This document shows positions 1 through 64,000 of a DNA stretch of 64,000 nt, in pieces. The stretch is from positions 49,675-113,674 of the forward strand of contig JBAXKC010000004.1 of assembly GCA_037137535.1 (NCBI GenBank), written 5' to 3'. The stretch comes from a bacterium. GTDB lineage: Bacteria; Cyanobacteriota; Vampirovibrionia; Gastranaerophilales; JBAXKC01. Made by a program: the position numbers and the translations under genes. The notes under the pieces are model-generated. The model worked only from the letters and a program-made list of their open reading frames with translations, did not search any database and was not told where the DNA came from. Numbering within the stretch: the first letter of the stretch is position 1; every line of letters begins with the position of its first letter.

Positions 1-731
1 GCTCAGGCCTTGGTGATTTTGCTGAAAAAATCAACGGTGTAAGAATAAATTTTTCTGACATTCCCGGATTTGCAGCATCTTCAGTGGCAGGACATGCAGG
101 AAAGCTAATTATAGGGGAATTATTCGGCAAACATGTTCTTGCGATGCAAGGAAGATTTCATTTTTATGAAGGTCACTCCCTTGAAAAAGTTATCTACCCT
201 ATCAGAATAATGAAACTTCTCGGAATTAAAAACCTTATCGTTACAAACGCAGCCGGTGGTGTAAATACAGAATATAAACCCGGTGATCTTATGGTAATTA
301 ATGACCATATTAACTTCATAGGAACAAATCCATTAATCGGCAAAAACTTTGATGAATTTGGACCTAGATTCCCCGATATGTCAAAAGCATACGCTGATAG
401 TCTGATTGAACTTGCTAACAAATCAGGTGAAAAACTTGGTATTAAATTGCAAAACGGTGTATATGCTGCTCTTACCGGACCATCATACGAAACACCTGCT
501 GAAATAAGAATGCTTAGACTTTTAGGAGCTGATGCCGTTGGAATGTCAACTGTTCCTGAAGTTATAGCAGCTAATCACTGCGGAATGAACGTACTGGGCA
601 TTTCCTGCATAACAAACATGGCTTGTGGCATTTTAGACCAACCTTTAAACCATGAAGAAGTTATTGAAACATCAAACATGGCAAAAGCTTCTTTCATCGG
701 GCTAATAAGTGAAGTAATAAAAAATATTTAA
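1..731 (+). CDS. punA: Purine nucleoside phosphorylase (trimeric PNP family), 5'-truncated by the window edge
   Basis: Frame is open from position 3 (SGLGDFAE...). Motifs QGRFHFYEG, TNAAGG, GPSYETPAE, GADAVGMSTVPE and SCITN are present. Confidence 0.95.
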   Translation, partial: SGLGDFAEKINGVRINFSDIPGFAASSVAGHAGKLIIGELFGKHVLAMQGRFHFYEGHSLEKVIYPIRIMKLLGIKNLIVTNAAGGVNTEYKPGDLMVINDHINFIGTNPLIGKNFDEFGPRFPDMSKAYADSLIELANKSGEKLGIKLQNGVYAALTGPSYETPAEIRMLRLLGADAVGMSTVPEVIAANHCGMNVLGISCITNMACGILDQPLNHEEVIETSNMAKASFIGLISEVIKNI

Positions 732-759
732 GTTTTGTAAACTTATTAATATAAAATCC

Positions 760-786
760 TAAAGTTTTAAGGAGAGAGGTCGATAA
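760..786 (+). promoter_or_regulatory. Sigma-28 (FliA)-type promoter, copy 1
   Basis: TAAAGTTT at 760, 15-nt spacer after TAAA, GTCGATAA at 779-786 (one mismatch to GCCGATAA). Confidence 0.8.
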
Positions 787-793
787 ATAATAT

Positions 794-879
794 ATAGACC
801 AAACAAATGGTCATACCCCAACCTCCTCCCCAAAGTCTGGTAGCCGCCCAAAAAGGTGGCTTTTATTTTGCCTTTTTTT
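794..879 (+). ncRNA. Candidate sigma-28-dependent sRNA, copy 1
   Basis: Hairpin GACCA-aacaaa-TGGTC, C-rich tract CCCCAACCTCCTCCCC (816-831), terminator AGCCGCC-caaaaa-GGTGGCT followed by T tracts. Ends are estimated. Confidence 0.7.
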
Positions 880-920
880 AGACTCGCATTAAGTTTTGTT
901 AACAAACTAAAATAAAACCC

Positions 921-947
921 TAAAGTTTTTTAAAAAACTGCCGATAA
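921..947 (+). promoter_or_regulatory. Sigma-28 (FliA)-type promoter, copy 2
   Basis: Perfect TAAA-N15-GCCGATAA with the extended -35 TAAAGTTT. Confidence 0.88.
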
Positions 948-954
948 ATATTAC

Positions 955-1040
955 ATAGACCAAACAAATGGTCATACCCCAACCTCCTCCCCAAAGTCTG
1001 GTAGCCGCCCAATAAGGTGGCTTTTATTTTGCCTTTTTTT
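955..1040 (+). ncRNA. Candidate sigma-28-dependent sRNA, copy 2
   Basis: Same core as copy 1; terminator loop is CAATAA. Confidence 0.7.
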
Positions 1041-1081
1041 AGACTCGCATTAAGTTTTGTTAACAAACTAAAATAAAACCC

Positions 1082-1108
1082 TAAAGTTTTTTAAAAAACT
1101 GCCGATAA
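1082..1108 (+). promoter_or_regulatory. Sigma-28 (FliA)-type promoter, copy 3
   Basis: Perfect TAAA-N15-GCCGATAA. Confidence 0.88.
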
Positions 1109-1115
1109 ATATTAC

Positions 1116-1201
1116 ATAGACCAAACAAATGGTCATACCCCAACCTCCTCCCCAAAGTCTGGTAGCCGCCCAATAAGGTGGCTTTTATTTTGCGTTTTTT
1201 T
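1116..1201 (+). ncRNA. Candidate sigma-28-dependent sRNA, copy 3
   Basis: Same core as copy 2. Confidence 0.7.
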
Positions 1202-1372
1202 ATACAAATATCATGCCAAATACATAGTGATTAAACTGTTTTTTACAATATAACTACTTAAATTATAGATATAAGACAAAAAAGGATATCTTGTAAAATC
1301 ATGGACAATTATTTTATACAATAATTAGAGCAACTACTAATTGTTTTTAAACCAACTAATAGGAGAAAAATA

Positions 1373-2089
1373 ATGGCATTTAAAATGGAAAAAATGACAG
1401 AAGCAGATATAGCGTACTATAACTCATTTGAATTTAAAAACGTTGCTTTTGGCAGTATAAAATATGACCCTCCGTTATTACCTCCACCACGAAACTTTGT
1501 AGTTGAGGAGGGGGTAGGAATAAGCACAACTGCTTGGATCGTAGATAAAGAACGCAATGCATTTGTACGAGGAGTAGGAGGTGGGGGACATGGAATGCCT
1601 GAATTTCAAGTCCTTGTATGGAACGGTGACGTAATAATATGTTCTTTTTATGAAAAATATACGAAGAATCTTAAGGAGTTTAATTTCTGGTGGATTCAAG
1701 CACCAAAGCACCTTCAGAGCGAAGAAAACAGTAAAGAAATAATAAATATGATAAAAGAAGCTCTTATTCTTGAAGGTACAGGAATTAGCATACCGGCAGG
1801 CGCTTTAAATGATCAAGATTATGCCTGGCTTTACTCTATAGAGTTTAATAATGAAAAACCTTTGACTGGGCTTGTTTCTACAAAAGAATTGAAAAAAGAC
1901 GACCCTGAAATAAAAAGTAAAATAAAGCAGGTACTTGAGAAGTGTATAAATAATCCTGACGTTCCTCAAGATTTATTAGAAACTCAAAATTATTCATTAA
2001 AACCAAAAAAATTCACTTTTAATGAAATGGGAGTAGGATTCCGCCTTAATCCTCAAGATTATAAAAATAATTATATGCTTAGGGATTAA
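1373..2089 (+). CDS. Hypothetical protein
   Basis: 238-aa ORF with AGGAG RBS at about 1361. No recognised family. Confidence 0.75.
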   Translation: MAFKMEKMTEADIAYYNSFEFKNVAFGSIKYDPPLLPPPRNFVVEEGVGISTTAWIVDKERNAFVRGVGGGGHGMPEFQVLVWNGDVIICSFYEKYTKNLKEFNFWWIQAPKHLQSEENSKEIINMIKEALILEGTGISIPAGALNDQDYAWLYSIEFNNEKPLTGLVSTKELKKDDPEIKSKIKQVLEKCINNPDVPQDLLETQNYSLKPKKFTFNEMGVGFRLNPQDYKNNYMLRD

Positions 2090-2130
2090 ATTACAGACTA
2101 AAAAGAATTGATTTGTAAATAATATCAATC

Positions 2131-4749
2131 TTAAAACTTTTTTAACTTTGCAAATTTAGCATCTAAAGGCTTTAAACCTAATTTACCAAAATCAATATTA
2201 TACATAATGTCCGACCCAAACTCTAAAACCTCTTTAACAGAGCCTATTCCGTATTTTTCATGAAAAACTCTATCACCTGCGTTAAAAAGCTCAAGTTTTT
2301 CTTCTTTTTCAATAGTAGCAACATATTGTTCTGCTTTTTGTTGAATACCAAGTTGAAGCTGAAGATTTTCCGTCAAATGAGGTTTAACTTCTTCTAAGGA
2401 AGCCGCTTTAGGCTGTGAAGGAAGTTCTTTTTTCTCCTGTATTTTTTGTGTTAATTTAACAGGCTCAGGAGTTTTTTGAACGAAACTACTTTTAACAACA
2501 GGCTTTACAGGAGTTGGAGGTTTAAAGGCAGGGAGCTTATTAGTTGAACTAATAGGGGAATTAATATTATTTGAAGGTGCTTTATTCGCGGATTTAGGAG
2601 GAACAAAACTTTTTCCAAACCCTGACGATGAAGGTAATTTTTCATAAGACGATGACAAAGGTTTGAAGCCACCACCAAAAGAACCTGACGGCTCAACTTT
2701 TCCATAATTATTTTCATAAGCGGATTTATGCCCATAAGAAGAATTAGCTTGCTCATTATTACGTCTTGAAGTAGAACCTCTGCTCATATCAGCTTCAAAA
2801 AGATGCTCTGGAATTTCTTCTAAAAATCTACTCTTAGTGTAATATTTGTAATCACCATAAATAAGTCTTCTCTTTGCGTTAGTCATATAAAGAAGGTCTT
2901 CAGCTCTTGTTATACCTACATACATCAAGCGTCTTTCTTCTTCCATTTCATTTGTATCGTTTAATGAACGGGAATGAGGGAATATTCCTTCTTCAAGACC
3001 TGCTAAAAAGACAGCAGGAAATTCAAGACCTTTTGCCGCATGAAGTGTCATAAGAGTAACGCTTTCTTTTTCTTCTTCGAGCTGGTCAATATCGCTTACA
3101 AGAGCAACTTGAGAAAGAAACTCACCAAGATCATTACCGTTTTCTGTCTGTTCAAAGTTTCTGGCAACACTTACAAATTCCTGCAAGTTTTCAATTCTGC
3201 TTTCGGCTTCGTCTGTACCTTCTTCTTTCAGTTCATTAATATAACCTGTCGATTCAATTAAAGAAGCAATAAATTCGCTTAAACGCATTGTATTAAGTTT
3301 TTCTCTATATCCTGCAATTATTTTTGCAAAATCTTTTAATGCCTTTACTGTTTTTGCAGAGAAATTTTCTTCTTCCTCAATATTTTCAACAATGGAAAAA
3401 ACGGTAGATTTCTTTGCTTTTGCTTTTTCATCAAGTTTTTTGATAGTTGTAGCACCGATAGAGCGTGCCGGAACATTAATTATTCTTTTTAAACTCTGTG
3501 AATCATTGGTGTTATATATTAATTTAAGATAAGAAACAATATCTTTAATTTCTTTTCGCTCATAGAACTTCATCCCACCAACCATAGTATAAGGAATACT
3601 TTTGGACATGAACGCTTCTTCTATAACACGACTTTGTGCGTTTGTTCTGTATAATACGACACAATCCTTGTATTTATAGCCGTTTACAAGCAAATCTCTT
3701 ATTTTACCTACAAGATAATATGCTTCTTCCTGTTCGTCATTAGCTTCAAAATAGCGTATGCTCTTACCTTTACCCTTATTTGAAACAAGCTTTTTATCAA
3801 TCCTTTGGCTGTTATTTTGAATAACATAATTCGCAGCCTGAAGAATTGTATCGGTAGAACGGTAATTTTGCTCAAGTTTAATAATGTCGGAAGTAGGATA
3901 ATCTCTCTGAAAATTAAGAATAATCTTATAATCAGCACCACGCCAGCTGTAAATAGATTGGTCGACATCACCTACTACGCATAAACTTCTTTTTTTGAAG
4001 TCAGGCTTTTCATTTCCACCTGAAAATAAACTTGAAATAAGTCTGTATTGCGCAAGGTTAGTATCCTGATACTCGTCAACCAGTATATGTTTAAATCTGT
4101 TATGATATTTCTGCAAAACTTCCGGACATTTAGTAAGCAAATTTACAGACATTAAAAGTAAATCATCAAAATCTAAAGCGTTATTGGTTGATAACATTTG
4201 CTCATAGGTAATATAAAGCTTTGAAATTATTTCAGCTCTATAGTCTTTAGCTTTTGTAGCATAAGTAAAGGCATTCTGCATTTTATTTTTTGCCATACTT
4301 ATAGCCGCTTGAACCATTTTAGGCTGATAAACCTTCTCATCGAGATTATCAGCTTTTATTGCCTGTTTAATAAGACTTGAACTGTCATTTGAGTCAAAAA
4401 TAACAAAGTTTTTTTGCCATGTCTGACCATCTTCATTTTTATAATTTTCTATATCATATCTTAAAATACGCCCGCAAATATTGTGAAACGTACCTACCCA
4501 AAGATTTTTAACTATATCTTCACCTAAAATAGCGGTAAGACGAGATTTCATTTCTTTTGCAGCTTTATTGGTAAAGGTTACCGCCAAAATTTCATGCGGA
4601 TTAACGCCCTTTTTAATTAAATAAGCGATTCTACTTGTTAATACTTTTGTTTTTCCGCTTCCTGCACCTGCAAGAACCAGCAAAGCACCTTCATCATGAG
4701 CTACTGCTTCTTTTTGTTGGGGATTTAACCCGTTTATAATCTCTTCCAT
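2131..4749 (-). CDS. pcrA: ATP-dependent DNA helicase PcrA/UvrD
   Basis: AGAGSGKT, TFTNKAA, DEYQD, GDVDQSIYSWRGA, LEQNYRS, TLHAAKGLEF and EERRLMYVGITRA. Long S/P/K-rich linker before a C-terminal Tudor-like domain. Confidence 0.96.
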   Translation of the reverse strand: MEEIINGLNPQQKEAVAHDEGALLVLAGAGSGKTKVLTSRIAYLIKKGVNPHEILAVTFTNKAAKEMKSRLTAILGEDIVKNLWVGTFHNICGRILRYDIENYKNEDGQTWQKNFVIFDSNDSSSLIKQAIKADNLDEKVYQPKMVQAAISMAKNKMQNAFTYATKAKDYRAEIISKLYITYEQMLSTNNALDFDDLLLMSVNLLTKCPEVLQKYHNRFKHILVDEYQDTNLAQYRLISSLFSGGNEKPDFKKRSLCVVGDVDQSIYSWRGADYKIILNFQRDYPTSDIIKLEQNYRSTDTILQAANYVIQNNSQRIDKKLVSNKGKGKSIRYFEANDEQEEAYYLVGKIRDLLVNGYKYKDCVVLYRTNAQSRVIEEAFMSKSIPYTMVGGMKFYERKEIKDIVSYLKLIYNTNDSQSLKRIINVPARSIGATTIKKLDEKAKAKKSTVFSIVENIEEEENFSAKTVKALKDFAKIIAGYREKLNTMRLSEFIASLIESTGYINELKEEGTDEAESRIENLQEFVSVARNFEQTENGNDLGEFLSQVALVSDIDQLEEEKESVTLMTLHAAKGLEFPAVFLAGLEEGIFPHSRSLNDTNEMEEERRLMYVGITRAEDLLYMTNAKRRLIYGDYKYYTKSRFLEEIPEHLFEADMSRGSTSRRNNEQANSSYGHKSAYENNYGKVEPSGSFGGGFKPLSSSYEKLPSSSGFGKSFVPPKSANKAPSNNINSPISSTNKLPAFKPPTPVKPVVKSSFVQKTPEPVKLTQKIQEKKELPSQPKAASLEEVKPHLTENLQLQLGIQQKAEQYVATIEKEEKLELFNAGDRVFHEKYGIGSVKEVLEFGSDIMYNIDFGKLGLKPLDAKFAKLKKF

Positions 4750-5077
4750 TCATCCTACCTGATTTATATTTAAAGAATTAGGTCTATTATAAAACAGACA
4801 TGCTGATATTTTTTTTAATTATATATTTTATTAACTTAAAAAACAGAAGTCATAAATATAATAGAATTCAGCTAATACGAAGTAAACAAAGAATTAATCA
4901 AAGAAAATAGATGCTAAATATAAAACTATTTTTCACTTACATTATGCAATATTTGAAAATATTTGTTTTTAATGGTTAAATAGTAGCTGTTCAATTAAGT
5001 TTTTTTCTTATAGAATAAATCTACTGAATTTTTATTGATTCCTTGTCTTGTAAGTAGTAAAAAATGAAGGATTAGCG

Positions 5078-5632
5078 ATGTCTGATAACAAAGAACATAA
5101 AACAATAATGGTACCTTTAGATGACTTAGACAGTCCTGATGACTCTGGTGATACTGTTGATCAATTAGCTCTTGAGCTTGCAACAATTCAACAGACTGCA
5201 AAAAAAATTGCGATGATCGGTAGCAGAAACCTTCCGATTACTCATCAGCAAATTATTGAAACACTATCATTTGCACTTGCAGTTCAAGGAAATCTTGTAA
5301 TAACCAGCGGCGGTTCAAGTGGTACTAACGCAGCGGCAATCAGAGGAGCAATGAAGGCAGATCCTTCAAAACTTAAAGTTATTCTTCCTCAAACAATCGG
5401 TCAACAGCCATCTGATGTTCAAGACCAATTAATTGGTATTCCTAATATTGTCGAACATCCTGACAGAGCTATGATGACTCTTGCAGATGCAAGCCGTATC
5501 TGTAACAGAGAAATCATTGACGATTGCCAGCAACTAATCTGCTTCTTATCACACACCAGCGGAACTTTACATAAAGCTATCGCTTACGCTGAAGATACTC
5601 ATAAAGTAGTTACCGTATTCTACTTAGATTAG
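5078..5632 (+). CDS. DprA/Smf-like SLOG-fold protein of the short cyanobacterial type
   Basis: ELATIQQ..KKIAMIGSR, ITSGGSSGTNAAAIRGA, VILPQ and CNREII resemble the cyanobacterial 'DNA processing/recombination mediator' family. Confidence 0.7.
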   Translation: MSDNKEHKTIMVPLDDLDSPDDSGDTVDQLALELATIQQTAKKIAMIGSRNLPITHQQIIETLSFALAVQGNLVITSGGSSGTNAAAIRGAMKADPSKLKVILPQTIGQQPSDVQDQLIGIPNIVEHPDRAMMTLADASRICNREIIDDCQQLICFLSHTSGTLHKAIAYAEDTHKVVTVFYLD

Positions 5633-5728
5633 TTTGATTTATAATTAATAATAATTCTATAATAGTGTAGTTATTTAGCTACACTATTTAGTACATAAAA
5701 ACAAAATTAACAATAAAGGCAAAATTAA

Positions 5729-6895
5729 ATGGAAACAAAAGAAATTTGTACTGAGATTGACTTATCAAAAAGTATTGGGATTGTAGAAACAAAATATTTT
5801 ACCTATGAAGGCAAAATTAAATTTGAAAGCGGAGTTGAATTCGGGCCTATTACTATTGCCTATGAAACTTACGGAGAATTAAACAGCGAACGAAATAACA
5901 CTATCATGGTATTTCACGCACTATCAGGAGACGCCCACGCAGCAGGTTATTATGAAGAAGATAAAAAACCGGGTTGGTGGGATGACATGATAGGCCCCGG
6001 GAAAGCCTTTGATACAAACAAATATTTTGTAATCTGTTCAAACTTTTTAGGTGGATGCAAAGGAACAACAGGTCCTTCTTCCATTAATCCCGAAACAGGA
6101 AAACCTTACGGAACAGACTTTCCAATGATTACCATCGGAGATATGGTAAAATGCCAGAAAAAACTTATTGAATACTTAGAAATTCCTTCAATATTATGTG
6201 TTGCAGGTGGTTCGATGGGTGGAATGCAAGCTATGGAATGGACTGCAACCTATCCTGATATGGTTAAATCAACAATTGTAATTGCTTCAACCAGTCGACT
6301 GTCTACTCAAAGCATAGCCTTTAATGAAGTAGGAAGAAACGCAATTATTTCAGACCCAGAATGGAATAACGGAAACTATTATGAAAACACCGTACCCTCA
6401 AGGGGGCTGTCAATAGCAAGGATGATCGGACATATTACCTATTTAAGCCAAGAATCAATGCACGAAAAATTTGGAAGAAGACTTCAAGATAAAACCCATT
6501 TAGACTTTAGTTTTGATATAGATTTTCAAGTGGAAAGCTATTTAAGACACCAAGGGAAAACCTTTGTTCAAAGGTTTGATGCTAATAGCTATCTCTATAT
6601 CACAAGAGCTATGGACTATTTTGACCTTCAAGCAAAATATGGAAGTCTTGCAAAAGCCTTTAACGAATCAAACTCAAAATTCTTAGTAATTTCTTATACG
6701 TCTGACTGGTTATTCACTCCAAATCAATCTAAAGAAATTGTAAGTGCTTTAATGAATGCGGATAAAGAAGTTTCTTATGTAAATATTGACTCTCCATACG
6801 GACATGATGCATTTTTACTTGAAGAAAAAGTTCAAACAAAGATAATTAACGGTTTTTTAAATGATATTTCATCAAAAATATTATCCGAAGTTTAG
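5729..6895 (+). CDS. metX: Homoserine O-acetyltransferase
   Basis: [27 protein letters not shown] nucleophile motif, FDANSY and GHDAFLLE. Confidence 0.96.
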
Positions 6896-6906
6896 GCGGT
6901 AAGAAA

Positions 6907-7545
6907 ATGAAAAAGAAAAAAATCAGCGAACATTACTTAAAATCTAAAGGCTTACATCTAAATTATTCTATAATTTCAGACCTCATCGAAAAAAATGCAA
7001 AAGTTTTAGATTTGGGTTGCGGCTCAGGCGAGCTTTTAAAACTCTTAAAAGAAAAGAAAAACATTTCGGGAAGAGGCATTGAGATTGATCAAGATAATGT
7101 AATTTCCTGCATAGAAAAAGGAATTTCAGTATTTCAGGGCGATCTTGACGAAGGATTAGCCGAATATGAAGAAAAAGCCTATGATTATGTAGTTTTAAGC
7201 CAGACATTACAATGGACGAAAAAACCTGATTATGTAATAGATGAAATGCTCAGAGTAGGGAAAAAAGGCGTTATAAGTTTTCCTAACTTTGCATACTGGC
7301 GAGTACGATGTCAGCTGTTTTTCGGAGGATTTATGCCAAAATCTAAAATGCTTCCGTTTGAATGGTTTAATACTCCAAACATTCACCTTTTAACAATTAA
7401 TGATTTTAGAAAATTCTGCAAAGAAAGAAATATTAAAATTATTGATGAAAGCTATACAACCCGTGCTTGCGTAAGAAACGGATTTTTCCATAAATTATTG
7501 TCAAATATATTTGCAGAAGAGGTAATATTCATTGTTACAAGATAA
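6907..7545 (+). CDS. metW: Methionine biosynthesis protein MetW
   Basis: VLDLGCGSG, VVLSQTLQ, SFPNFAYW and WFNTPNIH; directly follows metX. Confidence 0.93.
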   Translation: MKKKKISEHYLKSKGLHLNYSIISDLIEKNAKVLDLGCGSGELLKLLKEKKNISGRGIEIDQDNVISCIEKGISVFQGDLDEGLAEYEEKAYDYVVLSQTLQWTKKPDYVIDEMLRVGKKGVISFPNFAYWRVRCQLFFGGFMPKSKMLPFEWFNTPNIHLLTINDFRKFCKERNIKIIDESYTTRACVRNGFFHKLLSNIFAEEVIFIVTR

Positions 7546-8974
7546 TAAAATAGAAATAAACAATGCTATAACAAGCATAGAAGAAGATGATGACACACAA
7601 TTCAGTAAATCTCTAGGGATTTTTGATGCAGTTGCAATTATTTCAGGCTCAATGATAGGCTCAGGTATTTTTATAGTATCTGCTGAAACTTTAAGACAGA
7701 TACAATCACCTGTTCTATTACTCATTATATGGGCTATTACAGGAATTATGAGTATAGCAGGCGGTCTTTGCTTTGGTGAGCTTGCAGTCAGATTCCCTGA
7801 AGCGGGAGGACAATATGTTTACCTTAAAAAAGCGTGGGGTAATCTTGTCGGTTTCCTTTACGGATGGACTTTTTTCCTCGTAATAGAATCAGGAGCAATA
7901 GCGGCTGTTTCTGTTGCTTTTGCCAAATTCATAGGAAGAGTTCTACCTTTTATTTCAACTAAACACTATTTATTACATTCAAACATTATAAATATTTCAT
8001 ATGTCCAAGTGCTGGCAATAGCCTTAATCTTCTTGATTACCTACATCAACATGCAGGGGGTTCAATGGGGAGCTTTAGTTCAAAAAGTATTCACAAGTAC
8101 AAAAATTGTAGCGTTGGTTGCAATTCTTATTTGCGGATTGACATTAGGGCTGAACATGGACGTTATAAGACATAACTTTTTAGAAATCCCTACTTTTCCA
8201 ACATTCCACATGAATATTTTCTCTGCAGTAGCAGCAGCACTTGTCGGAGCATTATTTGCGGCTGATTCTTGGAATAGCGGAACTTTCGTAGCAGCAGAAA
8301 TGAAAGAGCCGACTAAAGACCTTCCTAAAGCATTATTTTGGGGCATTTTAGCGGTAGTTAGCCTTTATTTCCTCACCAATGTAATCTATTTATCAGTTTT
8401 AAACGTTGAACAAATAAAAACAGCGGCTGAAGATATAGTTGGCATAGCCCTTATGAAACAAATCTTAGGCACACCGGGAATTATTGCAACAGCAATTGTA
8501 ATAGCCATTTCAGCTTTCGGAGCCGTAAACGGAATGGTTTTAACAGGCGCAAGAGTTTATTATGCAATGGCAAAAGACGGTTTATTTTTTAAAGGAATGG
8601 CAAAGCTAAATCACAAAACAGCCGTTCCACAAAATGCAATCATTGCTCAATGCATATGGGCAAGCTTTTTAACATTAAGCGGAAGTTTCTCACAATTACT
8701 TGATTATGTAATATTTGCAGCCTTATTCTTCTATATTCTTACAGTTGGCGGCTTATTTATAATCAGAAAAAAAGACAGCGAACCGTTTGATTATAAAGGC
8801 TCTTTCTATCCGTTCTTACCTGCATTATATTGCACATTAGCAGGATTTACGGCTGTAAACCTTTTAATATATAAGACAGAGTATTCTTTATACGGTTTAT
8901 TGATTATATTAAGCGGAGTACCGATTTATTTCTTCTGGAGATACAAGAATCGTAAGAAACTTAGCACTAAATAG
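7532..8974 (+). CDS. APC-family amino acid permease
   Basis: GSMIGSGIF and FPEAGGQYVYL, about 12 hydrophobic segments. TTG start overlaps metW; start uncertain. Confidence 0.92.
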   Translation: MLQDNKIEINNAITSIEEDDDTQFSKSLGIFDAVAIISGSMIGSGIFIVSAETLRQIQSPVLLLIIWAITGIMSIAGGLCFGELAVRFPEAGGQYVYLKKAWGNLVGFLYGWTFFLVIESGAIAAVSVAFAKFIGRVLPFISTKHYLLHSNIINISYVQVLAIALIFLITYINMQGVQWGALVQKVFTSTKIVALVAILICGLTLGLNMDVIRHNFLEIPTFPTFHMNIFSAVAAALVGALFAADSWNSGTFVAAEMKEPTKDLPKALFWGILAVVSLYFLTNVIYLSVLNVEQIKTAAEDIVGIALMKQILGTPGIIATAIVIAISAFGAVNGMVLTGARVYYAMAKDGLFFKGMAKLNHKTAVPQNAIIAQCIWASFLTLSGSFSQLLDYVIFAALFFYILTVGGLFIIRKKDSEPFDYKGSFYPFLPALYCTLAGFTAVNLLIYKTEYSLYGLLIILSGVPIYFFWRYKNRKKLSTK

Positions 8975-9081
8975 AAATTTAGATTAACTTTTGTAACAAT
9001 AATTAGTTTTCTAACATTAAAAAGACAAACGAACTCCCCCGAAATTGTTTATATACATGAGCATTAAACAAGGGGGAGTTC

Positions 9082-9780
9082 ATGTATAATACATTAAAAA
9101 AGATTTCTGAATTTATATCAGGGAAAAAACTAAAAGCTAACAAACCTCTTTCAAAAAAAGCCGTTTCTTTCCTTCAATCAAATGAAAACTTACAATTGAA
9201 CAGCAAAGAAAAACTTAAAATAGATAAAGTAAGTTTTGATGCAAAAAAAATACTTAAAAATTTCATCAAAAAACCGAATGAACTGCTAAAATTCATTGAA
9301 AGCAAAGGAACTATTGTCATACAGGCAAAAGGCATTGAAAAAATGTTCCGTCTTATAGGCCATGAAGAAGGGTTTATTTATCCACTTACAGGCTCTAAGG
9401 CTTTAACTCTTTCAATTGCAATTAATATACTTGCACCAGGGAAAATCAAAATCTCAAACAAAACACCACTTATGTTTGTAGCAAGAAAAGGGCCTTTAAG
9501 CGTGTATAGCCTTGCACATCAATTCTATCACTGGGTTTCTTATGTTAAAGGACTACCAGGCTATGAAGAAGAAACCATCTCTAACTTTAAAAACATCTGG
9601 AGCACTGAATTTAACGCACAAACCGCACCGCTTATGAATGTTGACGAAATCCTTGCCCTTAAAGAGGCAATATCAAGAGATATGGAAGCAATACAATTCG
9701 TTAAAGAAATTTCAAGAGAATTCATCGGCTCAAAAAAATCTCTTGATAAGCTAAAACAGGGTGAAACGCTTAATATATAG
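9082..9780 (+). CDS. Hypothetical protein
   Basis: 232-aa ORF with a GGGGGAG tract just upstream; contains HQFYHW (HExxH-like but without Glu). Confidence 0.75.
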   Translation: MYNTLKKISEFISGKKLKANKPLSKKAVSFLQSNENLQLNSKEKLKIDKVSFDAKKILKNFIKKPNELLKFIESKGTIVIQAKGIEKMFRLIGHEEGFIYPLTGSKALTLSIAINILAPGKIKISNKTPLMFVARKGPLSVYSLAHQFYHWVSYVKGLPGYEEETISNFKNIWSTEFNAQTAPLMNVDEILALKEAISRDMEAIQFVKEISREFIGSKKSLDKLKQGETLNI

Positions 9781-9831
9781 AGATAAATAAAACTTTTAAC
9801 TATAAAGCAAAAGATATTCTATAAATTATTT

Positions 9832-9858
9832 CTATGCAATTATAATTGCATAGTTTTT
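9832..9858 (+). terminator. Probable intrinsic terminator (or operator): 22-bp perfect palindrome plus T tract
   Basis: CTATGCAATTATAATTGCATAG followed by TTTTT. Confidence 0.55.
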
Positions 9859-9918
9859 AATTTCACAATGATTCAATAAATTTAAAAATCAATATATTAA
9901 AGGTAATAAATCAGATAA

Positions 9919-10869
9919 ATGGATAGCAAAATCACTTCAACTCAAAATTCATATCAATTGTTAATGCAAAATCATTTGCAAGCTAATAGCTGTAAAAAAG
10001 CATCAAATGATTTAGCTAAATCTGTAACCATTTTAAATAATCCTGCCAATCCGACTACTGAAGTTATTAAATCCTCAACTAAAAAAGAAACCGATATAAA
10101 AACAGAGCAACGTGATAAAAGCAATAAAAAGCTACTTATAGGAGCTACTGTTTTAGTACTTACAGGAATAAATTTAGCTATATTTCATAAACAAATAAAA
10201 GCTAAATTTAATGAATTAATTGAAAATTTTGGATTTATTCAAAAAAATGAAAAAAGCAACATACCTCAAATTATAAATAATTACGCAGATAATTCAGATA
10301 AGGCTGTTGGCGAAGCAAAGGAGATTATTGAAGAAAATTCTCTTCTTAATGAAGTTGATAATAACTTAGGGCATTCTAAAGAGGTTATTGAACAAAATAC
10401 AAAAGAGATTTTAACTCCTCAAGTACAGAGTTTTATAAATAATTGGAAAAAAGGTGAAGAATCAATTAAAAAATATATAGAAAGTTTAAAAGACAATGAA
10501 AAAACTTATCAACGCAATATGCCCCACCATAAAAATTTGTCAGAAACTGATTTTAATAATTTATTTGACGAAAAAATTTGGCCCGATAAAAAAATTACTA
10601 AAATAAATACTCTAAAAACTTCTATCAAAAACAACTTAACTGATTGTCAAAAAAATGGTAACACAAGTGGAAGTTTTGGAATTGTAGGATTTACCAGTCC
10701 TCTTATAGAAGATTATTTAGCTTTTGCACAAAAAATTGCCAATGAACAAGGTTTTGAAATTATCAACATAAGAAAATCTACAATAGATGCCGTTGTATAT
10801 GACTTAAAACCTTTAAATTTAAGTCAAGAGGAATTATTAAAAGCAATCCAGACTGCTAAAAATACATAG
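9919..10869 (+). CDS. Hypothetical protein with one transmembrane segment
   Basis: 316 aa; N/S/T/K-rich N-terminus, then LLIGATVLVLTGINLAIF. Confidence 0.7.
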   Translation: MDSKITSTQNSYQLLMQNHLQANSCKKASNDLAKSVTILNNPANPTTEVIKSSTKKETDIKTEQRDKSNKKLLIGATVLVLTGINLAIFHKQIKAKFNELIENFGFIQKNEKSNIPQIINNYADNSDKAVGEAKEIIEENSLLNEVDNNLGHSKEVIEQNTKEILTPQVQSFINNWKKGEESIKKYIESLKDNEKTYQRNMPHHKNLSETDFNNLFDEKIWPDKKITKINTLKTSIKNNLTDCQKNGNTSGSFGIVGFTSPLIEDYLAFAQKIANEQGFEIINIRKSTIDAVVYDLKPLNLSQEELLKAIQTAKNT

Positions 10870-11235
10870 AACAGCCTTAATTATGAATCTCAATAGAGTT
10901 CATCAGCTCAAAAAAATCTCTTGATAAGCTAAAACAGGGTGAAACGCTTAATATATAGAGATAAATACTTGTAAACATCATAACTATAAATTAATATATA
11001 TTTAAATGAAAAAATATTCGGCAAATGATTCATATAGTAATCATCTTTAATTTTTTAAAAAATAAAAGACGAAAGTATTAACAATGAATTCTTATCTGCT
11101 ATTTGTATAATAAAAATATTTTACAGAGAGAACAAAAAATGTTGTCATCTTGTTAAATCAACCCAAAGATACAAGAAATTACAGGCTTAATACTTCTATC
11201 TAAATTTTAATATTAGAAAGAGATTATTTAATAAG

Positions 11236-12948
11236 ATGCAAATCGATAAAGAAAAAAGAAATCCTTCAAAAAATTATATCTCAACATTTTTTTGGTTAGG
11301 TATAATTTTATTTTTTATTATAATAATTTGTTCTTTCCTCCCTCCTACAAAATATTTTGTGCGTTATGATAACATCATTACTATAATCATGGTCGCAATC
11401 ACAACTGCAATCATAACTTTTAATAATGACAATAGCTTTTCAATACGTCAATGCTTTATATTATCAGGAATTTACACTTTATCTGTTTGCCTGGCAGAAG
11501 GAATTGCCTCTTTAGCTTTAGCTATACTTTGTATTATAAGCATAATAGGTCTTATCGTCCTTGGCTTTTATTTGACTTATAGACAAGATATAATTACAGA
11601 TTTTCTTACTTCTGCATTTTCCAGATTTATTTATGCTTTTTCAACAATCTGGATTACAAACCAATTATGTTTAATGATTAAAGAATTATCAAGCTCAATT
11701 AACAAAATTCAAATTAAGCAACTTGCATTTAAAGCAATTATTTTTGTTCTAACAGGTTTTTCTTCAATACTTATTTGCAACTTTATAGATTCAATTGCCC
11801 ATAATTATATAACTGACTCTATTTTTAGTATTAGCTCAAATACAAAAATTATTGCGACTAAAACAGGTAATATTTTTCTTTCGAATGAGCCTAGTATTTA
11901 TAATACTTATGAAAGAAGATTAACTAATATTGGTAAGTCTTTAAAACATTATGGGTCATTTACAATTCTGCCTGATAATAAAATTCTTTTTTCAGGCTGT
12001 AAAACTTTTGAACATGGAATAACAACTAGCTTCAAAGAAGCTACTATATTTGATTTAAACAAATTAGAATTTAGACCTACTGGTAATATGAATATAGCTC
12101 AATGGGAATCTGCTACGGTCTTATTACCAAATAACAATGTATTATTTATTGATAATAATGAAAATAATAAAAGAACGGAACTATATAATATTAAGACAGG
12201 TAAATTCACTTTTTCTGGAAATAACATACTTCCTTTATCAAATCCACGTATCATCGTCTTAAATAAAAGAACAGCCTTTGTCTATGGTTATATGTACAAC
12301 GTAGGCTATAAGGCAGAATTATATGATATCAATTCAGGTAAATTTTATTTACCTAAAAACCCAAGCAAATCAGAAAGCTCCTTTACTCCTATAAAACTGA
12401 ATAATGGTAAATTACTTATAATTGGAACTTCCGGAGAAGACCAAAACCAAAAATATATTACTGAAATTTATAATCCAGCCTCAAATTCCTTCTCTCGAAC
12501 AAATGGAAACTCTATTATTGATCGAGTTAAGCCTGATTTTGAATTATTAGCAGACGGAAAGATATTAATAATTGGTGGCGATAGAAATAGCTTAAATAAA
12601 GCTGAATTATTTGACCCAAAAACAGAAACATATACTGCTGCGGGGCAAATGTCTAAACGCACACAATCAGATTTTGGAGGATATTCCTCTATCACGTTGC
12701 CAAATAAAAAAATATTATTTATTGGTGGCAGTGAAGGAGTTGGAGAGGGAACAAATTATGTTAAAACTATAGAAATATATGACCCAAAAACAATGAAATT
12801 TAAAATAATTGGAAATATGAGAAAACGCAGAGACAAGCCAGAATGTGTAATCAGTAACAATAAATTATACATTATTGGTGGAGAGAGAGATGAAAGACCA
12901 GATACAGGAATAACTGGAGAAGTTCTTGATTTGAACAAATTCAAATAA
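11236..12948 (+). CDS. Membrane-anchored Kelch-repeat (beta-propeller) protein
   Basis: About 5-6 N-terminal TM helices, then repeats of L.[DN]GK.LIIGG...AE.[YF]DP.T..F. Confidence 0.85.
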   Translation: MQIDKEKRNPSKNYISTFFWLGIILFFIIIICSFLPPTKYFVRYDNIITIIMVAITTAIITFNNDNSFSIRQCFILSGIYTLSVCLAEGIASLALAILCIISIIGLIVLGFYLTYRQDIITDFLTSAFSRFIYAFSTIWITNQLCLMIKELSSSINKIQIKQLAFKAIIFVLTGFSSILICNFIDSIAHNYITDSIFSISSNTKIIATKTGNIFLSNEPSIYNTYERRLTNIGKSLKHYGSFTILPDNKILFSGCKTFEHGITTSFKEATIFDLNKLEFRPTGNMNIAQWESATVLLPNNNVLFIDNNENNKRTELYNIKTGKFTFSGNNILPLSNPRIIVLNKRTAFVYGYMYNVGYKAELYDINSGKFYLPKNPSKSESSFTPIKLNNGKLLIIGTSGEDQNQKYITEIYNPASNSFSRTNGNSIIDRVKPDFELLADGKILIIGGDRNSLNKAELFDPKTETYTAAGQMSKRTQSDFGGYSSITLPNKKILFIGGSEGVGEGTNYVKTIEIYDPKTMKFKIIGNMRKRRDKPECVISNNKLYIIGGERDERPDTGITGEVLDLNKFK

Positions 12949-12980
12949 ATTGGTTTATTGCTAAAATAACAAACTAACCC

Positions 12981-15900
12981 CTAATTCCCACTATCCAAAG
13001 AACAAATATCCAATTCAACCGAATTCCCATGACGAGTTTGGATTTCTCTGCATAAGTCGTTACAGGCGTTTATCCAGAAAGTACTTGAGGCTAGGACTTT
13101 TATTGCACTATCTTTTCCGCCTACATTGAACACAACGGGATCAGAGCCTTTATGCTTTACCATTAAGTCTTTCAGAGCCATGATTTCTTCAAATTTTGTT
13201 TCATCTGAAATGTTAACATTAACAATATTGCAGTTTTCAACCATTCTTACTTCATTTATTGCAATGCTTATTGTTACTTCTTCATCGCCCCTGTGTTGCA
13301 GTTTTCCGCCTAACACAACTTTGCATTCAGGTTCAAGATAAGCATTATATTTGTTTAAGACTTCGCTAAACGCAACAAAATCAACACTTCCCGTTAAATC
13401 TTCAAGCTGTCCGACTTTTAACATTTTGTTTGTCTTAGTTGTTATAAGCCTGACAGAGCTTATAAGTCCGCAAACCGTTACATAAGTGCCTTCTTTAATT
13501 TCTGATAACTCGGCAACGCTGTGAGTGGTTAAAAACGGTAAATGCTCTTTAATACTCGAAAGTGGGTGACTGGTTACATAAAAACCAAGTAATTCTTTTT
13601 CATAGCCCTGTATTTCGGAATCGGTAAACTCTTCATCTCCGCCCGAAAGAGTAAATTCCATTGTGGTATCTCCGCCAAAAAGGCTTATCTGTCCGCTTTT
13701 TTGTGCTTCTTGATGTCTTGTTGCGGAGCTAATCGCACCATCAATATTATTTAAAAGTTTTTTTCTACTAGGCTCAATACTGCTATATGCACCTGATTTT
13801 ATTAAACTTTCAATTGTTCTTTTATTAAGACATTTTAAATCAACTCTTTTACAAAAATCATAAAAGCCCTCAAATGGCGTGATTGTTCTCTCTTTTACAA
13901 TTTCTTCAACAACACCCCCACCAACGTTTTTAACCGAGGCAAGCCCAAATCTTATATTAGTCCCATCGGGAGTGAAATCATTATTTGAATAATTCACATC
14001 AGGCGGTAATACTTCCATTCCAAGCTTTTGAGCCTCTGAAATATACTGTTGAATCTTATCCTGATTGTTGCTTACGCTAGAAAGCAATGCTGACATATAT
14101 TCAACCGGATAATGAGCCTTTAAATATGCTGTCTGATAAGCAAGCATAGCATATGCCGCTGAGTGAGATCGGTTAAAGCAATATGCTGCGAATTCTGTCA
14201 TTGTGTCAAAAAGTTCACTTGCCATCTTTTGATCGACATTATTTTTTTCAGAGCCGTCAAGAAATAAAGCCCTTTGCATATCCATTTCTTCAGCTTTTTT
14301 CTTACCCATCGCACGTCTTAAAATATCCGCCTGTCCAAGCGAATAGCCTGCAAGCGAACGTGCAATCTGCATAATTTGTTCCTGATAAACGATAGTTCCA
14401 TATGTATCGCCTAAAATAGGTTCTAAGGCAGGATGTTTATACTCAACTTTTGCTCTTCCATGCTTTCTTTGCACGAAATCCTTTACCATCCCTGAATTTA
14501 AAGGACCTGGGCGGAAAAGTGCAACCAAAGCGCCTAAATCTTCAAACACCGAAGGCTTTAAATCTTTTACAAGAGCCTTCATACCAGATGATTCCAGCTG
14601 AAATACACCGTCAGTTTCTCCACGAGAAAGCATTTCATAGGTTTTTTCATCTTCAAGAGAAATATAATCTATCTCAAGTTTTTCACCAGTACGCTTTTTA
14701 ATAAGCTGAATTGTACTATCAATAATGGTAAGGTTCCGTAATCCCAAAAAGTCCATTTTAAGCAAGCCGAGCTTTTCAATATCAGACATAGGGTATTCTG
14801 TAATAATAATTCCTTCTTTTGATTTCTGAACAGGTACAAGGTCAGAAAGAGGATCTCTCGCAATAATAACACCTGCTGCGTGAGTTCCTATGTTAAATTT
14901 AATACCTTCTACCGACTTTGCAAAGTCAACCAGTTCTTTAACCCTTGGATCACTGTCATATGCTTTTCTCAAATCCATACCGACTTCTAAAGCATCGTCA
15001 ATACGAATTTTAGGAATGGTCGGAATCATTTTTGCAAGTTTATCCGATTCAGCATAAGGAATATCGAGAACCCTTGCAACCCCTTTTAAAGCAGCTTTTG
15101 CTGCAAGTGTGCCAAAGGTGATAATCTGACAAACTCTATCTTCCCCATATTTTTGAGAAACATATTCGATTACTTTTTCACGTCTATCAATACAAAAGTC
15201 GATATCGACGTCGGGCATACTTACCCTCTCAGGATTTAAAAATCTTTCAAAAAGGAGGTTATGTCTGATTGGGTCGATATTTGTAATTCCAAGCACATAA
15301 GCGATTAAACTTCCTGCCGCAGAACCCCTACCCGGACCTACGGGAATATCATTTTCCCGAGCAAATTTTATAAAATCCCAAACAATAAGGAAGTAGGCAG
15401 CAAACCCCATTTCTTCAATAATTTTAAGCTCAAACTTAAAACGCTCCTCAATTGCAGGAGTAATTTCAGCGTATCTCGCCTCTAATCCTTCCCTTGAAAC
15501 CTTATTAAGATATGATTCAACGGTGTGATTAGCAGGAATAGGATAATCAGGCAATACAGATTTGCCCATTTCAATTATGAGTTTACATTTATCCGCTATA
15601 TCAATTGTATTTTGAATAGATTTATTAAAAGTTTCATCATCAAGCCACCCAAAAAATGGTCTTAATTCTTCGGGAGTTTTTAAATAAAATTCTTGATTTG
15701 GAAATTTAAAACGCCCTGGGTCATTCTTAGTTTTACCCGTTTGAAGACAAATCAGAATATCATGACATTCAGCATCTTCTTTTCTGAGATAATGGCTATC
15801 ATTAGTTATAACAGTAGGGATATCAAGTTCTTTTGCCAGTTTTAAAAGCTGAGGATTAACTCTTTGCTGCTCCGGCATCCCATGATCTTGTAATTCTATA

Positions 15901-16412
15901 TAGTAATCATCGCCAAAATGATTTTTATACCACTCCGCAGTAGTTTTAGCCTTTTCATATTCATCTTTGTAGATATATCTTGAAATTTCACCGCCAAGAC
16001 AAGCTGAAAGACAGATTAATCCTTCACTGTATTGCTCAAGAAGAGCTTTATTAATTCTTGGCTTATAGTAAAACCCATCAACATGTGAAATAGACACCAG
16101 TTTTACTAAATTTTTATAGCCTTCATTGCTTTTACACAATAAAACAAGGTGATAACTTTCTTTATTGTCGGCTTTTTTCTCTTTAATATCACCGTCAATA
16201 ATATAGACCTCACAACCGACAATCGGGTGAACTCCCATTTCCTTTGCAGTTTTATAAAATTCGATAGCACCATACATAACACCATGATCTGTTATCGCTA
16301 CCGCAGGCATATCATTAGCTTTTGCAAATTTAACAAGGTCTTTAATCCTTGTTGCTCCGTCTAAAAGACTATATTCAGTATGTAAATGCAAAGGAACATA
16401 AGGTGTTGGCAT
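12981..16412 (-). CDS. dnaE: DNA polymerase III alpha subunit
   Basis: PHP domain HLHTEYSLLDG, GPGRGSAAGSL, FERFLNPERVSMPDVDIDF and FNRSHSAAY. No intein or split. Confidence 0.98.
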   Translation of the reverse strand: MPTPYVPLHLHTEYSLLDGATRIKDLVKFAKANDMPAVAITDHGVMYGAIEFYKTAKEMGVHPIVGCEVYIIDGDIKEKKADNKESYHLVLLCKSNEGYKNLVKLVSISHVDGFYYKPRINKALLEQYSEGLICLSACLGGEISRYIYKDEYEKAKTTAEWYKNHFGDDYYIELQDHGMPEQQRVNPQLLKLAKELDIPTVITNDSHYLRKEDAECHDILICLQTGKTKNDPGRFKFPNQEFYLKTPEELRPFFGWLDDETFNKSIQNTIDIADKCKLIIEMGKSVLPDYPIPANHTVESYLNKVSREGLEARYAEITPAIEERFKFELKIIEEMGFAAYFLIVWDFIKFARENDIPVGPGRGSAAGSLIAYVLGITNIDPIRHNLLFERFLNPERVSMPDVDIDFCIDRREKVIEYVSQKYGEDRVCQIITFGTLAAKAALKGVARVLDIPYAESDKLAKMIPTIPKIRIDDALEVGMDLRKAYDSDPRVKELVDFAKSVEGIKFNIGTHAAGVIIARDPLSDLVPVQKSKEGIIITEYPMSDIEKLGLLKMDFLGLRNLTIIDSTIQLIKKRTGEKLEIDYISLEDEKTYEMLSRGETDGVFQLESSGMKALVKDLKPSVFEDLGALVALFRPGPLNSGMVKDFVQRKHGRAKVEYKHPALEPILGDTYGTIVYQEQIMQIARSLAGYSLGQADILRRAMGKKKAEEMDMQRALFLDGSEKNNVDQKMASELFDTMTEFAAYCFNRSHSAAYAMLAYQTAYLKAHYPVEYMSALLSSVSNNQDKIQQYISEAQKLGMEVLPPDVNYSNNDFTPDGTNIRFGLASVKNVGGGVVEEIVKERTITPFEGFYDFCKRVDLKCLNKRTIESLIKSGAYSSIEPSRKKLLNNIDGAISSATRHQEAQKSGQISLFGGDTTMEFTLSGGDEEFTDSEIQGYEKELLGFYVTSHPLSSIKEHLPFLTTHSVAELSEIKEGTYVTVCGLISSVRLITTKTNKMLKVGQLEDLTGSVDFVAFSEVLNKYNAYLEPECKVVLGGKLQHRGDEEVTISIAINEVRMVENCNIVNVNISDETKFEEIMALKDLMVKHKGSDPVVFNVGGKDSAIKVLASSTFWINACNDLCREIQTRHGNSVELDICSLDSGN

Positions 16413-16477
16413 TTTTAATAAATCCGACTAGTTAATCTATTATAATTGTGTCAAAAAATCAGAATATTGGAAAGAGT

Positions 16478-17839
16478 TTAATTAGCAATCTCTATTTTCT
16501 TCTCTGCTTCTTTCTTGCAAACACCCAAATTTTCAAGTAACACACTACCTATAAATTTGCTTTGTTCCTTTGGAGAAATAGGTTTACCATCGGACAATAA
16601 TGGTCGATATAACTCCCCATCGATGCAATTATATTTTGAAGAATCCAAACTGAAAAAATATTCGGACATTTCCTTATTGGTATTTTCAGGTGTAAAATTC
16701 CCTCTACTTACAAGCATATTTTGAGTATTTGAATCGTATTTAAAATTAATAGGCTCTCCTATTTCAATTCCTCCAATTCCTGAATGTAGCTCTTTATTTT
16801 CAGCCGAAACAACTTTTTTATAAGAAAAACCAATCGGAACAACCTTTACGCCTGCTTTTCTTTTTCTTGCAATTAAACTTACCATTTCAGCTATACCGGG
16901 CTGAAATGCTTCATTCATATCAAGATCGTTAAACATGCACATTTTGCCTTCGGGGAAAATAAATATATGCTTTCTCTCAGCCTTATCAGCTTGTTGCGTC
17001 TTACAAAAACTCTTAACTAATTCCATCATTGAGGTCTCATTTTTTTTACCTTTTGATCGAAATAATTGCGCATCTACTCCAACAAAACCAACAGCCTTAT
17101 AAAGCTCTTTCATCTTATCATTTGCTCTTGAAAAGAAGCTATCCTCTACAATAATGGCGGGCCTGGGACAGTCCGCAGCCTTTCCTGCACTTAAATACTC
17201 TTTATAAAATAAAGTTAAAAAATCAGCAAAAAGAGAAGTAGACTCTTTGGGCCTATGATTCATTATAAATATATATTGCTCATCAGAATTAACAAGAGCC
17301 GAAAGCTTATTTTTTTCAAGATTAACTTCCAAGTCGGTCGCACCATTTTTTAAGGTTATTAGACCTCGCTTAACATCTATAGCATTAAGTAATTTAGGAA
17401 TATACTCATGGCTTGATTTATCAACTGAAGTAACATCTGAATGTACTTTTCCAATATCAGTTTTCATATATTTAAAAAATACACCTTCTTCTATTGCTTT
17501 TGTAAAGTTACGAATCCCGTCATATAATGACTCCAATTGACTGGCAACACTGCGGATAAATCCTTTTTCTCTTTTTAAAACAGGCAATTCCTGACTAAGA
17601 CTTACCATATCTGACGGAGATTTAAAAGGATATTTTTCGCCAAGAGATAATAAAAGATTATTAACTAATTTCCCTTGTCCGTACACAACCTTATTTATAG
17701 GCATCATAACAGCATGACTTGTAACACTCAAAGCTAAATCAGTCGGAGCTATATTTTTCATCTGACTTATATCAATATTTTTAACAGGTATTCTTATTCT
17801 TGCTGAAAAAGACAAATAAGAATTATTTCTAGCTAACAT
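16478..17839 (-). CDS. PlsC/LPLAT-family acyltransferase-like protein with a long N-terminal extension
   Basis: IFIMNH block I, IFIFPEG block III and VKVVPIG block IV. The HX4D Asp is replaced by Ser. Confidence 0.7.
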   Translation of the reverse strand: MLARNNSYLSFSARIRIPVKNIDISQMKNIAPTDLALSVTSHAVMMPINKVVYGQGKLVNNLLLSLGEKYPFKSPSDMVSLSQELPVLKREKGFIRSVASQLESLYDGIRNFTKAIEEGVFFKYMKTDIGKVHSDVTSVDKSSHEYIPKLLNAIDVKRGLITLKNGATDLEVNLEKNKLSALVNSDEQYIFIMNHRPKESTSLFADFLTLFYKEYLSAGKAADCPRPAIIVEDSFFSRANDKMKELYKAVGFVGVDAQLFRSKGKKNETSMMELVKSFCKTQQADKAERKHIFIFPEGKMCMFNDLDMNEAFQPGIAEMVSLIARKRKAGVKVVPIGFSYKKVVSAENKELHSGIGGIEIGEPINFKYDSNTQNMLVSRGNFTPENTNKEMSEYFFSLDSSKYNCIDGELYRPLLSDGKPISPKEQSKFIGSVLLENLGVCKKEAEKKIEIAN

Positions 17840-18067
17840 TAATTAAACCCTTTATATGTGAATAATAGTAAAATTAGAATTAAACTATAAAATCACCCTG
17901 AATTTCAAATATTAAATTCAAAATAAAAATTTTTACTGTTCTACATAGGTTTAAAAATCAATTAGTATATTTTTCAAATAATTTAAATTAGAAACAAGAA
18001 TCCTAACTAACTGTTGACACCAAATTATGATTGTCATAACATAATTTAACAATCTAATAAATATTAA

Positions 18068-18138
<71 letters not shown>

Positions 18139-18267
18139 TTTTTAGTGCCTAATATTTTACATTTTCATCAATATGAGCTTTAATAATAGTAATAATTATA
18201 TTAAACAAATGGGTTAATTCCACATTTTTAGTGTATAATTGTTTTGTTGATTACAAATAAATTATAA

Positions 18268-19422
18268 ATGGGTATGATGAAAAAGATCGGTTTAATTGCT
18301 GCAATAGCACTAATATCATTAAATACCACTATTTCACTTCCTGCATTAAGTCAAGTTAATGAGGTTCAAAAGGCTGATGAATATCAAATCAGAACTTACA
18401 ATCTCCATGTTTCTAACAAATATAATGCAAGAAAGTATTTTCTCGGGCCAAATGACATTTTAAGCATAGATGTTTTTGGTGTTGAAGAATTCAAGCAAGA
18501 AGATGTGAAAATCCAACCGGACGGTAAGGTTTTAATTCGTCCATTTGAACCAATTAAAGCATCTGGAATGACAATTGATGAATTACAAAGTTATTTGACA
18601 AAAAAATACGATTTTTATGTCAAAGACCCTAAAGTGTCAATAAGGCTAACTGAAAGTAGACCTTTTATCGTCTACATTACAGGCGATGTAAGTACTCCCG
18701 GAAGTTATGAAATAACAACAGACTCAAAGGCAGGGAACTATGTCACCAATGCCAAGCCTGAAACACATACAGACAGAAGAGCGCCAATTCTTACAAACGT
18801 ACTTGTCGCTGCGGGTGGCTTAAAATTTGACTCTGACATAGAACATATAAAAATAAAAAATGATCTTGACGGAAGTGAATTTGAAGTAAATTTACTTGAT
18901 ATGCTTGATAAATCAGATACATCTCAAGATATTTATCTTATGCCTGGTGACAATGTGCATATTCCCAAATTGCCATCACCTCTGTCAATTAGCGAAGATA
19001 AATTTAAAAAGTTTGCATCAGCAACTTTCTGCCCAAAAACCATTCCTATTAAAGTATTCGGTTATGTAAACAACCCTGGGATTATACAACTTGACGTAAC
19101 TCAATCTCTTGATTTAATGTCAGCAATTTCAGGTGCAGGAGGATTTTCAGGCGGTGAAGGGTCAAGACCTAACAGCGGCTCCCCTCCTAAACAAATCTTC
19201 ATAAGCAGAACTGACGAAAACGGGAAAGTTGCAACAAAAACGATAAATCCGATGAAGGACAATATTACCATTCTTCCAAACGATATAATATATGTTCCTG
19301 ATAAAGTAGCGCCAAAAGTAGGAAGAGCGTTTGACTTCGTATCAAGAATGATTAATCCGTTTTATGTTTATTCCTATACTCACAACAACTTTGATTATAT
19401 GTTTAATGGACCTAAACGGTAG
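18268..19422 (+). CDS. Polysaccharide export protein (Wza/OPX family, SLBB domains)
   Basis: Signal peptide, YFLGPNDILSI...IQPDG...ASGMTIDEL, GDVSTPGSY and GYVNNPG. Confidence 0.9.
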   Translation: MGMMKKIGLIAAIALISLNTTISLPALSQVNEVQKADEYQIRTYNLHVSNKYNARKYFLGPNDILSIDVFGVEEFKQEDVKIQPDGKVLIRPFEPIKASGMTIDELQSYLTKKYDFYVKDPKVSIRLTESRPFIVYITGDVSTPGSYEITTDSKAGNYVTNAKPETHTDRRAPILTNVLVAAGGLKFDSDIEHIKIKNDLDGSEFEVNLLDMLDKSDTSQDIYLMPGDNVHIPKLPSPLSISEDKFKKFASATFCPKTIPIKVFGYVNNPGIIQLDVTQSLDLMSAISGAGGFSGGEGSRPNSGSPPKQIFISRTDENGKVATKTINPMKDNITILPNDIIYVPDKVAPKVGRAFDFVSRMINPFYVYSYTHNNFDYMFNGPKR

Positions 19423-19436
19423 AAAGCAAAGGGATT

Positions 19437-21671
19437 ATGCCTAATCGTATAATTTTACTTATATTTAAAGAAAGCCGCACAATTGCAACCGGACTTGTTC
19501 TTGGCTTTTTAATTTTCATCTGTTATCTGACTTTCTTTTATAAACCTGTTTATACAGCAGATACTAAACTATACATAAGAAATTTGCCAAAAAATAACAT
19601 TATTACAAGCTATGGCAATACCCAAGTCGTCAAATCAGAAAGTGGATATAGTAATCCGCTGTTTAATGTTACCCAAATTATTGAATCAAATCAGGTTGCA
19701 GAAAATGTTTATAAAAAAATAAGCATTAAATATGCTAATGACCTGAAAAAAATGGGTATGAATAATAAAGCGGAATGGTGTAACTCTTTCAGTTCACTAT
19801 TAAAGCTTAAAATTGAACCTTCAACCGATATTATAAAAGTTACATTAAGCTGGAACGACAAAAAAGCAACTGCCGATATTCTTGACATAATTGTCAATGA
19901 ATTTAAAAATGAAAACCTTAAAATAAGCAAAGACCTTGAAACGAAACAAAGAGTATTTTTAGACAAAGAGTTAAGCAGAGTAGAAAAAGATCTCCGCAAT
20001 ATCAGACTAAAAGTTAAAAACTACAGAGAGCAATCTCACTCAATAAGCAATTTAAACGAAGCTGCCGATTTAACTCAAGCAAGAGTATCTCTTGAACAAC
20101 AAAGAGAACTTATATCCAGCCAAGTAAGCTATTATGACAAAAAACTTAATAGCCTTGAAAATCAATTAGGGATACCAAATGTAAAAACCGCAATTAAATC
20201 AGCTGAAATAGGTATGGATCCTTATCTGGTACAGTTAAATCAAAACTTAGCTTCATTACAACAACAGCACGCAAAACTTACTTCTAAATTCACAGAAAAT
20301 TATCCCGATGTTGTTTCAACAAGAAATGAAATACTTTCTGTTAAAAAGAACATACTAAAAAGACAAAAAGAAGTATTGCAACATTTTGCGGTATCAAAAG
20401 GCATATACAATGATACCTCTGCCAAAGTCATCGAAGAAATGTCAAGAAGTGAATCCGAAAAAATGGCTCTTAGTGCTCAACTATCAACATTAAAAGCTGG
20501 AATTGATCAACTCAAAGGAGAAGAGAAGCAACTAGCAGGAAAAGATTTCGGACTTGATGAATTAAGAAAAGTTGAGTCTGCTTTACTTACCGCATATACA
20601 AACGTAAAAGAAAAACAGCTTGAAGCGACTATCCTTGAAAATGAAATAATTGATAACGTTGTAATTCTAGGCGGAGCTTCTATTCATTCAAATTCAATAA
20701 CCTCTATTTTCGGCAAATTGCTTGGATTCCTTACATTAGGTTTCCTCGGTTCACTTGCATTTGCATGGATAAAAGAAGAAATTGAAGACAAATGGGTTGA
20801 CTCAAAAGAAATTGAAATCATTACCGAAAAGAAAGTTCTTGGTATTATTCCTTGGGTTAAATGCCAACAAGATTTACCAAAAGACTTCGTACTTGAACAT
20901 GACTCCATTATGGGAGTTGCCTACGGAAACATGGTTTCAAGTATTATTAGCGAATCTTATCTTAAAGAAGTTCACTCTATCTCATTCTTATCAACAATAG
21001 AGGCGAGAGGAAAATCACTAATGATTCCTAACATAGCCCTTACGCTTGCAAGAATGAACCGTTCGGCGATAGTTGTTGATATTGACTTTATCAGACCTGG
21101 AAAACTTTTCAATGACTTTAACATTGAACCTCCAACGAATAAGCCTGATATCATCAATGTAGTAGATGAAGTAAACCGTGAATTAAGATTACATAAAGCA
21201 ATTAATAATGATTACTTACAACATATTATTGCCAATGCGATAACCCCAATTAATGTAACACTTAAAAACGGAACTGAATTAAATTTCTCTTACTTATGCT
21301 CTAATAATGAAGTTCTTAATATAGCCGATTATGTTGCGACAAAAGGCTTTAAATCAATTATAGACTTCCTTAAAGAACATTATGAATTCATTCTGATTGA
21401 TACTCCGTCAAGACCGCATATTTATCCTGAATTCTCTTATATTCCCGAGTTTTCAGACGGAATTGTCATTATGTCGGCAATGGAAACAAACAGAGAAAAA
21501 CTTATCAACCTTATTGACAAACTTGAAAAAACAAATACCAACGTACTTGGTATAATTGCCAGAGAGCAAGATTCTGAAATAGAAAATTATTTTAGTACAA
21601 AAAAATCAGGCGATTACACATGTACTCCAATTGGTTGTGATGTAAACGGGAAAAATGAAAAAACTTTATAA
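19437..21671 (+). CDS. Polysaccharide co-polymerase (Wzc/GumC-like)
   Basis: Two TM helices around a coiled coil, FTENYPDV, Walker-like ARGKS, IVVDID and ILIDTP. Confidence 0.85.
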   Translation: MPNRIILLIFKESRTIATGLVLGFLIFICYLTFFYKPVYTADTKLYIRNLPKNNIITSYGNTQVVKSESGYSNPLFNVTQIIESNQVAENVYKKISIKYANDLKKMGMNNKAEWCNSFSSLLKLKIEPSTDIIKVTLSWNDKKATADILDIIVNEFKNENLKISKDLETKQRVFLDKELSRVEKDLRNIRLKVKNYREQSHSISNLNEAADLTQARVSLEQQRELISSQVSYYDKKLNSLENQLGIPNVKTAIKSAEIGMDPYLVQLNQNLASLQQQHAKLTSKFTENYPDVVSTRNEILSVKKNILKRQKEVLQHFAVSKGIYNDTSAKVIEEMSRSESEKMALSAQLSTLKAGIDQLKGEEKQLAGKDFGLDELRKVESALLTAYTNVKEKQLEATILENEIIDNVVILGGASIHSNSITSIFGKLLGFLTLGFLGSLAFAWIKEEIEDKWVDSKEIEIITEKKVLGIIPWVKCQQDLPKDFVLEHDSIMGVAYGNMVSSIISESYLKEVHSISFLSTIEARGKSLMIPNIALTLARMNRSAIVVDIDFIRPGKLFNDFNIEPPTNKPDIINVVDEVNRELRLHKAINNDYLQHIIANAITPINVTLKNGTELNFSYLCSNNEVLNIADYVATKGFKSIIDFLKEHYEFILIDTPSRPHIYPEFSYIPEFSDGIVIMSAMETNREKLINLIDKLEKTNTNVLGIIAREQDSEIENYFSTKKSGDYTCTPIGCDVNGKNEKTL

Positions 21672-23250
21672 TATAGATTTAAGGGATGACAACTTATATA
21701 AGCTTTTTGAAAGCCGTTTCTTGCTGCTTTTTACAGGGCTTATATGCGGTGTAGCAGGAGTTAGCTTTTCTGCCGAACTGGGGGTTAATCCCTTTATTCT
21801 GTTTTTTGGTATTTTAATAGCTATTTATATTGGATTCAGCGGATTAAAAAAGTCCGTCACATCACCTGTGTTTATTTATTTTGTTACGCAATTTATATTT
21901 ATATGGCTATACATGGACGAAAAAATACTAGGGCACTTTAATTTTTCTGCAAAAGTAAATATGCTCACCCTTGGAATAGCTTCATTTACCACCTTATTTT
22001 ATTTCTTTAATCACTTTAATTATTTATGGAAAAATTTTCCCGCTTTCAGATATTTAACAATATTTTTTGCTATAAATATTCCATATTTCTTCTTATATCA
22101 TTCCGATTTCAACCTTGCTAACTATAAAACAGGTTATGATTTAAGATTAAACAGCCAATATGAAGGCTCAAATGCAAATTTCATAGTATTCTTAGACAGT
22201 TTATGTCCTTTAATCGGTTATACTGTTGGATTAATGGTCTTTAAAAATGCTAAAAACTATGCACAAGTGGTTGATACTATGAAAAACATTATAGATAAAA
22301 CTGCAAAAATATTTTGGATATACTATTCTATAATGATTGTTACTGTTCTAATTGGATTTAATACTCCTGAATTTTTTGCAAACAGACTTAGAATCGAATT
22401 TATTGGCGATTATGGTCCGCAAATATTTTTATCATTATTTTTAATATTATTTTTAGCCTTCAAAATTTATAAAGATAATTTCACCAATGAAACTATAAAA
22501 TTAAATTTTATTAAACTCGTACCTTTAATTTTAATTAATACAATATTAATATTTCTGCTTGGAAACAGAACGTCATTAATCGCATTAACGGCATCAACTT
22601 CCATCTTTATATTATATGCACTTAAATTAGGATTTAAAGTTCAAAGTATAAATCTAAATACCAGAACAAGAAGATTTATTAAAACGGCATTTGAATTAAG
22701 CATGATAATTATTCCTGTCTTAATCGCCTTTTACTTGATTTTCGCAACACCTGAAGCACTAACCAATAAAATAGACGAATTTTTAAACCCTGCAACACTT
22801 GATGTAAGAACCAGTAACTGGGATTTATTCACAAATGAATGGATAGATAGATTGAATTTCAATACAGCGTTGTTTGGATTTGGGCTAGGAGCATCAAGAG
22901 AAACTATATTCTTTGTATCCGCAATGCAAGGGGTTGGACACCTTGTTCAAACCGTTCACAACCATATAGCAGAAGTTGTTTTTGACTATGGAGCATTAAG
23001 TATCTTTTACTTTATGTCTTACTTATATATCTTCTTAAAGAGCCTTATGAATATAAGAAGATACCCTAATTTAAAAATAAAACTCTTTAGCCTTGTAAAT
23101 GTTTGTTTGATTATATTTTTCTTTATCTACCACCAAACAGATGGAATTAAAGTAACAACAGGTTTAATCTTCTTCTCTATGGTAGGTTTTATGGATTCAT
23201 TAATACATGGGCTTCTTCATAATAAAGAAGAATATACAAAAATAAAATAA
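21655..23250 (+). CDS. O-antigen ligase / Wzy polymerase family membrane protein
   Basis: More than 10 TM segments, LLGNRTS, LFGFGLG and VHNHIAEVVFDYG. Confidence 0.82.
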   Translation: MKKLYNIDLRDDNLYKLFESRFLLLFTGLICGVAGVSFSAELGVNPFILFFGILIAIYIGFSGLKKSVTSPVFIYFVTQFIFIWLYMDEKILGHFNFSAKVNMLTLGIASFTTLFYFFNHFNYLWKNFPAFRYLTIFFAINIPYFFLYHSDFNLANYKTGYDLRLNSQYEGSNANFIVFLDSLCPLIGYTVGLMVFKNAKNYAQVVDTMKNIIDKTAKIFWIYYSIMIVTVLIGFNTPEFFANRLRIEFIGDYGPQIFLSLFLILFLAFKIYKDNFTNETIKLNFIKLVPLILINTILIFLLGNRTSLIALTASTSIFILYALKLGFKVQSINLNTRTRRFIKTAFELSMIIIPVLIAFYLIFATPEALTNKIDEFLNPATLDVRTSNWDLFTNEWIDRLNFNTALFGFGLGASRETIFFVSAMQGVGHLVQTVHNHIAEVVFDYGALSIFYFMSYLYIFLKSLMNIRRYPNLKIKLFSLVNVCLIIFFFIYHQTDGIKVTTGLIFFSMVGFMDSLIHGLLHNKEEYTKIK

Positions 23251-23386
23251 TAAGTCTTTTACTACACTATATAAATGATTTATCGATAAAATAACAAAAA
23301 TAGTTCTAAAGAATCATAAAATATAATCCTCAATAAGCTATGCTACTAAAAGAATATCAGTAGTAGACTAACGGGGAGTTTAATTT

Positions 23387-23818
23387 ATGGTAAGTGGAAT
23401 TAACAGTCAGCAATATCAAACAGGACAAATACAAGGACATCACAAACACAAAAATCCACAGGATATGTTCAATGATTTATCTAAAGATGTTGGTGCTGAT
23501 GGAACAGGAATTAGTGAAGATCAATTACAAACAGCTCTTAAAGAGGCTCAATCAAATGGAGATACCAGAAAAACCAAAATGCTCGGAAGAATGATTGAGG
23601 ATTTTGATAAACTTTCAGGTGGCAGCGATAAAATAACAGCCGATAGTATGCAAAAAGCTATGGAATCAATGAGAGGTCATCGTAGACAAGCACCTCAAAC
23701 TTCTTCAGCAAAAGGTAATTGCCAGCCATGTTCTAACTGCGGCAGTTGCGGAAAAACTCAAGATCCAAGCACAGTAACTTCTGATCAGCTTAAATTTCCT
23801 ATTGATATAAGAGTATAA
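23387..23818 (+). CDS. Small EF-hand-like protein with a CxxCxxCxxC cluster
   Basis: GADGTGISEDQL and FDKLSGGSDKIT loops; CQPCSNCGSC; GGGGAG RBS. Confidence 0.6.
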   Translation: MVSGINSQQYQTGQIQGHHKHKNPQDMFNDLSKDVGADGTGISEDQLQTALKEAQSNGDTRKTKMLGRMIEDFDKLSGGSDKITADSMQKAMESMRGHRRQAPQTSSAKGNCQPCSNCGSCGKTQDPSTVTSDQLKFPIDIRV

Positions 23819-23989
23819 AATCGTTATATATGAATTAAACAATAGAGATCGCTTAAAAAAGGGGTCTCTATTAATAAATAATATTTTACAGATAATCTGC
23901 TATTGCATTAATTAATACGATATAAGCAATGAAAATGTTAGTTTGACAAAATAAATTTCAACCTATATTATTTAATTATATAAATTATA

Positions 23990-26626
23990 TTGTGGGTTAG
24001 AGAGACTTTGAAAAATACAAAAAAAAGAAAAAAAAGAAAGCTATTATTAAAATTGCTAATTTGGATTTTAATGCTTGTTAGCTTTTCCTTGATTTTAATG
24101 AGTATATTTTTAGGAAATATTAGTCAAAACAATCTTTTAGATACAAGTAAATCATTAAGTGACATGAGTGTTAATTCCGTCCAAAAAACAGGTAATAACA
24201 TGATAGATGTAACTGAAGGAGTTATGTCTAAAACAAATACTGATTCCATGAATCTAAGCAGCAAAACCCTTACAGAAACATCTAACTCTCTAGTAAAAGA
24301 AAGCAAATCATCAATAGAAGATATTAGTTCAAAATTAACCAATTTAAGTCATGATAAAATGAATCAGACAAATCATGACATACTGGCTGTAACAGAAAAA
24401 GCTATAAAAAACACAGGTGATTCTTTAATAAATACAAGTCAAAATTATTTAATTGAGGCTGTTACTGACAAAAATAAAAAAGAAGCAGATGAAGTTTCAG
24501 GGCAAATTTCTAATTCTATTGGAAATTGTATGGATATCCTTGAAATGATAACTAAATTTAAAGATATAAAAAATTTAACTGCTGAAAGTGTCCAATATTT
24601 CATTACTTCAGCACAAAAAAGTTATATGGTATTAACAAATATTTCCGTTGCAAATAAAACAGGTGATGAAATTGCAAAAGTATCAACCGATGAAGTTGTT
24701 ACGACAACTGATTTAAAAAACATATCCACAAATCAAGCATTTGAATCGGCAGTTAAAGGGAAAAAATATATTTCGGAAGTAAAAACAAAACTAGGTTATT
24801 CATATGTTACTGTCGGTATCCCAATTTGGCAATATCCTGGTAGAACATCTGGAGCTTTAATTGCAGATATAAGGCTATCTAATATTACTGAACTTGTAAG
24901 TAAAAAACAGATTGGTAAAACAGGATTTTGTTTTGTAGTGGATGATAATGGAAAGATTCTTTTCCATCCAAACAGACAAATTAATATTAACGCTTCTGAC
25001 CTTTTATCTTTAAATAATGAAAAATTAAAATATAAAATTTTTAAAATCAATTCGAATACAGAGGTTTTAGCTGTTGCATCAAACGTAAAAGCACTTAATA
25101 GTAAAGTAATAGTAGTACAGCCAACTACTGAAGCATTTAAAGCAGCAGAAGAAATGGAAACAGTTGTACAAAAACAAACAATTCATACATTAAAACTTAT
25201 GAATTTATCCTCTAATCATGGATTAAAAATTGCACTTAAAATTATGAATGATGAAGCAAAAAAAGCTGCTTCTGAAAGAGCAATAAAAATGACGCAAAAA
25301 ACCACTAAAGATATAAATTCAGCTGTAAATACGTTAAAAGATTCAAGCAAAAAATCTTTAAATTCAGCTTTAAATAATTTAAGACCAATTGCAAAAAATC
25401 AATCAGAAAGTGTTTTAAAGGAAATTCAAGAACAATCAAAGGGTAAAATAATAAAATCAGAAGAAAAAATAGTGTCCCATACTGTAATTTTATTATTCAT
25501 ATTCCTTGCCATATCTTCAGTTATTGCCGTTTATATGGCAAAAAATATTGCAAATCCAATACAAAATCTTACTCAGGTCGCAGATAAAATTGCTAAAGAT
25601 GACCTTTCAGGTGAAATACAAATTGAAGACAGAGAAGAAGAAGAAATTGATAATCTTTATAATACCTTTAACAATATGCAGCATAATTTAAAAGGCATAA
25701 TTTCTAAAATAGCATCTAATGCTGAAAATGTATCCTCTTCTTCTAAAGAATTAACTACAATAACTGCTGAATCGAGCAAAGAAATCGAAAATATTGTTAT
25801 AGCTATTCAAAATGTGGCAAATGGTGCAAAAAATCAGTTAGACTTATCAGAAAATACAAAAACTATAGCCTATAAAATAGCAGAAGAAAGCCTGCAAATA
25901 AAAACAACTACAACAGCGGTTATTGATTCATCTAATATAGCAAATGACAAAGCTCTTTTTGGAAGTAAAGTATTAAATGAACTTGTCATCCAAATGAATG
26001 TTATTAACGAAAAAATCAACTATTCGGGAGAAATTGTTAATGTACTTGAAAAGCAGGCAGAGCAAATCAATAAAATTATTGAAATGATTACCTCTATTTC
26101 AGAACAAACCAACCTTTTATCACTAAATGCAGCAATAGAAGCCGCAAGAGCCGGTGAAAACGGAAAAGGTTTTGCGGTTGTAGCTGATGAAGTAAGAAAG
26201 TTAGCAACTCTATCAAAGAAATCAGCTGGAGAAGTTAATACCGTTATCTCTGAAATTAAAAAAGAAATTGCTAATGTCGTTAATTCTATTAAAGATGGAA
26301 GTACAGCAGTAAAATCCGGATTAGAAAAAACAAATGATGCTAATACATCTTTTAAAGATATTATAAACTCCTTTAAAGATGTTTCATCGCAGGTAAGTAA
26401 CGTCTCTGAATTAATTATTAATATTAATACAGGAATACAGGAGATGGTAGGGAAAATAAATACCATATCTGAAATATCAAAAATAGCCTCAGATAAAACA
26501 CATGATGTTGTTTCTTCAGTTGAGGAACAGAATGCATCGATGGAAGAAATTGCAGGAACGGCGTCAATGCTTTCTCAAATGTCTTCAGATTTAATAAATG
26601 TAGTAAAATCATTCAAGTTAAACTAA
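23990..26626 (+). CDS. Methyl-accepting chemotaxis protein (dCache-like sensor, HAMP, MCP signalling domain)
   Basis: Two TM helices, [20 protein letters not shown], and [37 protein letters not shown]. Start codon uncertain. Confidence 0.95.
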
Positions 26627-26656
26627 CTTAAGCTGAATTAAAAAGGAGATCAAATT

Positions 26657-27496
26657 TTGTTTAAAAAATTACTAGTTTCTTCACTTATTGTAGCTGCTTT
26701 TGTATCAATTCAAAGTAACCCATGTAAAGCAGAACAGGCTTTTAGAATTTCAGGCTCAACAACTATGCAGCCTTTATCTAATGATGCGGCTGATTTATAT
26801 TCAAAAAAATACGGCGAAACAATTCTTGTAGAAGGTGGTGGTAGTGGTGTTGGAATAAAAGATGCTATTTCTGGAGCCTCTAGTCTAGGATCTTCAACAA
26901 GAGCATTAACAGATGCAGAAAAAGTATTAGTAACCTCTGTAACAGTTGCTCGTGATGCACTAGATGTTATTGTAAATGAAAAGAATCCTGTGAAAAACCT
27001 AACAAGAGCTAATATTACTGATATTTTCAGTGGTAAAATTACAAACTGGAAAGAACTAGGTGGCCCAGATGCTCCTATATTTATCGTAAAACAGCCTAAT
27101 GATTTTGCCGAAACGATCCAGCTAGAAAAATATTCAGGATTAAAAAATGCAGAATCAGCTGAAAGTGGAGTAAATGGAAAATTTACATCTAAAACTGAAA
27201 CAATATCCTCTAACCTTGACCTAGTATCTTATGTAGGTGAAAACCCAACTGCAATAGGCTATTGTTCAAATGGTACGGCAGTTACTTTTAAAGAGCAAGG
27301 TATAGCAGTAAAAATTGTTTCTTTAGACGGGGTTACTCCATCAAAAGAGACTGTATTTAACCATACTTACCCAGTACCAAGAGAATTAAATTATGTTTAT
27401 AAAACATTAAACCCAAAAACAGAGAAATTTCTAAAAATCTTTTCAACTCCAGAAGGTAAAGATTTAATGTTAAAACAAGGCTTTTTAATTGATTAA
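26657..27496 (+). CDS. PstS-like periplasmic phosphate-binding protein
   Basis: Signal peptide, ISGSTTMQP, GGGSGVGI, DIFSGKITNWKELGGPD and YPVPREL. Confidence 0.88.
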   Translation: MFKKLLVSSLIVAAFVSIQSNPCKAEQAFRISGSTTMQPLSNDAADLYSKKYGETILVEGGGSGVGIKDAISGASSLGSSTRALTDAEKVLVTSVTVARDALDVIVNEKNPVKNLTRANITDIFSGKITNWKELGGPDAPIFIVKQPNDFAETIQLEKYSGLKNAESAESGVNGKFTSKTETISSNLDLVSYVGENPTAIGYCSNGTAVTFKEQGIAVKIVSLDGVTPSKETVFNHTYPVPRELNYVYKTLNPKTEKFLKIFSTPEGKDLMLKQGFLID

Positions 27497-27509
27497 TTCT
27501 ATTTGAAAT

Positions 27510-27805
27510 CAGGAGTTACGCAAAGTATCAAAACTGCTGAAAATAAAGTATTATTTTAATAGCTGTGCTTAAATGAATCTCACAATGAGTACTTTGACCA
27601 TTAACCATAATGAGTTTTGCTTCAAAAAGAGATTATTTTTAGAGTTTTTTATGAAAATTTAGAATATAACTCTAGTTTTTTGAATAAATAACCATGGTTT
27701 TATATATGCAGTAGTAGTCGCAATACTAGCTATAGGATTCATTTAGGTTTAGGCATCGCTACAATCCAATAGAGTTAGCTCTTAAACAATTTTGCGTAAC
27801 TCCTG
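27510..27805. mobile_element. MITE / non-autonomous IS remnant (296 bp)
   Basis: Perfect 15-bp terminal inverted repeats CAGGAGTTACGCAAA (27510-27524 and 27791-27805), flanked by a 7-bp direct repeat TTGAAAT. No transposase ORF. Confidence 0.85.
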
Positions 27806-27817
27806 TTGAAATATTTG

Positions 27818-27853
27818 ATAAGAACCTCTTATAATAAGAGGTTCTTATTTTTT
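27818..27853. terminator. Intrinsic terminator hairpin
   Basis: ATAAGAACCTCTTA-taa-TAAGAGGTTCTTAT plus T tract, between convergent genes. Confidence 0.8.
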
Positions 27854-27923
27854 AACGGTTATTGAAATAAAATACTGACTAAAAATTAATTAGTCAGTAT
27901 CTTCTCAAATTATTTATAAGTAA

Positions 27924-29366
27924 CTATTTAGAACAACATGCAGCTGTTTTTTTAGCTGCTAAATATTCGTTAATAGCTTTAGCTGCTTTTTTACCAGCGC
28001 CCATCGCATTAATAGCATTTGATTCGCCAACAGGAGCAACGTCACCACCTGCATAAACGCCGTCAAGGTTAGTTAAGCCTGTTTCTTTATCAACTATAAT
28101 GTAACCTCTTCTGTCAACTTGAAGATCCATTCCCTCTTCAACTGCAGAACGTTGAATAATCGGATTAGGATTTGTGCCTAAAGCAACAATTACAGTATCA
28201 AATTCAATATCAACGATATTATCTTTAATTGCTACAGGTCTTCTTCTTCCACTTTCATCAGGCTCACCAAGTTCCATCACTTGAAGTTTAACAGCTTTTG
28301 AATATCCATTTTCACCAATAATTTCAAGAGGTGCATGTAAGAATAAGAATTCAACTCCTTCTTCTTTAGCATGTTCAATTTCAGCTTTTCTGGCAGGAAG
28401 CTCGGCTTCAGTACGTCTATAAACAATTGTTACATTATCAAAACCAATTCTTTTTGCAGTTCTTGCCGCATCCATAGCAGTATTTCCACCGCCAAATACA
28501 GCACATTTTCTGCCAAACCTAATTGGAGTAGGCGTTTCAGGTCTATTTGCTCTCATAAGATTTACTCGAGTTAAAAACTCATTAGCAGAGAAAACTCCGT
28601 TAAAGTTTTCGCCGGAGATTTCTAACATTTTAGGTAAACCTGCTCCGCTACAAATGAAAATAGCATCAAAACCATCTTCTTTCAGATCATTTATTGAAAG
28701 TGATTTGCCGATTATTACGTTTTTCTTGAACTCAACGCCCATCTCGACTAAATTATTTAATTCTCTATCAAGAGCAGTTCTAGGAAGTCTAAATTCAGGA
28801 ATTCCATATCTTAAAACACCGCCTAATGAGTGTAACGCTTCAAAAACAGTTACTTTATGACCTGCTTTAGCTAAATCGGCAGCCGCAGAAATCCCTGCAC
28901 ATCCTGAACCAATAACAGCAACTTTTTGTCCTGACTGTGGTAAGTCAACTTTTTCAGCACTTGAATTATCGCCGACATATCTTTCAAGACAACCGATTGC
29001 AACGGGTTTATCCTTAATACCTACGACACAAGCGCCTTCGCATTGTCTTTCCTGAGGGCAAACTCTACCGCATACAGATGGTAAAAGACTGCTATTTCGT
29101 ATAATTTTACCTGCTTCATCAATATTTCCTTCAGAAACCTTAGTGATAAAACCGGGTATATCAATATTAACAGGACATCCTTTTACGCAACGAGCATTTT
29201 TACATTGAAGGCATCTACTTGCCTCTAATGCAGCCTGTTCTTTCGTAAAATTCTGTTCAACTTCTTCAAAGTTTTTATTTCTATAATCAGGATCCAATGT
29301 TGGTGGATGCTGTCTTTCTGCTTTTTCTTTTGCCATTTGTAATAATTCCTTCGCTATTATACTCAT
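27924..29366 (-). CDS. NADPH-dependent glutamate synthase small-subunit-like oxidoreductase (GltD/SudA/NfnB family)
   Basis: RCLQC...CVKGCP, CGRVCPQERQCEGAC, VIGSGCAG, YGIPEFRLP, GGGNTAMD and YAGGD. Confidence 0.93.
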   Translation of the reverse strand: MSIIAKELLQMAKEKAERQHPPTLDPDYRNKNFEEVEQNFTKEQAALEASRCLQCKNARCVKGCPVNIDIPGFITKVSEGNIDEAGKIIRNSSLLPSVCGRVCPQERQCEGACVVGIKDKPVAIGCLERYVGDNSSAEKVDLPQSGQKVAVIGSGCAGISAAADLAKAGHKVTVFEALHSLGGVLRYGIPEFRLPRTALDRELNNLVEMGVEFKKNVIIGKSLSINDLKEDGFDAIFICSGAGLPKMLEISGENFNGVFSANEFLTRVNLMRANRPETPTPIRFGRKCAVFGGGNTAMDAARTAKRIGFDNVTIVYRRTEAELPARKAEIEHAKEEGVEFLFLHAPLEIIGENGYSKAVKLQVMELGEPDESGRRRPVAIKDNIVDIEFDTVIVALGTNPNPIIQRSAVEEGMDLQVDRRGYIIVDKETGLTNLDGVYAGGDVAPVGESNAINAMGAGKKAAKAINEYLAAKKTAACCSK

Positions 29367-29413
29367 GATAATTTTTAATTTATATCATGCTCTTGTTGTC
29401 CATGGCTAGAGAT

Positions 29414-31240
29414 TTATACTCTTTCTTCTCTAACTTTATCCATAATTGCTTCAAACTCTTTCTCATCAAGGGTTTCTTTCTCTAAAAGAACCTTAACAAT
29501 TGCTTCAACCATATCTTTATTATCTTCAATTATAGTTTTAGCAAATTCATATCTTTCTTCAATTAAAGTTTTTATTTCTTTATCAATTAAAGAAGCGACT
29601 TCTTCTGAAAAGTTTCTATCTGAGCCAAAATCTCTGCCCATAAATACATGTTCATTTTTCTTACCATAAGCAATATGACCAAGTTTATCACTCATACCAA
29701 AGGTTGTAACCATTTTTCTCGCTAGATCAGTTGCTCTTTCAATATCATTTGAAGCACCTGTTGTTATTTCATCAGCACCAAAGAACATTTCTTCCGCAAT
29801 TCTTCCACCAAGAAGCATAGCAATTCTATCTAATAACTGAGATTTTTTATAGGTAAGATGATCTTTTTCAGGTAAGGTCATTGTTACACCCAATGCCATA
29901 CCTCTAGGAATAATCGTAACTTTATGAAGCGGATCACTATTTTTAAGGAATTTTGCTAAAAGAGCATGACCAACTTCGTGATAAGCTGTATTTTCTTTTT
30001 CTTCTTCTGTAATTATTCTACTTTTCTTTTCAGGACCTGCAATAATTTTATCGATAGCATCTTCTAAATCAGGCATTTCAATTTGAGTTTTCTCATGTCT
30101 TGCCGCAAGAAGAGCTGCTTCATTAAGAAGATTTGATAAATCAGCACCAGTAAAGCCAGGGGTTCTTTTTGCAATTGTTTTAATATCAACATCAGGAGCA
30201 AGAGGTTTTCCTTTTGAATGAACCTCAAGAATCTGCTCTCTACCAAGGATGTCAGGCTTATCAATAATAACCTGTCTGTCAAATCTACCCGGTCTTAAAA
30301 GAGCATTATCAAGAATGTCAGGTCTGTTAGTAGCCGCTATTATAATAATACCTGTACTACCGTCAAATCCATCCATTTCAACAAGAAGCTGGTTAAGAGT
30401 CTGTTCTCTTTCGTCATGTCCACCGCCCATTCCTGCGCCTCTTTGTCTGCCTACAGCATCTATTTCATCAATAAATACAATGCTGGAATCATGTTTCTTA
30501 GCCTGTTCAAAAAGGTCTCTAACCCTTGAAGCACCGACACCAACGAACATCTCAACAAAGTCAGAACCACTTATACTGAAGAACGGGACTCCTGCTTCAC
30601 CCGCAACAGCTTTTGCTATAAGTGTTTTACCTGTACCAGGTGAACCTACAAGAAGAACACCTCTAGGAATTTTTGCACCAAGAGCTGTGTATCTTTGCGG
30701 ATTTTTCAAGAAGTCTACAACTTCTTCAAGTTCTTTTTTAGCTTCATCAATACCAGCGACATCAGTAAATTTAACTTTTACATTTTTATCCATAGAAAGT
30801 TTAGCTCTGCTTTTACCAAAGGACATAGCTTGAGAGCCACCACCCTGTACACTTCTAAACATTAAGAACAAGGCAACTACAAGCAACACAGGTAGGAATA
30901 ACGATCCTATAAGCCCCATCCACTGCCATGAATTATTTTGAGCAGTAACTGAAACATCAACCTTATGAGCATCCAGTTTATCCCATAATGTTGGTGTATT
31001 TGACGGCATATAGACTTTATAAGCCTTTGGAGCTTTATAATTTGCAAGTACATAATTATCATATACTTTTACGTTTTTAATTTCGTTTTTATTCACCTTT
31101 GATAAAAACTGACTGTAAGAGATTTCTGAGATCGAAGTATCAGCCTTTGACATAAACAAAGTCAAAATAAACAAGCCTCCAATAAGGAGCAAGATAATCA
31201 TCAAGCCTGCTGTTTGATTGTTCTTTTCATTTTTTTGCAT
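29414..31240 (-). CDS. ftsH: ATP-dependent zinc metalloprotease FtsH
   Basis: Two TM helices, [27 protein letters not shown] and HEVGH. Confidence 0.98.
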
Positions 31241-31528
31241 TAATTATCCCTCTAATTCTTATTACATATATATTATATTCATCAACATAAAGAATAGATT
31301 TCTAGCATTAATATACATTACAATTTTACTATAATTTTAATTTTTGTAAAAATTTTTTACAAAATAATCAACAAATAACTTCCTAAATGTTTATATAGAG
31401 TAAACTAAAGTCTAAAGATTAATAATATTGGATTATTTACATGATAGCTCCATCGTATTAAGATAGTCATGATAGAATACCAGGAATCGATTATTGACCT
31501 TCCGGACAAAATTTAAGGAGACACTCCA

Positions 31529-32833
31529 TTGAGCGACAAGATTATAATAAGAGGTGGCAGAGAGCTTTCCGGAGAAGTTTGTATAGGCGGAGCTAAAAAT
31601 GCAGTGCTGAAGCTTATGGCAGCTGCCATTCTTTTAGATGACGAATGCATATTACATAATGTTCCCGAACTCACTGACGTAAGAACTATGATTGAGGTTA
31701 TGAACAGTCTGGGCGTAAAAACAGACTACAAACCTGAAACTAAATATCTCAAAATAGATGCAAGCCATATAACAAATTATGAAGCAAATTATGAATTTGT
31801 AAGTAAAATGAGAGCTTCATTCAACGTATTGGGTGCACTTCTTGGAAGATGCAAAGAAGCTAAAGTAGCATTACCTGGTGGTTGCGCTATTGGTGAAAGA
31901 AGAATAGACTTTCATATTAAAGGACTTGAAGCATTAGGTGCTCAAATAAAAATTGAGGGCGGATATGTTATAGCAAAAGCTAAAAAACTTGTGGGTGCAG
32001 AAATTTACCTCGATAGACCGAGTGTGGGAGCAACCGAAAACTTAATGATTGCTGCTGTTCTTGCAGAAGGCTCAACACTTCTTAAAAATGCAGCTCAAGA
32101 ACCTGAAATCGTCGATCTTGCTAACTTCTTGAATGCATTAGGAGCTGATATATCTGGTGCAGGAACATCTGAAATCATTATTAACGGTGTAAAACAAGAA
32201 AATTTAAAATCAATAACTTATACTACAATTCCTGACAGAATTGAAGCAGGTACATATATGGCTGCGGTTGCAGCTACAAGAGGAAAAGTAATAATAAAAA
32301 ATATTTTTCCAAATCAAGTAAGCGCAATGGCAAATAAACTTAGTGCAATGGGCGTAAATATTCACTTATTAGACCCGTTCAGCATAGAAGTAAGCTGTCA
32401 ATCAAGAACTAAAGCTGTTGATGTAGTAACTCAACCCCATCCCGGCTTTCCAACAGATTTACAATCGCCAATTATGGCTGCTTTAACTGTATCCAAAGGA
32501 ATAAGTGTTATCACCGAAAGCATTTATGAAAACAGATTCAGGCAAATAGGCGAATTAAGAAGAATGGGAGCCGATGTTCAACAAGAAGGTTCACATGCAA
32601 TAATAAAAGGTGTAAAATCATTAACAGGAACACAAGTAAGAGCAAGTGACCTTAGAGCAGGAGCTGCATTAATAGTTGCAAGTTTATGTGCTAACGGTAC
32701 TTCTGAAATTCTTGATCTTCATCACATAGATAGAGGTTATGAAAACTTAATTGAAAAATTAACTTCATTAGGTGCAGATGTTCAAAGAGTTCCACTTGAT
32801 GTAAATGATACTCTTACCCCAATTCTTCAATAA
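31529..32833 (+). CDS. murA: UDP-N-acetylglucosamine 1-carboxyvinyltransferase
   Basis: GAKNA, LPGGCAIG, PDRIEAGT, PGFPTDLQ, DLRAGA and HIDRGY. TTG start with AAGGAG RBS. Confidence 0.97.
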   Translation: MSDKIIIRGGRELSGEVCIGGAKNAVLKLMAAAILLDDECILHNVPELTDVRTMIEVMNSLGVKTDYKPETKYLKIDASHITNYEANYEFVSKMRASFNVLGALLGRCKEAKVALPGGCAIGERRIDFHIKGLEALGAQIKIEGGYVIAKAKKLVGAEIYLDRPSVGATENLMIAAVLAEGSTLLKNAAQEPEIVDLANFLNALGADISGAGTSEIIINGVKQENLKSITYTTIPDRIEAGTYMAAVAATRGKVIIKNIFPNQVSAMANKLSAMGVNIHLLDPFSIEVSCQSRTKAVDVVTQPHPGFPTDLQSPIMAALTVSKGISVITESIYENRFRQIGELRRMGADVQQEGSHAIIKGVKSLTGTQVRASDLRAGAALIVASLCANGTSEILDLHHIDRGYENLIEKLTSLGADVQRVPLDVNDTLTPILQ

Positions 32834-32845
32834 CAAAGGGACAAA

Positions 32846-33190
32846 ATGGCAAACTTTAAAAGATGGTACGATCATGATCCTCTATTGATGGAGGTTATGG
32901 ACATATTAGAGAACTATCAGGAAGAACTCAAAGATCAGGCACTTGTTTTTTTAGATAAAATAGAAAAACAAGTCGGAAAAGAGATGATAGATGCTTTTTA
33001 TGCGTCAATAAAACCTCAAATAAAAGGCAACAGATGGTATGATCATGATCCTTTAATTTCTAAAACCATCGAATTACTGAGAGTGGTACCACCTGAAATC
33101 CAAAAAAAAGCCGCTGAAGGCTTCTTGCAAGCACTAAAACAAAAGGGATTAACCCCAGAACTCTTAAATGAAGCCAAAAGTGAAGATTAA
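32846..33190 (+). CDS. Hypothetical protein with a duplicated RWYDHDP motif
   Basis: KRWYDHDPLL and NRWYDHDPLI; likely co-transcribed with murA (12-bp gap). Confidence 0.8.
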   Translation: MANFKRWYDHDPLLMEVMDILENYQEELKDQALVFLDKIEKQVGKEMIDAFYASIKPQIKGNRWYDHDPLISKTIELLRVVPPEIQKKAAEGFLQALKQKGLTPELLNEAKSED

Positions 33191-33235
33191 AACTAAAAAT
33201 GGTATTGATTAATTCAATACCATTTTTAGTTTTAA
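33187..33235. terminator. Long hairpin terminator between convergent genes
   Basis: 22-bp stem TTAAAACTAAAAATGGTATTGA / TCAATACCATTTTTAGTTTTAA; a second hairpin lies at about 33260-33294. Confidence 0.75.
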
Positions 33236-33310
33236 AAGCATAAATAATAAAAAGTTCAAAAAAATGCTGTCAACACTTCGTTAACAGCATTTTTAATATA
33301 ACTCAAATTA

Positions 33311-34756
33311 TTATGCGTTTGTTCTTGTTGAACCAACTTGATGAAGTCTGATGAAATTTGTTCTTCCAACAGCCATTTCAGGTAATCCGCCTGTGATGAT
33401 AATTTTATCACCAGGATTTAACAATTTTTGATCAATAAGCATATCATCTAATTTTTTAAGAAGATCTTCTGTAAAGTTTTTCTCATATTCGATACAGAAA
33501 GGATAAACATCCCAGAAAAGAGCTAATCTTCTGCAAACTTCTTCTCTATCAGTAATTGCGAATATAGGCACAGAAGGTTTAGCTTTTGAAAGCAGTCTAC
33601 CTGTATAACCTGAACGTGTAAATGCAACGATAGCATTAACTTCTACTTCATTTACCATTCTGATTACTGAAGTTGCAATAGCTTGTGAATCTAATTCATA
33701 TATTTCTCTAGCTTTATCAGCATACTGATTTGATTTATAAGCTGTACTTGATTCAATATTTTCAGCAATCATTGACATCATACTTACTGCTTCAACAGGA
33801 TAAGCACCAACAGCAGTTTCAGCTGATAACATTACAGCATCAGAACCGTCAAGAATAGCGTTAGCTACGTCACTTGCTTCAGCTCTTGTAGGAATAGGAC
33901 TTTCGATCATTGACTCAAGCATTTGTGTCGCTGTAATAACCGCTCTTCTTTGAGCATTAGCTTCATCAATAATTCTTTTTTGAACCAGTGGCACTTTTTC
34001 AGGGGAAATTTCGATACCTAAATCGCCTCTAGCAACCATTACGCCTTCAGAAGCAGCAATAATTGAGTTTAAATTTTCTACCGCTTGAGGTTTTTCAATT
34101 TTAGCAATGATAGGAATTTCGCCACCAAAATCATTTATGTATTTCTTAGCAAGAATAATATCATCTCTTGTTCTTACGAAAGAAAGAGCGATATAATCTA
34201 CGTTATTTTCAACACCAAACTTGATGAAAGTTACATCTCTTTCAGTTACAGCTGATAAACTTGCCGTTGTTCCAGGAATGTTTAACCCTTTTCTTGAAGT
34301 TAAAGGTCCGCCATAAATAACTTCAACATCAACTTCACCAGGCCTTACAGCTAAAGCTTTCAAGCCAATTTTGCCGTCATTTAAAAGAACTTTGTCGCCG
34401 GGCTGAACATCATTTGCAATACCTGCGTAATCAACAGGAATTACATTTGGTTCATCAGTTTCAAGCATAGGTTTAATTGTATACTTTTCACCATTAACAA
34501 GATCCATTTGAGCTTTAAGATTTCCAACTCTTATTTTAGGTCCTTGTAAGTCTAATAAGATAGAAACAAAGATATTAAGATCTTTTGAAACTTTTCTTAC
34601 TAACTCAATGTTTCCTTTATGAAACTCAGGTGTACCGTGGGATGTGTTAACTCTAAAAATTCTAACACCCGCTTTAATAAGCTCTGCCATTCTTTCCTCA
34701 GAATTTGAAGCAGGTCCGAGCGTTGCTACAATCTTTGTCTTTATCAGTTTATCCAT
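33311..34756 (-). CDS. pyk: Pyruvate kinase
   Basis: TKIVATLGPA, DLQGPKIR, IIAKIEK, MVARGDLG, ATQMLESM and PTRAEASDVANA. Confidence 0.98.
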   Translation of the reverse strand: MDKLIKTKIVATLGPASNSEERMAELIKAGVRIFRVNTSHGTPEFHKGNIELVRKVSKDLNIFVSILLDLQGPKIRVGNLKAQMDLVNGEKYTIKPMLETDEPNVIPVDYAGIANDVQPGDKVLLNDGKIGLKALAVRPGEVDVEVIYGGPLTSRKGLNIPGTTASLSAVTERDVTFIKFGVENNVDYIALSFVRTRDDIILAKKYINDFGGEIPIIAKIEKPQAVENLNSIIAASEGVMVARGDLGIEISPEKVPLVQKRIIDEANAQRRAVITATQMLESMIESPIPTRAEASDVANAILDGSDAVMLSAETAVGAYPVEAVSMMSMIAENIESSTAYKSNQYADKAREIYELDSQAIATSVIRMVNEVEVNAIVAFTRSGYTGRLLSKAKPSVPIFAITDREEVCRRLALFWDVYPFCIEYEKNFTEDLLKKLDDMLIDQKLLNPGDKIIITGGLPEMAVGRTNFIRLHQVGSTRTNA

Positions 34757-34959
34757 TGTTTTCTCCTTGATATTAACGGAAAATTCTTTTATAACTACCA
34801 GCTGAAGATTAGTTTAAAACAAAAAAACTTCTAATAAAAGAAGTTTATGCTCTTCAAAAATAGAATAAAAAAAAATAGGCTGAGATACAAGCTAATTTTT
34901 TTTAAAATAAAGATTTTACTAAGATTTTAATTAAGCTGTTTTTTTGTTATTAAATAAGT

Positions 34960-36234
34960 ATGGTTATAGCTTTAAATAAAAGGAATTTGCAGATGACAAG
35001 TATCTATGTAATCGAAGTAGAAGGTCACATTATAGACTCTCTAACATTACCAAAAATTATGGATACAATCCTTGATATGGGTGCCAGTTATAACATTGAA
35101 GATATTAAAATAGGCAATAAAAAAGAAGAATCATCATATGCAAGATTATGTATATCTGCTGAAGATGATGAAATAATGTCAAAAATACTTGAAAAAGTAA
35201 CAAAACAGGGCGCAACACTTCTTAAAGAAGAAAATGTTACTTTAGGAGAAAGTGTTAAAGACCAAACAATGCCTGATGCTTTTTATTCCACAACAAACTT
35301 AAAAACTGATATTTTACTTGACGGAGAATGGATAGCTGTTGGTGATACCGCTATGGACTGCGGTATTGTTGTTAATACAGAAAATAAAACTGCGAAATGC
35401 CTTAAACTCAGCCAAATTAAAAAAGGCGATAAAATTGTTTTAGGCTATATGGGGGTTAGAGTTCATCCGCTTAAAAAACATGAAGATAAACAAGTTTTTT
35501 CTTTTATGGGAAGTGAAGTTTCATCAGAAAAACCAAAATCCTTGGTTATCAAGAAGATTGCAAAAAGAATGATCGAAATGAAAAAAAATAACGAAGGAAA
35601 AATTCTTTTTGTACTTGGGCCTGCCGTTGTTCATACAAAATCAAGAGAAGCCTTTTCAAAACTTATTGAACTGGGTTATGTCGACTATATGTTTGCAGGA
35701 AATGCTCTTGCAACACACGATATAGAAGCAGCTTTATATGGAACATCCTTAGGTGTCTCACTTGAAGATGGAACTCCTATCACAGGCGGACATTCACACC
35801 ATTTAAGAGCTATAAATAAGGTCAATCAATGCGGAAGTATTAGAAATGCCGTTGAATCAGGCATAGTAAGCAACGGAATTATGCACACCTGTATTAAAAA
35901 TAATGTTGACTTCGTTTTAGCAGGTTCAATAAGAGATGACGGACCTTTACCGGAAGTTATAAGAAACTCTGTTGAAGCACAATGCGAAATGAAAAAACGT
36001 ATCAACAAAGACGTACAAATGACCATAATGGTTGCGAGCATGTTACATTCAATAGCAGTCGGCAACCTTTTACCTGCATATGTTGAGACCATATGCGTAG
36101 ATATAAACCCTGCAGTTGTAACAAAACTTGCAGATAGAGGCAGCTTCCAAACAATCGGGCTTGTAACCGATATAGAAGCATTTATGAGAGATCTGGCAGA
36201 ATGTATTTCCGAGGAGACGAAAAACAATGCATGA
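34960..36234 (+). CDS. TIGR00300/LOR-SDH-domain protein, ornithine cyclodeaminase-like (C-terminal part of ArgZ/AgrE)
   Basis: GHIIDS, FYSTTN, FSFMGSEVSSEK, GNALATHDIE, LAGSIRDDGPLP and LADRGS. The true start may be 34993. Confidence 0.88.
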   Translation: MVIALNKRNLQMTSIYVIEVEGHIIDSLTLPKIMDTILDMGASYNIEDIKIGNKKEESSYARLCISAEDDEIMSKILEKVTKQGATLLKEENVTLGESVKDQTMPDAFYSTTNLKTDILLDGEWIAVGDTAMDCGIVVNTENKTAKCLKLSQIKKGDKIVLGYMGVRVHPLKKHEDKQVFSFMGSEVSSEKPKSLVIKKIAKRMIEMKKNNEGKILFVLGPAVVHTKSREAFSKLIELGYVDYMFAGNALATHDIEAALYGTSLGVSLEDGTPITGGHSHHLRAINKVNQCGSIRNAVESGIVSNGIMHTCIKNNVDFVLAGSIRDDGPLPEVIRNSVEAQCEMKKRINKDVQMTIMVASMLHSIAVGNLLPAYVETICVDINPAVVTKLADRGSFQTIGLVTDIEAFMRDLAECISEETKNNA

Positions 36235-37024
36235 ACGAATTTTAATGTGCCCTCCGACCTATTTCAGTATTGATTATGCAATCAATCCATGGATGTCGGA
36301 AGAAACAAACTCTGACCTTGAGTTAACAAAAAAACAATGGAACAACCTTAAAAGCACTTTAGAAAGTCTTGGTGCTGAAATTGTAGAAATGGAACCACAG
36401 CCAAATTTACCAGATCTGGTATTTACTGCAAACGCAGCTGTAGTTTATAACAAAATTGCAATAATCAGCCGTTTCAGATTTGAAGAAAGAAGACCTGAAG
36501 AGCAATTCTTTGCTGACTGGTTCAGAAACAATGGATTTATAGTAAGTCTTTTACCTGAAGAAATTTGCTTTGAAGGTGCAGGCGATGCTCTTTTCATTGG
36601 TGATACCCTATTTTCAGGACATGCGCCACGTACAGACATCAACTCACATGCTCATATAGCTAAAATATTTAATATAAATGTTCTGTCTTTAGAGCTTGTA
36701 GACAAGAGATTTTACCATATTGACACATGTTTCTGTCCATTAACAGACGGTTATGTGATTTACTTCCCGGGCGCATTTGATGAATATGGCAACAAAGTTA
36801 TTGAAGCTAATGTACCGCCCGAAAAAAGAATTGCGGTAACAGAAGAGGAAGCCTGTAAATTCAGCTGTAATGCAGTAAGTTTAGGTAAAAACGTTGTAAT
36901 GAATAAAACAACTGACAGACTTAAAAAAGTGCTTGCAGATAAAGGCTTTAACACTCATGAAGTAGATCTTAGCGAATTCCTTAAATCAGGCGGTTCTGCA
37001 AAATGTTTAACTTTAAAAGTCTAA
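36227..37024 (+). CDS. Amidinotransferase / arginine dihydrolase-like protein (N-terminal part of ArgZ/AgrE)
   Basis: ILMCPP, YAINPWM, PDLVFTAN, FEGAGD, FYHIDTCFCPL and EFLKSGGSAKCLTL. Confidence 0.9.
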   Translation: MHERILMCPPTYFSIDYAINPWMSEETNSDLELTKKQWNNLKSTLESLGAEIVEMEPQPNLPDLVFTANAAVVYNKIAIISRFRFEERRPEEQFFADWFRNNGFIVSLLPEEICFEGAGDALFIGDTLFSGHAPRTDINSHAHIAKIFNINVLSLELVDKRFYHIDTCFCPLTDGYVIYFPGAFDEYGNKVIEANVPPEKRIAVTEEEACKFSCNAVSLGKNVVMNKTTDRLKKVLADKGFNTHEVDLSEFLKSGGSAKCLTLKV

Positions 37025-37032
37025 ACAAATAC

Positions 37033-37061
37033 TTGCATTCAAATACCAAATTAAATAAAAT
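37033..37061 (+). promoter_or_regulatory. Sigma-70-type promoter
   Basis: TTGCAT-N17-TAAAAT, immediately before a long hairpin. Confidence 0.55.
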
Positions 37062-37258
37062 AATTTAACGATTAATGTAAAAAGCCTTTTGTTTACCAAC
37101 TCCATTTATGCAAAGGGCTTTTACATAATCGGTAAAGAAAAGTAAACAAATCTCAATCAAATCAAAAGATAACGCAATTATATCGTTTAATATTTTTTAG
37201 TTAACATGTTTTTAAAATTCCAGCGTGTAGAATCATTAGAAGGCAGAAATCTTATTTA

Positions 37259-39112
37259 ATGGATATTGGTATTTTTAGACCCATAAATAAAGTTCTTATA
37301 GATAGAAAAAGTGATTTAAATAAAGCTATTGATAATGGCGTTATTAAAAAAAGCGTCAGTCAACTTGCTGATTCCAAAGCCATTTTGCCTGTTCTTCTAC
37401 TTGAAGGAACAGTAATTTTAGGGAGATGCTCACAGGCAAAAAAAAGAGACGAGCTTGAATTTAAAGAGCGCTTCAGAGAAGAGCTTTTAACCTCTGCTAC
37501 ATGGTTATTCGGGGTTGATGCCTTCAATAAATCCTTTGATTATGCTCTTAAAAAAATACTTAAACTTGATACCAGCGCAGATATTTTTAAAGATGATGTT
37601 CTTAAAAGATTTACTAAAGGTCGCTCTGAGGCTTTCAAAAATACTCTTATCGGTGCAAAATTTACAAAAGTTGCAATAAGTACGGCAGCTACTATTTATA
37701 TAATTGGCTCATTAATTCCAAAACTTAATCAATCTTTAACCCAAAAAGACATTGCAAAAGCAAAAGCCAAACTGGCTCAGTCAAACGCAGGTAAAACCAT
37801 GAATTTACCTGCAAATTCGCTTATAAATGGGTTGCCTAATAATCATCTTAATCAAAAATTAGCTAATTTTGGAACTCCAACATTCAGAAATAACAATACT
37901 AAACCTGCGACATTAATATCAAATCAGCCTCAAAAAACACCTGTTTCTTTTAAAGGTAATTTCTTAAATCTTGTTAACACAGTAGGATTTAACATGGAGT
38001 CTAATCCATGGTTTAAACTTTGGACTGGAGATGCGGGAGTTTCAGGCGGAAGAGCAATTCATGCCCGAAATAAAGACGAAAGAACAGAAATTCTTTTCCG
38101 AGATGTAGGGTCAATTTTCTTCTACATGTTCTCAACCTCTATGACAATAAATGCACTTTCAAAAATGTTTGATCCAAGACTTGGAATTTATAGCGAGATT
38201 AACCCTAGTCTTGTGACACATTTAAATGAAAGTATTCTTCAACATTCTAAAATTATGGATAAAGCTAAAAGCGAAAAGGGTATTAATTATACTGAATTTG
38301 AACATGCCTTATCAGGAAGAACAATAAGAGCTCAAAATGAAAGCTTACTTGGCGGAACAATAGAACCTGCTGTAAAAAATGAAATTAATGAAGCAATAGC
38401 ACTAAGACAACAACTAAAAGCTCAATCAAACTTATCAGATGAAATAAGGGTAATAGCTAACAAACTGCAAGAAAAAGGTCAATCTACAGAAGAAGGTCTA
38501 TGTAAACAAGCTTCTGCTTTGGCTGATGAATTATTCAAAAACTCAAGGCTTGGTATAGTAGATGAAAGAGTTAATAATGTTGAACAATTAATAACTCACT
38601 TAAAGTCAAAATTCTCTGACGTAATGGATACTAAAATTATCCAAGATATAACAGATGCAGCAAAAACAGCTACCGTTAAACTTTCCGATGCCGAACACAA
38701 TGCAGCTCTTAAAGGCGGTTTAATAAATAATCCTGAATTTATGGGCGAAGCCTGCAAAATTGCATTTGGTCCGACATGGAGCGACAAAGTTATTAATTTC
38801 ATTGATCCAAAACGTCATATAGAAGCAAGTGATATTGAAGCGGTAAGTGAACATATTGATAAATATACAGAAAAACTTCTTGCTCATGTAAAAAAAGAAA
38901 TTGGCGACAAAACAATTGATGATATAAAACTTAGTGAAATAATCACAGGCTTTAAGAATAAAACAGCTCTTACAAAAATAGCCTACTCTGCTTGTGGATT
39001 TGCGGTTTCTGCTTTATTCTTATCAACATTAATACCAAAATGGCAACAAATGATTACAAAAATGAGAACAGGCAGCGATAAATTCCCTGGAACTAAGGAC
39101 ATGCAAGCGTGA
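37259..39112 (+). CDS. Hypothetical membrane-associated protein with internal two-fold similarity
   Basis: 617 aa with several hydrophobic segments; TKVA....LIPKLNQ.LT recurs as TKIA....LIPKWQQMIT; internal VSFKGN. Confidence 0.8.
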   Translation: MDIGIFRPINKVLIDRKSDLNKAIDNGVIKKSVSQLADSKAILPVLLLEGTVILGRCSQAKKRDELEFKERFREELLTSATWLFGVDAFNKSFDYALKKILKLDTSADIFKDDVLKRFTKGRSEAFKNTLIGAKFTKVAISTAATIYIIGSLIPKLNQSLTQKDIAKAKAKLAQSNAGKTMNLPANSLINGLPNNHLNQKLANFGTPTFRNNNTKPATLISNQPQKTPVSFKGNFLNLVNTVGFNMESNPWFKLWTGDAGVSGGRAIHARNKDERTEILFRDVGSIFFYMFSTSMTINALSKMFDPRLGIYSEINPSLVTHLNESILQHSKIMDKAKSEKGINYTEFEHALSGRTIRAQNESLLGGTIEPAVKNEINEAIALRQQLKAQSNLSDEIRVIANKLQEKGQSTEEGLCKQASALADELFKNSRLGIVDERVNNVEQLITHLKSKFSDVMDTKIIQDITDAAKTATVKLSDAEHNAALKGGLINNPEFMGEACKIAFGPTWSDKVINFIDPKRHIEASDIEAVSEHIDKYTEKLLAHVKKEIGDKTIDDIKLSEIITGFKNKTALTKIAYSACGFAVSALFLSTLIPKWQQMITKMRTGSDKFPGTKDMQA

Positions 39113-40359
39113 AACAGCTATTCAAAGCCAAATATATAATTACAAATAGCTCCCGAATTATAAAAGACGGGGCTATTTTAATAGAAAACGGAAAAATCAA
39201 AGAAATAATGGAAGATAGCTGTGATTATCCGCAAAATATAGTATTTGACTTTGGAAACAGCATTATTATGGCTGGGTTTATTAATCTTCATTGTCATTTG
39301 CAATTTACAAACTTAAATAAAACTAAAATTTCTACAAATATCGACTTTAGCGACTGGATAACGATACTAATAAAAGAATATGCAGCTTTTACTCCTGAAG
39401 AAAAAATGAACTCCTTTAAAAAAGGATTAAAACAGGCCCTATTATCTGGAACAACAAGCATTTGTAATATCGGAAGAGAAACAGAATTTATTGAAATACT
39501 TGAAAAAATAGGTATGACATCGGTTTATTTTATTGAAATGTTCTCAAATTCTATGGAAACAAGCAAAAGTGTATTTCAAAATTTTCAAGAAATCATTAAA
39601 ACCTACCAATCTGAAAATATAAAAATAGGAGCTTCTCCTCACTCCATCTATAATACTCATAAGCATTTATGGGACGAATTAAACAATTATTGCTCTAACA
39701 ACAATATTCCGCTGCAAACACACCTTGCAGAAAGCGTTGACGAAAATAAATGGGTAAATCATTGCGAATCGGGAATAGATAAAATCCATGATTTAGTCGG
39801 ATGGGAAGAGTTTGAAACTCAAATTAATGCTAAAACTCCGATAGACTATCTTTTACAGCTAAACAGCCCACAAATTTTAAAAGATAGTCTTATTCTTGCT
39901 CATCTAAATCAGACAGAATTCATTGAGTTAAAGACATTAGACTATTTTGACATAAATATCGCTCATTGTCCCAGAAGTAATAAAATACTCCATAATAAGA
40001 CTTTAGACCTAAAAGAGCTTTTAAATTCAGACTTATTCAAAAACAGAATAGGCTTAGGCACAGACAGTCTTTTCAGCAATGAAGATTTAAGTATTTTTAA
40101 TGAAGCAAAATATGCTCATAATCTACATAATCTTAATTTTGAACAATTTCTTGAACTATTAACCTCTAATGCTGCAAATATTTTAAAACTAAACAATAAA
40201 ATCGGTTCTTTGGAGATTGGAAAACAGGCAGATTTTGTTATATTTAACTTAGAAGAGAATCAAAACTATACTGATATACTAAAGAAAGATGCACCTGATT
40301 TTGTATTTTTAAATGGGCAAAAAGTTATTGATAACGGAGTTTTAACAATTGATATCTAA
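39109..40359 (+). CDS. Metal-dependent amidohydrolase (SsnA/MtaD-like)
   Basis: GFINLHCHL, SPHSIY, THLAES, HCPRSN, LGTDS and GSLEIGKQAD. Confidence 0.9.
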   Translation: MKQLFKAKYIITNSSRIIKDGAILIENGKIKEIMEDSCDYPQNIVFDFGNSIIMAGFINLHCHLQFTNLNKTKISTNIDFSDWITILIKEYAAFTPEEKMNSFKKGLKQALLSGTTSICNIGRETEFIEILEKIGMTSVYFIEMFSNSMETSKSVFQNFQEIIKTYQSENIKIGASPHSIYNTHKHLWDELNNYCSNNNIPLQTHLAESVDENKWVNHCESGIDKIHDLVGWEEFETQINAKTPIDYLLQLNSPQILKDSLILAHLNQTEFIELKTLDYFDINIAHCPRSNKILHNKTLDLKELLNSDLFKNRIGLGTDSLFSNEDLSIFNEAKYAHNLHNLNFEQFLELLTSNAANILKLNNKIGSLEIGKQADFVIFNLEENQNYTDILKKDAPDFVFLNGQKVIDNGVLTIDI

Positions 40360-42958
40360 AGAAGAAACCAAAGAATATATTCTTGACAATGGACTGAAAA
40401 TATTGCTTCAACATCATCCAGGCACAAGCTCAGCCACTTTTATGATATGGTACAAAGTCGGTTCTGCTGATGAAATTGCTGGTAAAACAGGACTTTCTCA
40501 TTTTTTAGAACATTTAAGTTTTAAAGAAACGGAGCTTTTCAAAAAAGGACAGATTGTAAGCGAAATAACCAGAAATGGCGGAATATTCAATGCCTATACA
40601 GGCAAAGATTTCACCTGTTATTATGAAACCTTTGCAACAAGCAGGTTAGAACTTGCCATGCTTATTGAATCTCAGCGAATGAATAACCTTATTATTGATA
40701 ATAACGACAAAAATATTGAAATAGGAATTATTTTATCAGAGCTTGAAAAAGGTTTTGACAATCCCTACACTGCTTTAGGCAATGAAATAAGAGTAGAAGC
40801 ATACCCTGACAATGCCTACGGACATCCAATAGTTGGATTTGCTCAAGATGTAGAAAATACAACCGTAGAAGATTTAAAAGCTCATCATTCAAAATATTAT
40901 GTTCCAAATAACGCAACTATTGTTATTACAGGGAATTTTGACGAAGAACAGACCTTAAATACGATTAAAAAACATTTTGAACATATTCCACCCTCTAAAA
41001 ATCCATTAAAACATATTCATAGAGAATTCAAAAAAAATAACGGATTAAAGCGAGTAAAAGTTGAAAAAAATGGACCAAGCCACATAGTTAAACTGGCTTA
41101 TAACATTCCATCAATCAAACATCCTGACATTTATGCCCTTACCGTACTTGCAGAAATGCTTAACATAGGTATGAGCAGTCGATTTTATAAAAGCATGGTA
41201 GAACCAAGAATTTCTACCGATGTAAACGTAGGTGCTGAATTATTAAGACACCCTGGGCTATTTACAGTTTTAACGACTCTTTATCCTGATATAGAGCATA
41301 CTATTGCAGAAGAAGCTTTATTTGAGCAAATAGAAAACCTTAAAAAACTTAATCCGCCAACCGAAGATGAACTTAAAAAAACAAAAAGAAGGATTAAGTC
41401 TTCTTTTGAATTTAATAAAGACGGCACATTTAAACTTGCTTATCTGCTGGGATATTATGAAACAATAGGCTCTCTTGATTTCATCGAGAATTATATTGAA
41501 AAAATTCAAAGCGTTACGACTGATGACATTAGAAGAGTGGCTGAAGAGTATTTAACAGCTGATAATTGCGTAGTAGGTCATTTTGTCGCTAATGTTACAA
41601 ACAACCGAAAAATAGCTCCCAAGTACGAATACGAAGCACAGACACAAATACACACAGAATTTTCAGCACCACCAATTATATTAAGCGAAAAAATAATAAA
41701 TAAACCGTTACTATTTAAGAAAAAAACATTAAAAAATGGGATTAAAATAATCGTCTGCGAAAACAAAACAAATGACACCGTAAAATTATACGGAAGCATC
41801 GGAGCAGGAAACATTTATGGAGCACAACACAATCCTATATTACCCGTTATGTGCGGAGGAATGCTTAACCGCGGCACAAAAAAAATGACAAAACTACAAA
41901 TGGCTGAAATTATAGAAGCAAAAGGAGCTTCTACGGGAATAAGCAATATAGGAGAATCCGTCAATTTTTCTTTATCTTCTTTATCAGAAGATTTTTCTTC
42001 AATTTTAGGCTTTTTATCAGATATGATTATAAATCCGTCATTTCCAGAAGAAGAATTTGATAAATATAAAAAATATGCACTTGCAGGAATGAAACAAAAA
42101 GAAAAAAACCCCTCTTATCTTGCTATGTCTGAATTCACGAGGCAAATTTACCCTAAAAAACATATTTATTATTCTTATTCGATTGAAGAACAAAAAGAAC
42201 AATTAGAAAATCTGACCTTAGACGAAGTAAAAGAATTTTATGAGAAATATTATACCCCTCATGATTTAATTTTAGCCATTTCAGGAAATATTTCAGCAGA
42301 AGAAACGTTTAAACTTGTTGAAGAAAACTTTGGAAACTGGGAAAAACCTGCTGTAACCATGCCTGAATTAAAGCAAGTTATTTTCAATGAAAAGGAAATA
42401 ACAAAATCAATATTAGTTGAAGATAAAGCCGAAACAGAAATAATATTTGGACATTACGGAAATCTATCCCGCAATAATACCGATTATTATGCAGCAACCG
42501 TTATGAATTTCATACTAGGCGGCGGAGGTGCTTTATCAAGCCGTCTAGGAAGAAGAATAAGAGAAGACTTAGGACTTGTTTATTCAATTTCTTCTTCATT
42601 TACCTCTTTTCAAGTTGCAGGCTCATGGTCTGTTAAATATGCAATAGATAATAAATATGTTGATACTTCATTAAAGGCTTTAAAAGAAGAAATCAATCAA
42701 TTTATAAAAAATGGACCGACAAAAGAAGAACTTGATAATGCAAAATCGTATATCATTGGATCACATCCGCTTAAATTTAGCAGTAATACAGGTATTGCGA
42801 GAGCACTTCTGACGAGTCAATATTATAACCTTCAAGATGATTTTCTTGATAAGTATCCTGAAATAATCGAAGCATTAACACATGAAGATATTTTAAATGC
42901 TGCAAAAAAATATCTTCATCCTGAACAAGCAATAACAATTCTTGCAGGAAGTTTTTAA
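40349..42958 (+). CDS. M16 (pitrilysin/insulinase) family zinc peptidase, fused two-module form
   Basis: GLSHFLEHL (HxxEH), NAYTGKDFT, and SSRLGRRIREDLGLVY in the second module. Confidence 0.93.
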   Translation: MISKEETKEYILDNGLKILLQHHPGTSSATFMIWYKVGSADEIAGKTGLSHFLEHLSFKETELFKKGQIVSEITRNGGIFNAYTGKDFTCYYETFATSRLELAMLIESQRMNNLIIDNNDKNIEIGIILSELEKGFDNPYTALGNEIRVEAYPDNAYGHPIVGFAQDVENTTVEDLKAHHSKYYVPNNATIVITGNFDEEQTLNTIKKHFEHIPPSKNPLKHIHREFKKNNGLKRVKVEKNGPSHIVKLAYNIPSIKHPDIYALTVLAEMLNIGMSSRFYKSMVEPRISTDVNVGAELLRHPGLFTVLTTLYPDIEHTIAEEALFEQIENLKKLNPPTEDELKKTKRRIKSSFEFNKDGTFKLAYLLGYYETIGSLDFIENYIEKIQSVTTDDIRRVAEEYLTADNCVVGHFVANVTNNRKIAPKYEYEAQTQIHTEFSAPPIILSEKIINKPLLFKKKTLKNGIKIIVCENKTNDTVKLYGSIGAGNIYGAQHNPILPVMCGGMLNRGTKKMTKLQMAEIIEAKGASTGISNIGESVNFSLSSLSEDFSSILGFLSDMIINPSFPEEEFDKYKKYALAGMKQKEKNPSYLAMSEFTRQIYPKKHIYYSYSIEEQKEQLENLTLDEVKEFYEKYYTPHDLILAISGNISAEETFKLVEENFGNWEKPAVTMPELKQVIFNEKEITKSILVEDKAETEIIFGHYGNLSRNNTDYYAATVMNFILGGGGALSSRLGRRIREDLGLVYSISSSFTSFQVAGSWSVKYAIDNKYVDTSLKALKEEINQFIKNGPTKEELDNAKSYIIGSHPLKFSSNTGIARALLTSQYYNLQDDFLDKYPEIIEALTHEDILNAAKKYLHPEQAITILAGSF

Positions 42959-43095
42959 AAATTTATGATTAAATACTTAAAAAAACAGAAATTAATAATA
43001 ATTTTTATTAATTATTTTACATTTTTAATAAAATACTAATATATTTCTATTAAAATTTTAAGTAATACAATATTAAAGTAATAATTGAGGGTCAT

Positions 43096-45156
43096 ATGAG
43101 TTTAAATTTAATCAATTTAACCCATAGGGGATTAGAATCGAATAAGAACAAAGTTAAAAACCATAATATCTTAACATTTACAAAATATACCAATAATAAT
43201 CAGTCTCTTCCTAAAATTGATAATTCAATTGATAACGAAGAGACTGTTTCTTTACCGGGTATTAAAAAAGAAACGGCAAGCAAACTAATTTTAGCGGCAA
43301 ATATGGCACATTGCAGTCTTGATGAATATTTAAGAATGACTGTTCCTATTTTAAGAACAAAAAATGTTTCAGGAGTAAAACCAGAAAACAGCATAACTGC
43401 AAAGGTAGGCAACTGCCTTGTTACGTCATTAATTGACGGCGGACAAATTTTTAACAAAGTTCAAGACTATATTCAAAACGCAGAAAAAAGTATTCAAATC
43501 GAAATGTTTGAATTTCAAAATAAAAATATTGACGGTGATATATGGCCTACAAGTGGTGCTGAATATTTACCTGGTTCACAAGAACAGCAAAATATCTTAA
43601 ATTTACTTATTCATAAGAAAAAAGAATCCGAAAAAAAAGGAAAACCTTTAAATATTCAAGTAATTCTTGATAGTCATAAATGGTATCAGGATGGGCTCGG
43701 GAACCATAAAAGACATTATAACAACTTAAAAATGATACATTACCTTAAAGAAAATGGTATTGACGTTGTTCCATATCCTAGAGCCGTTCAAGGAGGAACC
43801 ACTCTTCAACACGTCAAAATGCTTGCAGTAGACGGGAACAAAGTAATACTTGGAGGAATGAATTGGGGAAATCACTCAACCGCAAACCATGATGCTTGTG
43901 TCGCAATAGAAACAGCCCCAGACAAAACAAACTCCGAAGTTGATAACATTATTGATGAAGTTTTCAACAAAGACTGGAAATTTGCTTGGCAAAGACTGGG
44001 ACATACAAGATTAATTCCCGGCCCTTTAACAGAAGAAGAAAAACAATATTATTCAGGACCAAAAAGAAAAATCTTAGCGGAAAATGTTGCTTATAATGAA
44101 AATATTGCCAAATTATTTGATAATCCTATAGATAAAACCAGATATGAAAATAATGAGCTAAATTTAGTAAAAGTTAATCCTGTTAAAAATCCTAAAATAG
44201 GAGTTCTGGTTAACTCTCCAAGAGAATATTCTTTCATAGGAGAAGAAGGAAAAGAATCAATAGGAAATCATATTAAAGAAAGATTAAATACAGCAAGCTC
44301 AATAAAAGCAGAGCTTTTTGTTCTTAGCCACAAAGAAATTGTTCAAAAAATAATAGAACGACACAAAGAAGCCCAAACACCGGGCGGCAGACCTTTTAAA
44401 GCTGAAATATTACTACATCCAGGCATATTAGATGATTTTCCATATTGTAGAATGGCGGAATCATTATTAAAAGAAGCTGGTGTTCCTATTCGTACATATA
44501 AAACAAATGATGAAATAAAACAGCGACTTCACGCAAAATGGGCGGTTTTTGATAATAAAGAAGTTGTAATAGGCTCTGCTAACTGGTCAGCAGCAGGGTT
44601 AGAAAATAATCTTGATAAAGGAAAAAGAAACGATTACCCTTTAACAAATGATTTAATTAATGAAGAAATATCTGACTATTCTGAAGATATTAAATTTCTT
44701 GAAGAAAGAGTTATCGGGGAAAAACCTTCTTTTATTTTCGATGGAGAGCTTGATTTTGAAACCTTTAAAGATAACAATGTAACATTAAGTTGTACGGCTT
44801 ACAGAATAAAAAGCGGAAAACTTGAGCTTTCTGATAAAGTTGCTCTTAAAAATGGCGATTATGTTCCTAAAAACACCTACATGAAATACATAAAAGAATT
44901 ATCGGGATATTATAAAACTATCTTTGAGCTTACCTCAAAGAAAAATGAATACAGAAGAGGTAATCATGAATGTGCTGTTGTGTTTGACAGTCCTGAAATA
45001 GCAAATACCTTCATCCGTCAGTTTGACAAAGACTGGGAATACAGTATTCCGGAAACAGAAAAACACATAGATAACGCTGAGCAGATCGCATTTAAAGGAA
45101 ATCTGCTCCATAAATTTGCAAAAACAAAAGAGCCGACTTTTAATAAACTGATATAA
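43096..45156 (+). CDS. Phospholipase D superfamily protein (two HKD motifs) with N-terminal extension
   Basis: HVKMLAVD..GGMNW and HAKWAVFD..GSANW. Confidence 0.9.
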   Translation: MSLNLINLTHRGLESNKNKVKNHNILTFTKYTNNNQSLPKIDNSIDNEETVSLPGIKKETASKLILAANMAHCSLDEYLRMTVPILRTKNVSGVKPENSITAKVGNCLVTSLIDGGQIFNKVQDYIQNAEKSIQIEMFEFQNKNIDGDIWPTSGAEYLPGSQEQQNILNLLIHKKKESEKKGKPLNIQVILDSHKWYQDGLGNHKRHYNNLKMIHYLKENGIDVVPYPRAVQGGTTLQHVKMLAVDGNKVILGGMNWGNHSTANHDACVAIETAPDKTNSEVDNIIDEVFNKDWKFAWQRLGHTRLIPGPLTEEEKQYYSGPKRKILAENVAYNENIAKLFDNPIDKTRYENNELNLVKVNPVKNPKIGVLVNSPREYSFIGEEGKESIGNHIKERLNTASSIKAELFVLSHKEIVQKIIERHKEAQTPGGRPFKAEILLHPGILDDFPYCRMAESLLKEAGVPIRTYKTNDEIKQRLHAKWAVFDNKEVVIGSANWSAAGLENNLDKGKRNDYPLTNDLINEEISDYSEDIKFLEERVIGEKPSFIFDGELDFETFKDNNVTLSCTAYRIKSGKLELSDKVALKNGDYVPKNTYMKYIKELSGYYKTIFELTSKKNEYRRGNHECAVVFDSPEIANTFIRQFDKDWEYSIPETEKHIDNAEQIAFKGNLLHKFAKTKEPTFNKLI

Positions 45157-45175
45157 GTGAATTTAGGAAACTAAC

Positions 45176-46888
45176 ATGATTAATACAATACCTATAAAAG
45201 TGCAAAAACAAGATATACAAATATCTTCAAATAAAAAGAACTTAACCCCTGTAAGTCATCCCCTAATGTTAACAAAAGCTCACCTTCAACCCGTTTCTTC
45301 TGAAAGTTTCAAAGCACACTTTATTCCTTTTTTAGGAAAAAAACAGGAGCAACCTTTTGATATAACAGAAATACTTCAAAATACCGATAAAATTTATCAA
45401 GGCAAAGGGTTAATCAATGAAACAGGCTGTATCGACTGGAATAAAACAGGCTGGGAAAACTTACGCAAAGAACCTTTAGACTGGGAAAAAGCAAAAAAAC
45501 AAGATATTATAGCTTTTTATCATGCTATGGCTCTTGCCGAAGCTAAAGACAACACTAAGGCAATACGCTTTAATCCTGACAATGTTCCTGAACCTCTTGC
45601 GACTTATCACACCATAAAAAGCCAAGAAGCTCAGGATATGCATGCAAAACTGCTCTCAAGGCTTGATAAATTATCATCGTCAAATGATGCTGAATTTCTT
45701 AATATGCCTTTACTTGATAATAAAACAGGAAATATAAATGTAGATGTAACCGTCTTTGATACAGAAACCACAGGAATTAAGCTAAATCCGTCAGCTCTTG
45801 ATTATGAAGCTATTGATGAAGCTCCAAATCAGCAACCCCCCCCCATAACTCTTACAGGTAATGATAATGACAGAATAATTCAAATAGGGGCAGTCAAAAT
45901 TAAAAAAGGCAACAAAATTGATGAAAAAGACATTTTAAATCAGCTTGTAAACCCTGAAAAAGCTATTCCATCAGGAGCAACAGCCGTTCACCACATTACG
46001 GATGAAATGGTTTCTTCTCCAAATGTTCCCAACATGAATAAAATCCTCAAACAATTTAATAACGAATATCTGGGAAATAATTTAATCGTTGCATATAATG
46101 CTAAATTTGACATTTCTATGCTCAATAATTCTATTTTTGAATATAATGAAAAAAATTCAGAAAAAATAAAACCTAGAGAACTTTGTCTTGTTATTGATCC
46201 GTTTGTACTTATACAAAGAATTCATCCGTTTCTTGGTGCGAGCAAAAAACTAACCGATCAACATAAATTTTTATTCGGCAAAGATTTTGAAGGTGCACAT
46301 GACGCACTTGCTGATGCGACTGCTACCACTAATATCTTAAAATATTGCTGTTTATATCTTTCAAAACATTATCATGCGGAACAAACAGGAAAACCTCTTA
46401 CAGTAAAAGACCTGCTATCTTTCCAATTTGGAGGAAAAGTAAACGGATTGGATATTGAACTTAAAAACGGATATGACCAATCAAAAAGCTATAAAAATTC
46501 CTACAAATTAACACCTGTAACCGTAAAAAATTATCCTGACGGATACAAGATTGAAAAGCCAAAACGTAAGGAAACAAAAGAATTTACAGAAAAATGGAAT
46601 AATCTTGTAGGAGAACAAAATACTCAAGTAATCATTGACGAAATGCTAGGCAGGCATTATAAAACTTACGAACATTTTAGTGATGCTATTGAAAACTCAG
46701 GAATTGAGCCTTTTAATAATCTTGATAAAAAAGATGTAATAAAATTAATAGCCGAACATTCTAAAACTGTTCTTAATGATGAAACAAAATTATTATGGCT
46801 AAAAAACCTCGAACCTAATCAAGAAAATCAGCAAGAAAACCTCAATGACATGCCTGATTTTGAAATATGTAAAAAAGTAATGACTTAA
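45176..46888 (+). CDS. DEDDh 3'-5' exonuclease domain protein (DnaQ-like) with long extensions
   Basis: ExoI VFDTETTG, ExoII AYNAKFD, ExoIII HDALADA. Confidence 0.88.
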   Translation: MINTIPIKVQKQDIQISSNKKNLTPVSHPLMLTKAHLQPVSSESFKAHFIPFLGKKQEQPFDITEILQNTDKIYQGKGLINETGCIDWNKTGWENLRKEPLDWEKAKKQDIIAFYHAMALAEAKDNTKAIRFNPDNVPEPLATYHTIKSQEAQDMHAKLLSRLDKLSSSNDAEFLNMPLLDNKTGNINVDVTVFDTETTGIKLNPSALDYEAIDEAPNQQPPPITLTGNDNDRIIQIGAVKIKKGNKIDEKDILNQLVNPEKAIPSGATAVHHITDEMVSSPNVPNMNKILKQFNNEYLGNNLIVAYNAKFDISMLNNSIFEYNEKNSEKIKPRELCLVIDPFVLIQRIHPFLGASKKLTDQHKFLFGKDFEGAHDALADATATTNILKYCCLYLSKHYHAEQTGKPLTVKDLLSFQFGGKVNGLDIELKNGYDQSKSYKNSYKLTPVTVKNYPDGYKIEKPKRKETKEFTEKWNNLVGEQNTQVIIDEMLGRHYKTYEHFSDAIENSGIEPFNNLDKKDVIKLIAEHSKTVLNDETKLLWLKNLEPNQENQQENLNDMPDFEICKKVMT

Positions 46889-46958
46889 TCGTAATAACTT
46901 AATAAAGAAGAGGATTTTATTTAATCCTCTTCTTCTAATATCTATGTAAAATTATTTT

Positions 46959-48080
46959 TTAAACTCTTATTGGAGTTCCACATACTTCACCGGGATTTAA
47001 TTTAGTTTCGTGACTTAATTTTTGATTGTCATCAATTTTACAACCATCTCCAATTACACATCCCGATAAAATTGAACAATTTGTTCCGATTTCAACATTA
47101 TTTGCAATGATGCACCCATCAAGTCTAGCATTCTTTTTAACGGTAACATTATCCCAAATTACCGCATTTCTTATTTCTGCGCCTTCTTCAATTACGCAAT
47201 TATTGCCGATAACTGAATTACCGTAAAATTTTACGCCATGAGCAACATAAGAATTAAAACCGATTGCAATTTTACCTTTAAAAACAGCATCTGTACTTAC
47301 TGCTGCTGTTTCAGCTTTCCAGCCATGATTAAATTCATCATAATCAGGATTTATAGAAATCTTGTCTGTAAATAAGTCATAAGAAGATAATCTATATTGA
47401 TTTAAAGTACCTATATCATTCCAATAATTATTTATTTTATAACCATATAAAAGTTCGTTATTTTCCATAAGAGCAGGAAAAACATTCTTTGCAAAATCAT
47501 AGAATGAATCCGCAGGAATATAATCAAAGACTTTAGTCTCAAATACATATATGCCTGTATTTACGAGATTGCTTTTTGCTTCTGAAATAGACGGTTTTTC
47601 TTGAAAACCAAGGATTTTGCCGTCATCTTCCGTAACTACAACTCCAAATTGGTTTACTTCCTGCATAGGGACTTCTCTTAAAGCCATTGTAGCAATAGCA
47701 CCCGAGTCTTTATGTTTTTGTACCAATGCACCAAGATCAACGTCTGTAAGCGAATCACCGCTCATTACAATAAAAGTTTCTCCGGGAGTAAAAAACCATT
47801 CGCATTTTTTAACGCCACCTGCTGTTCCTGAAAGTTCTTCTTCGTAGAGGTAATTAAAATCAATACCAAGTTTATTATCTTCAAATCTTTCGTGAATCTT
47901 ATCTGCAAGATAGTGAGTATTAGCGATAACCTCTTTTACGCCAAAGTCTTTTAAATGATTTAAAATTAATTCCATTATGGGCTTATTTGCCATAGGAATA
48001 AGTGGTTTTGGTATAGTCTGAGTAAGGGGATCCAACCTGCTCCCAACGCCTGCGGCCATTATCATTGCTTTACTAATCAA
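46959..48080 (-). CDS. NDP-sugar pyrophosphorylase (mannose-1-phosphate guanylyltransferase/CugP-like) with a left-handed beta-helix tail
   Basis: KAMIMAAGVGSRL.P..PKPL, GTAGG, FQEKP, NTGIY, WNDIG and hexapeptide repeats. Confidence 0.9.
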   Translation of the reverse strand: MISKAMIMAAGVGSRLDPLTQTIPKPLIPMANKPIMELILNHLKDFGVKEVIANTHYLADKIHERFEDNKLGIDFNYLYEEELSGTAGGVKKCEWFFTPGETFIVMSGDSLTDVDLGALVQKHKDSGAIATMALREVPMQEVNQFGVVVTEDDGKILGFQEKPSISEAKSNLVNTGIYVFETKVFDYIPADSFYDFAKNVFPALMENNELLYGYKINNYWNDIGTLNQYRLSSYDLFTDKISINPDYDEFNHGWKAETAAVSTDAVFKGKIAIGFNSYVAHGVKFYGNSVIGNNCVIEEGAEIRNAVIWDNVTVKKNARLDGCIIANNVEIGTNCSILSGCVIGDGCKIDDNQKLSHETKLNPGEVCGTPIRV

Positions 48081-48414
48081 GGTTCCTCTCCTTAAAGTCT
48101 TTTAATCAATTGCTGTATAAAGAGTTATATACAACATATTCGATATTATCAATTATCAACAGGGAGTATGCTAATGGCTAAAATTTACCTATCAAATGGA
48201 TAATTGAGAACTTAGTCAAGCCGAGCATCAACAATATCAACGTATTAACTTAACAAACTCTATTACTGGATTAATTTTAGTAAAAAAAAGCATTAATAAC
48301 AATAAAAACAACAAGATATAACATATCAAAATACTATTTTAATTTATTATTGCATATGTTGTTTTTATTATCTGTTAAAAAGCTAAAAGCCCCAAATGGG
48401 GCTTTTGCTAAGGA

Positions 48415-50967
48415 TTAAGATTCAAGAGATCTTTTTTCTGCTACCAGCTTTTCAAGCATTTCATAAAAACCTGAAGCATCTGGGTCTAACTCAAATATTT
48501 CATCATCTATTTGATTTAATCTACTCTTTTTAGAAGAAACCTCCTTTTGTTTTTCGGTTTCTTGTTTTTTCATCTCTGATTCTGTCGGAGCAGACATTTT
48601 TTCATAAACTTCTGTTTCATATTTTTCAAGAGATTTATCCCATGTACTATCGTTTTTAAGAGCATTATCAATCATTTTAGCCCATGTTGACCCTGTTTTT
48701 ATATTGCCATTTTCATCTTTTGAAGATTCAAAAATTTTATAAGCATCATTAAAGACTTTAGCAAACTCATTTTCAGGAGCATAAATATCCATTAAAGACA
48801 TACTGGTTTTAAATCCTGTTGCCTTATCTCCAACAGAGCTTACAGTTTCATCCAATCCGCCTGTTTTAGACACAATAGGCAGGCATCCTGAAGCCATTGC
48901 CTGAAACTGCATTAAACCGCAAGGTTCATAGGTACTTGGCATAAAGAATACGTCACCACTTGCCATAAACTGGGCTACACTATCGATACGTCCTTCTATA
49001 AGTACAACTCTACCCGGATTTTTTTCTATAATATCTTTTAATTTTTTAACGGAGGCTTTATCTTTTTCGGATGAAAGCTGATCATATCCACTGCCACCAA
49101 ATACTATTTGAGCATTAGGATTTTCTTTAAGTATTTTATCAAGTCCGTTAATTAAAATATCAATACCTTTTTGATTAGTATCAAATCTTGAAATAATACT
49201 TCCAAGCATTGCTTTAGGATTTTTTTCCAAATAACCGATTGCATTTTTTGGACGAGCTGGATTATTTTTTGAAAGTTCATTCTGTATAAACTCTTTATTT
49301 TCTGCTTTTACTTTGATTACATCTTTTATATTATTTTTATCTTTCACTTTAATCTTTATGTCAGATTTATTACTACTTTCTTCTGCAATAGTATATTCAG
49401 CCAAATCTAAACCGTTTACAATGCCTATGCCTTTATCTTGATTCTTGAATAAATAAGGTCTTGTAACTCCCGATATTTCACTTGATACCTGCATATCACT
49501 ATAAAAACCATTAGAAACGGTTAAAAATCTGTCTGTTTCTTCGATAGCTTGAATTGTCGGGTTATAATTCCCATGTTTATCCCATGGTTTATCTGGGAAG
49601 ATATCTCTTATCTTTGCCGAAAGAGCCTCGACATTTTGTCGTTTAGGGTTATTATAATCCATATATTTATTATAATTTTCACTAAGATCTTTTAATTTAG
49701 AATCATCGAGCATTTCTCCGTATGCTCTTCTTGCTTCTGAATTATTTTCTAATTTCTTAATTTCTTCAGGAGTAAATGTATTAACAACAGCTGAAATAGG
49801 ATTCGTTAAACCTTGATAAGAAGGTCCTATATTATGTACGGTATGTGCAACTTTTTTATTTTCATAAAAATCATCTTTTTTAGCCAATTCTTTTAACTGA
49901 TGAACAGCAAAAGCTGTATGCCAATCAGTAGTCTGAATTTTTTGAGGATCAAAACCTTCTTTTTCTTTAAGTATTTTCATCAATTCTAATGCAGCAAAAC
50001 TAAACTCTGCATGACCGGAATACATTTTTTCATCAGAACCAAAAGCATATGCCTTTTTTGCCGCTGAAACTTCAGGAGATTGAACAAAATATGTTTTTAC
50101 TCCATTAGGAGACATGTCCTCATCTATCTTATATAAAGTAGCTGTTCCTTTTTTTAAGCCATGCTGAACTTCGACAGAAGCACCTTCAACTTTATCAATA
50201 ATGTAAAACTTAGAAGTAAGTTCATTTATTCTTTTTTCTACATTTTTATTTAAGTTTTTTTCAACAGAATCCTTAATTGCTTGCTTTATTTCAAGACCTG
50301 ATAATTTAGGCTCTTGCTTTTTTAATTTTTTATCTTCATCTACTTCAATTAAAGTTTTTTCTTGTCCTTGAACTATCTCAAGCAATGTTTTATCTTCATG
50401 AATAAGAGAAACTATTTCTTTTTTAAGAACATCTATTTTACTTTGATTTTCACCGACTTTAACATCCTGTTTCAGAATAACATCTTTAATTTTGTCATTT
50501 TGTGTTAATTTTTCAATTATTCCTCTATCAGGATCATTAGGCTTAACATCAGCATTAATTAAAATACTTTTTGAATCGCCAACAGGCTTTAAGTTAGCTT
50601 TCGCATCATATAACGGTAAAATTGTACGTATTTCTTTACCTTCTTTTTTGTATTTGATGTTATATTCTTTAGGCATATCAAAATTAACATCACCCATTCC
50701 GCCTGCCTTTGCAAAAGGTTTACATTCAACAGACATAAGTAATATTTGCTTAGGATTTCCGCCATTACCCGCAAAGGAAATATTATATACACCATTAGTT
50801 TTATTTATACTGTTACGACTCATCAACGCTGAGGCATAAGAGGAAGGATAAGTAGAAAGTTGCGTTTCATTTCTTACATTATGATTTATCGTGGATTGCG
50901 ACTGATTTAGCTTTATAGACTTTTTTGCAACTAAAGCTGTTAAATTTACATTATTAATACTTAACAT
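48415..50967 (-). CDS. Glycogen/starch synthase (GT5)-like protein with N-terminal extension and K/E-rich insertions
   Basis: PFAKAGGMGDV, DWHTA, TVHN, GIVNGLD, QKGID, MPSTYEPCGLMQ and KTGGL. Confidence 0.88.
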   Translation of the reverse strand: MLSINNVNLTALVAKKSIKLNQSQSTINHNVRNETQLSTYPSSYASALMSRNSINKTNGVYNISFAGNGGNPKQILLMSVECKPFAKAGGMGDVNFDMPKEYNIKYKKEGKEIRTILPLYDAKANLKPVGDSKSILINADVKPNDPDRGIIEKLTQNDKIKDVILKQDVKVGENQSKIDVLKKEIVSLIHEDKTLLEIVQGQEKTLIEVDEDKKLKKQEPKLSGLEIKQAIKDSVEKNLNKNVEKRINELTSKFYIIDKVEGASVEVQHGLKKGTATLYKIDEDMSPNGVKTYFVQSPEVSAAKKAYAFGSDEKMYSGHAEFSFAALELMKILKEKEGFDPQKIQTTDWHTAFAVHQLKELAKKDDFYENKKVAHTVHNIGPSYQGLTNPISAVVNTFTPEEIKKLENNSEARRAYGEMLDDSKLKDLSENYNKYMDYNNPKRQNVEALSAKIRDIFPDKPWDKHGNYNPTIQAIEETDRFLTVSNGFYSDMQVSSEISGVTRPYLFKNQDKGIGIVNGLDLAEYTIAEESSNKSDIKIKVKDKNNIKDVIKVKAENKEFIQNELSKNNPARPKNAIGYLEKNPKAMLGSIISRFDTNQKGIDILINGLDKILKENPNAQIVFGGSGYDQLSSEKDKASVKKLKDIIEKNPGRVVLIEGRIDSVAQFMASGDVFFMPSTYEPCGLMQFQAMASGCLPIVSKTGGLDETVSSVGDKATGFKTSMSLMDIYAPENEFAKVFNDAYKIFESSKDENGNIKTGSTWAKMIDNALKNDSTWDKSLEKYETEVYEKMSAPTESEMKKQETEKQKEVSSKKSRLNQIDDEIFELDPDASGFYEMLEKLVAEKRSLES

Positions 50968-50983
50968 CTACATATCCCCATTT

Positions 50984-51784
50984 TTATCCTACAAACTTGT
51001 TCATTTCTATACAATTTGCCTTAATATCACTTATTAATTCCTTTGCCAGTTCAGGTTCAATTTTTTTATTTGAAAGAATTTCATTAATTTTATTTTTTAA
51101 TTTTTTATTAAACGATGAAACAAACTGAATTACTTCACGTGTTTTATCAGCTAACTCCTTAATATGTGTTTCTTTCATCTCTTTCATTTCTGTCTCTAAT
51201 TGTTGATTTAATACATCTAACCCTTTGGTTTTAAGCTCATTTTCTTGATTTTGTAAATTAGAAATACTAACATTAAGTTCGTTTTCTCTAGCTTTTAAAA
51301 TATTTAAACGACCTAGCTGCTCATCAGCTTTTTCTTTAGCTGCATTTAAAAGCTCATCACCTTTAGCTTGCGCATTTGTCATATGCGCATTAGCTTCTTT
51401 ATAAAGCTTTTGTGCATTTTCCATTAATTCATTCGCTTTATCCGTAGCTGCTTGCTTAATTGAATCAACTTTTTCGCTAACAGGCTTCATCGCTTCGCCA
51501 ATTTTATTCATAAGTTCACATGGATTGCCCTTAGTAACGAGATATGTAGCTCCAGCAGATGCAGCAATAGCAACTCCTGCTATTATACCCATTTGTAATA
51601 AATCTTTCCTTCTTTCTTTAGCAGGATCAATAGTGGGAGATTTCACAAGATTATCAGTAACAGGCTGTTGAACAATATTAGTAACAGGCTGTTGCTGAGT
51701 TTGCTGTTGAGTTTTGAGATTTGAAGCGTGAAGTGGTTGTTGCGTAGCTTTAAAAGCCACATTAAGACCTAATGTGTTCCCCAT
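50984..51784 (-). CDS. Hypothetical single-TM coiled-coil protein
   Basis: Q-rich N-terminus, IIAGVAIAASAGATYLV, then heptad-rich helices. Confidence 0.8.
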   Translation of the reverse strand: MGNTLGLNVAFKATQQPLHASNLKTQQQTQQQPVTNIVQQPVTDNLVKSPTIDPAKERRKDLLQMGIIAGVAIAASAGATYLVTKGNPCELMNKIGEAMKPVSEKVDSIKQAATDKANELMENAQKLYKEANAHMTNAQAKGDELLNAAKEKADEQLGRLNILKARENELNVSISNLQNQENELKTKGLDVLNQQLETEMKEMKETHIKELADKTREVIQFVSSFNKKLKNKINEILSNKKIEPELAKELISDIKANCIEMNKFVG

Positions 51785-52039
51785 ATTTAGTTCCCCCTAA
51801 CTATCTAGTACTCAAATACTTGTTTTGGACATGTGTTTAAAATAAAAACATGCAAATTATGAATAGTAAAAAGTGGAAATTTTTTAATTTTTTTCTTTAA
51901 AATGTTATTTTAACTTATAGGTATTGAAAATAAGTGATTTACATTTCTTTACATCGCAATATGCAATAAATGCGCTAAAAAACGGCTTCTTTAATATAAG
52001 AAGCCATCATATTTTTTTATTTTGATTAAGAATTTTAAA

Positions 52040-52120
52040 TGTCGGGAGAGGGACTTGAACCCTCACAGATTGCTCCACACGCCCCTCAAACGTGCGCGTC
52101 TACCATTCCGCCACCCCGAC
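52040..52120 (-). tRNA. tRNA-Leu (GAG), CCA not encoded
   Basis: Reverse complement GTCGGGGTGGCGGAATGGTAGACGCG CACGT-TTGAGGG-GCGTG, long variable arm, GGTTCAAGTCC. TTGACA-N18-TATTAT promoter at 52214-52185; hairpin terminator at about 51983-52005. Confidence 0.96.
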
Positions 52121-52230
52121 ATATTAGGGAATTTGAAAACTTAATTTATTAAAGAATTATTTATTTCCAAATCTGACACTTTATATAATAATTCGCTAAA
52201 TGAATGAATGTCAATACTTTATTATCTTGG

Positions 52231-52500
52231 TTATTTTGACCATCTTTCAAGCTGAGGAATAAAGGTTTTTGCAATAAATTTTGCCTGAAATGAAGACATC
52301 TTCATTTTATCTTGCATAATTGAGCAAACTTTTTCAATCATTTCATCAAGGGTAATATCTTCATTTACAAAATTACCGTCAATAAAACAATAACTACAAT
52401 ATTTATCACTTAAAGTGCCATCACCAAGAGTTCCATATACAGCCTGTTCCATAGGAATTCCGCAACTTTGACAAAATGGACCTTTAGGAATATTGAACAT
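52231..52500 (-). CDS. Zinc-ribbon domain protein
   Basis: FCQSCGIPM...YCSYCF.DG.F...L.RW. Start moved to the ATG at 52500, which has a GAGGAG RBS. Confidence 0.85.
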   Translation of the reverse strand: MFNIPKGPFCQSCGIPMEQAVYGTLGDGTLSDKYCSYCFIDGNFVNEDITLDEMIEKVCSIMQDKMKMSSFQAKFIAKTFIPQLERWSK

Positions 52501-52553
52501 GAACAGCTCCTCACTCAACTAACTTTTTAAGATTAACATAAACATAATAATGA

Positions 52554-52589
52554 AAAAAGCGTTCTTGTAATATTACAAGAACGCTTTTT
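52554..52589. terminator. Intrinsic terminator downstream of rlpA
   Basis: Perfect palindrome AAAAAGCGTTCTTGTAATATTACAAGAACGCTTTTT. Confidence 0.8.
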
Positions 52590-52604
52590 AGAGCTTATAT
52601 AAAA

Positions 52605-53468
52605 CTATTTTAATGTTTCAATTTTAACATGTCCGATTCCTGAGCTTAACATTCCAATCTCTCTTGCAGCGGCTGTTGATAAATCAATTATCCTGCCTCT
52701 TACAAAAGGTCCTCTGTCACTAATTCTAACGATACATTCTTTACCGTTTTTTAAATTAGTTACTTTTACTCTTGTACCGAAAGGAAGTGTTTTATGAGCA
52801 GCGGTCATGTGGTTTGTGTTAAATACAGAACCGTCAGCAGCTCTTCTTCCTTGAAAGATTCCGCCGTACCATGAAGCCATTCCAACTTGCTGAACCTGTC
52901 CTGCTGTATTAAAAATAGTACGGGAAAAAGAAAAAGGAATTATGCTTCTAGAAGCAACTACATCATTGTTCATTAACTTTGGAGCACCCAATGCAACTCT
53001 TACATTGTTAACCCAGTTATGAGCAAGTGCAAAACCAGTCATTCTTTGAGCTTCTGCAGTTTCTTTATCTATTGAAAATAAGATAGAATGTCCGTATTTT
53101 GCAACAGCTCCGCCGTTGTAAAGCCCTACTCTTAATGTTCTTGCATTTTCTTTGCTTTTTATAAATGCATTTAATTTGTTTGAGATAACCTTTGCTCTTT
53201 CTTCAAGAGAAGCATTTCCTGCTGTGTTATCAAATCTGAAAACTTCTTTGCCGTTAATAGCAACAACTGCTACTTTTTGGCTTGTTCCTATTAGTTTATA
53301 GGATGCTTTTAATTCATGTTTTGAATTAATGGTTTTGATCTGGGAAGAGGTTTTTACTACCTGATTTAAGTTAATCTGTGCTTCATTCGCTATGCACGCC
53401 TGCCCTGAAACTACTGTAATTAAGGCACTTGCCAATAAAATATTGCGTAGATTTTGAAACTTTATCAT
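52605..53468 (-). CDS. rlpA: Septal ring lytic transglycosylase RlpA family protein
   Basis: Signal peptide; GMASWYG, TAAHKTLPFGT, DRGPF and RIIDLS. Confidence 0.92.
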   Translation of the reverse strand: MIKFQNLRNILLASALITVVSGQACIANEAQINLNQVVKTSSQIKTINSKHELKASYKLIGTSQKVAVVAINGKEVFRFDNTAGNASLEERAKVISNKLNAFIKSKENARTLRVGLYNGGAVAKYGHSILFSIDKETAEAQRMTGFALAHNWVNNVRVALGAPKLMNNDVVASRSIIPFSFSRTIFNTAGQVQQVGMASWYGGIFQGRRAADGSVFNTNHMTAAHKTLPFGTRVKVTNLKNGKECIVRISDRGPFVRGRIIDLSTAAAREIGMLSSGIGHVKIETLK

Positions 53469-53805
53469 GTTGAACCTTTATTTATCTATCGTAGTGTCAT
53501 CGCTATGGAATTCCACTAAATGCGTCAACTGCCTACAAATATCTATTTAAGCGCCTCATAGAAAAGTGTCAAGACAAACAGACTCATGCATACGAACCGC
53601 TCAATGCTATTTGAATAGTGAGATTGAGTTAATAATTCATTTTACAAAATAAATAAATGTTTATATTTGTTTAATCCTAAAAAACCTTTGTATTTCACGA
53701 AAAAATAGAGTTGAGCTTATAAAAATAACTCAACTCTATTTTTTTATGTTACAAAACTTAATAAAACATTTTATTATTTAAACAATATTTAGGGTAAAAC
53801 CATAA

Positions 53806-55059
53806 TTATAAAGCATTATCAAGTATTGCTTTTATGTTTACATCTTTTATACTTGCTTTTATGCACTCTACATTTTCAATTTCATCAGTAAAACCAAGTT
53901 TAACAAGGCATAAAACAGCCTCAACCGTTATAAGTTCATTCTCTTTTAAATTACAAATTATATTAGTCAAGCCCTCTTTAGCTTTTTTTATTTTAAGGTC
54001 AGATATTATAGTTATAGCCGATAAAACTCTCTTTGCATTAGTCATATACAATTCATTAACAACATTTTCAGCCTGTATTTGCCAAAAGTCATCATTTTCA
54101 GAAAGAATAAGTGAATTAATTTCATTTAATTCATTTATTACATCCTTTTCTTCATCAAACGTATACTGCGAATTCTCCGCAAACATAGAGAATTTTTGCT
54201 TTGCCTTAAGTAAAAGCTGAGCATATTTACCGAAAAAGTCACTTTCAGTATCTTCTTTTGCCAATTGTATTAATGAACACAAGCAATCATAAATTTTAAA
54301 ATCAAATAGAGCCGCTAATGACCATACTTCTGAAATACCGCTTAAAATATTATCAAAAGCTTCAAGAGCAAGATTTTTAACCTCATACTCTTCTGCATAA
54401 AATAATTCATTGATACTTATAAGATTTGCGGCTTCACCTGCAAGATGTTCAGCCATTCCGGACTTTGACATCGCTTTCAATATAGAAACCGAAGCATCTT
54501 TATTTCCATATTGACTTAAAAACTGAGCAGCCTCTAATTTATCCCAATCATCTTTAGAATTTAAAAGATTAAGATAAAATTCATAAGATTTTTTATCTTC
54601 TAACAAACCTAGAGCTTGAGCTGCAGCTGTTTTCAATGGAGCAAACTCCGACTTTACACATAAAAATAGATCTTCTGCTGCGACATTAAGCCTTATTTTG
54701 CCTATATACTTAGCGGCATAAGTTTTTTCTTCAAATGAGCCCTCTTGAAGTAAATATAACATTTCATCGTTAAGCTCATCATCAGCATATTTTGCCAATC
54801 CATCAGCTATATAATCATCTAAAACATCTGCATGGTACTTTAATAATTCAAAAACTTTACCTATATTCTCTTTTTTAATTTGTGATGCAATTTTCTCGCC
54901 TGTTTTTTGTAAAACAAACGAAAATAAATAATCGGAATTTTCAGTTAAACACTTCCAAGCTTCAATATCAGGCTGATTTATTATTTGAAAAGCGGCTTGT
55001 TGAGATTTATTTTTATCTTTAGAAATAAGATTATTTGCGATTAGATTTGATAGACCCAT
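53806..55059 (-). CDS. HEAT-repeat protein
   Basis: Repeats such as KTAAAQALGLL and KLEAAQFLSQYG; all-helical. Confidence 0.75.
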   Translation of the reverse strand: MGLSNLIANNLISKDKNKSQQAAFQIINQPDIEAWKCLTENSDYLFSFVLQKTGEKIASQIKKENIGKVFELLKYHADVLDDYIADGLAKYADDELNDEMLYLLQEGSFEEKTYAAKYIGKIRLNVAAEDLFLCVKSEFAPLKTAAAQALGLLEDKKSYEFYLNLLNSKDDWDKLEAAQFLSQYGNKDASVSILKAMSKSGMAEHLAGEAANLISINELFYAEEYEVKNLALEAFDNILSGISEVWSLAALFDFKIYDCLCSLIQLAKEDTESDFFGKYAQLLLKAKQKFSMFAENSQYTFDEEKDVINELNEINSLILSENDDFWQIQAENVVNELYMTNAKRVLSAITIISDLKIKKAKEGLTNIICNLKENELITVEAVLCLVKLGFTDEIENVECIKASIKDVNIKAILDNAL

Positions 55060-55307
55060 TTGTTTTTGCTCCTGCGATTATTTAATAGTTTCTATATAAA
55101 TGATATTTACTTTATAAAACATTTTCATACCATTTTTTGCTTATATAACATAAATTTATTCTACATTATATAGAGTATTTTAAGCATATATTGCAACTAT
55201 TCTTTAAAGAAAATACTAAAACAACCGATTATATCTTTAAGATATCTTTACAAAAATTATAAATATTTTACAAGGAAGTAAAATTAAGAAAGTCATAGGA
55301 GTTTTAT

Positions 55308-56033
55308 ATGCACGGAAGCCTAGATTTTAAAAACCCTATAAATCTTTTCACTCTAAACGCTGAGCCATGGTTTCAAGATACAGACTTTGAGCCGATTTTA
55401 AAAAATGACATCTGGTGCAATGGAACACTAATATTAAGATCAGGCAATCATTTAACAAAGGAAATTATAAACAAATTATTAAACTTTGGCATAAATGAAG
55501 TAACCATTTGCAATGATAATGAACCTGCACCAAAAGATGAGCTTAATGCCCTTGAAGAATTAAAGATAAATTTCTTAAAAACGCAAAACGTTATTTTATT
55601 TGACAAACAAGAAGCAAACATTAAAAACCTAAACAGAATGCTTGCCTTTATAGGATTTAAACAAAGAAAAATTATCAGCTTATCGGACTTAAAAAACTTT
55701 ATAAAAATCATTAATAATTTCAAACCCTTATATACCTTCATTAGCTATGATTTATTCATAAATAACGGAGGAAAAGACATTTTAAAAAAACTTATACTAC
55801 CCGATAATTGCAATATATTCATAATTTACGAAGGCTGCCCAAAAGATAAAAAAAAGATTATTGATGAAGTCGAAGGAAAAAACCGCAATAACAATATAAA
55901 AGTATTATTCAAACCCATTTTAATAGGAACTCTACGATCTATAATAAGTGATTATACCCAAAAACACTTTGACTCTCTTTTAAAGACCTCACTCCCAAAA
56001 GTCAACACACCTATATATAAAATGTTCAACTGA
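55308..56033 (+). CDS. Hypothetical protein: HD-GYP-type N-terminal motif plus degenerate receiver-like domain
   Basis: GTLILRSGNHLTKEIINKLLNFGINEV; later VILFD...LFKPI pattern of a receiver fold without a clear phospho-Asp. Confidence 0.55.
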   Translation: MHGSLDFKNPINLFTLNAEPWFQDTDFEPILKNDIWCNGTLILRSGNHLTKEIINKLLNFGINEVTICNDNEPAPKDELNALEELKINFLKTQNVILFDKQEANIKNLNRMLAFIGFKQRKIISLSDLKNFIKIINNFKPLYTFISYDLFINNGGKDILKKLILPDNCNIFIIYEGCPKDKKKIIDEVEGKNRNNNIKVLFKPILIGTLRSIISDYTQKHFDSLLKTSLPKVNTPIYKMFN

Positions 56034-56103
56034 TAACAACTCTAAAGAAGCAGCGAATTCAAGGAAGAAAAAGCTGCTTCTTTTACTTATTAAAGATGAT
56101 AAA

Positions 56104-56257
56104 TAACTTGAGTCGCCAAATAATCAAAAGCCTTATTATTATTATTAAATTTTAAATCATCAAAAATATTGAGAAATGAAAAAGAGGCCTAGCCTCTTTG
56201 CCACTGATAGGTTGATGCGGGAAGGTTTTTGATAATTTCAATTAGCGACTCGAGTTA
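56104..56257. ncRNA. Candidate structured RNA (~155-nt rod with internal bubbles)
   Basis: Nested complementary pairs 56104-56119/56242-56257, 56123-56134/56222-56233, 56158-56163/56212-56217 and 56181-56188/56192-56199. Confidence 0.5.
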
Positions 56258-56383
56258 AATAACTCATACTATATGATTATTTTTTTACAACCATGATATA
56301 AAAATTCACGGCTATTATTGATTTAAACAGGAAAAAGACCTTATACTTATAAAGATAAAATTAAAAATTGGAAACATGGATGT

Positions 56384-56818
56384 ATGTCTAAAAGCCTTAA
56401 AATACTGTTTATCTTCTTAATTTCTTTGATAATGTTTGCATCCACAGCTGATATTTCATCTGCAAAGAAATCAAAAGGAATGACAGATGCTCAAATAACC
56501 GAGCTTACTACAACGATTAATGATTTAACTCAAAAAGTTTATTCAGCTTCGCTATTCTCTCCTCAAGAAAATAATAAACTTGTTGATATAAAAATGAAGC
56601 TTGATGCAGCAATAGCCATAGACTCTTCAAACCCTGCATATCCTATGCTGTATTACAAAACAGGAATATTATACAAAGCCAGAGAATATAAAGATGATGC
56701 AGCCGATTGCTTTCAAACAATAATTGATTTATTCGGAGATACTCCTTATGCGGCAAAAGCAATGACTGAGCTTAAAAAAATGGGCGTTAAAGTTGTTGCG
56801 CCTGCTCCTGCACAATAA
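56384..56818 (+). CDS. Secreted TPR protein (YbgF/BamD-like repeat)
   Basis: Signal peptide; LYYKTGILY...AADCFQTIIDLFGDTPYAAKA. Confidence 0.75.
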   Translation: MSKSLKILFIFLISLIMFASTADISSAKKSKGMTDAQITELTTTINDLTQKVYSASLFSPQENNKLVDIKMKLDAAIAIDSSNPAYPMLYYKTGILYKAREYKDDAADCFQTIIDLFGDTPYAAKAMTELKKMGVKVVAPAPAQ

Positions 56819-56919
56819 ACAATTCATTTACATAAAGTCATAACCTATAAAACTTTTATTAAGAAAATTACAACTGATATTGAAAAAGCTCTGTTATTTT
56901 GGTAAATTAGGCTATAATT

Positions 56920-58080
56920 ATGCAAAATAAATCAGAAAAGAAGAAAACAATGAGTGATCTTAAAAGAACAGCACTATATGAAGAACATAAAAAACTGAGC
57001 GGAAAACTTGTCCCGTTTGCAGGCTGGGAAATGCCGCTACAATACGGAAGCATTATTGACGAACATTTAAACGTAAGAAATAAAATCGGCTTATTTGACG
57101 TATCTCACATGGGAGAACTATTCGTAAGCGGAACCGATTCACTCGCTCTTCTTCAACAGCTTGTGCCACAAGATATTGCAAAGCTTGTAGACGGTAAAGC
57201 TGTTTATTCACAGTTAACAAATGAAAAAGGCGGAATTATAGATGACCTTATCATCTATAAATTACCTGATAAAAATGAAAAACCATTTTATCTACTGGTT
57301 GTTAATGCAGGAACAAGAGAAAAAGATTTTAACTGGATTGTTTCTGCGGCAGAAAAATTTAATTTTGATGTTAAAGTTGAAAATAAATCCAATGATTATT
57401 CAATGATAGCCGTACAAGGCGAAAAGGCAGATTCCTTAATTCAAGAAATCTCCATAAATAAAGAAGATATTCCCGAAAGATTTTTTGCAAAAGAAATTAA
57501 TTCAGCATACGGAAATATATTCCTTTCAAGAACAGGTTATACAGGCGAAGACGGCTTTGAAATAATAGTTCCTAATGAAAATGCTGCAAGATTATGGAAT
57601 GATTTAATTGAAAAAGGTCAAAAATTTGAAGTAAAACCGATAGGTCTTGCAGCTAGAGATACCTTAAGACTTGAATCAGCAATGCACCTGTACGGACAAG
57701 ATATGAATGACGAGATTACCCCTGTTGAGGCATCATTAGGTTGGTCAATTGCCAAAGATAAAGAAGAAGATTATTTTGGAAAAGAAATTATACTAGATCA
57801 ACTAAAAAATAAAACTCATGATAAAGTTCTTATAGGCTTTAAAATGACAGAAAAAGCTATACCACGACACGACTACGAAATATATATAAACGAACAGCTT
57901 GCAGGAACCGTTACCAGCGGAGGAATTGCCCCATTTATAAATAAAAACATCGGAATGGGCTACATTTCAAGAAAATTCCCGACTTCTACGGGTACACAAA
58001 TTCAAATTAAAGTAAGAACTCGTTTATGTTCGGCAGAAATTGTTAAAAGACCGTTTTATGTTAGGAAAAAAGAGGTTTAA
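56920..58080 (+). CDS. gcvT: Glycine cleavage system T protein
   Basis: PFAGWEMP, FDVSHMG, RTGYTGEDGFE and ARDTLRLE. The start may be 56950. Confidence 0.97.
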   Translation: MQNKSEKKKTMSDLKRTALYEEHKKLSGKLVPFAGWEMPLQYGSIIDEHLNVRNKIGLFDVSHMGELFVSGTDSLALLQQLVPQDIAKLVDGKAVYSQLTNEKGGIIDDLIIYKLPDKNEKPFYLLVVNAGTREKDFNWIVSAAEKFNFDVKVENKSNDYSMIAVQGEKADSLIQEISINKEDIPERFFAKEINSAYGNIFLSRTGYTGEDGFEIIVPNENAARLWNDLIEKGQKFEVKPIGLAARDTLRLESAMHLYGQDMNDEITPVEASLGWSIAKDKEEDYFGKEIILDQLKNKTHDKVLIGFKMTEKAIPRHDYEIYINEQLAGTVTSGGIAPFINKNIGMGYISRKFPTSTGTQIQIKVRTRLCSAEIVKRPFYVRKKEV

Positions 58081-58084
58081 AATA

Positions 58085-58462
58085 ATGATTAACGCAATTG
58101 ATGTATTATGCGCTAAAAGTCACGAATATGCAGTAAAAGAAGGATCTTCCCTTACAATAGGTATTACCGATTATGCTGTTGAACAACTCGGAGATATCGT
58201 ATTTGTTGAGCTTCCTGAAGTTGGATCATCCTTTGAAAAAGGTGACGTTTTCGGAACAATTGAATCCGTTAAAGCAGCTTCTGAACTTTACATGCCTGTT
58301 GGTGGAAAAGTTGTTGAAATTAATGAAAAATTAACAACAGAACCTGAATTAATGAATGTAGACAGCTACAATGACGGCTGGTTAATAAAAATAGAAGGCT
58401 ATTCAGAAGACGAGCTTTCCGAATTAATGGCATACGATGAGTACAAAGAATCATTAGACTAA
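58085..58462 (+). CDS. gcvH: Glycine cleavage system H protein
   Basis: GITDYA..LGDIVFVELP and the ESVKAASE lipoyl-Lys motif. ATG at 58085 preferred over 58040. Confidence 0.96.
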   Translation: MINAIDVLCAKSHEYAVKEGSSLTIGITDYAVEQLGDIVFVELPEVGSSFEKGDVFGTIESVKAASELYMPVGGKVVEINEKLTTEPELMNVDSYNDGWLIKIEGYSEDELSELMAYDEYKESLD

Positions 58463-58491
58463 TTTTTTAATAATTTAAGAGGACCATAAAA

Positions 58492-59883
58492 TTGTATAAT
58501 TACTTACCTCATACAGACTCTGTACGAAGCGAAATGCTTCAGACTACAGGTCTGTCTTCTGTTGACGATTTATTCGCCAATATTCCAGAAGCAGTAAAAA
58601 TAGACCTTAACAACAAATCGAAATTTCCGCTTAAAGAAGGCTTAAGCGAAATGGAAGCAAAAAAACGTCTTTCAGAATTAGCTTCCAGAAATTTAAATAC
58701 TAATAAATGTATTTCATTCCTCGGAGGAGGAGTTTATAACAGATATATCCCTTCTTGCATAAGTGCTATTGTCGGAAGAGGTGAATTTTTAACATCCTAT
58801 ACACCATACCAGCCCGAAGTAAGTCAAGGAACTCTTCAGGCAATGTATGAGTACCAGTCTATGATCTGTAATCTTACAGGTATGGATGTATCAAACGCTT
58901 CAGTTTATGACGGAGCATCAGCATGCGCCGAAGCTATTCTTATGGCGGCAAGAATCACAAAACGCTCGCAAATCCTCATTCCTTCAACAATTAACCCTGA
59001 ATATAAAGCTGTAATTGAAACTTATTGTTACGGAGAAGGAATAGAAGTAGAATATCTTCCAATGAAAGACGGTATTACCGATCTTGTCAGACTCGAAGAA
59101 TTTATATCAGATATTGAAAGCAATGATTACGCTTGTATTCTCCTTCAATCTCCAAACTATTTTGGATGTATTGAAGAAGTTGCTAAAATATCCGAATTAG
59201 CTCACAAAATCAAAGCAAAACTTATTTTATGTGCTGATCCTGTCTCTATGGCTATATTAAAAAGCCCTGCCGATTGCGGAGTTGATATTGTTGTCGGAGA
59301 TGTTCAGTCTTTAGGGATTCCAATGGCTTTTGGAGGTCCCCACGGCGGATTTATAGCATGTAAAGAAGCCTATTTAAGACAAATACCTGGAAGAATTGCC
59401 GGAATGACAATAGACAGAGACGGTGAAAGAGCATTTACTCTAACTCTTCAAGCAAGAGAACAACACATCAGAAGAGCAAAAGCAACCAGCAACATTTGCT
59501 CAAACCAAGCATTAGTAGCATTATCAGCTTCCATCTACCTTGCGGTAATGGGACCTCAAGGGATGCAAGAAATAGCCGAAATTTCAATTCAAAAAGCTCA
59601 TTATCTGGCAAATAAAATCAATGAAATTCAAGGATTTAAGTTGATGTTCAACAACTTCCTCAATGAATTTATAATCAAAATTGATAACTCATTACCTGTA
59701 AAAGAATTAATAAGCGAACTTGAAAACAATAAAATTCTTACAGGCATCAATCTTGAAGAAAAATTTGATTCCTTTAAAAACTGTCTACTCGTGGCAGTAA
59801 CTGAAATGAACGATACAAGCGATTTATACTCTTTAATCGGCAAATTAAGAGAAATATCTGCTGACTATAAACTAAAGGATTAA
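58492..59883 (+). CDS. gcvPA: Glycine dehydrogenase subunit 1
   Basis: [26 protein letters not shown] and [18 protein letters not shown]. Confidence 0.97.
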
Positions 59884-59888
59884 TAATT

Positions 59889-61322
59889 ATGACCCGGATA
59901 ATATTTGAAAAAAGTCATGAAGGAAAAAGAGGAATTAAATTTCCCGCAACAACAGACAAATCAATAGAAAGTTTTATACCTAAAGAATATCTCAGAGAAG
60001 AAAAAGTCGGACTGCCTGAATTAACCGAGCTTGATGTAATAAGACATTACACAAACCTTTCACATAAAAATGTTTCGGTTGATACTGTATTTTATCCTCT
60101 CGGCTCTTGCACGATGAAATATAACCCGAGAATAAACGAACTTACAGCCTCATTAGAAGGATTTACAAACATTCACCCCGAACAAAACGCAACACACGTT
60201 CAAGGGGCTCTGGAACTTATGTATGAGCTTCAAGAACAACTTAAAGTTATTACCGGAATGGATGCTGTAACATTACAACCTGCGGCTGGTGCTCATGGTG
60301 AATTTGTCGGGATGCTCATAGTTAAAAAATATTTTGAAAAACTCGGTCAAAAGCGTACAAAAGTTATCGTTCCTGACTCAGCTCACGGAACAAACCCTGC
60401 AACTGCCAAAATGTGCGGCTTTGACGTTATAGAAATTCCTTCAAACGATAAAGGGCAAGTTGATATTGAAGAGCTTAAAAAAGTTCTTAATGAGGATGTC
60501 GCAGCTCTTATGATGACAAACCCTAATACCTTGGGGCTTTTTGAGGAAAATATCTTAGAAATATCAAAAGCAGTACACGAAGCAGGCGCATTATTATACT
60601 ATGACGGTGCAAATCTTAACGCTATTATGGGAATTACAAATCCTGCACTTATGGGCTTTGATATTGTTCACGTTAATCTTCATAAAACCTTTTCAACTCC
60701 ACATGGTGGCGGTGGACCTGGAGCAGGACCTGTCGCTGTTGTTGAAAGATTAAAATCATTCTTGCCTGTTCCAATAGTAAAATATGATGGATACAAGTAT
60801 TCCTTAGACTATGATTTGGACGACTCCGTAGGTAAAGTCAAAGCATTCTTCGGCAATTTCGGCATATTAGTTCGTGCATATACCTATATTATTATGATGG
60901 GACGCACAGGACTTCGTAAAGTAAGTGAAGATGCTGTTTTAAACGCTAATTACCTTAAAGAAAAACTAAAAGGGGTGTATAAACTTCCTTATGATCAAGT
61001 TTGTATGCATGAATTTGTGATTTCAGGCGAAAACCAAAAAGCACAAGGTGTAAACACAATGGGAATAGCCAAAAGACTCATTGACTACGATATGCACCCA
61101 CCAACTGTTTACTTCCCGCTTATTGTACCTGAAGCCATTATGATTGAGCCGACTGAAACAGAAGACAAAGAAACAATGGATCATTTTGTAGAGATAATGC
61201 TGAAAGTAGCAAAAGAAATCGAAGCTGATCCAGAACTTGTTTTAGAATCACCGCTAAAAACACCTGTTTCAAAAGTTGATGAAACACATGCAGCGAGAAA
61301 TCCTAATCTTAGATGGAAATAA
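59889..61322 (+). CDS. gcvPB: Glycine dehydrogenase subunit 2
   Basis: [35 protein letters not shown] and MIEPTETE. Confidence 0.97.
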
Positions 61323-61327
61323 AAACT

Positions 61328-61361
61328 AAAATCCCTCATCATTAAATGAGGGATTTTTTTT
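61328..61361 (+). terminator. Terminator of the gcv operon
   Basis: AAAATCCCTCAT-cattaa-ATGAGGGATTTTTTTT. Confidence 0.85.
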
Positions 61362-61375
61362 ATAAACTTAAAATC

Positions 61376-61461
61376 AAAAAAAGGCAAAATAAAAGCCACC
61401 TTTTTGGGCGGCTACCAGACTTTGGGGAGGAGGTTGGGGTATGACCATTTGTTTGGTCTAT
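61376..61461 (-). ncRNA. Candidate sigma-28-dependent sRNA, copy 4 (dispersed, inverted)
   Basis: Reverse complement matches the copy-1 core from TAGACC through GCCTTTTTTT. Confidence 0.7.
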
Positions 61462-61468
61462 ACATTAT

Positions 61469-61495
61469 TTATCGGCAAGTTATTTTAAAACTTTA
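61469..61495 (-). promoter_or_regulatory. Sigma-28 (FliA)-type promoter, copy 4
   Basis: Minus strand TAAAGTTT-taaaataactt-GCCGATAA, 15-nt spacer after TAAA. Confidence 0.88.
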
Positions 61496-62088
61496 GTACT
61501 TTATTTGATGTATTTTACATAACTTAACAAAAAAATTACGTTTTTATTATAAAGCTAAATAAATTATAATATTTATTTATACTTATTATGTTGATTTTGT
61601 AATCGCTCAAATGCTTAACTCTATTCATTTTTCTAGATAATCACATCAATTGAGGTTATCTAGAAAAATGAATAAATTAGTAACACATTGGAATTTAACA
61701 CTTGAAACGTAGTAACACTATGCTAATATGAAAATGAGCTATAACTCAAAAATACATATAAAAATAAAATATTAATAAAACTTATTTCTATTAACACTAT
61801 AAGTTATTGGGCTTATTTGTTTTGAAATAACTGAAGAAATTTCAAAGTTATATTATCCAATGTTATATAAATATAAACCTTCACCTAATTATAAGAAAAT
61901 AGTGAAGATTAATCAATAAATATTGATTATGGAAAACCTAAAAGTCCTTTAATAGTCTATAATTACTGTTTAAAGCTTCTATAAAGCTAAAGAATAAGAT
62001 ATTATTATTCAATAATATTAAAATCAAGTTTATCTGTATTTTAATAAATAGGTAATGATTTTAAGTCGAGAATTAGAGGAGCATTACT

Positions 62089-63801
62089 ATGAATTGGATC
62101 AAAAATTTGAAAATTTCTCAAAAAATTCTGACATTAGTTGTTTTAATGGTTGTATTTTTGGGGATTATTGGTTACATAGGCTATTATTTTAATGCTAAAA
62201 CAGGAGCAGAGTTAAAAGATCTTTATACTTCGAGACTTGCTTCAGTTGAAGCCATGGGCAGAATGAACGAAGACTCTTCCATGGCAATTCAAAACTTATT
62301 TCAATTCATGATTAATATAGATCCAGCTACAAATAATCGCCTTAATAACAGTATTAATAAGCATTTAGCCCAAATAGACAAAGATTTTAAAGATTATCTT
62401 TCTACTCCATTAGATCCTTATGAAGTAGAAAGAGTTCACATAATAAAAAACAATTTACATGATTACCTTATAGCCGTTAACAAAGCTCAAACTAAAGCAT
62501 ATAAGAACGAGAACAGTCAAGCTTATAAAATATATCTTGAATCTGAAGGTCATGTAAATATTATCCATAAAGCAATTGTAGAAATAATAAATTATAATAA
62601 CAATGAAGGTAAAAAACTTTATTTGCAGTCTGAAAAAGATGCTACTTTTGCAAATGTATTCTTAATGTTATCAATCTTATCAATTTCTGCTCTTACATTA
62701 TTTATTGGGTCAATAATGGCAAAAATAATTTCAGCACCAATAAACAATGTAGTAAACAGTTTAAGTCAGGTAGCATTGGGAAATCTTTCTCTTGATGAAG
62801 TTAAAGTTGATTCAAAAGATGAAACTGGAATTCTGGCAAGTTCTCTTAATACAACGGTTAAAAATTTAAGACATCTAATAATAGAAGTGGCAAAGTCAAC
62901 TGAAGAAATATGTGCTTCTTCTGAAGAGATGGCAGCTTCAGCTGATCAAACAGCACAAGGCTCTCAGCAAACAGCAAGTACAACAGCTCAAATGGCACAA
63001 GGTGCACAGGAAATCTCAAAAAGTGTAGAACATGGGGCAGTAACTATTAATAGAATGAATAAAGCAATTCAAGAAATATCAGAAGACGCAAAAATAGTTG
63101 CAAAACTAGGTAATGACAGCGAAGTTAATGCAAATCAAGGAAGTAAGCATGTTCAAAATGCTATTGAAAAAATTGACAATATTAAAACTGTATCAGCTGA
63201 TATATCAGTAACAGTAGCAAAATTAGGAACATTAAGTTCTGAAATTGAAACAATTGTTGATTTAATTAAAGGAATAGCAGGACAAACAAACCTATTATCA
63301 CTTAATGCCGCAATAGAAGCAGCTAGAGCCGGAGAACATGGCAAAGGATTTGCGGTTGTAGCTGAAGAAGTTAAAAAACTTGCTACTCAATCAGCAGAAG
63401 CTACTGATAAAATTACTGATATGATAAAAGAAATCCAATCACAGACTGGCCTTGCAGTTAGTAAAATGGATAAAGCAACTAACGAAGTTAAAGAAGGCGT
63501 TGCTGTTGTTAATGAAGCTGGAAAAGCTCTCAATCAAATTATCAGCCAAGTAAAAACTGCTAATTCTAAAATTCAAGAAATTACTAAAGAAATTGATGGG
63601 GTTGCTCATAACTCTAATGATGTAGTTAAAATGATTGAAAATATTTCAGCCATTACAGAACAAACAGCAGCCAGTGCAGAAGAAATTTCCAGTATTACTC
63701 AAGAACAAACAGCCAGTATACAGGAAATCAGCGCAGGTTCTCAAGTCCAAGCTAAAGTAGCTGAAAATCTTCAAACTCAAATGTCAGTATTTAAAGTATA
63801 G
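62089..63801 (+). CDS. Methyl-accepting chemotaxis protein (four-helix-bundle sensor, HAMP)
   Basis: NLKISQKI N-terminus, two TM helices, KDETG.L HAMP, and [37 protein letters not shown]. Confidence 0.96.
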
Positions 63802-64000
63802 TAAATTTATTACCTGTAATGTTGTGTACTATGTACTGAGAAAATAAGACAATATAAAAAGTGTTTCTCTGATAGAATATAAAAAAGTGGCGGTAATTAA
63901 ATTCTGAGTGATAGATTGTATTGAATGACAAAAAGTTAAAAAATCTAAGAAGCTGTTTGGTTAAAAACATTTTTTAACGGTAACCCTTATCATTGCTATT

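Follow-up and report, generated by a model that had tools for sequence, protein, structure and literature searches.

A 64-kb stretch of bacterial DNA (64,000 nucleotides, hereafter the window) carries four copies of a compact small-RNA cassette, and ten further loci in other genomes carry homologues with the full architecture; together, these observations establish a small-RNA gene and its family. The reading that we favor, and that we consider probable while leaving real room for others, is that of a stand-alone sRNA gene of ~76 nt, driven by a sigma-28-type promoter and acting in trans on G-rich ribosome-binding sites (RBSs), whose family belongs to flagellated Melainabacteria. This would be a new sRNA family of a familiar kind: a known type of mechanism found in a new lineage.

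Three of the copies form a tandem array at 728-1202, with a period of 161 and 3.0 copies at 93% matches (Tandem Repeats Finder), while the fourth lies at a distance on the opposite strand. The features discussed below, several of them predicted, are as follows.

728-888, 889-1049 and 1050-1202, plus strand: the three 161-bp units of the tandem array, each with upstream motif, promoter, RNA and terminator
~61386-61527, minus strand: fourth copy of the cassette, with the same architecture
61496-61527, minus strand: upstream part of the copy-4 unit, opening with TTAAGTTATGTAAA
760-786, plus strand: sigma-28-type boxes of copy 1, TAAAGTTT-N11-GTCGATAA, 1 mismatch to the consensus
921-947, plus strand: sigma-28-type boxes of copy 2, TAAAGTTT-N11-GCCGATAA, 0 mismatches
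1082-1108, plus strand: sigma-28-type boxes of copy 3, 0 mismatches
61469-61495, minus strand: sigma-28-type boxes of copy 4, 0 mismatches
794-869, plus strand: predicted RNA of copy 1, ~76 nt, 117.6 bits with the covariance model
797-812, 817-833 and 842-861, plus strand: 5' hairpin, unpaired tract and terminator stem-loop of the copy 1 RNA, the last followed by a U-run
955-1030, plus strand: predicted RNA of copy 2, with tract at 978-994 and terminator at 1003-1022
1116-1191, plus strand: predicted RNA of copy 3, with tract at 1139-1155 and terminator at 1164-1183
61386-61461, minus strand: predicted RNA of copy 4, 116.7 bits, with hairpin at 61443-61458, tract at 61422-61438 and terminator at 61394-61413
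23990-26626 and 62089-63801: two MCP chemoreceptor genes

Units 1 and 2 are identical at 143/161 positions and units 2 and 3 at 155/161, the mismatches of the latter pair being confined to the end of the array. A 55-nt core recurs exactly, four times, in the window (794-848, 955-1009 and 1116-1170 on the plus strand; 61407-61461 on the minus strand), where 0.00 matches are expected by chance (100 shuffles); two covariance-model searches of the window found no fifth copy. The original prediction had described a three-unit, 161-bp array with a fourth, distant copy, and every observed detail of that description was confirmed. The motif TTAAGTTATGTAAA, which opens the upstream part of copy 4, also opens each unit of the array, 33 nt ahead of TAAAG, and the 5' end of the RNA is predicted to lie ~7-8 nt past the -10 box.

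The distribution of differences among the copies is markedly uneven. Across the RNA part (unit positions 67-152), the sole site that varies among the four copies is an A/T in the terminator loop. Unit 1 and the distant copy 4 show 0 differences over the 86 nt of the RNA part, as against 18 differences in the upstream 66 nt; the more distant copies show 17-18 variable positions in those upstream 66 nt, sparing TAAAGTTT and CGATAA. The RNA part is under purifying selection among the paralogues, a conclusion in whose favor the contrast between 0/86 nt and 18/66 nt counts. Its G+C content is 46%, compared with 32.5% for the window.

The surroundings of the cassette are those of an ordinary chromosome, with genes for PNP, UvrD/PcrA, DnaE, FtsH, glycine cleavage and an ArgZ-like arginine dihydrolase. 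Judged by its DnaE sequence, the host is a melainabacterium, in agreement with the Melainabacteria-like organism first proposed: the nearest named relative of the protein, at 75% identity, comes from a MAG labelled 'Candidatus Melainabacteria bacterium', and Gastranaerophilales MAGs follow at 62-65%. The two chemoreceptor genes that had been cited as a sign of motility are both present as MCP genes. The array sits between the PNP gene and an ORF at 1373-2089, whose protein falls into no known family and has no relative at any homologue locus, and copy 4 is convergent with a gcvP subunit gene (59889-61322) and lies 600 bp from the second MCP gene. Compared by blastn with phage and plasmid records, the array gave no match, and a mobile element is therefore unlikely.

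Homologues were sought in 185,579 species genomes with a pattern that combined 13 nt of the C-rich tract with a T-run within 15-45 nt and specified neither promoter nor hairpin. The scan yielded 59 loci. Ten of these, from eight genomes, are homologues with the full architecture (L004, L014, L016, L021, L024, L025, L026, L037, L042 and L048); the remaining 49 are chance matches and served as controls. The window's own species is absent from this collection, and the pattern admitted only homologues with the exact 13-mer. By label, six of the ten are Gastranaerophilales, and one each Vampirovibrionales, Vampirovibrionaceae, 'bacterium' and 'uncultured Gammaproteobacteria'; this last label (L042) is doubtful, because among named relatives of a flanking protein the best comes from a Cyanobacteriota MAG (47% identity). 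The orders of the family are exactly the two, Gastranaerophilales and Vampirovibrionales, that are reported to be flagellated in passages of two published studies (PMC3787301, PMC4451040). A model built without L021 (R2) scored that locus at 32.7 bits, above the 27.2 bits of the best control with 13-mer and T-run, whereas a single-sequence model (R1) missed or barely found it. A candidate from a Crinalium cyanobacterium (L055, 23-24 bits) was rejected, as its 13-mer forms the 5' half of a terminator stem and it has no promoter boxes.

L014 and L016 are divergent paralogues from one MAG, L025 and L048 from another. The idea of a dosage-amplified family of siblings therefore survives in part: sibling copies recur in these two other genomes, but the tandem form is seen in the lineage of the window only, the other genomes in the scan having 1-2 copies each.

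The promoter is shared by these loci as well. Over the four window copies, it takes the general form TAAAGTTT-N11-G(C/T)CGATAA, with a spacer that is 11 nt long in 4/4 copies and variable in sequence. At up to one mismatch, TAAAGTTT-N11-GCCGATAA occurs only ahead of the four cores; the sole other match in the window has three mismatches, and the looser pattern TAAA-N16-18-CGATAW adds two window sites, both within genes. With a -35 element TAAA(GTTT) and a -10 element (GC)CGATAA, 11-12 nt apart, the boxes fall into the sigma-28 class when E. coli FliA sites are taken as reference (PMC4183435), and those of copy 2, spacing included, equal the E. coli tar FliA promoter (PMC4183435, Table 2). These boxes, proposed in the original prediction, are also kept in the homologues, even though the scan pattern contained no promoter: TAAAG-N16/17-CGA lies in the 110 nt that precede the tract in 9/10 homologues and in 0/49 chance matches. 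The tenth homologue (L021, from a high-GC genome) has TCAAGTTC-N12-ACCGATAC, that is, TCAAG at -35, and TCAAGT is present among E. coli FliA-bound promoters (PMC4183435, Table 2).

Upstream of the RNA, an alignment of 13 sequences has invariant columns in just two places, at the AA within TAAAG and at the CGA within the -10 box; the spacer is free. Conserved boxes of this sort are the pattern expected of a promoter recognized by a protein, and at the level of sequence they point strongly to the FliA/SigD/WhiG class. Some homologues have weak -10 boxes (TTCGAAGA, TTCGAGTA and ATCGAAGA, with CGAAGA and CGAGTA named among them). By inspection, 10/14 copies also have a conserved motif, TTGTWAAS, that precedes the -35 box by 16-17 or 26-28 nt.

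In the predicted fold of the window RNA (79 nt), an unpaired C-rich tract separates a 5' hairpin (GACCA/UGGUC) from a terminator, and the minimum free energy is -20.3 kcal/mol (z = -2.6 to -2.75; 2-3 of 200 shuffles fold equally well). Every copy closes with a GC-rich hairpin of 7 bp and a T-run, which gives the array its terminator-like hairpins at 842-861, 1003-1022 and 1164-1183. MAFFT with RNAalifold returned 0 pairs for 12 RNAs, because hairpins of unequal length were misaligned; for the structure alignment, a covariance model from the window copies was used to align 13 confident members. In this alignment (A7), whose pairing score is favored because it was fitted to the same structure on which it was scored, 92.9% of cells are paired and both sides change in 6/12 pairs. 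The 5' hairpin put forward originally does covary, with 5/5 of its pairs changed on both sides and pairing kept. As controls, 0/500 shuffles reach the observed values, and slid 3' partners are only 27-51% paired. Folding the 12 RNAs singly offers an independent check, and each forms a 5' hairpin, differing in sequence, and a terminator; predicted RNA length across the family is 76-101 nt.

Between these two elements lies the tract CCCAACCUCCUCCCCAA, invariant in the family and extending to the longer form CCCAACCUCCUCCCCAA(G/A)(U/C)C. It contains CCUCC, the anti-Shine-Dalgarno sequence. The scan itself imposed 13/17 tract bases and the T-run. It did not impose the four flanking tract bases (5' C and 3' CAA), and these are kept in 10/10 homologues, as against 0/49 controls. 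The invariant length, 17-20 nt, is greater than that of a usual seed. The tract is predicted to be mostly unpaired, with a probability of 0.81-0.99 in 9/12 RNAs and of 0.58-0.69 in the other three; in L014 and L048, its CCCAAC portion is predicted to pair with GUUGGG. When the flanks are shuffled, the openness of the tract is equalled or exceeded in 2.5-80% of cases; its advantage over shuffled flanks is slight, and its exposure is therefore consistent with the data rather than proven. A CAU 'anti-start' beside the tract is not conserved among the homologues.

Under the favored reading, the RNA would be made while the flagellar sigma factor is active, and its C-rich tract would pair in trans with G-rich ribosome-binding regions (GGAGG flanked by G-runs). 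Because the tract holds CCUCC flanked by C-runs, its ideal partner would be GGAGG with G-runs, that is, a strong RBS. Such pairing may block translation initiation, by analogy with the cyanobacterial sRNA Yfr1, and the RNA would then repress translation by occluding the RBS; the extra copies in the window genome would raise its dose. The build would be that of a stand-alone, trans-acting sRNA, in which a hairpin protects the 5' end and a long conserved single strand precedes the terminator. A scan for targets across ~100 kb of melainabacterial DNA yielded no convincing candidate. The best non-self sites in the window are two G-rich tracts inside the ORF at 1373-2089 (-23.6 and -24.4 kcal/mol). 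Among translation-start sites, the best reaches only -17 kcal/mol, with a background 1% quantile of -14.6 (64 kb + 33 kb searched), and the homologue loci contributed one intergenic UUGGGGGGGAGGU candidate site.

Two alternatives accept the RNA as real but assign it a different partner or a different transcriptional control. It is conceivable, if rather improbable in our estimate, that the RNA serves as a protein decoy or sponge, or as an abundant scaffold, and that the invariant C-rich tract binds protein and not mRNA. A single-stranded stretch that is invariant over 17-20 nt exceeds typical seeds, although such a long tract would also fit a single long partner; multiple copies fit a stoichiometric role; and the authors of the Yfr1 study raised the same alternative for their RNA, in an excerpt of that work (PMC2190773). 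The lack of a strong mRNA site points the same way, but the search for mRNA targets spanned only ~100 kb of melainabacterial DNA, and Yfr1, the closest analogue, acts by base pairing according to passages of a later study (PMC2796815). The protein-binding role also comes without a candidate protein: CsrA is listed for Vampirovibrio chlorellavorus, but a CsrA sponge is unlikely because the tract has no GGA. The other alternative is that a different sigma factor, whether another group-3 sigma or sigma-70 with an activator, transcribes an RNA unrelated to flagella. We judge this unlikely. The 64-kb window contains no sigma factor, fliA or flagellar gene, and fliA is seen only as the sigma-28 gene annotated in V. 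chlorellavorus, another melainabacterium; flagellar genes stand beside the RNA at 0/11 loci; neither MCP gene of the window has a sigma-28-like box, whereas E. coli tar and tsr carry one (PMC4183435, Table 2). Several -10 variants are poor, and TTGTWAAS, upstream of the -35 box in those 10/14 copies, could be an activator site. Against a different sigma factor, boxes and spacing match the enterobacterial FliA consensus exactly, and conservation throughout the two orders is limited to TAAAG and CGA, whose spacing is fixed. Every labelled host comes from one or the other of these orders, both reported to be flagellated, a FliA-type sigma is annotated in one of them, and the high-GC homologues have no TATAAT-like hexamer.

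Other explanations turn on a peptide or on a neighboring gene. No peptide is conserved on either strand, which argues against both a type I toxin-antitoxin pair and a leader peptide. In the type I case, which appears very improbable, the C-rich RNA would be antisense to the gene of a small peptide on the other strand (GGAGGAGG-N7-ATG, as read in the window). The window copies, read on the minus strand, do present a strong SD and then an ATG, and multiple or tandem copies are common among type I systems; but the ATG is missing in most homologues, and the antisense ORFs have nothing in common beyond 'MGRRLG', the tract itself in frame, after which they diverge completely, at lengths of 16 to >39 aa. 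Folding of the antisense strand does not surpass that of shuffles (z -1.55), searches of it gave neither promoter nor terminator, and the opposite strand shows no conserved small hydrophobic ORF with signals of its own. A cis-acting leader or attenuator of the downstream gene, perhaps with a proline-rich leader peptide PQPPPQ, is scarcely to be expected either. An in-frame start precedes PQPPPQ in 7/13 copies, but the other 6/13 have no such ORF and an SD is present in none. A co-directional ORF lies downstream of copy 3, L024, L025 and L026, whereas copies 1 and 2 precede further copies, and for copy 4, L014, L037 and L048 the next large gene is convergent. The family loci share no conserved gene neighborhood, the neighbors being housekeeping genes unrelated to one another; with at least four copies facing a convergent gene, the RNA is therefore not the leader of a particular gene.

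The stand-alone, trans-acting sRNA remains the preferred reading, and no described family was found to correspond to it, as had been supposed from the start. None of 4227 Rfam families matched the window array or the 10 homologue loci at gathering or relaxed thresholds (E ≤ 10 for 700-1250; E ≤ 1 for the homologue loci); what they gave was noise far below threshold, the highest score being 21 bits for BjrC1505, where the cut-off is 50. A literature search on sRNAs or non-coding RNAs in Melainabacteria or Vampirovibrio returned nothing relevant, judged by titles; a search combining Melainabacteria with fliA found no paper, and the tract used as a text string gave only unrelated matches. As far as these Rfam and literature searches go, this is apparently the first regulatory RNA to be described in Melainabacteria, the sister lineage of Cyanobacteria, which are found in guts and groundwater and are largely uncultured. 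A class-wide sRNA with a flagellar-type promoter offers a handle on post-transcriptional control of motility in this group, and a marker RNA to set against the gain and loss of flagella.

Several known systems share individual elements of this design. LhrC, Qrr and the csRNAs are sibling sRNAs, and both the csRNAs and LhrC use C-rich, anti-SD-like motifs. The promoter of Nostoc NsiR1 is HetR-dependent. The array in the window resembles NsiR1 as a tandem array of complete sRNA genes: every repeat comes with a promoter and a terminator of its own, and the repeats barely differ in the RNA part. NsiR1, LhrC, Qrr and the csRNAs differ from the melainabacterial RNA in having promoters of other kinds, and no sequence similarity to them was seen.

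Closer in their transcriptional control are the sRNAs under flagellar sigma factors. CJnc170/FlmR of C. jejuni is, in the relevant excerpts, an unprocessed, FliA-dependent RNA of 47 nt that feeds back on flagellar biogenesis; like the melainabacterial RNA, it is a stand-alone small RNA with a sibling copy, its paralogue CJnc10 (PMC11187230). It belongs, however, to an unrelated phylum, no sequence relation was seen (no Rfam match), and its dependence on FliA is experimental in the excerpted account, whereas for the melainabacterial RNA it is a prediction (PMC11187230). In E. coli, UTR-derived sRNAs under the flagellar sigma factor are described as linking flagellar synthesis with translation and ribosome genes (PMC10578931). 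They likewise combine a small RNA with a flagellar-type sigma promoter, but the melainabacterial RNA differs from them in being an autonomous, multicopy gene with its own terminator and an anti-SD tract (PMC10578931).

The closest analogue is cyanobacterial Yfr1, which the original prediction did not mention; architecture and likely mechanism match, while the tests of membership fail. Yfr1 is defined, in the excerpted description, by a 5' stem-loop, a central unpaired section and a 3' GC-rich terminator with a U-tail (PMC2190773), and passages of a second study report experiments in which it represses translation by sequestering the RBS (PMC2796815). The melainabacterial RNA has the same three-part build and, like Yfr1 in that description, an unpaired, ultraconserved C/U-rich motif with CUCCUC (PMC2190773). 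Both, on the part of the Yfr1 record available, are stand-alone genes conserved over a class-level lineage, and Melainabacteria are the sister group of Cyanobacteria. The differences are nevertheless clear. The 11-mer ACUCCUCACAC is missed by 3-4 mismatches in 12/12 RNAs and occurs in no cassette at the two mismatches or fewer that the Yfr1 authors allow; the RNA is longer (76-101 nt, versus 54-69 nt for Yfr1); and the guaB-yfr1-trxA order given as usual for Yfr1 is absent at the melainabacterial loci (all Yfr1 values as excerpted from PMC2190773). The Rfam scans of the window array and the 10 loci contain no Yfr1 row. The melainabacterial RNA is, moreover, multicopy and has a sigma-28-type promoter, and the literature search found no description of Yfr1 under SigF.

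The two RNAs still invite a natural comparison on the age of anti-SD sRNAs. As a speculation to which we would give little credence, they might share an ancestor that pre-dates the split between Cyanobacteria and Melainabacteria, with a hairpin, an exposed CUCCUC tract and a terminator as the ancestral build. Capture by a flagellar sigma factor might then have made of the melainabacterial branch a timed, dose-adjustable competitor of the 16S anti-SD at the strongest G-rich RBSs. If true, common ancestry with Yfr1 would place these RNAs among the oldest traceable bacterial sRNAs. Since the proposed mechanism is of a known kind, the result overturns nothing; it extends to a new lineage the kind of sRNA that Yfr1 represents in Cyanobacteria.

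The array is followed directly by an open reading frame, and other features lie further along the window:

1373-2089 (+), family-less ORF directly 3' of the array
34960-37024 (+), ArgZ-like arginine dihydrolase gene, then a DDAH-like gene
55205-55230 (+), intergenic sigma-28-like box, TAAAGAAA-N11-ACCGATTA
61330-61357, perfect hairpin, AAAATCCCTCAT...ATGAGGGATTTT, in the gap that separates copy 4 from the gcvP subunit gene

The ORF beside the array holds two sites complementary to the C-rich tract of the predicted sRNA, near 1497-1520 and 1571-1593 (-23.6 and -24.4 kcal/mol), and both rank among the five best non-self tract matches on either strand of the window. Both fall within Gly-rich coding stretches (EEGVG, GVGGGGHG); they could represent either a local sRNA target or a coincidence of codons. 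Across the homologue loci compared, no relative of this ORF lies close to the sRNA in other genomes. In L048, one of the homologue loci, positions 3935-3997 are intergenic and have UUGGGGGGGAGGU on the plus strand, a complement of the tract at -26.9 kcal/mol, with an ATG about 55 nt further on. The minus strand of the same interval scores 20.8 bits with R2, a covariance model of the family, and lacks the 13-mer of the tract. Two candidate readings of this interval are a target site and a paralogue that has since decayed.

In the predicted folds of L048 and a second homologue, L014, the 5' hairpin is formed by GUUGGG paired to the tract's own CCCAAC part, leaving just CUCCUCCCC of the tract unpaired; this second type of paralogue may be a self-masking variant.

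The homologue loci and one rejected candidate contributed further features:

L037 2830-3191 (+), bacterial RNase P RNA, 256.7 bits
L048 1640-1666 (-), sigma-28-like box, TAAAGAAA-N12-GCCGATAT, a good match
L055 1990-2070 (-), chance match in the cyanobacterium Crinalium sp.

The last of these (23-24 bits) was judged unrelated, as the same C-rich 13-mer is there part of a terminator stem, making up its 5' half, and promoter boxes are lacking. Some 780 nt separate the L037 sRNA gene from the RNase P RNA downstream, and because this RNA occupies the position, an 81-aa ORF called there is spurious. The L048 box shares its strand with the sRNA gene, which it follows at about 340 nt, and precedes an ORF with a Shine-Dalgarno sequence (1429-1602, minus strand, 57 aa) for which no Pfam family was found. 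Beyond the sRNA copies, the box at 55205-55230 is the sole intergenic sigma-28-like candidate in the window, some 80 nt upstream of a family-less ORF (55308-56033). The hairpin beside copy 4, a separate element, is probably a bidirectional terminator common to copy 4 and the convergent gcvP subunit gene. Pairing of ArgZ-like and DDAH-like genes is known from cyanobacteria; here the pair occurs in a non-photosynthetic relative.

Upstream of the promoter boxes, a shared motif, TTAAGTT(T/A)TGT(A/T)AA, opens all four units, with the -35 box 33 nt further on:

728-742, 889-903 and 1050-1064 (+), start of units 1-3
61513-61527 (-), start of the copy-4 unit

Read by eye, 10 of 14 copies, from several genomes, have TTGTWAAS ahead of TAAAG, at 16-17 or 26-28 nt. 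In units 2 and 3 the opening 15-mer is identical to the -35 box plus spacer given for the FliA promoter of E. coli ycgR in PMC4183435 Table 2. The upstream motif may serve as an activator site or be the relic of a second promoter, or it may be due to chance.

Follow-up and report, generated by a model that had tools for sequence, protein, structure and literature searches.

In Campylobacter jejuni, CjNC1 and CjNC4 (CJnc10/CJnc170, FlmR) are described as paralogous stand-alone sigma-28 RNAs with a terminator, predicted to pair over the ribosome-binding sites of middle flagellar genes (flgE) as a feedback (PMC4626219, PMC11187230; here and below, literature is cited as far as the available parts of the sources go). 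They repress reporters of middle flagellar genes, and their deletion left motility unaffected (PMC4626219), while overexpression of FlmR gave shorter filaments (PMC11187230). In E. coli, the sigma-28-dependent UhpU, MotR, FliX and FlgO tune flagellar synthesis (PMC10578931, PMC11187230). Yfr1 (RF01116) of the cyanobacteria, a sister lineage, is an RNA of 54-69 nt described as constitutive (PMC2190773, PMC6778093). The Cuckoo RNAs (RSs0680/CcsR) of alphaproteobacteria have 2-4 hairpins, each with the motif in its loop (PMC4615179), and RosA of Bacillus subtilis is a separate small RNA that sponges RoxS (PMC8216469). HMP2_3837 is a candidate RNA with a 52-nt motif, mostly from Melainabacteria (PMC8040213), and a term search in the available text of a survey of 202 cyanobacterial genomes (PMC12873609) returned no mention of the lineage studied here. 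Literature searches on taxon plus RNA and on the motif gave no Melainabacteria regulatory RNA family, most subscription papers lying outside their coverage.

Here we analyse a tandem array found at the start of a 64,000-nt stretch of DNA (the window). The reading that we consider most likely, with a probability of roughly 60%, is that the array encodes a FliA-driven, stand-alone antisense RNA that brakes flagellar assembly mRNAs.

The array and its genomic copies

A first-pass annotation of the window had described three tandem units with an exact 161-nt period. Direct-repeat comparison confirmed this period (728-888, 889-1049 and 1050-1210); in the frame of unit 3 the similarity stops near 1201. 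The promoter string TAAAGTTT-N11-G(C/T)CGATAA is present, as had been read, in each unit and again on the minus strand, at the four promoter positions given below, and the 86-nt cores correspond to the four predicted RNAs.

728-888, plus strand: repeat unit 1 (AT-rich upstream stretch, promoter and RNA gene), from direct-repeat comparison
760-786, plus strand: sigma-28-type promoter copy 1 (TAAA-N15-GTCGATAA), from boxes and conservation
794-879, plus strand: predicted small RNA copy 1, about 80-86 nt, 5′ end placed by promoter spacing
797-812, plus strand: 5′ hairpin, variable in sequence but with pairing kept in homologues, from fold and covariation
816-841, plus strand: open C-rich tract and conserved AAAGUCUGGU, the predicted pairing region
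842-879, plus strand: intrinsic terminator hairpin and U tail
889-1049, plus strand: repeat unit 2
921-947, plus strand: sigma-28-type promoter copy 2
955-1040, plus strand: predicted small RNA copy 2
1050-1201, plus strand: repeat unit 3
1082-1108, plus strand: sigma-28-type promoter copy 3
1116-1201, plus strand: predicted small RNA copy 3
61376-61461, minus strand: predicted small RNA copy 4, in convergent orientation to the glycine-cleavage P gene
61469-61495, minus strand: sigma-28-type promoter copy 4

The fourth copy announced at a distance of about 60 kb is indeed there (61376-61495, minus strand), but the total is not four: this genome (2.95 Mb, 31% GC) contains nine near-identical copies of the RNA gene on six contigs. 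Within the window the 16-nt C-rich tract occurs four times vs. zero times in 100 shuffles. Two further statements held in part. The promoter spacer, said to vary in sequence and not in length, differs in unit 1 but is identical in units 2 and 3. Variation of the core in the terminator loop alone applies to units 1 and 2, but not to unit 3, where an additional one-base change lies right before the T run. Of the 18 differences between units 1 and 2, one is in the terminator loop and the other 17 precede the core; units 2 and 3 can be told apart at their 3′ ends only.

The gene upstream of the array encodes purine nucleoside phosphorylase, and the two chemoreceptor genes annotated in the window were found. 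Downstream of the array lies an orphan gene (window 1373-2089) without a Pfam match, to which a related stretch was seen by eye on contig C26. Elsewhere, an 82-nt direct repeat (95%) at window 9708-9789 and 10886-10967 occupies the 3′ ends of two adjacent orphan genes.

Structure, conservation and independence of the RNA gene

The RNA part is predicted to fold, on the plus strand (z -2.6 and -2.9), into the arrangement proposed at first pass, namely a 5-bp 5′ hairpin, an open C tract and a 7-bp terminator. The minimum-energy fold has an additional weak helix of AAAGUC with the U tail. The C tract has a median unpaired probability of 0.81 (minimum 0.53), and RNA bodies with the 5′ hairpin measure 72-86 nt (5th-95th percentile). 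The 5′ hairpin occurs with 30 different stem cores; of 144 distinct sequences, 137 have a hairpin that outscores 95% of shuffled versions of itself. In the model-fitted alignment eight of nine model pairs change on both sides, with a covariation of 0.35 vs. 0.14 in shuffles, a test that leans towards the model because the alignment was fitted to it. The CCUCCUCCCC-AAGU core is nearly invariant across homologues. It reads ACCUCCUCCCCAAGU in 150 of 171 loci and as close variants in the remainder, an invariance that is overstated because the loci were chosen via a core pattern. In family f4 (L005, L011 and L012) some tandem copies are without the 5′ hairpin and some carry CUCUUCCCC, so that the f4 siblings have diverged.

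At 156 loci the orientation of the next gene downstream was recorded: 80 have a convergent gene, 42 a co-oriented one, and for 34 the orientation is unknown. The varied, unrelated neighbours and the frequency of a convergent downstream gene argue against a cis element. Promoter, covarying hairpins, terminator and varied neighbours together bear out the suggested anatomy of a stand-alone small RNA, and each unit is very probably transcribed as an independent gene, the predicted transcript being about 80 nt long. In two RNA runs from a 99%-alike organism, consulted as assembled contigs only, the upstream gene is covered and the contigs end before the array; in two further runs a relative's copy lies inside contigs which extend past it and are probably DNA.

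That no described family was recognised at first pass agrees with Rfam 15, in which no family matched the RNA at gathering or E-value level. The window gives two tRNAs only; the best score of the array was 18 bits against a cut-off of 88, and 14 homologous loci gave none. The RNA is an uncatalogued sigma-28-type small RNA family, the Melainabacteria candidate HMP2_3837 having been compared by description only.

Sigma-28-type promoters and fliA

TAAA-N15-GTCGATAA is the FliA/sigma-28 consensus, and ACCUCCU is the 16S anti-Shine-Dalgarno sequence. A two-box promoter rule was scored over 153 homologous loci. The boxes, whose loss in homologues had been named beforehand as speaking against the first-pass reading, are kept in 130 of the 153 loci (63 with both exact), with a spacing of 15-16 in 128, whereas shuffles gave a mean of 2.7 and a maximum of 8. 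The fliA gene, expected at first pass, is present in this genome over the TIGR02479 cut-off, as it is in 37 of 41 genomes and in all 28 of the near-complete ones. The same boxes precede a flagellin gene of this genome, one of the six flagellins listed fitting the rule within 200 nt. The presence of fliA, the flagellin boxes and conservation across loci support the sigma-28-type promoter at the sequence level, and transcription of the RNA would very likely depend on FliA.

Distribution across the order and beyond

A covariance model was built from 39 sequences and used to scan 41 genomes of the order, probably Gastranaerophilales, and 118 genomes outside it. It found the RNA in 40 of the 41, at one to nine copies each; for family f3 the figure is 31 of 32 genomes. 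The family is real, is present in nearly every genome of the order and is more than a peculiarity of one motile strain. The single order genome without a model match (G024) has on contig C14 (L325:1490-1580) a look-alike hairpin with a C-rich strand and a terminator, at an E-value of 0.7 and with no clear sigma-28 boxes, possibly a diverged copy.

Outside the order, matches were obtained in 8 of 118 genomes, from three of ten families, and none in the other seven families sampled. Inspection of all nine such matches showed CCCCAACCUCCUCCCCAAGU, a terminator and, by eye, sigma-28-like boxes in eight, but not in the ninth; given these homologues, the RNA family is older than the order. Model R2 gave no match in four genomes of other families, three of them with fliA over the cut-off. 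An exact 19-nt pattern was absent from 224 genomes of other classes of the phylum, a weak test since this sample holds no positive control. The exact 24-nt core pattern was found in at least 120 stretches of a species collection. Among the 80 matches listed, names that are informative most often read Gastranaerophilales, Melainabacteria or one of their genera, next to some other labels, and the Melainabacteria-like host deduced at first pass is in keeping with these names.

Pairing with flagellar translation starts

For 2527 genes, called by our own start rule, positions -40 to +15 were scored by duplex energy with the RNA; the energies rest on these start calls and mostly ignore accessibility. 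In the first genome scan flgK, flgN, fliJ and motA ranked within the top 40. The flagellar set was assembled after these four had ranked high and is not blind. It takes in every gene for basal body, hook, junction, motor and export in five operons, 31 in total, and Pfam supplied the names of all but one; an ORF between flgJ and flgN, not nameable as FlgM by Pfam or NCBIfam, was retained by its position.

The 31 flagellar starts pair with a median of -20.3 vs. -12.5 kcal/mol, and 16 of them are in the top tenth. None of 20,000 Shine-Dalgarno-matched draws was as strong, nor was any of 20,000 also matched in G content, and the real RNA won over shuffled RNA in 60 of 60 comparisons. GGGG occurs in 10/31 flagellar starts vs. 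178/2473 others. In separating flagellar starts the 16S tail alone is worse than the whole RNA (AUC 0.32 vs. 0.17). The complementarity to ribosome-binding sites postulated at first pass is borne out by the Shine-Dalgarno-matched test. At the operon level, counted as background runs as strong, flgF-L (0/142), fliJ-flgE (0/823) and mot-fliLMN (4/599) stand out, flgB-fliI is marginal (18/328) and fliP-flhA is not outstanding (157/599). For eight late genes (flagellins, fliS, flaG) there was no enrichment beyond Shine-Dalgarno strength (2769/20,000).

A similar trend was seen in 20 relatives, where 86 flgJ-L starts had a median of -17.8 vs. -12.6 for 135 control starts (p 1e-5), with controls that are not random, kin that are not independent and flagellar Shine-Dalgarno sites that are also stronger (p 2e-4); 15 of 21 genomes lay in the expected direction. 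When own and foreign RNAs were swapped on flagellar starts, the genome's own RNA had no advantage (p 0.23). Pairing was weak (median about -12) for 14 flg starts from four genomes that do not belong to the order, scored with no control set.

Two candidate regulators were observed among the genes examined. A NarL-type response regulator (L290:9377-10084; G000:C36:9374-10084, minus strand) is the first gene of the flgB-fliI run; it may be the flagellar activator, and its start ranks within the top 1% when paired with the RNA. An ORF at G000:C1:47046-47339, minus strand, CsrA-like by its motif, is a possible second post-transcriptional layer over flagellar genes.

In the antisense model that we favour, FliA (sigma-28) would transcribe each unit separately and the C-rich strand would be kept open between two hairpins. 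This strand would pair blockwise with G-rich translation starts and block the loading of ribosomes. In flagellated members the chief targets would be the rod, ring, hook, junction and motor mRNAs, so that the RNA would act as a brake after sigma-28 release. Judged from complementarity, repression would probably proceed by base-pairing, and we lean, with less assurance, towards flagellar mRNAs as the predicted targets. The family has named, testable candidate targets and a near-universal presence in the order.

Retention of the RNA without flagella

Flagellin and FlgK were found in none of ten f3 genomes, each 99% complete. In the same family fliA is present in 10/10 genomes and the RNA in 9/10, always as one copy. 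Assignment to the late flagellar regulon of a motile host, as first proposed, is too narrow: the link to sigma-28 stands, but f3 keeps the RNA and fliA without flagellin. Because both survive there, the retention of the RNA in flagellin-less gut lineages suggests that sigma-28 runs something else in them, and the RNA gives a handle on this other role.

Two export systems of flagellar type are encoded in this genome, and the four f3 genomes examined have one full FlhA only, scoring like the second type. Here the second, flagellum-derived system lies at L289 (G000:C13:60-10372) and L292 (C7:22704-25501) and includes FliI, FlhA, FliH, FliF, FliE, rod proteins and FliP/Q/O/N. Its 15 start regions in this genome are not enriched for pairing (1212/20,000). 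A target pattern search in five f3 genomes gave 23 matches vs. 15 in controls; four were the RNA gene itself, two were at real gene starts, and no target was common to the genomes.

Strongest partner sites and a second promoter class

Pairing with the RNA was scored over 7405 G-rich windows from the whole genome. Behind the nine copies themselves, the six best sites belong to four loci, namely the C8 leader (three sites), the C45 trailer and the starts at C27:7547 and C1:112581. The C8 sites match the genome's own 5′ hairpin over up to 21 nt, followed by blocks interrupted at similar points, with net energies of -39, -26 and -39 kcal/mol, and a fourth at -19, vs. a background 0.1 percentile of -17.7. 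The C8 leader insert is not present in the closest orthologues (among the 10 loci listed). The C45 element (L260:1020-1160; G000:C45:3525-3652) is a hairpin-closed stretch of 130 nt that directly follows a small gene; it matches the invariant part of the RNA perfectly over 14 nt and has no Rfam family. Its site weakens to -16.4 kcal/mol once the whole hairpin is folded, and 40 relatives gave two weak partial matches, taken as chance. C1:112581 was found in none of 40 relatives. Orthologues of C27:7547 keep G-rich starts in nearer families and do not keep the AGACU part. As read from their sequences, the partner sites may be targets of recent origin, may act as sponges, or may be inverted copies of the RNA gene that have decayed. 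The pattern AGACTTGGGGAGH, designed to find a long conserved complement to the invariant core, matched in one of 61 genomes vs. three control matches, and such a complement was rejected.

All four partner units carry a second promoter, GCAATT-N14-TGTTTTTATATA, at ranks 69, 13, 86 and 8 of 2527, in a class defined post hoc after the partner loci had been viewed and with two of the four in the matrix training set. The class is of fixed length, with 64 sites by pattern and 42 genes within 450 nt, mostly for orphan proteins; examples in G000 are C1:112581, C45:3212, C6:6647 and C62:8061. Pairing enrichment among 35 genes of the class is small (501/20,000). A protein family represented by L034:5147-5434 (G000:C8:58146-58433, minus strand) and its paralogues has helical ends that are conserved and a central part whose length varies greatly, and occurs in 41/41 genomes; the C8 member is without a Pfam match, and some members have sigma-28 promoters, others second-class ones.

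These sites give rise to an alternative which we regard as doubtful, in which the RNA is a phase-switch regulator. As the RNA of a sigma-28 life-stage programme, it would oppose a second programme read from the GCAATT-type promoters, whose transcripts would carry the long bulged complements as targets or sponges, and flagellar genes would be one output. The concentration of the six strongest sites in loci that all have the second promoter, the predicted energies of the C8 sites against the background, and the retention in f3 of fliA, the RNA and the second flagellum-derived FlhA without flagellin agree with it, as does the proposal, in the available text on Bdellovibrio, that FliA is a global phase regulator there (PMC3627812). 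However, the class is post hoc, was trained on two of the four loci and shows that small enrichment; the C8 insert, the C45 element and C1:112581 are not conserved in the relatives compared; the C45 site has only -16.4 kcal/mol in the fully folded hairpin; and 189 kb of f3 loci contain one strong second-class site only.

Brake and switch could also be joined, in a scheme that we consider rather doubtful, with the RNA as an ancient Vampirovibrionia riboregulator forming one arm of a two-state switch. The sigma-28-made RNA would silence the mRNAs for flagellar assembly together with key transcripts of a second sigma programme, leaders and trailers of that programme with several bulged complements would soak it up, and the copies of the RNA gene would have risen to nine against them. 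As flagellum-less gut lineages still have fliA, a single RNA copy and a secretion system derived from the flagellum, such a switch would govern life stage and not motility.

Other explanations

Compared with an antisense RNA on flagellar starts, a protein-binding decoy appears improbable. Here the invariant C-rich strand would mimic the 16S 3′ end or bind a poly(C)-reading protein, and would act by titration and not by pairing with mRNA. A core nearly invariant from f3 to other orders, beyond what loose pairing seems to require, would be explained in this way, the many copies agree with titration, and the covariation of targets with the RNA is not significant (p 0.23). Against this, the match to the 16S end is only about 7 nt long, the whole RNA is far superior to the 16S tail in pairing with flagellar starts (AUC 0.17 vs. 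0.32), and long complementary sites do occur in mRNAs.

It is very improbable that the opposite strand is the functional one, with GGAGG and an ATG starting a small hydrophobic, type I toxin-like peptide and the RNA as its antitoxin: such an opening is present in 9/9 copies and the CAT is kept in 113/153 loci, but the frame runs from 7 to 23 codons among the nine copies and is scattered in homologues, the CAT is missing in 40/153 loci, the frame crosses the promoter, whose boxes and spacing are the conserved part, and the terminator U tail is on the plus strand. A cis-acting leader or attenuator of the downstream gene, or a selfish or assembly repeat, is likewise very improbable: in favour are a co-oriented downstream gene in 42/156 loci and tandem copies here and in some relatives, against a convergent gene in 80/156 loci with unrelated neighbours, a single copy in all nine f3 genomes with a match, the 18 differences between units 1 and 2, and zero matches to two exact patterns in viral contigs.

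Comparison with known systems

When the proposed antisense brake is set beside described RNAs, the E. coli RNAs UhpU, MotR, FliX and FlgO differ in that, according to the available text, they derive from mRNA untranslated regions, whereas the genes here are free-standing. RosA resembles the C8 leader as an RNA controlling a regulatory small RNA and, as far as its available description goes, can serve as a model for it, but the C8 candidate sponge is an mRNA leader insert found in one genome. With the Cuckoo RNAs the RNA has in common sibling copies and the anti-Shine-Dalgarno-like motif CCUCCUCCC, which here is present once, between two hairpins, and not in loops.

Yfr1 has a similar build, with a 5′ hairpin, an unpaired, CU-rich invariant motif and a GC-rich terminator with a U tail, and CUCCUC is common to both. 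Identity with Yfr1 was rejected, as its invariant unpaired ACUCCUCACAC is absent and ACCUCCUCCCCAAGU forms the core in 150 of the 171 loci. The RF01116 model scored over its cut-off in 0/5 genomes, with weak matches at other places, and neither guaB nor trxA was seen among the flanking proteins, for which 28 of the 30 largest clusters were sampled by one representative each.

Closest in their proposed workings are CjNC1 and CjNC4, a likeness of layout and predicted pairing: common to both are a sigma-28 promoter (here at the sequence level), paralogous copies, a terminator and complementarity to middle flagellar starts. The Campylobacter RNAs are shorter than 50 nt, come in two copies at the level of a genus, act on sigma-54-dependent targets and have no 5′ hairpin in the description available. 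The RNA reported here is about 80 nt long, has a 5′ hairpin, occurs in one to nine copies across an order and beyond, and is kept without flagellin. Should the RNA brake the synthesis of hook and rod, the same feedback logic under sigma-28 would have arisen both in Campylobacter and in the cyanobacterial sister group.
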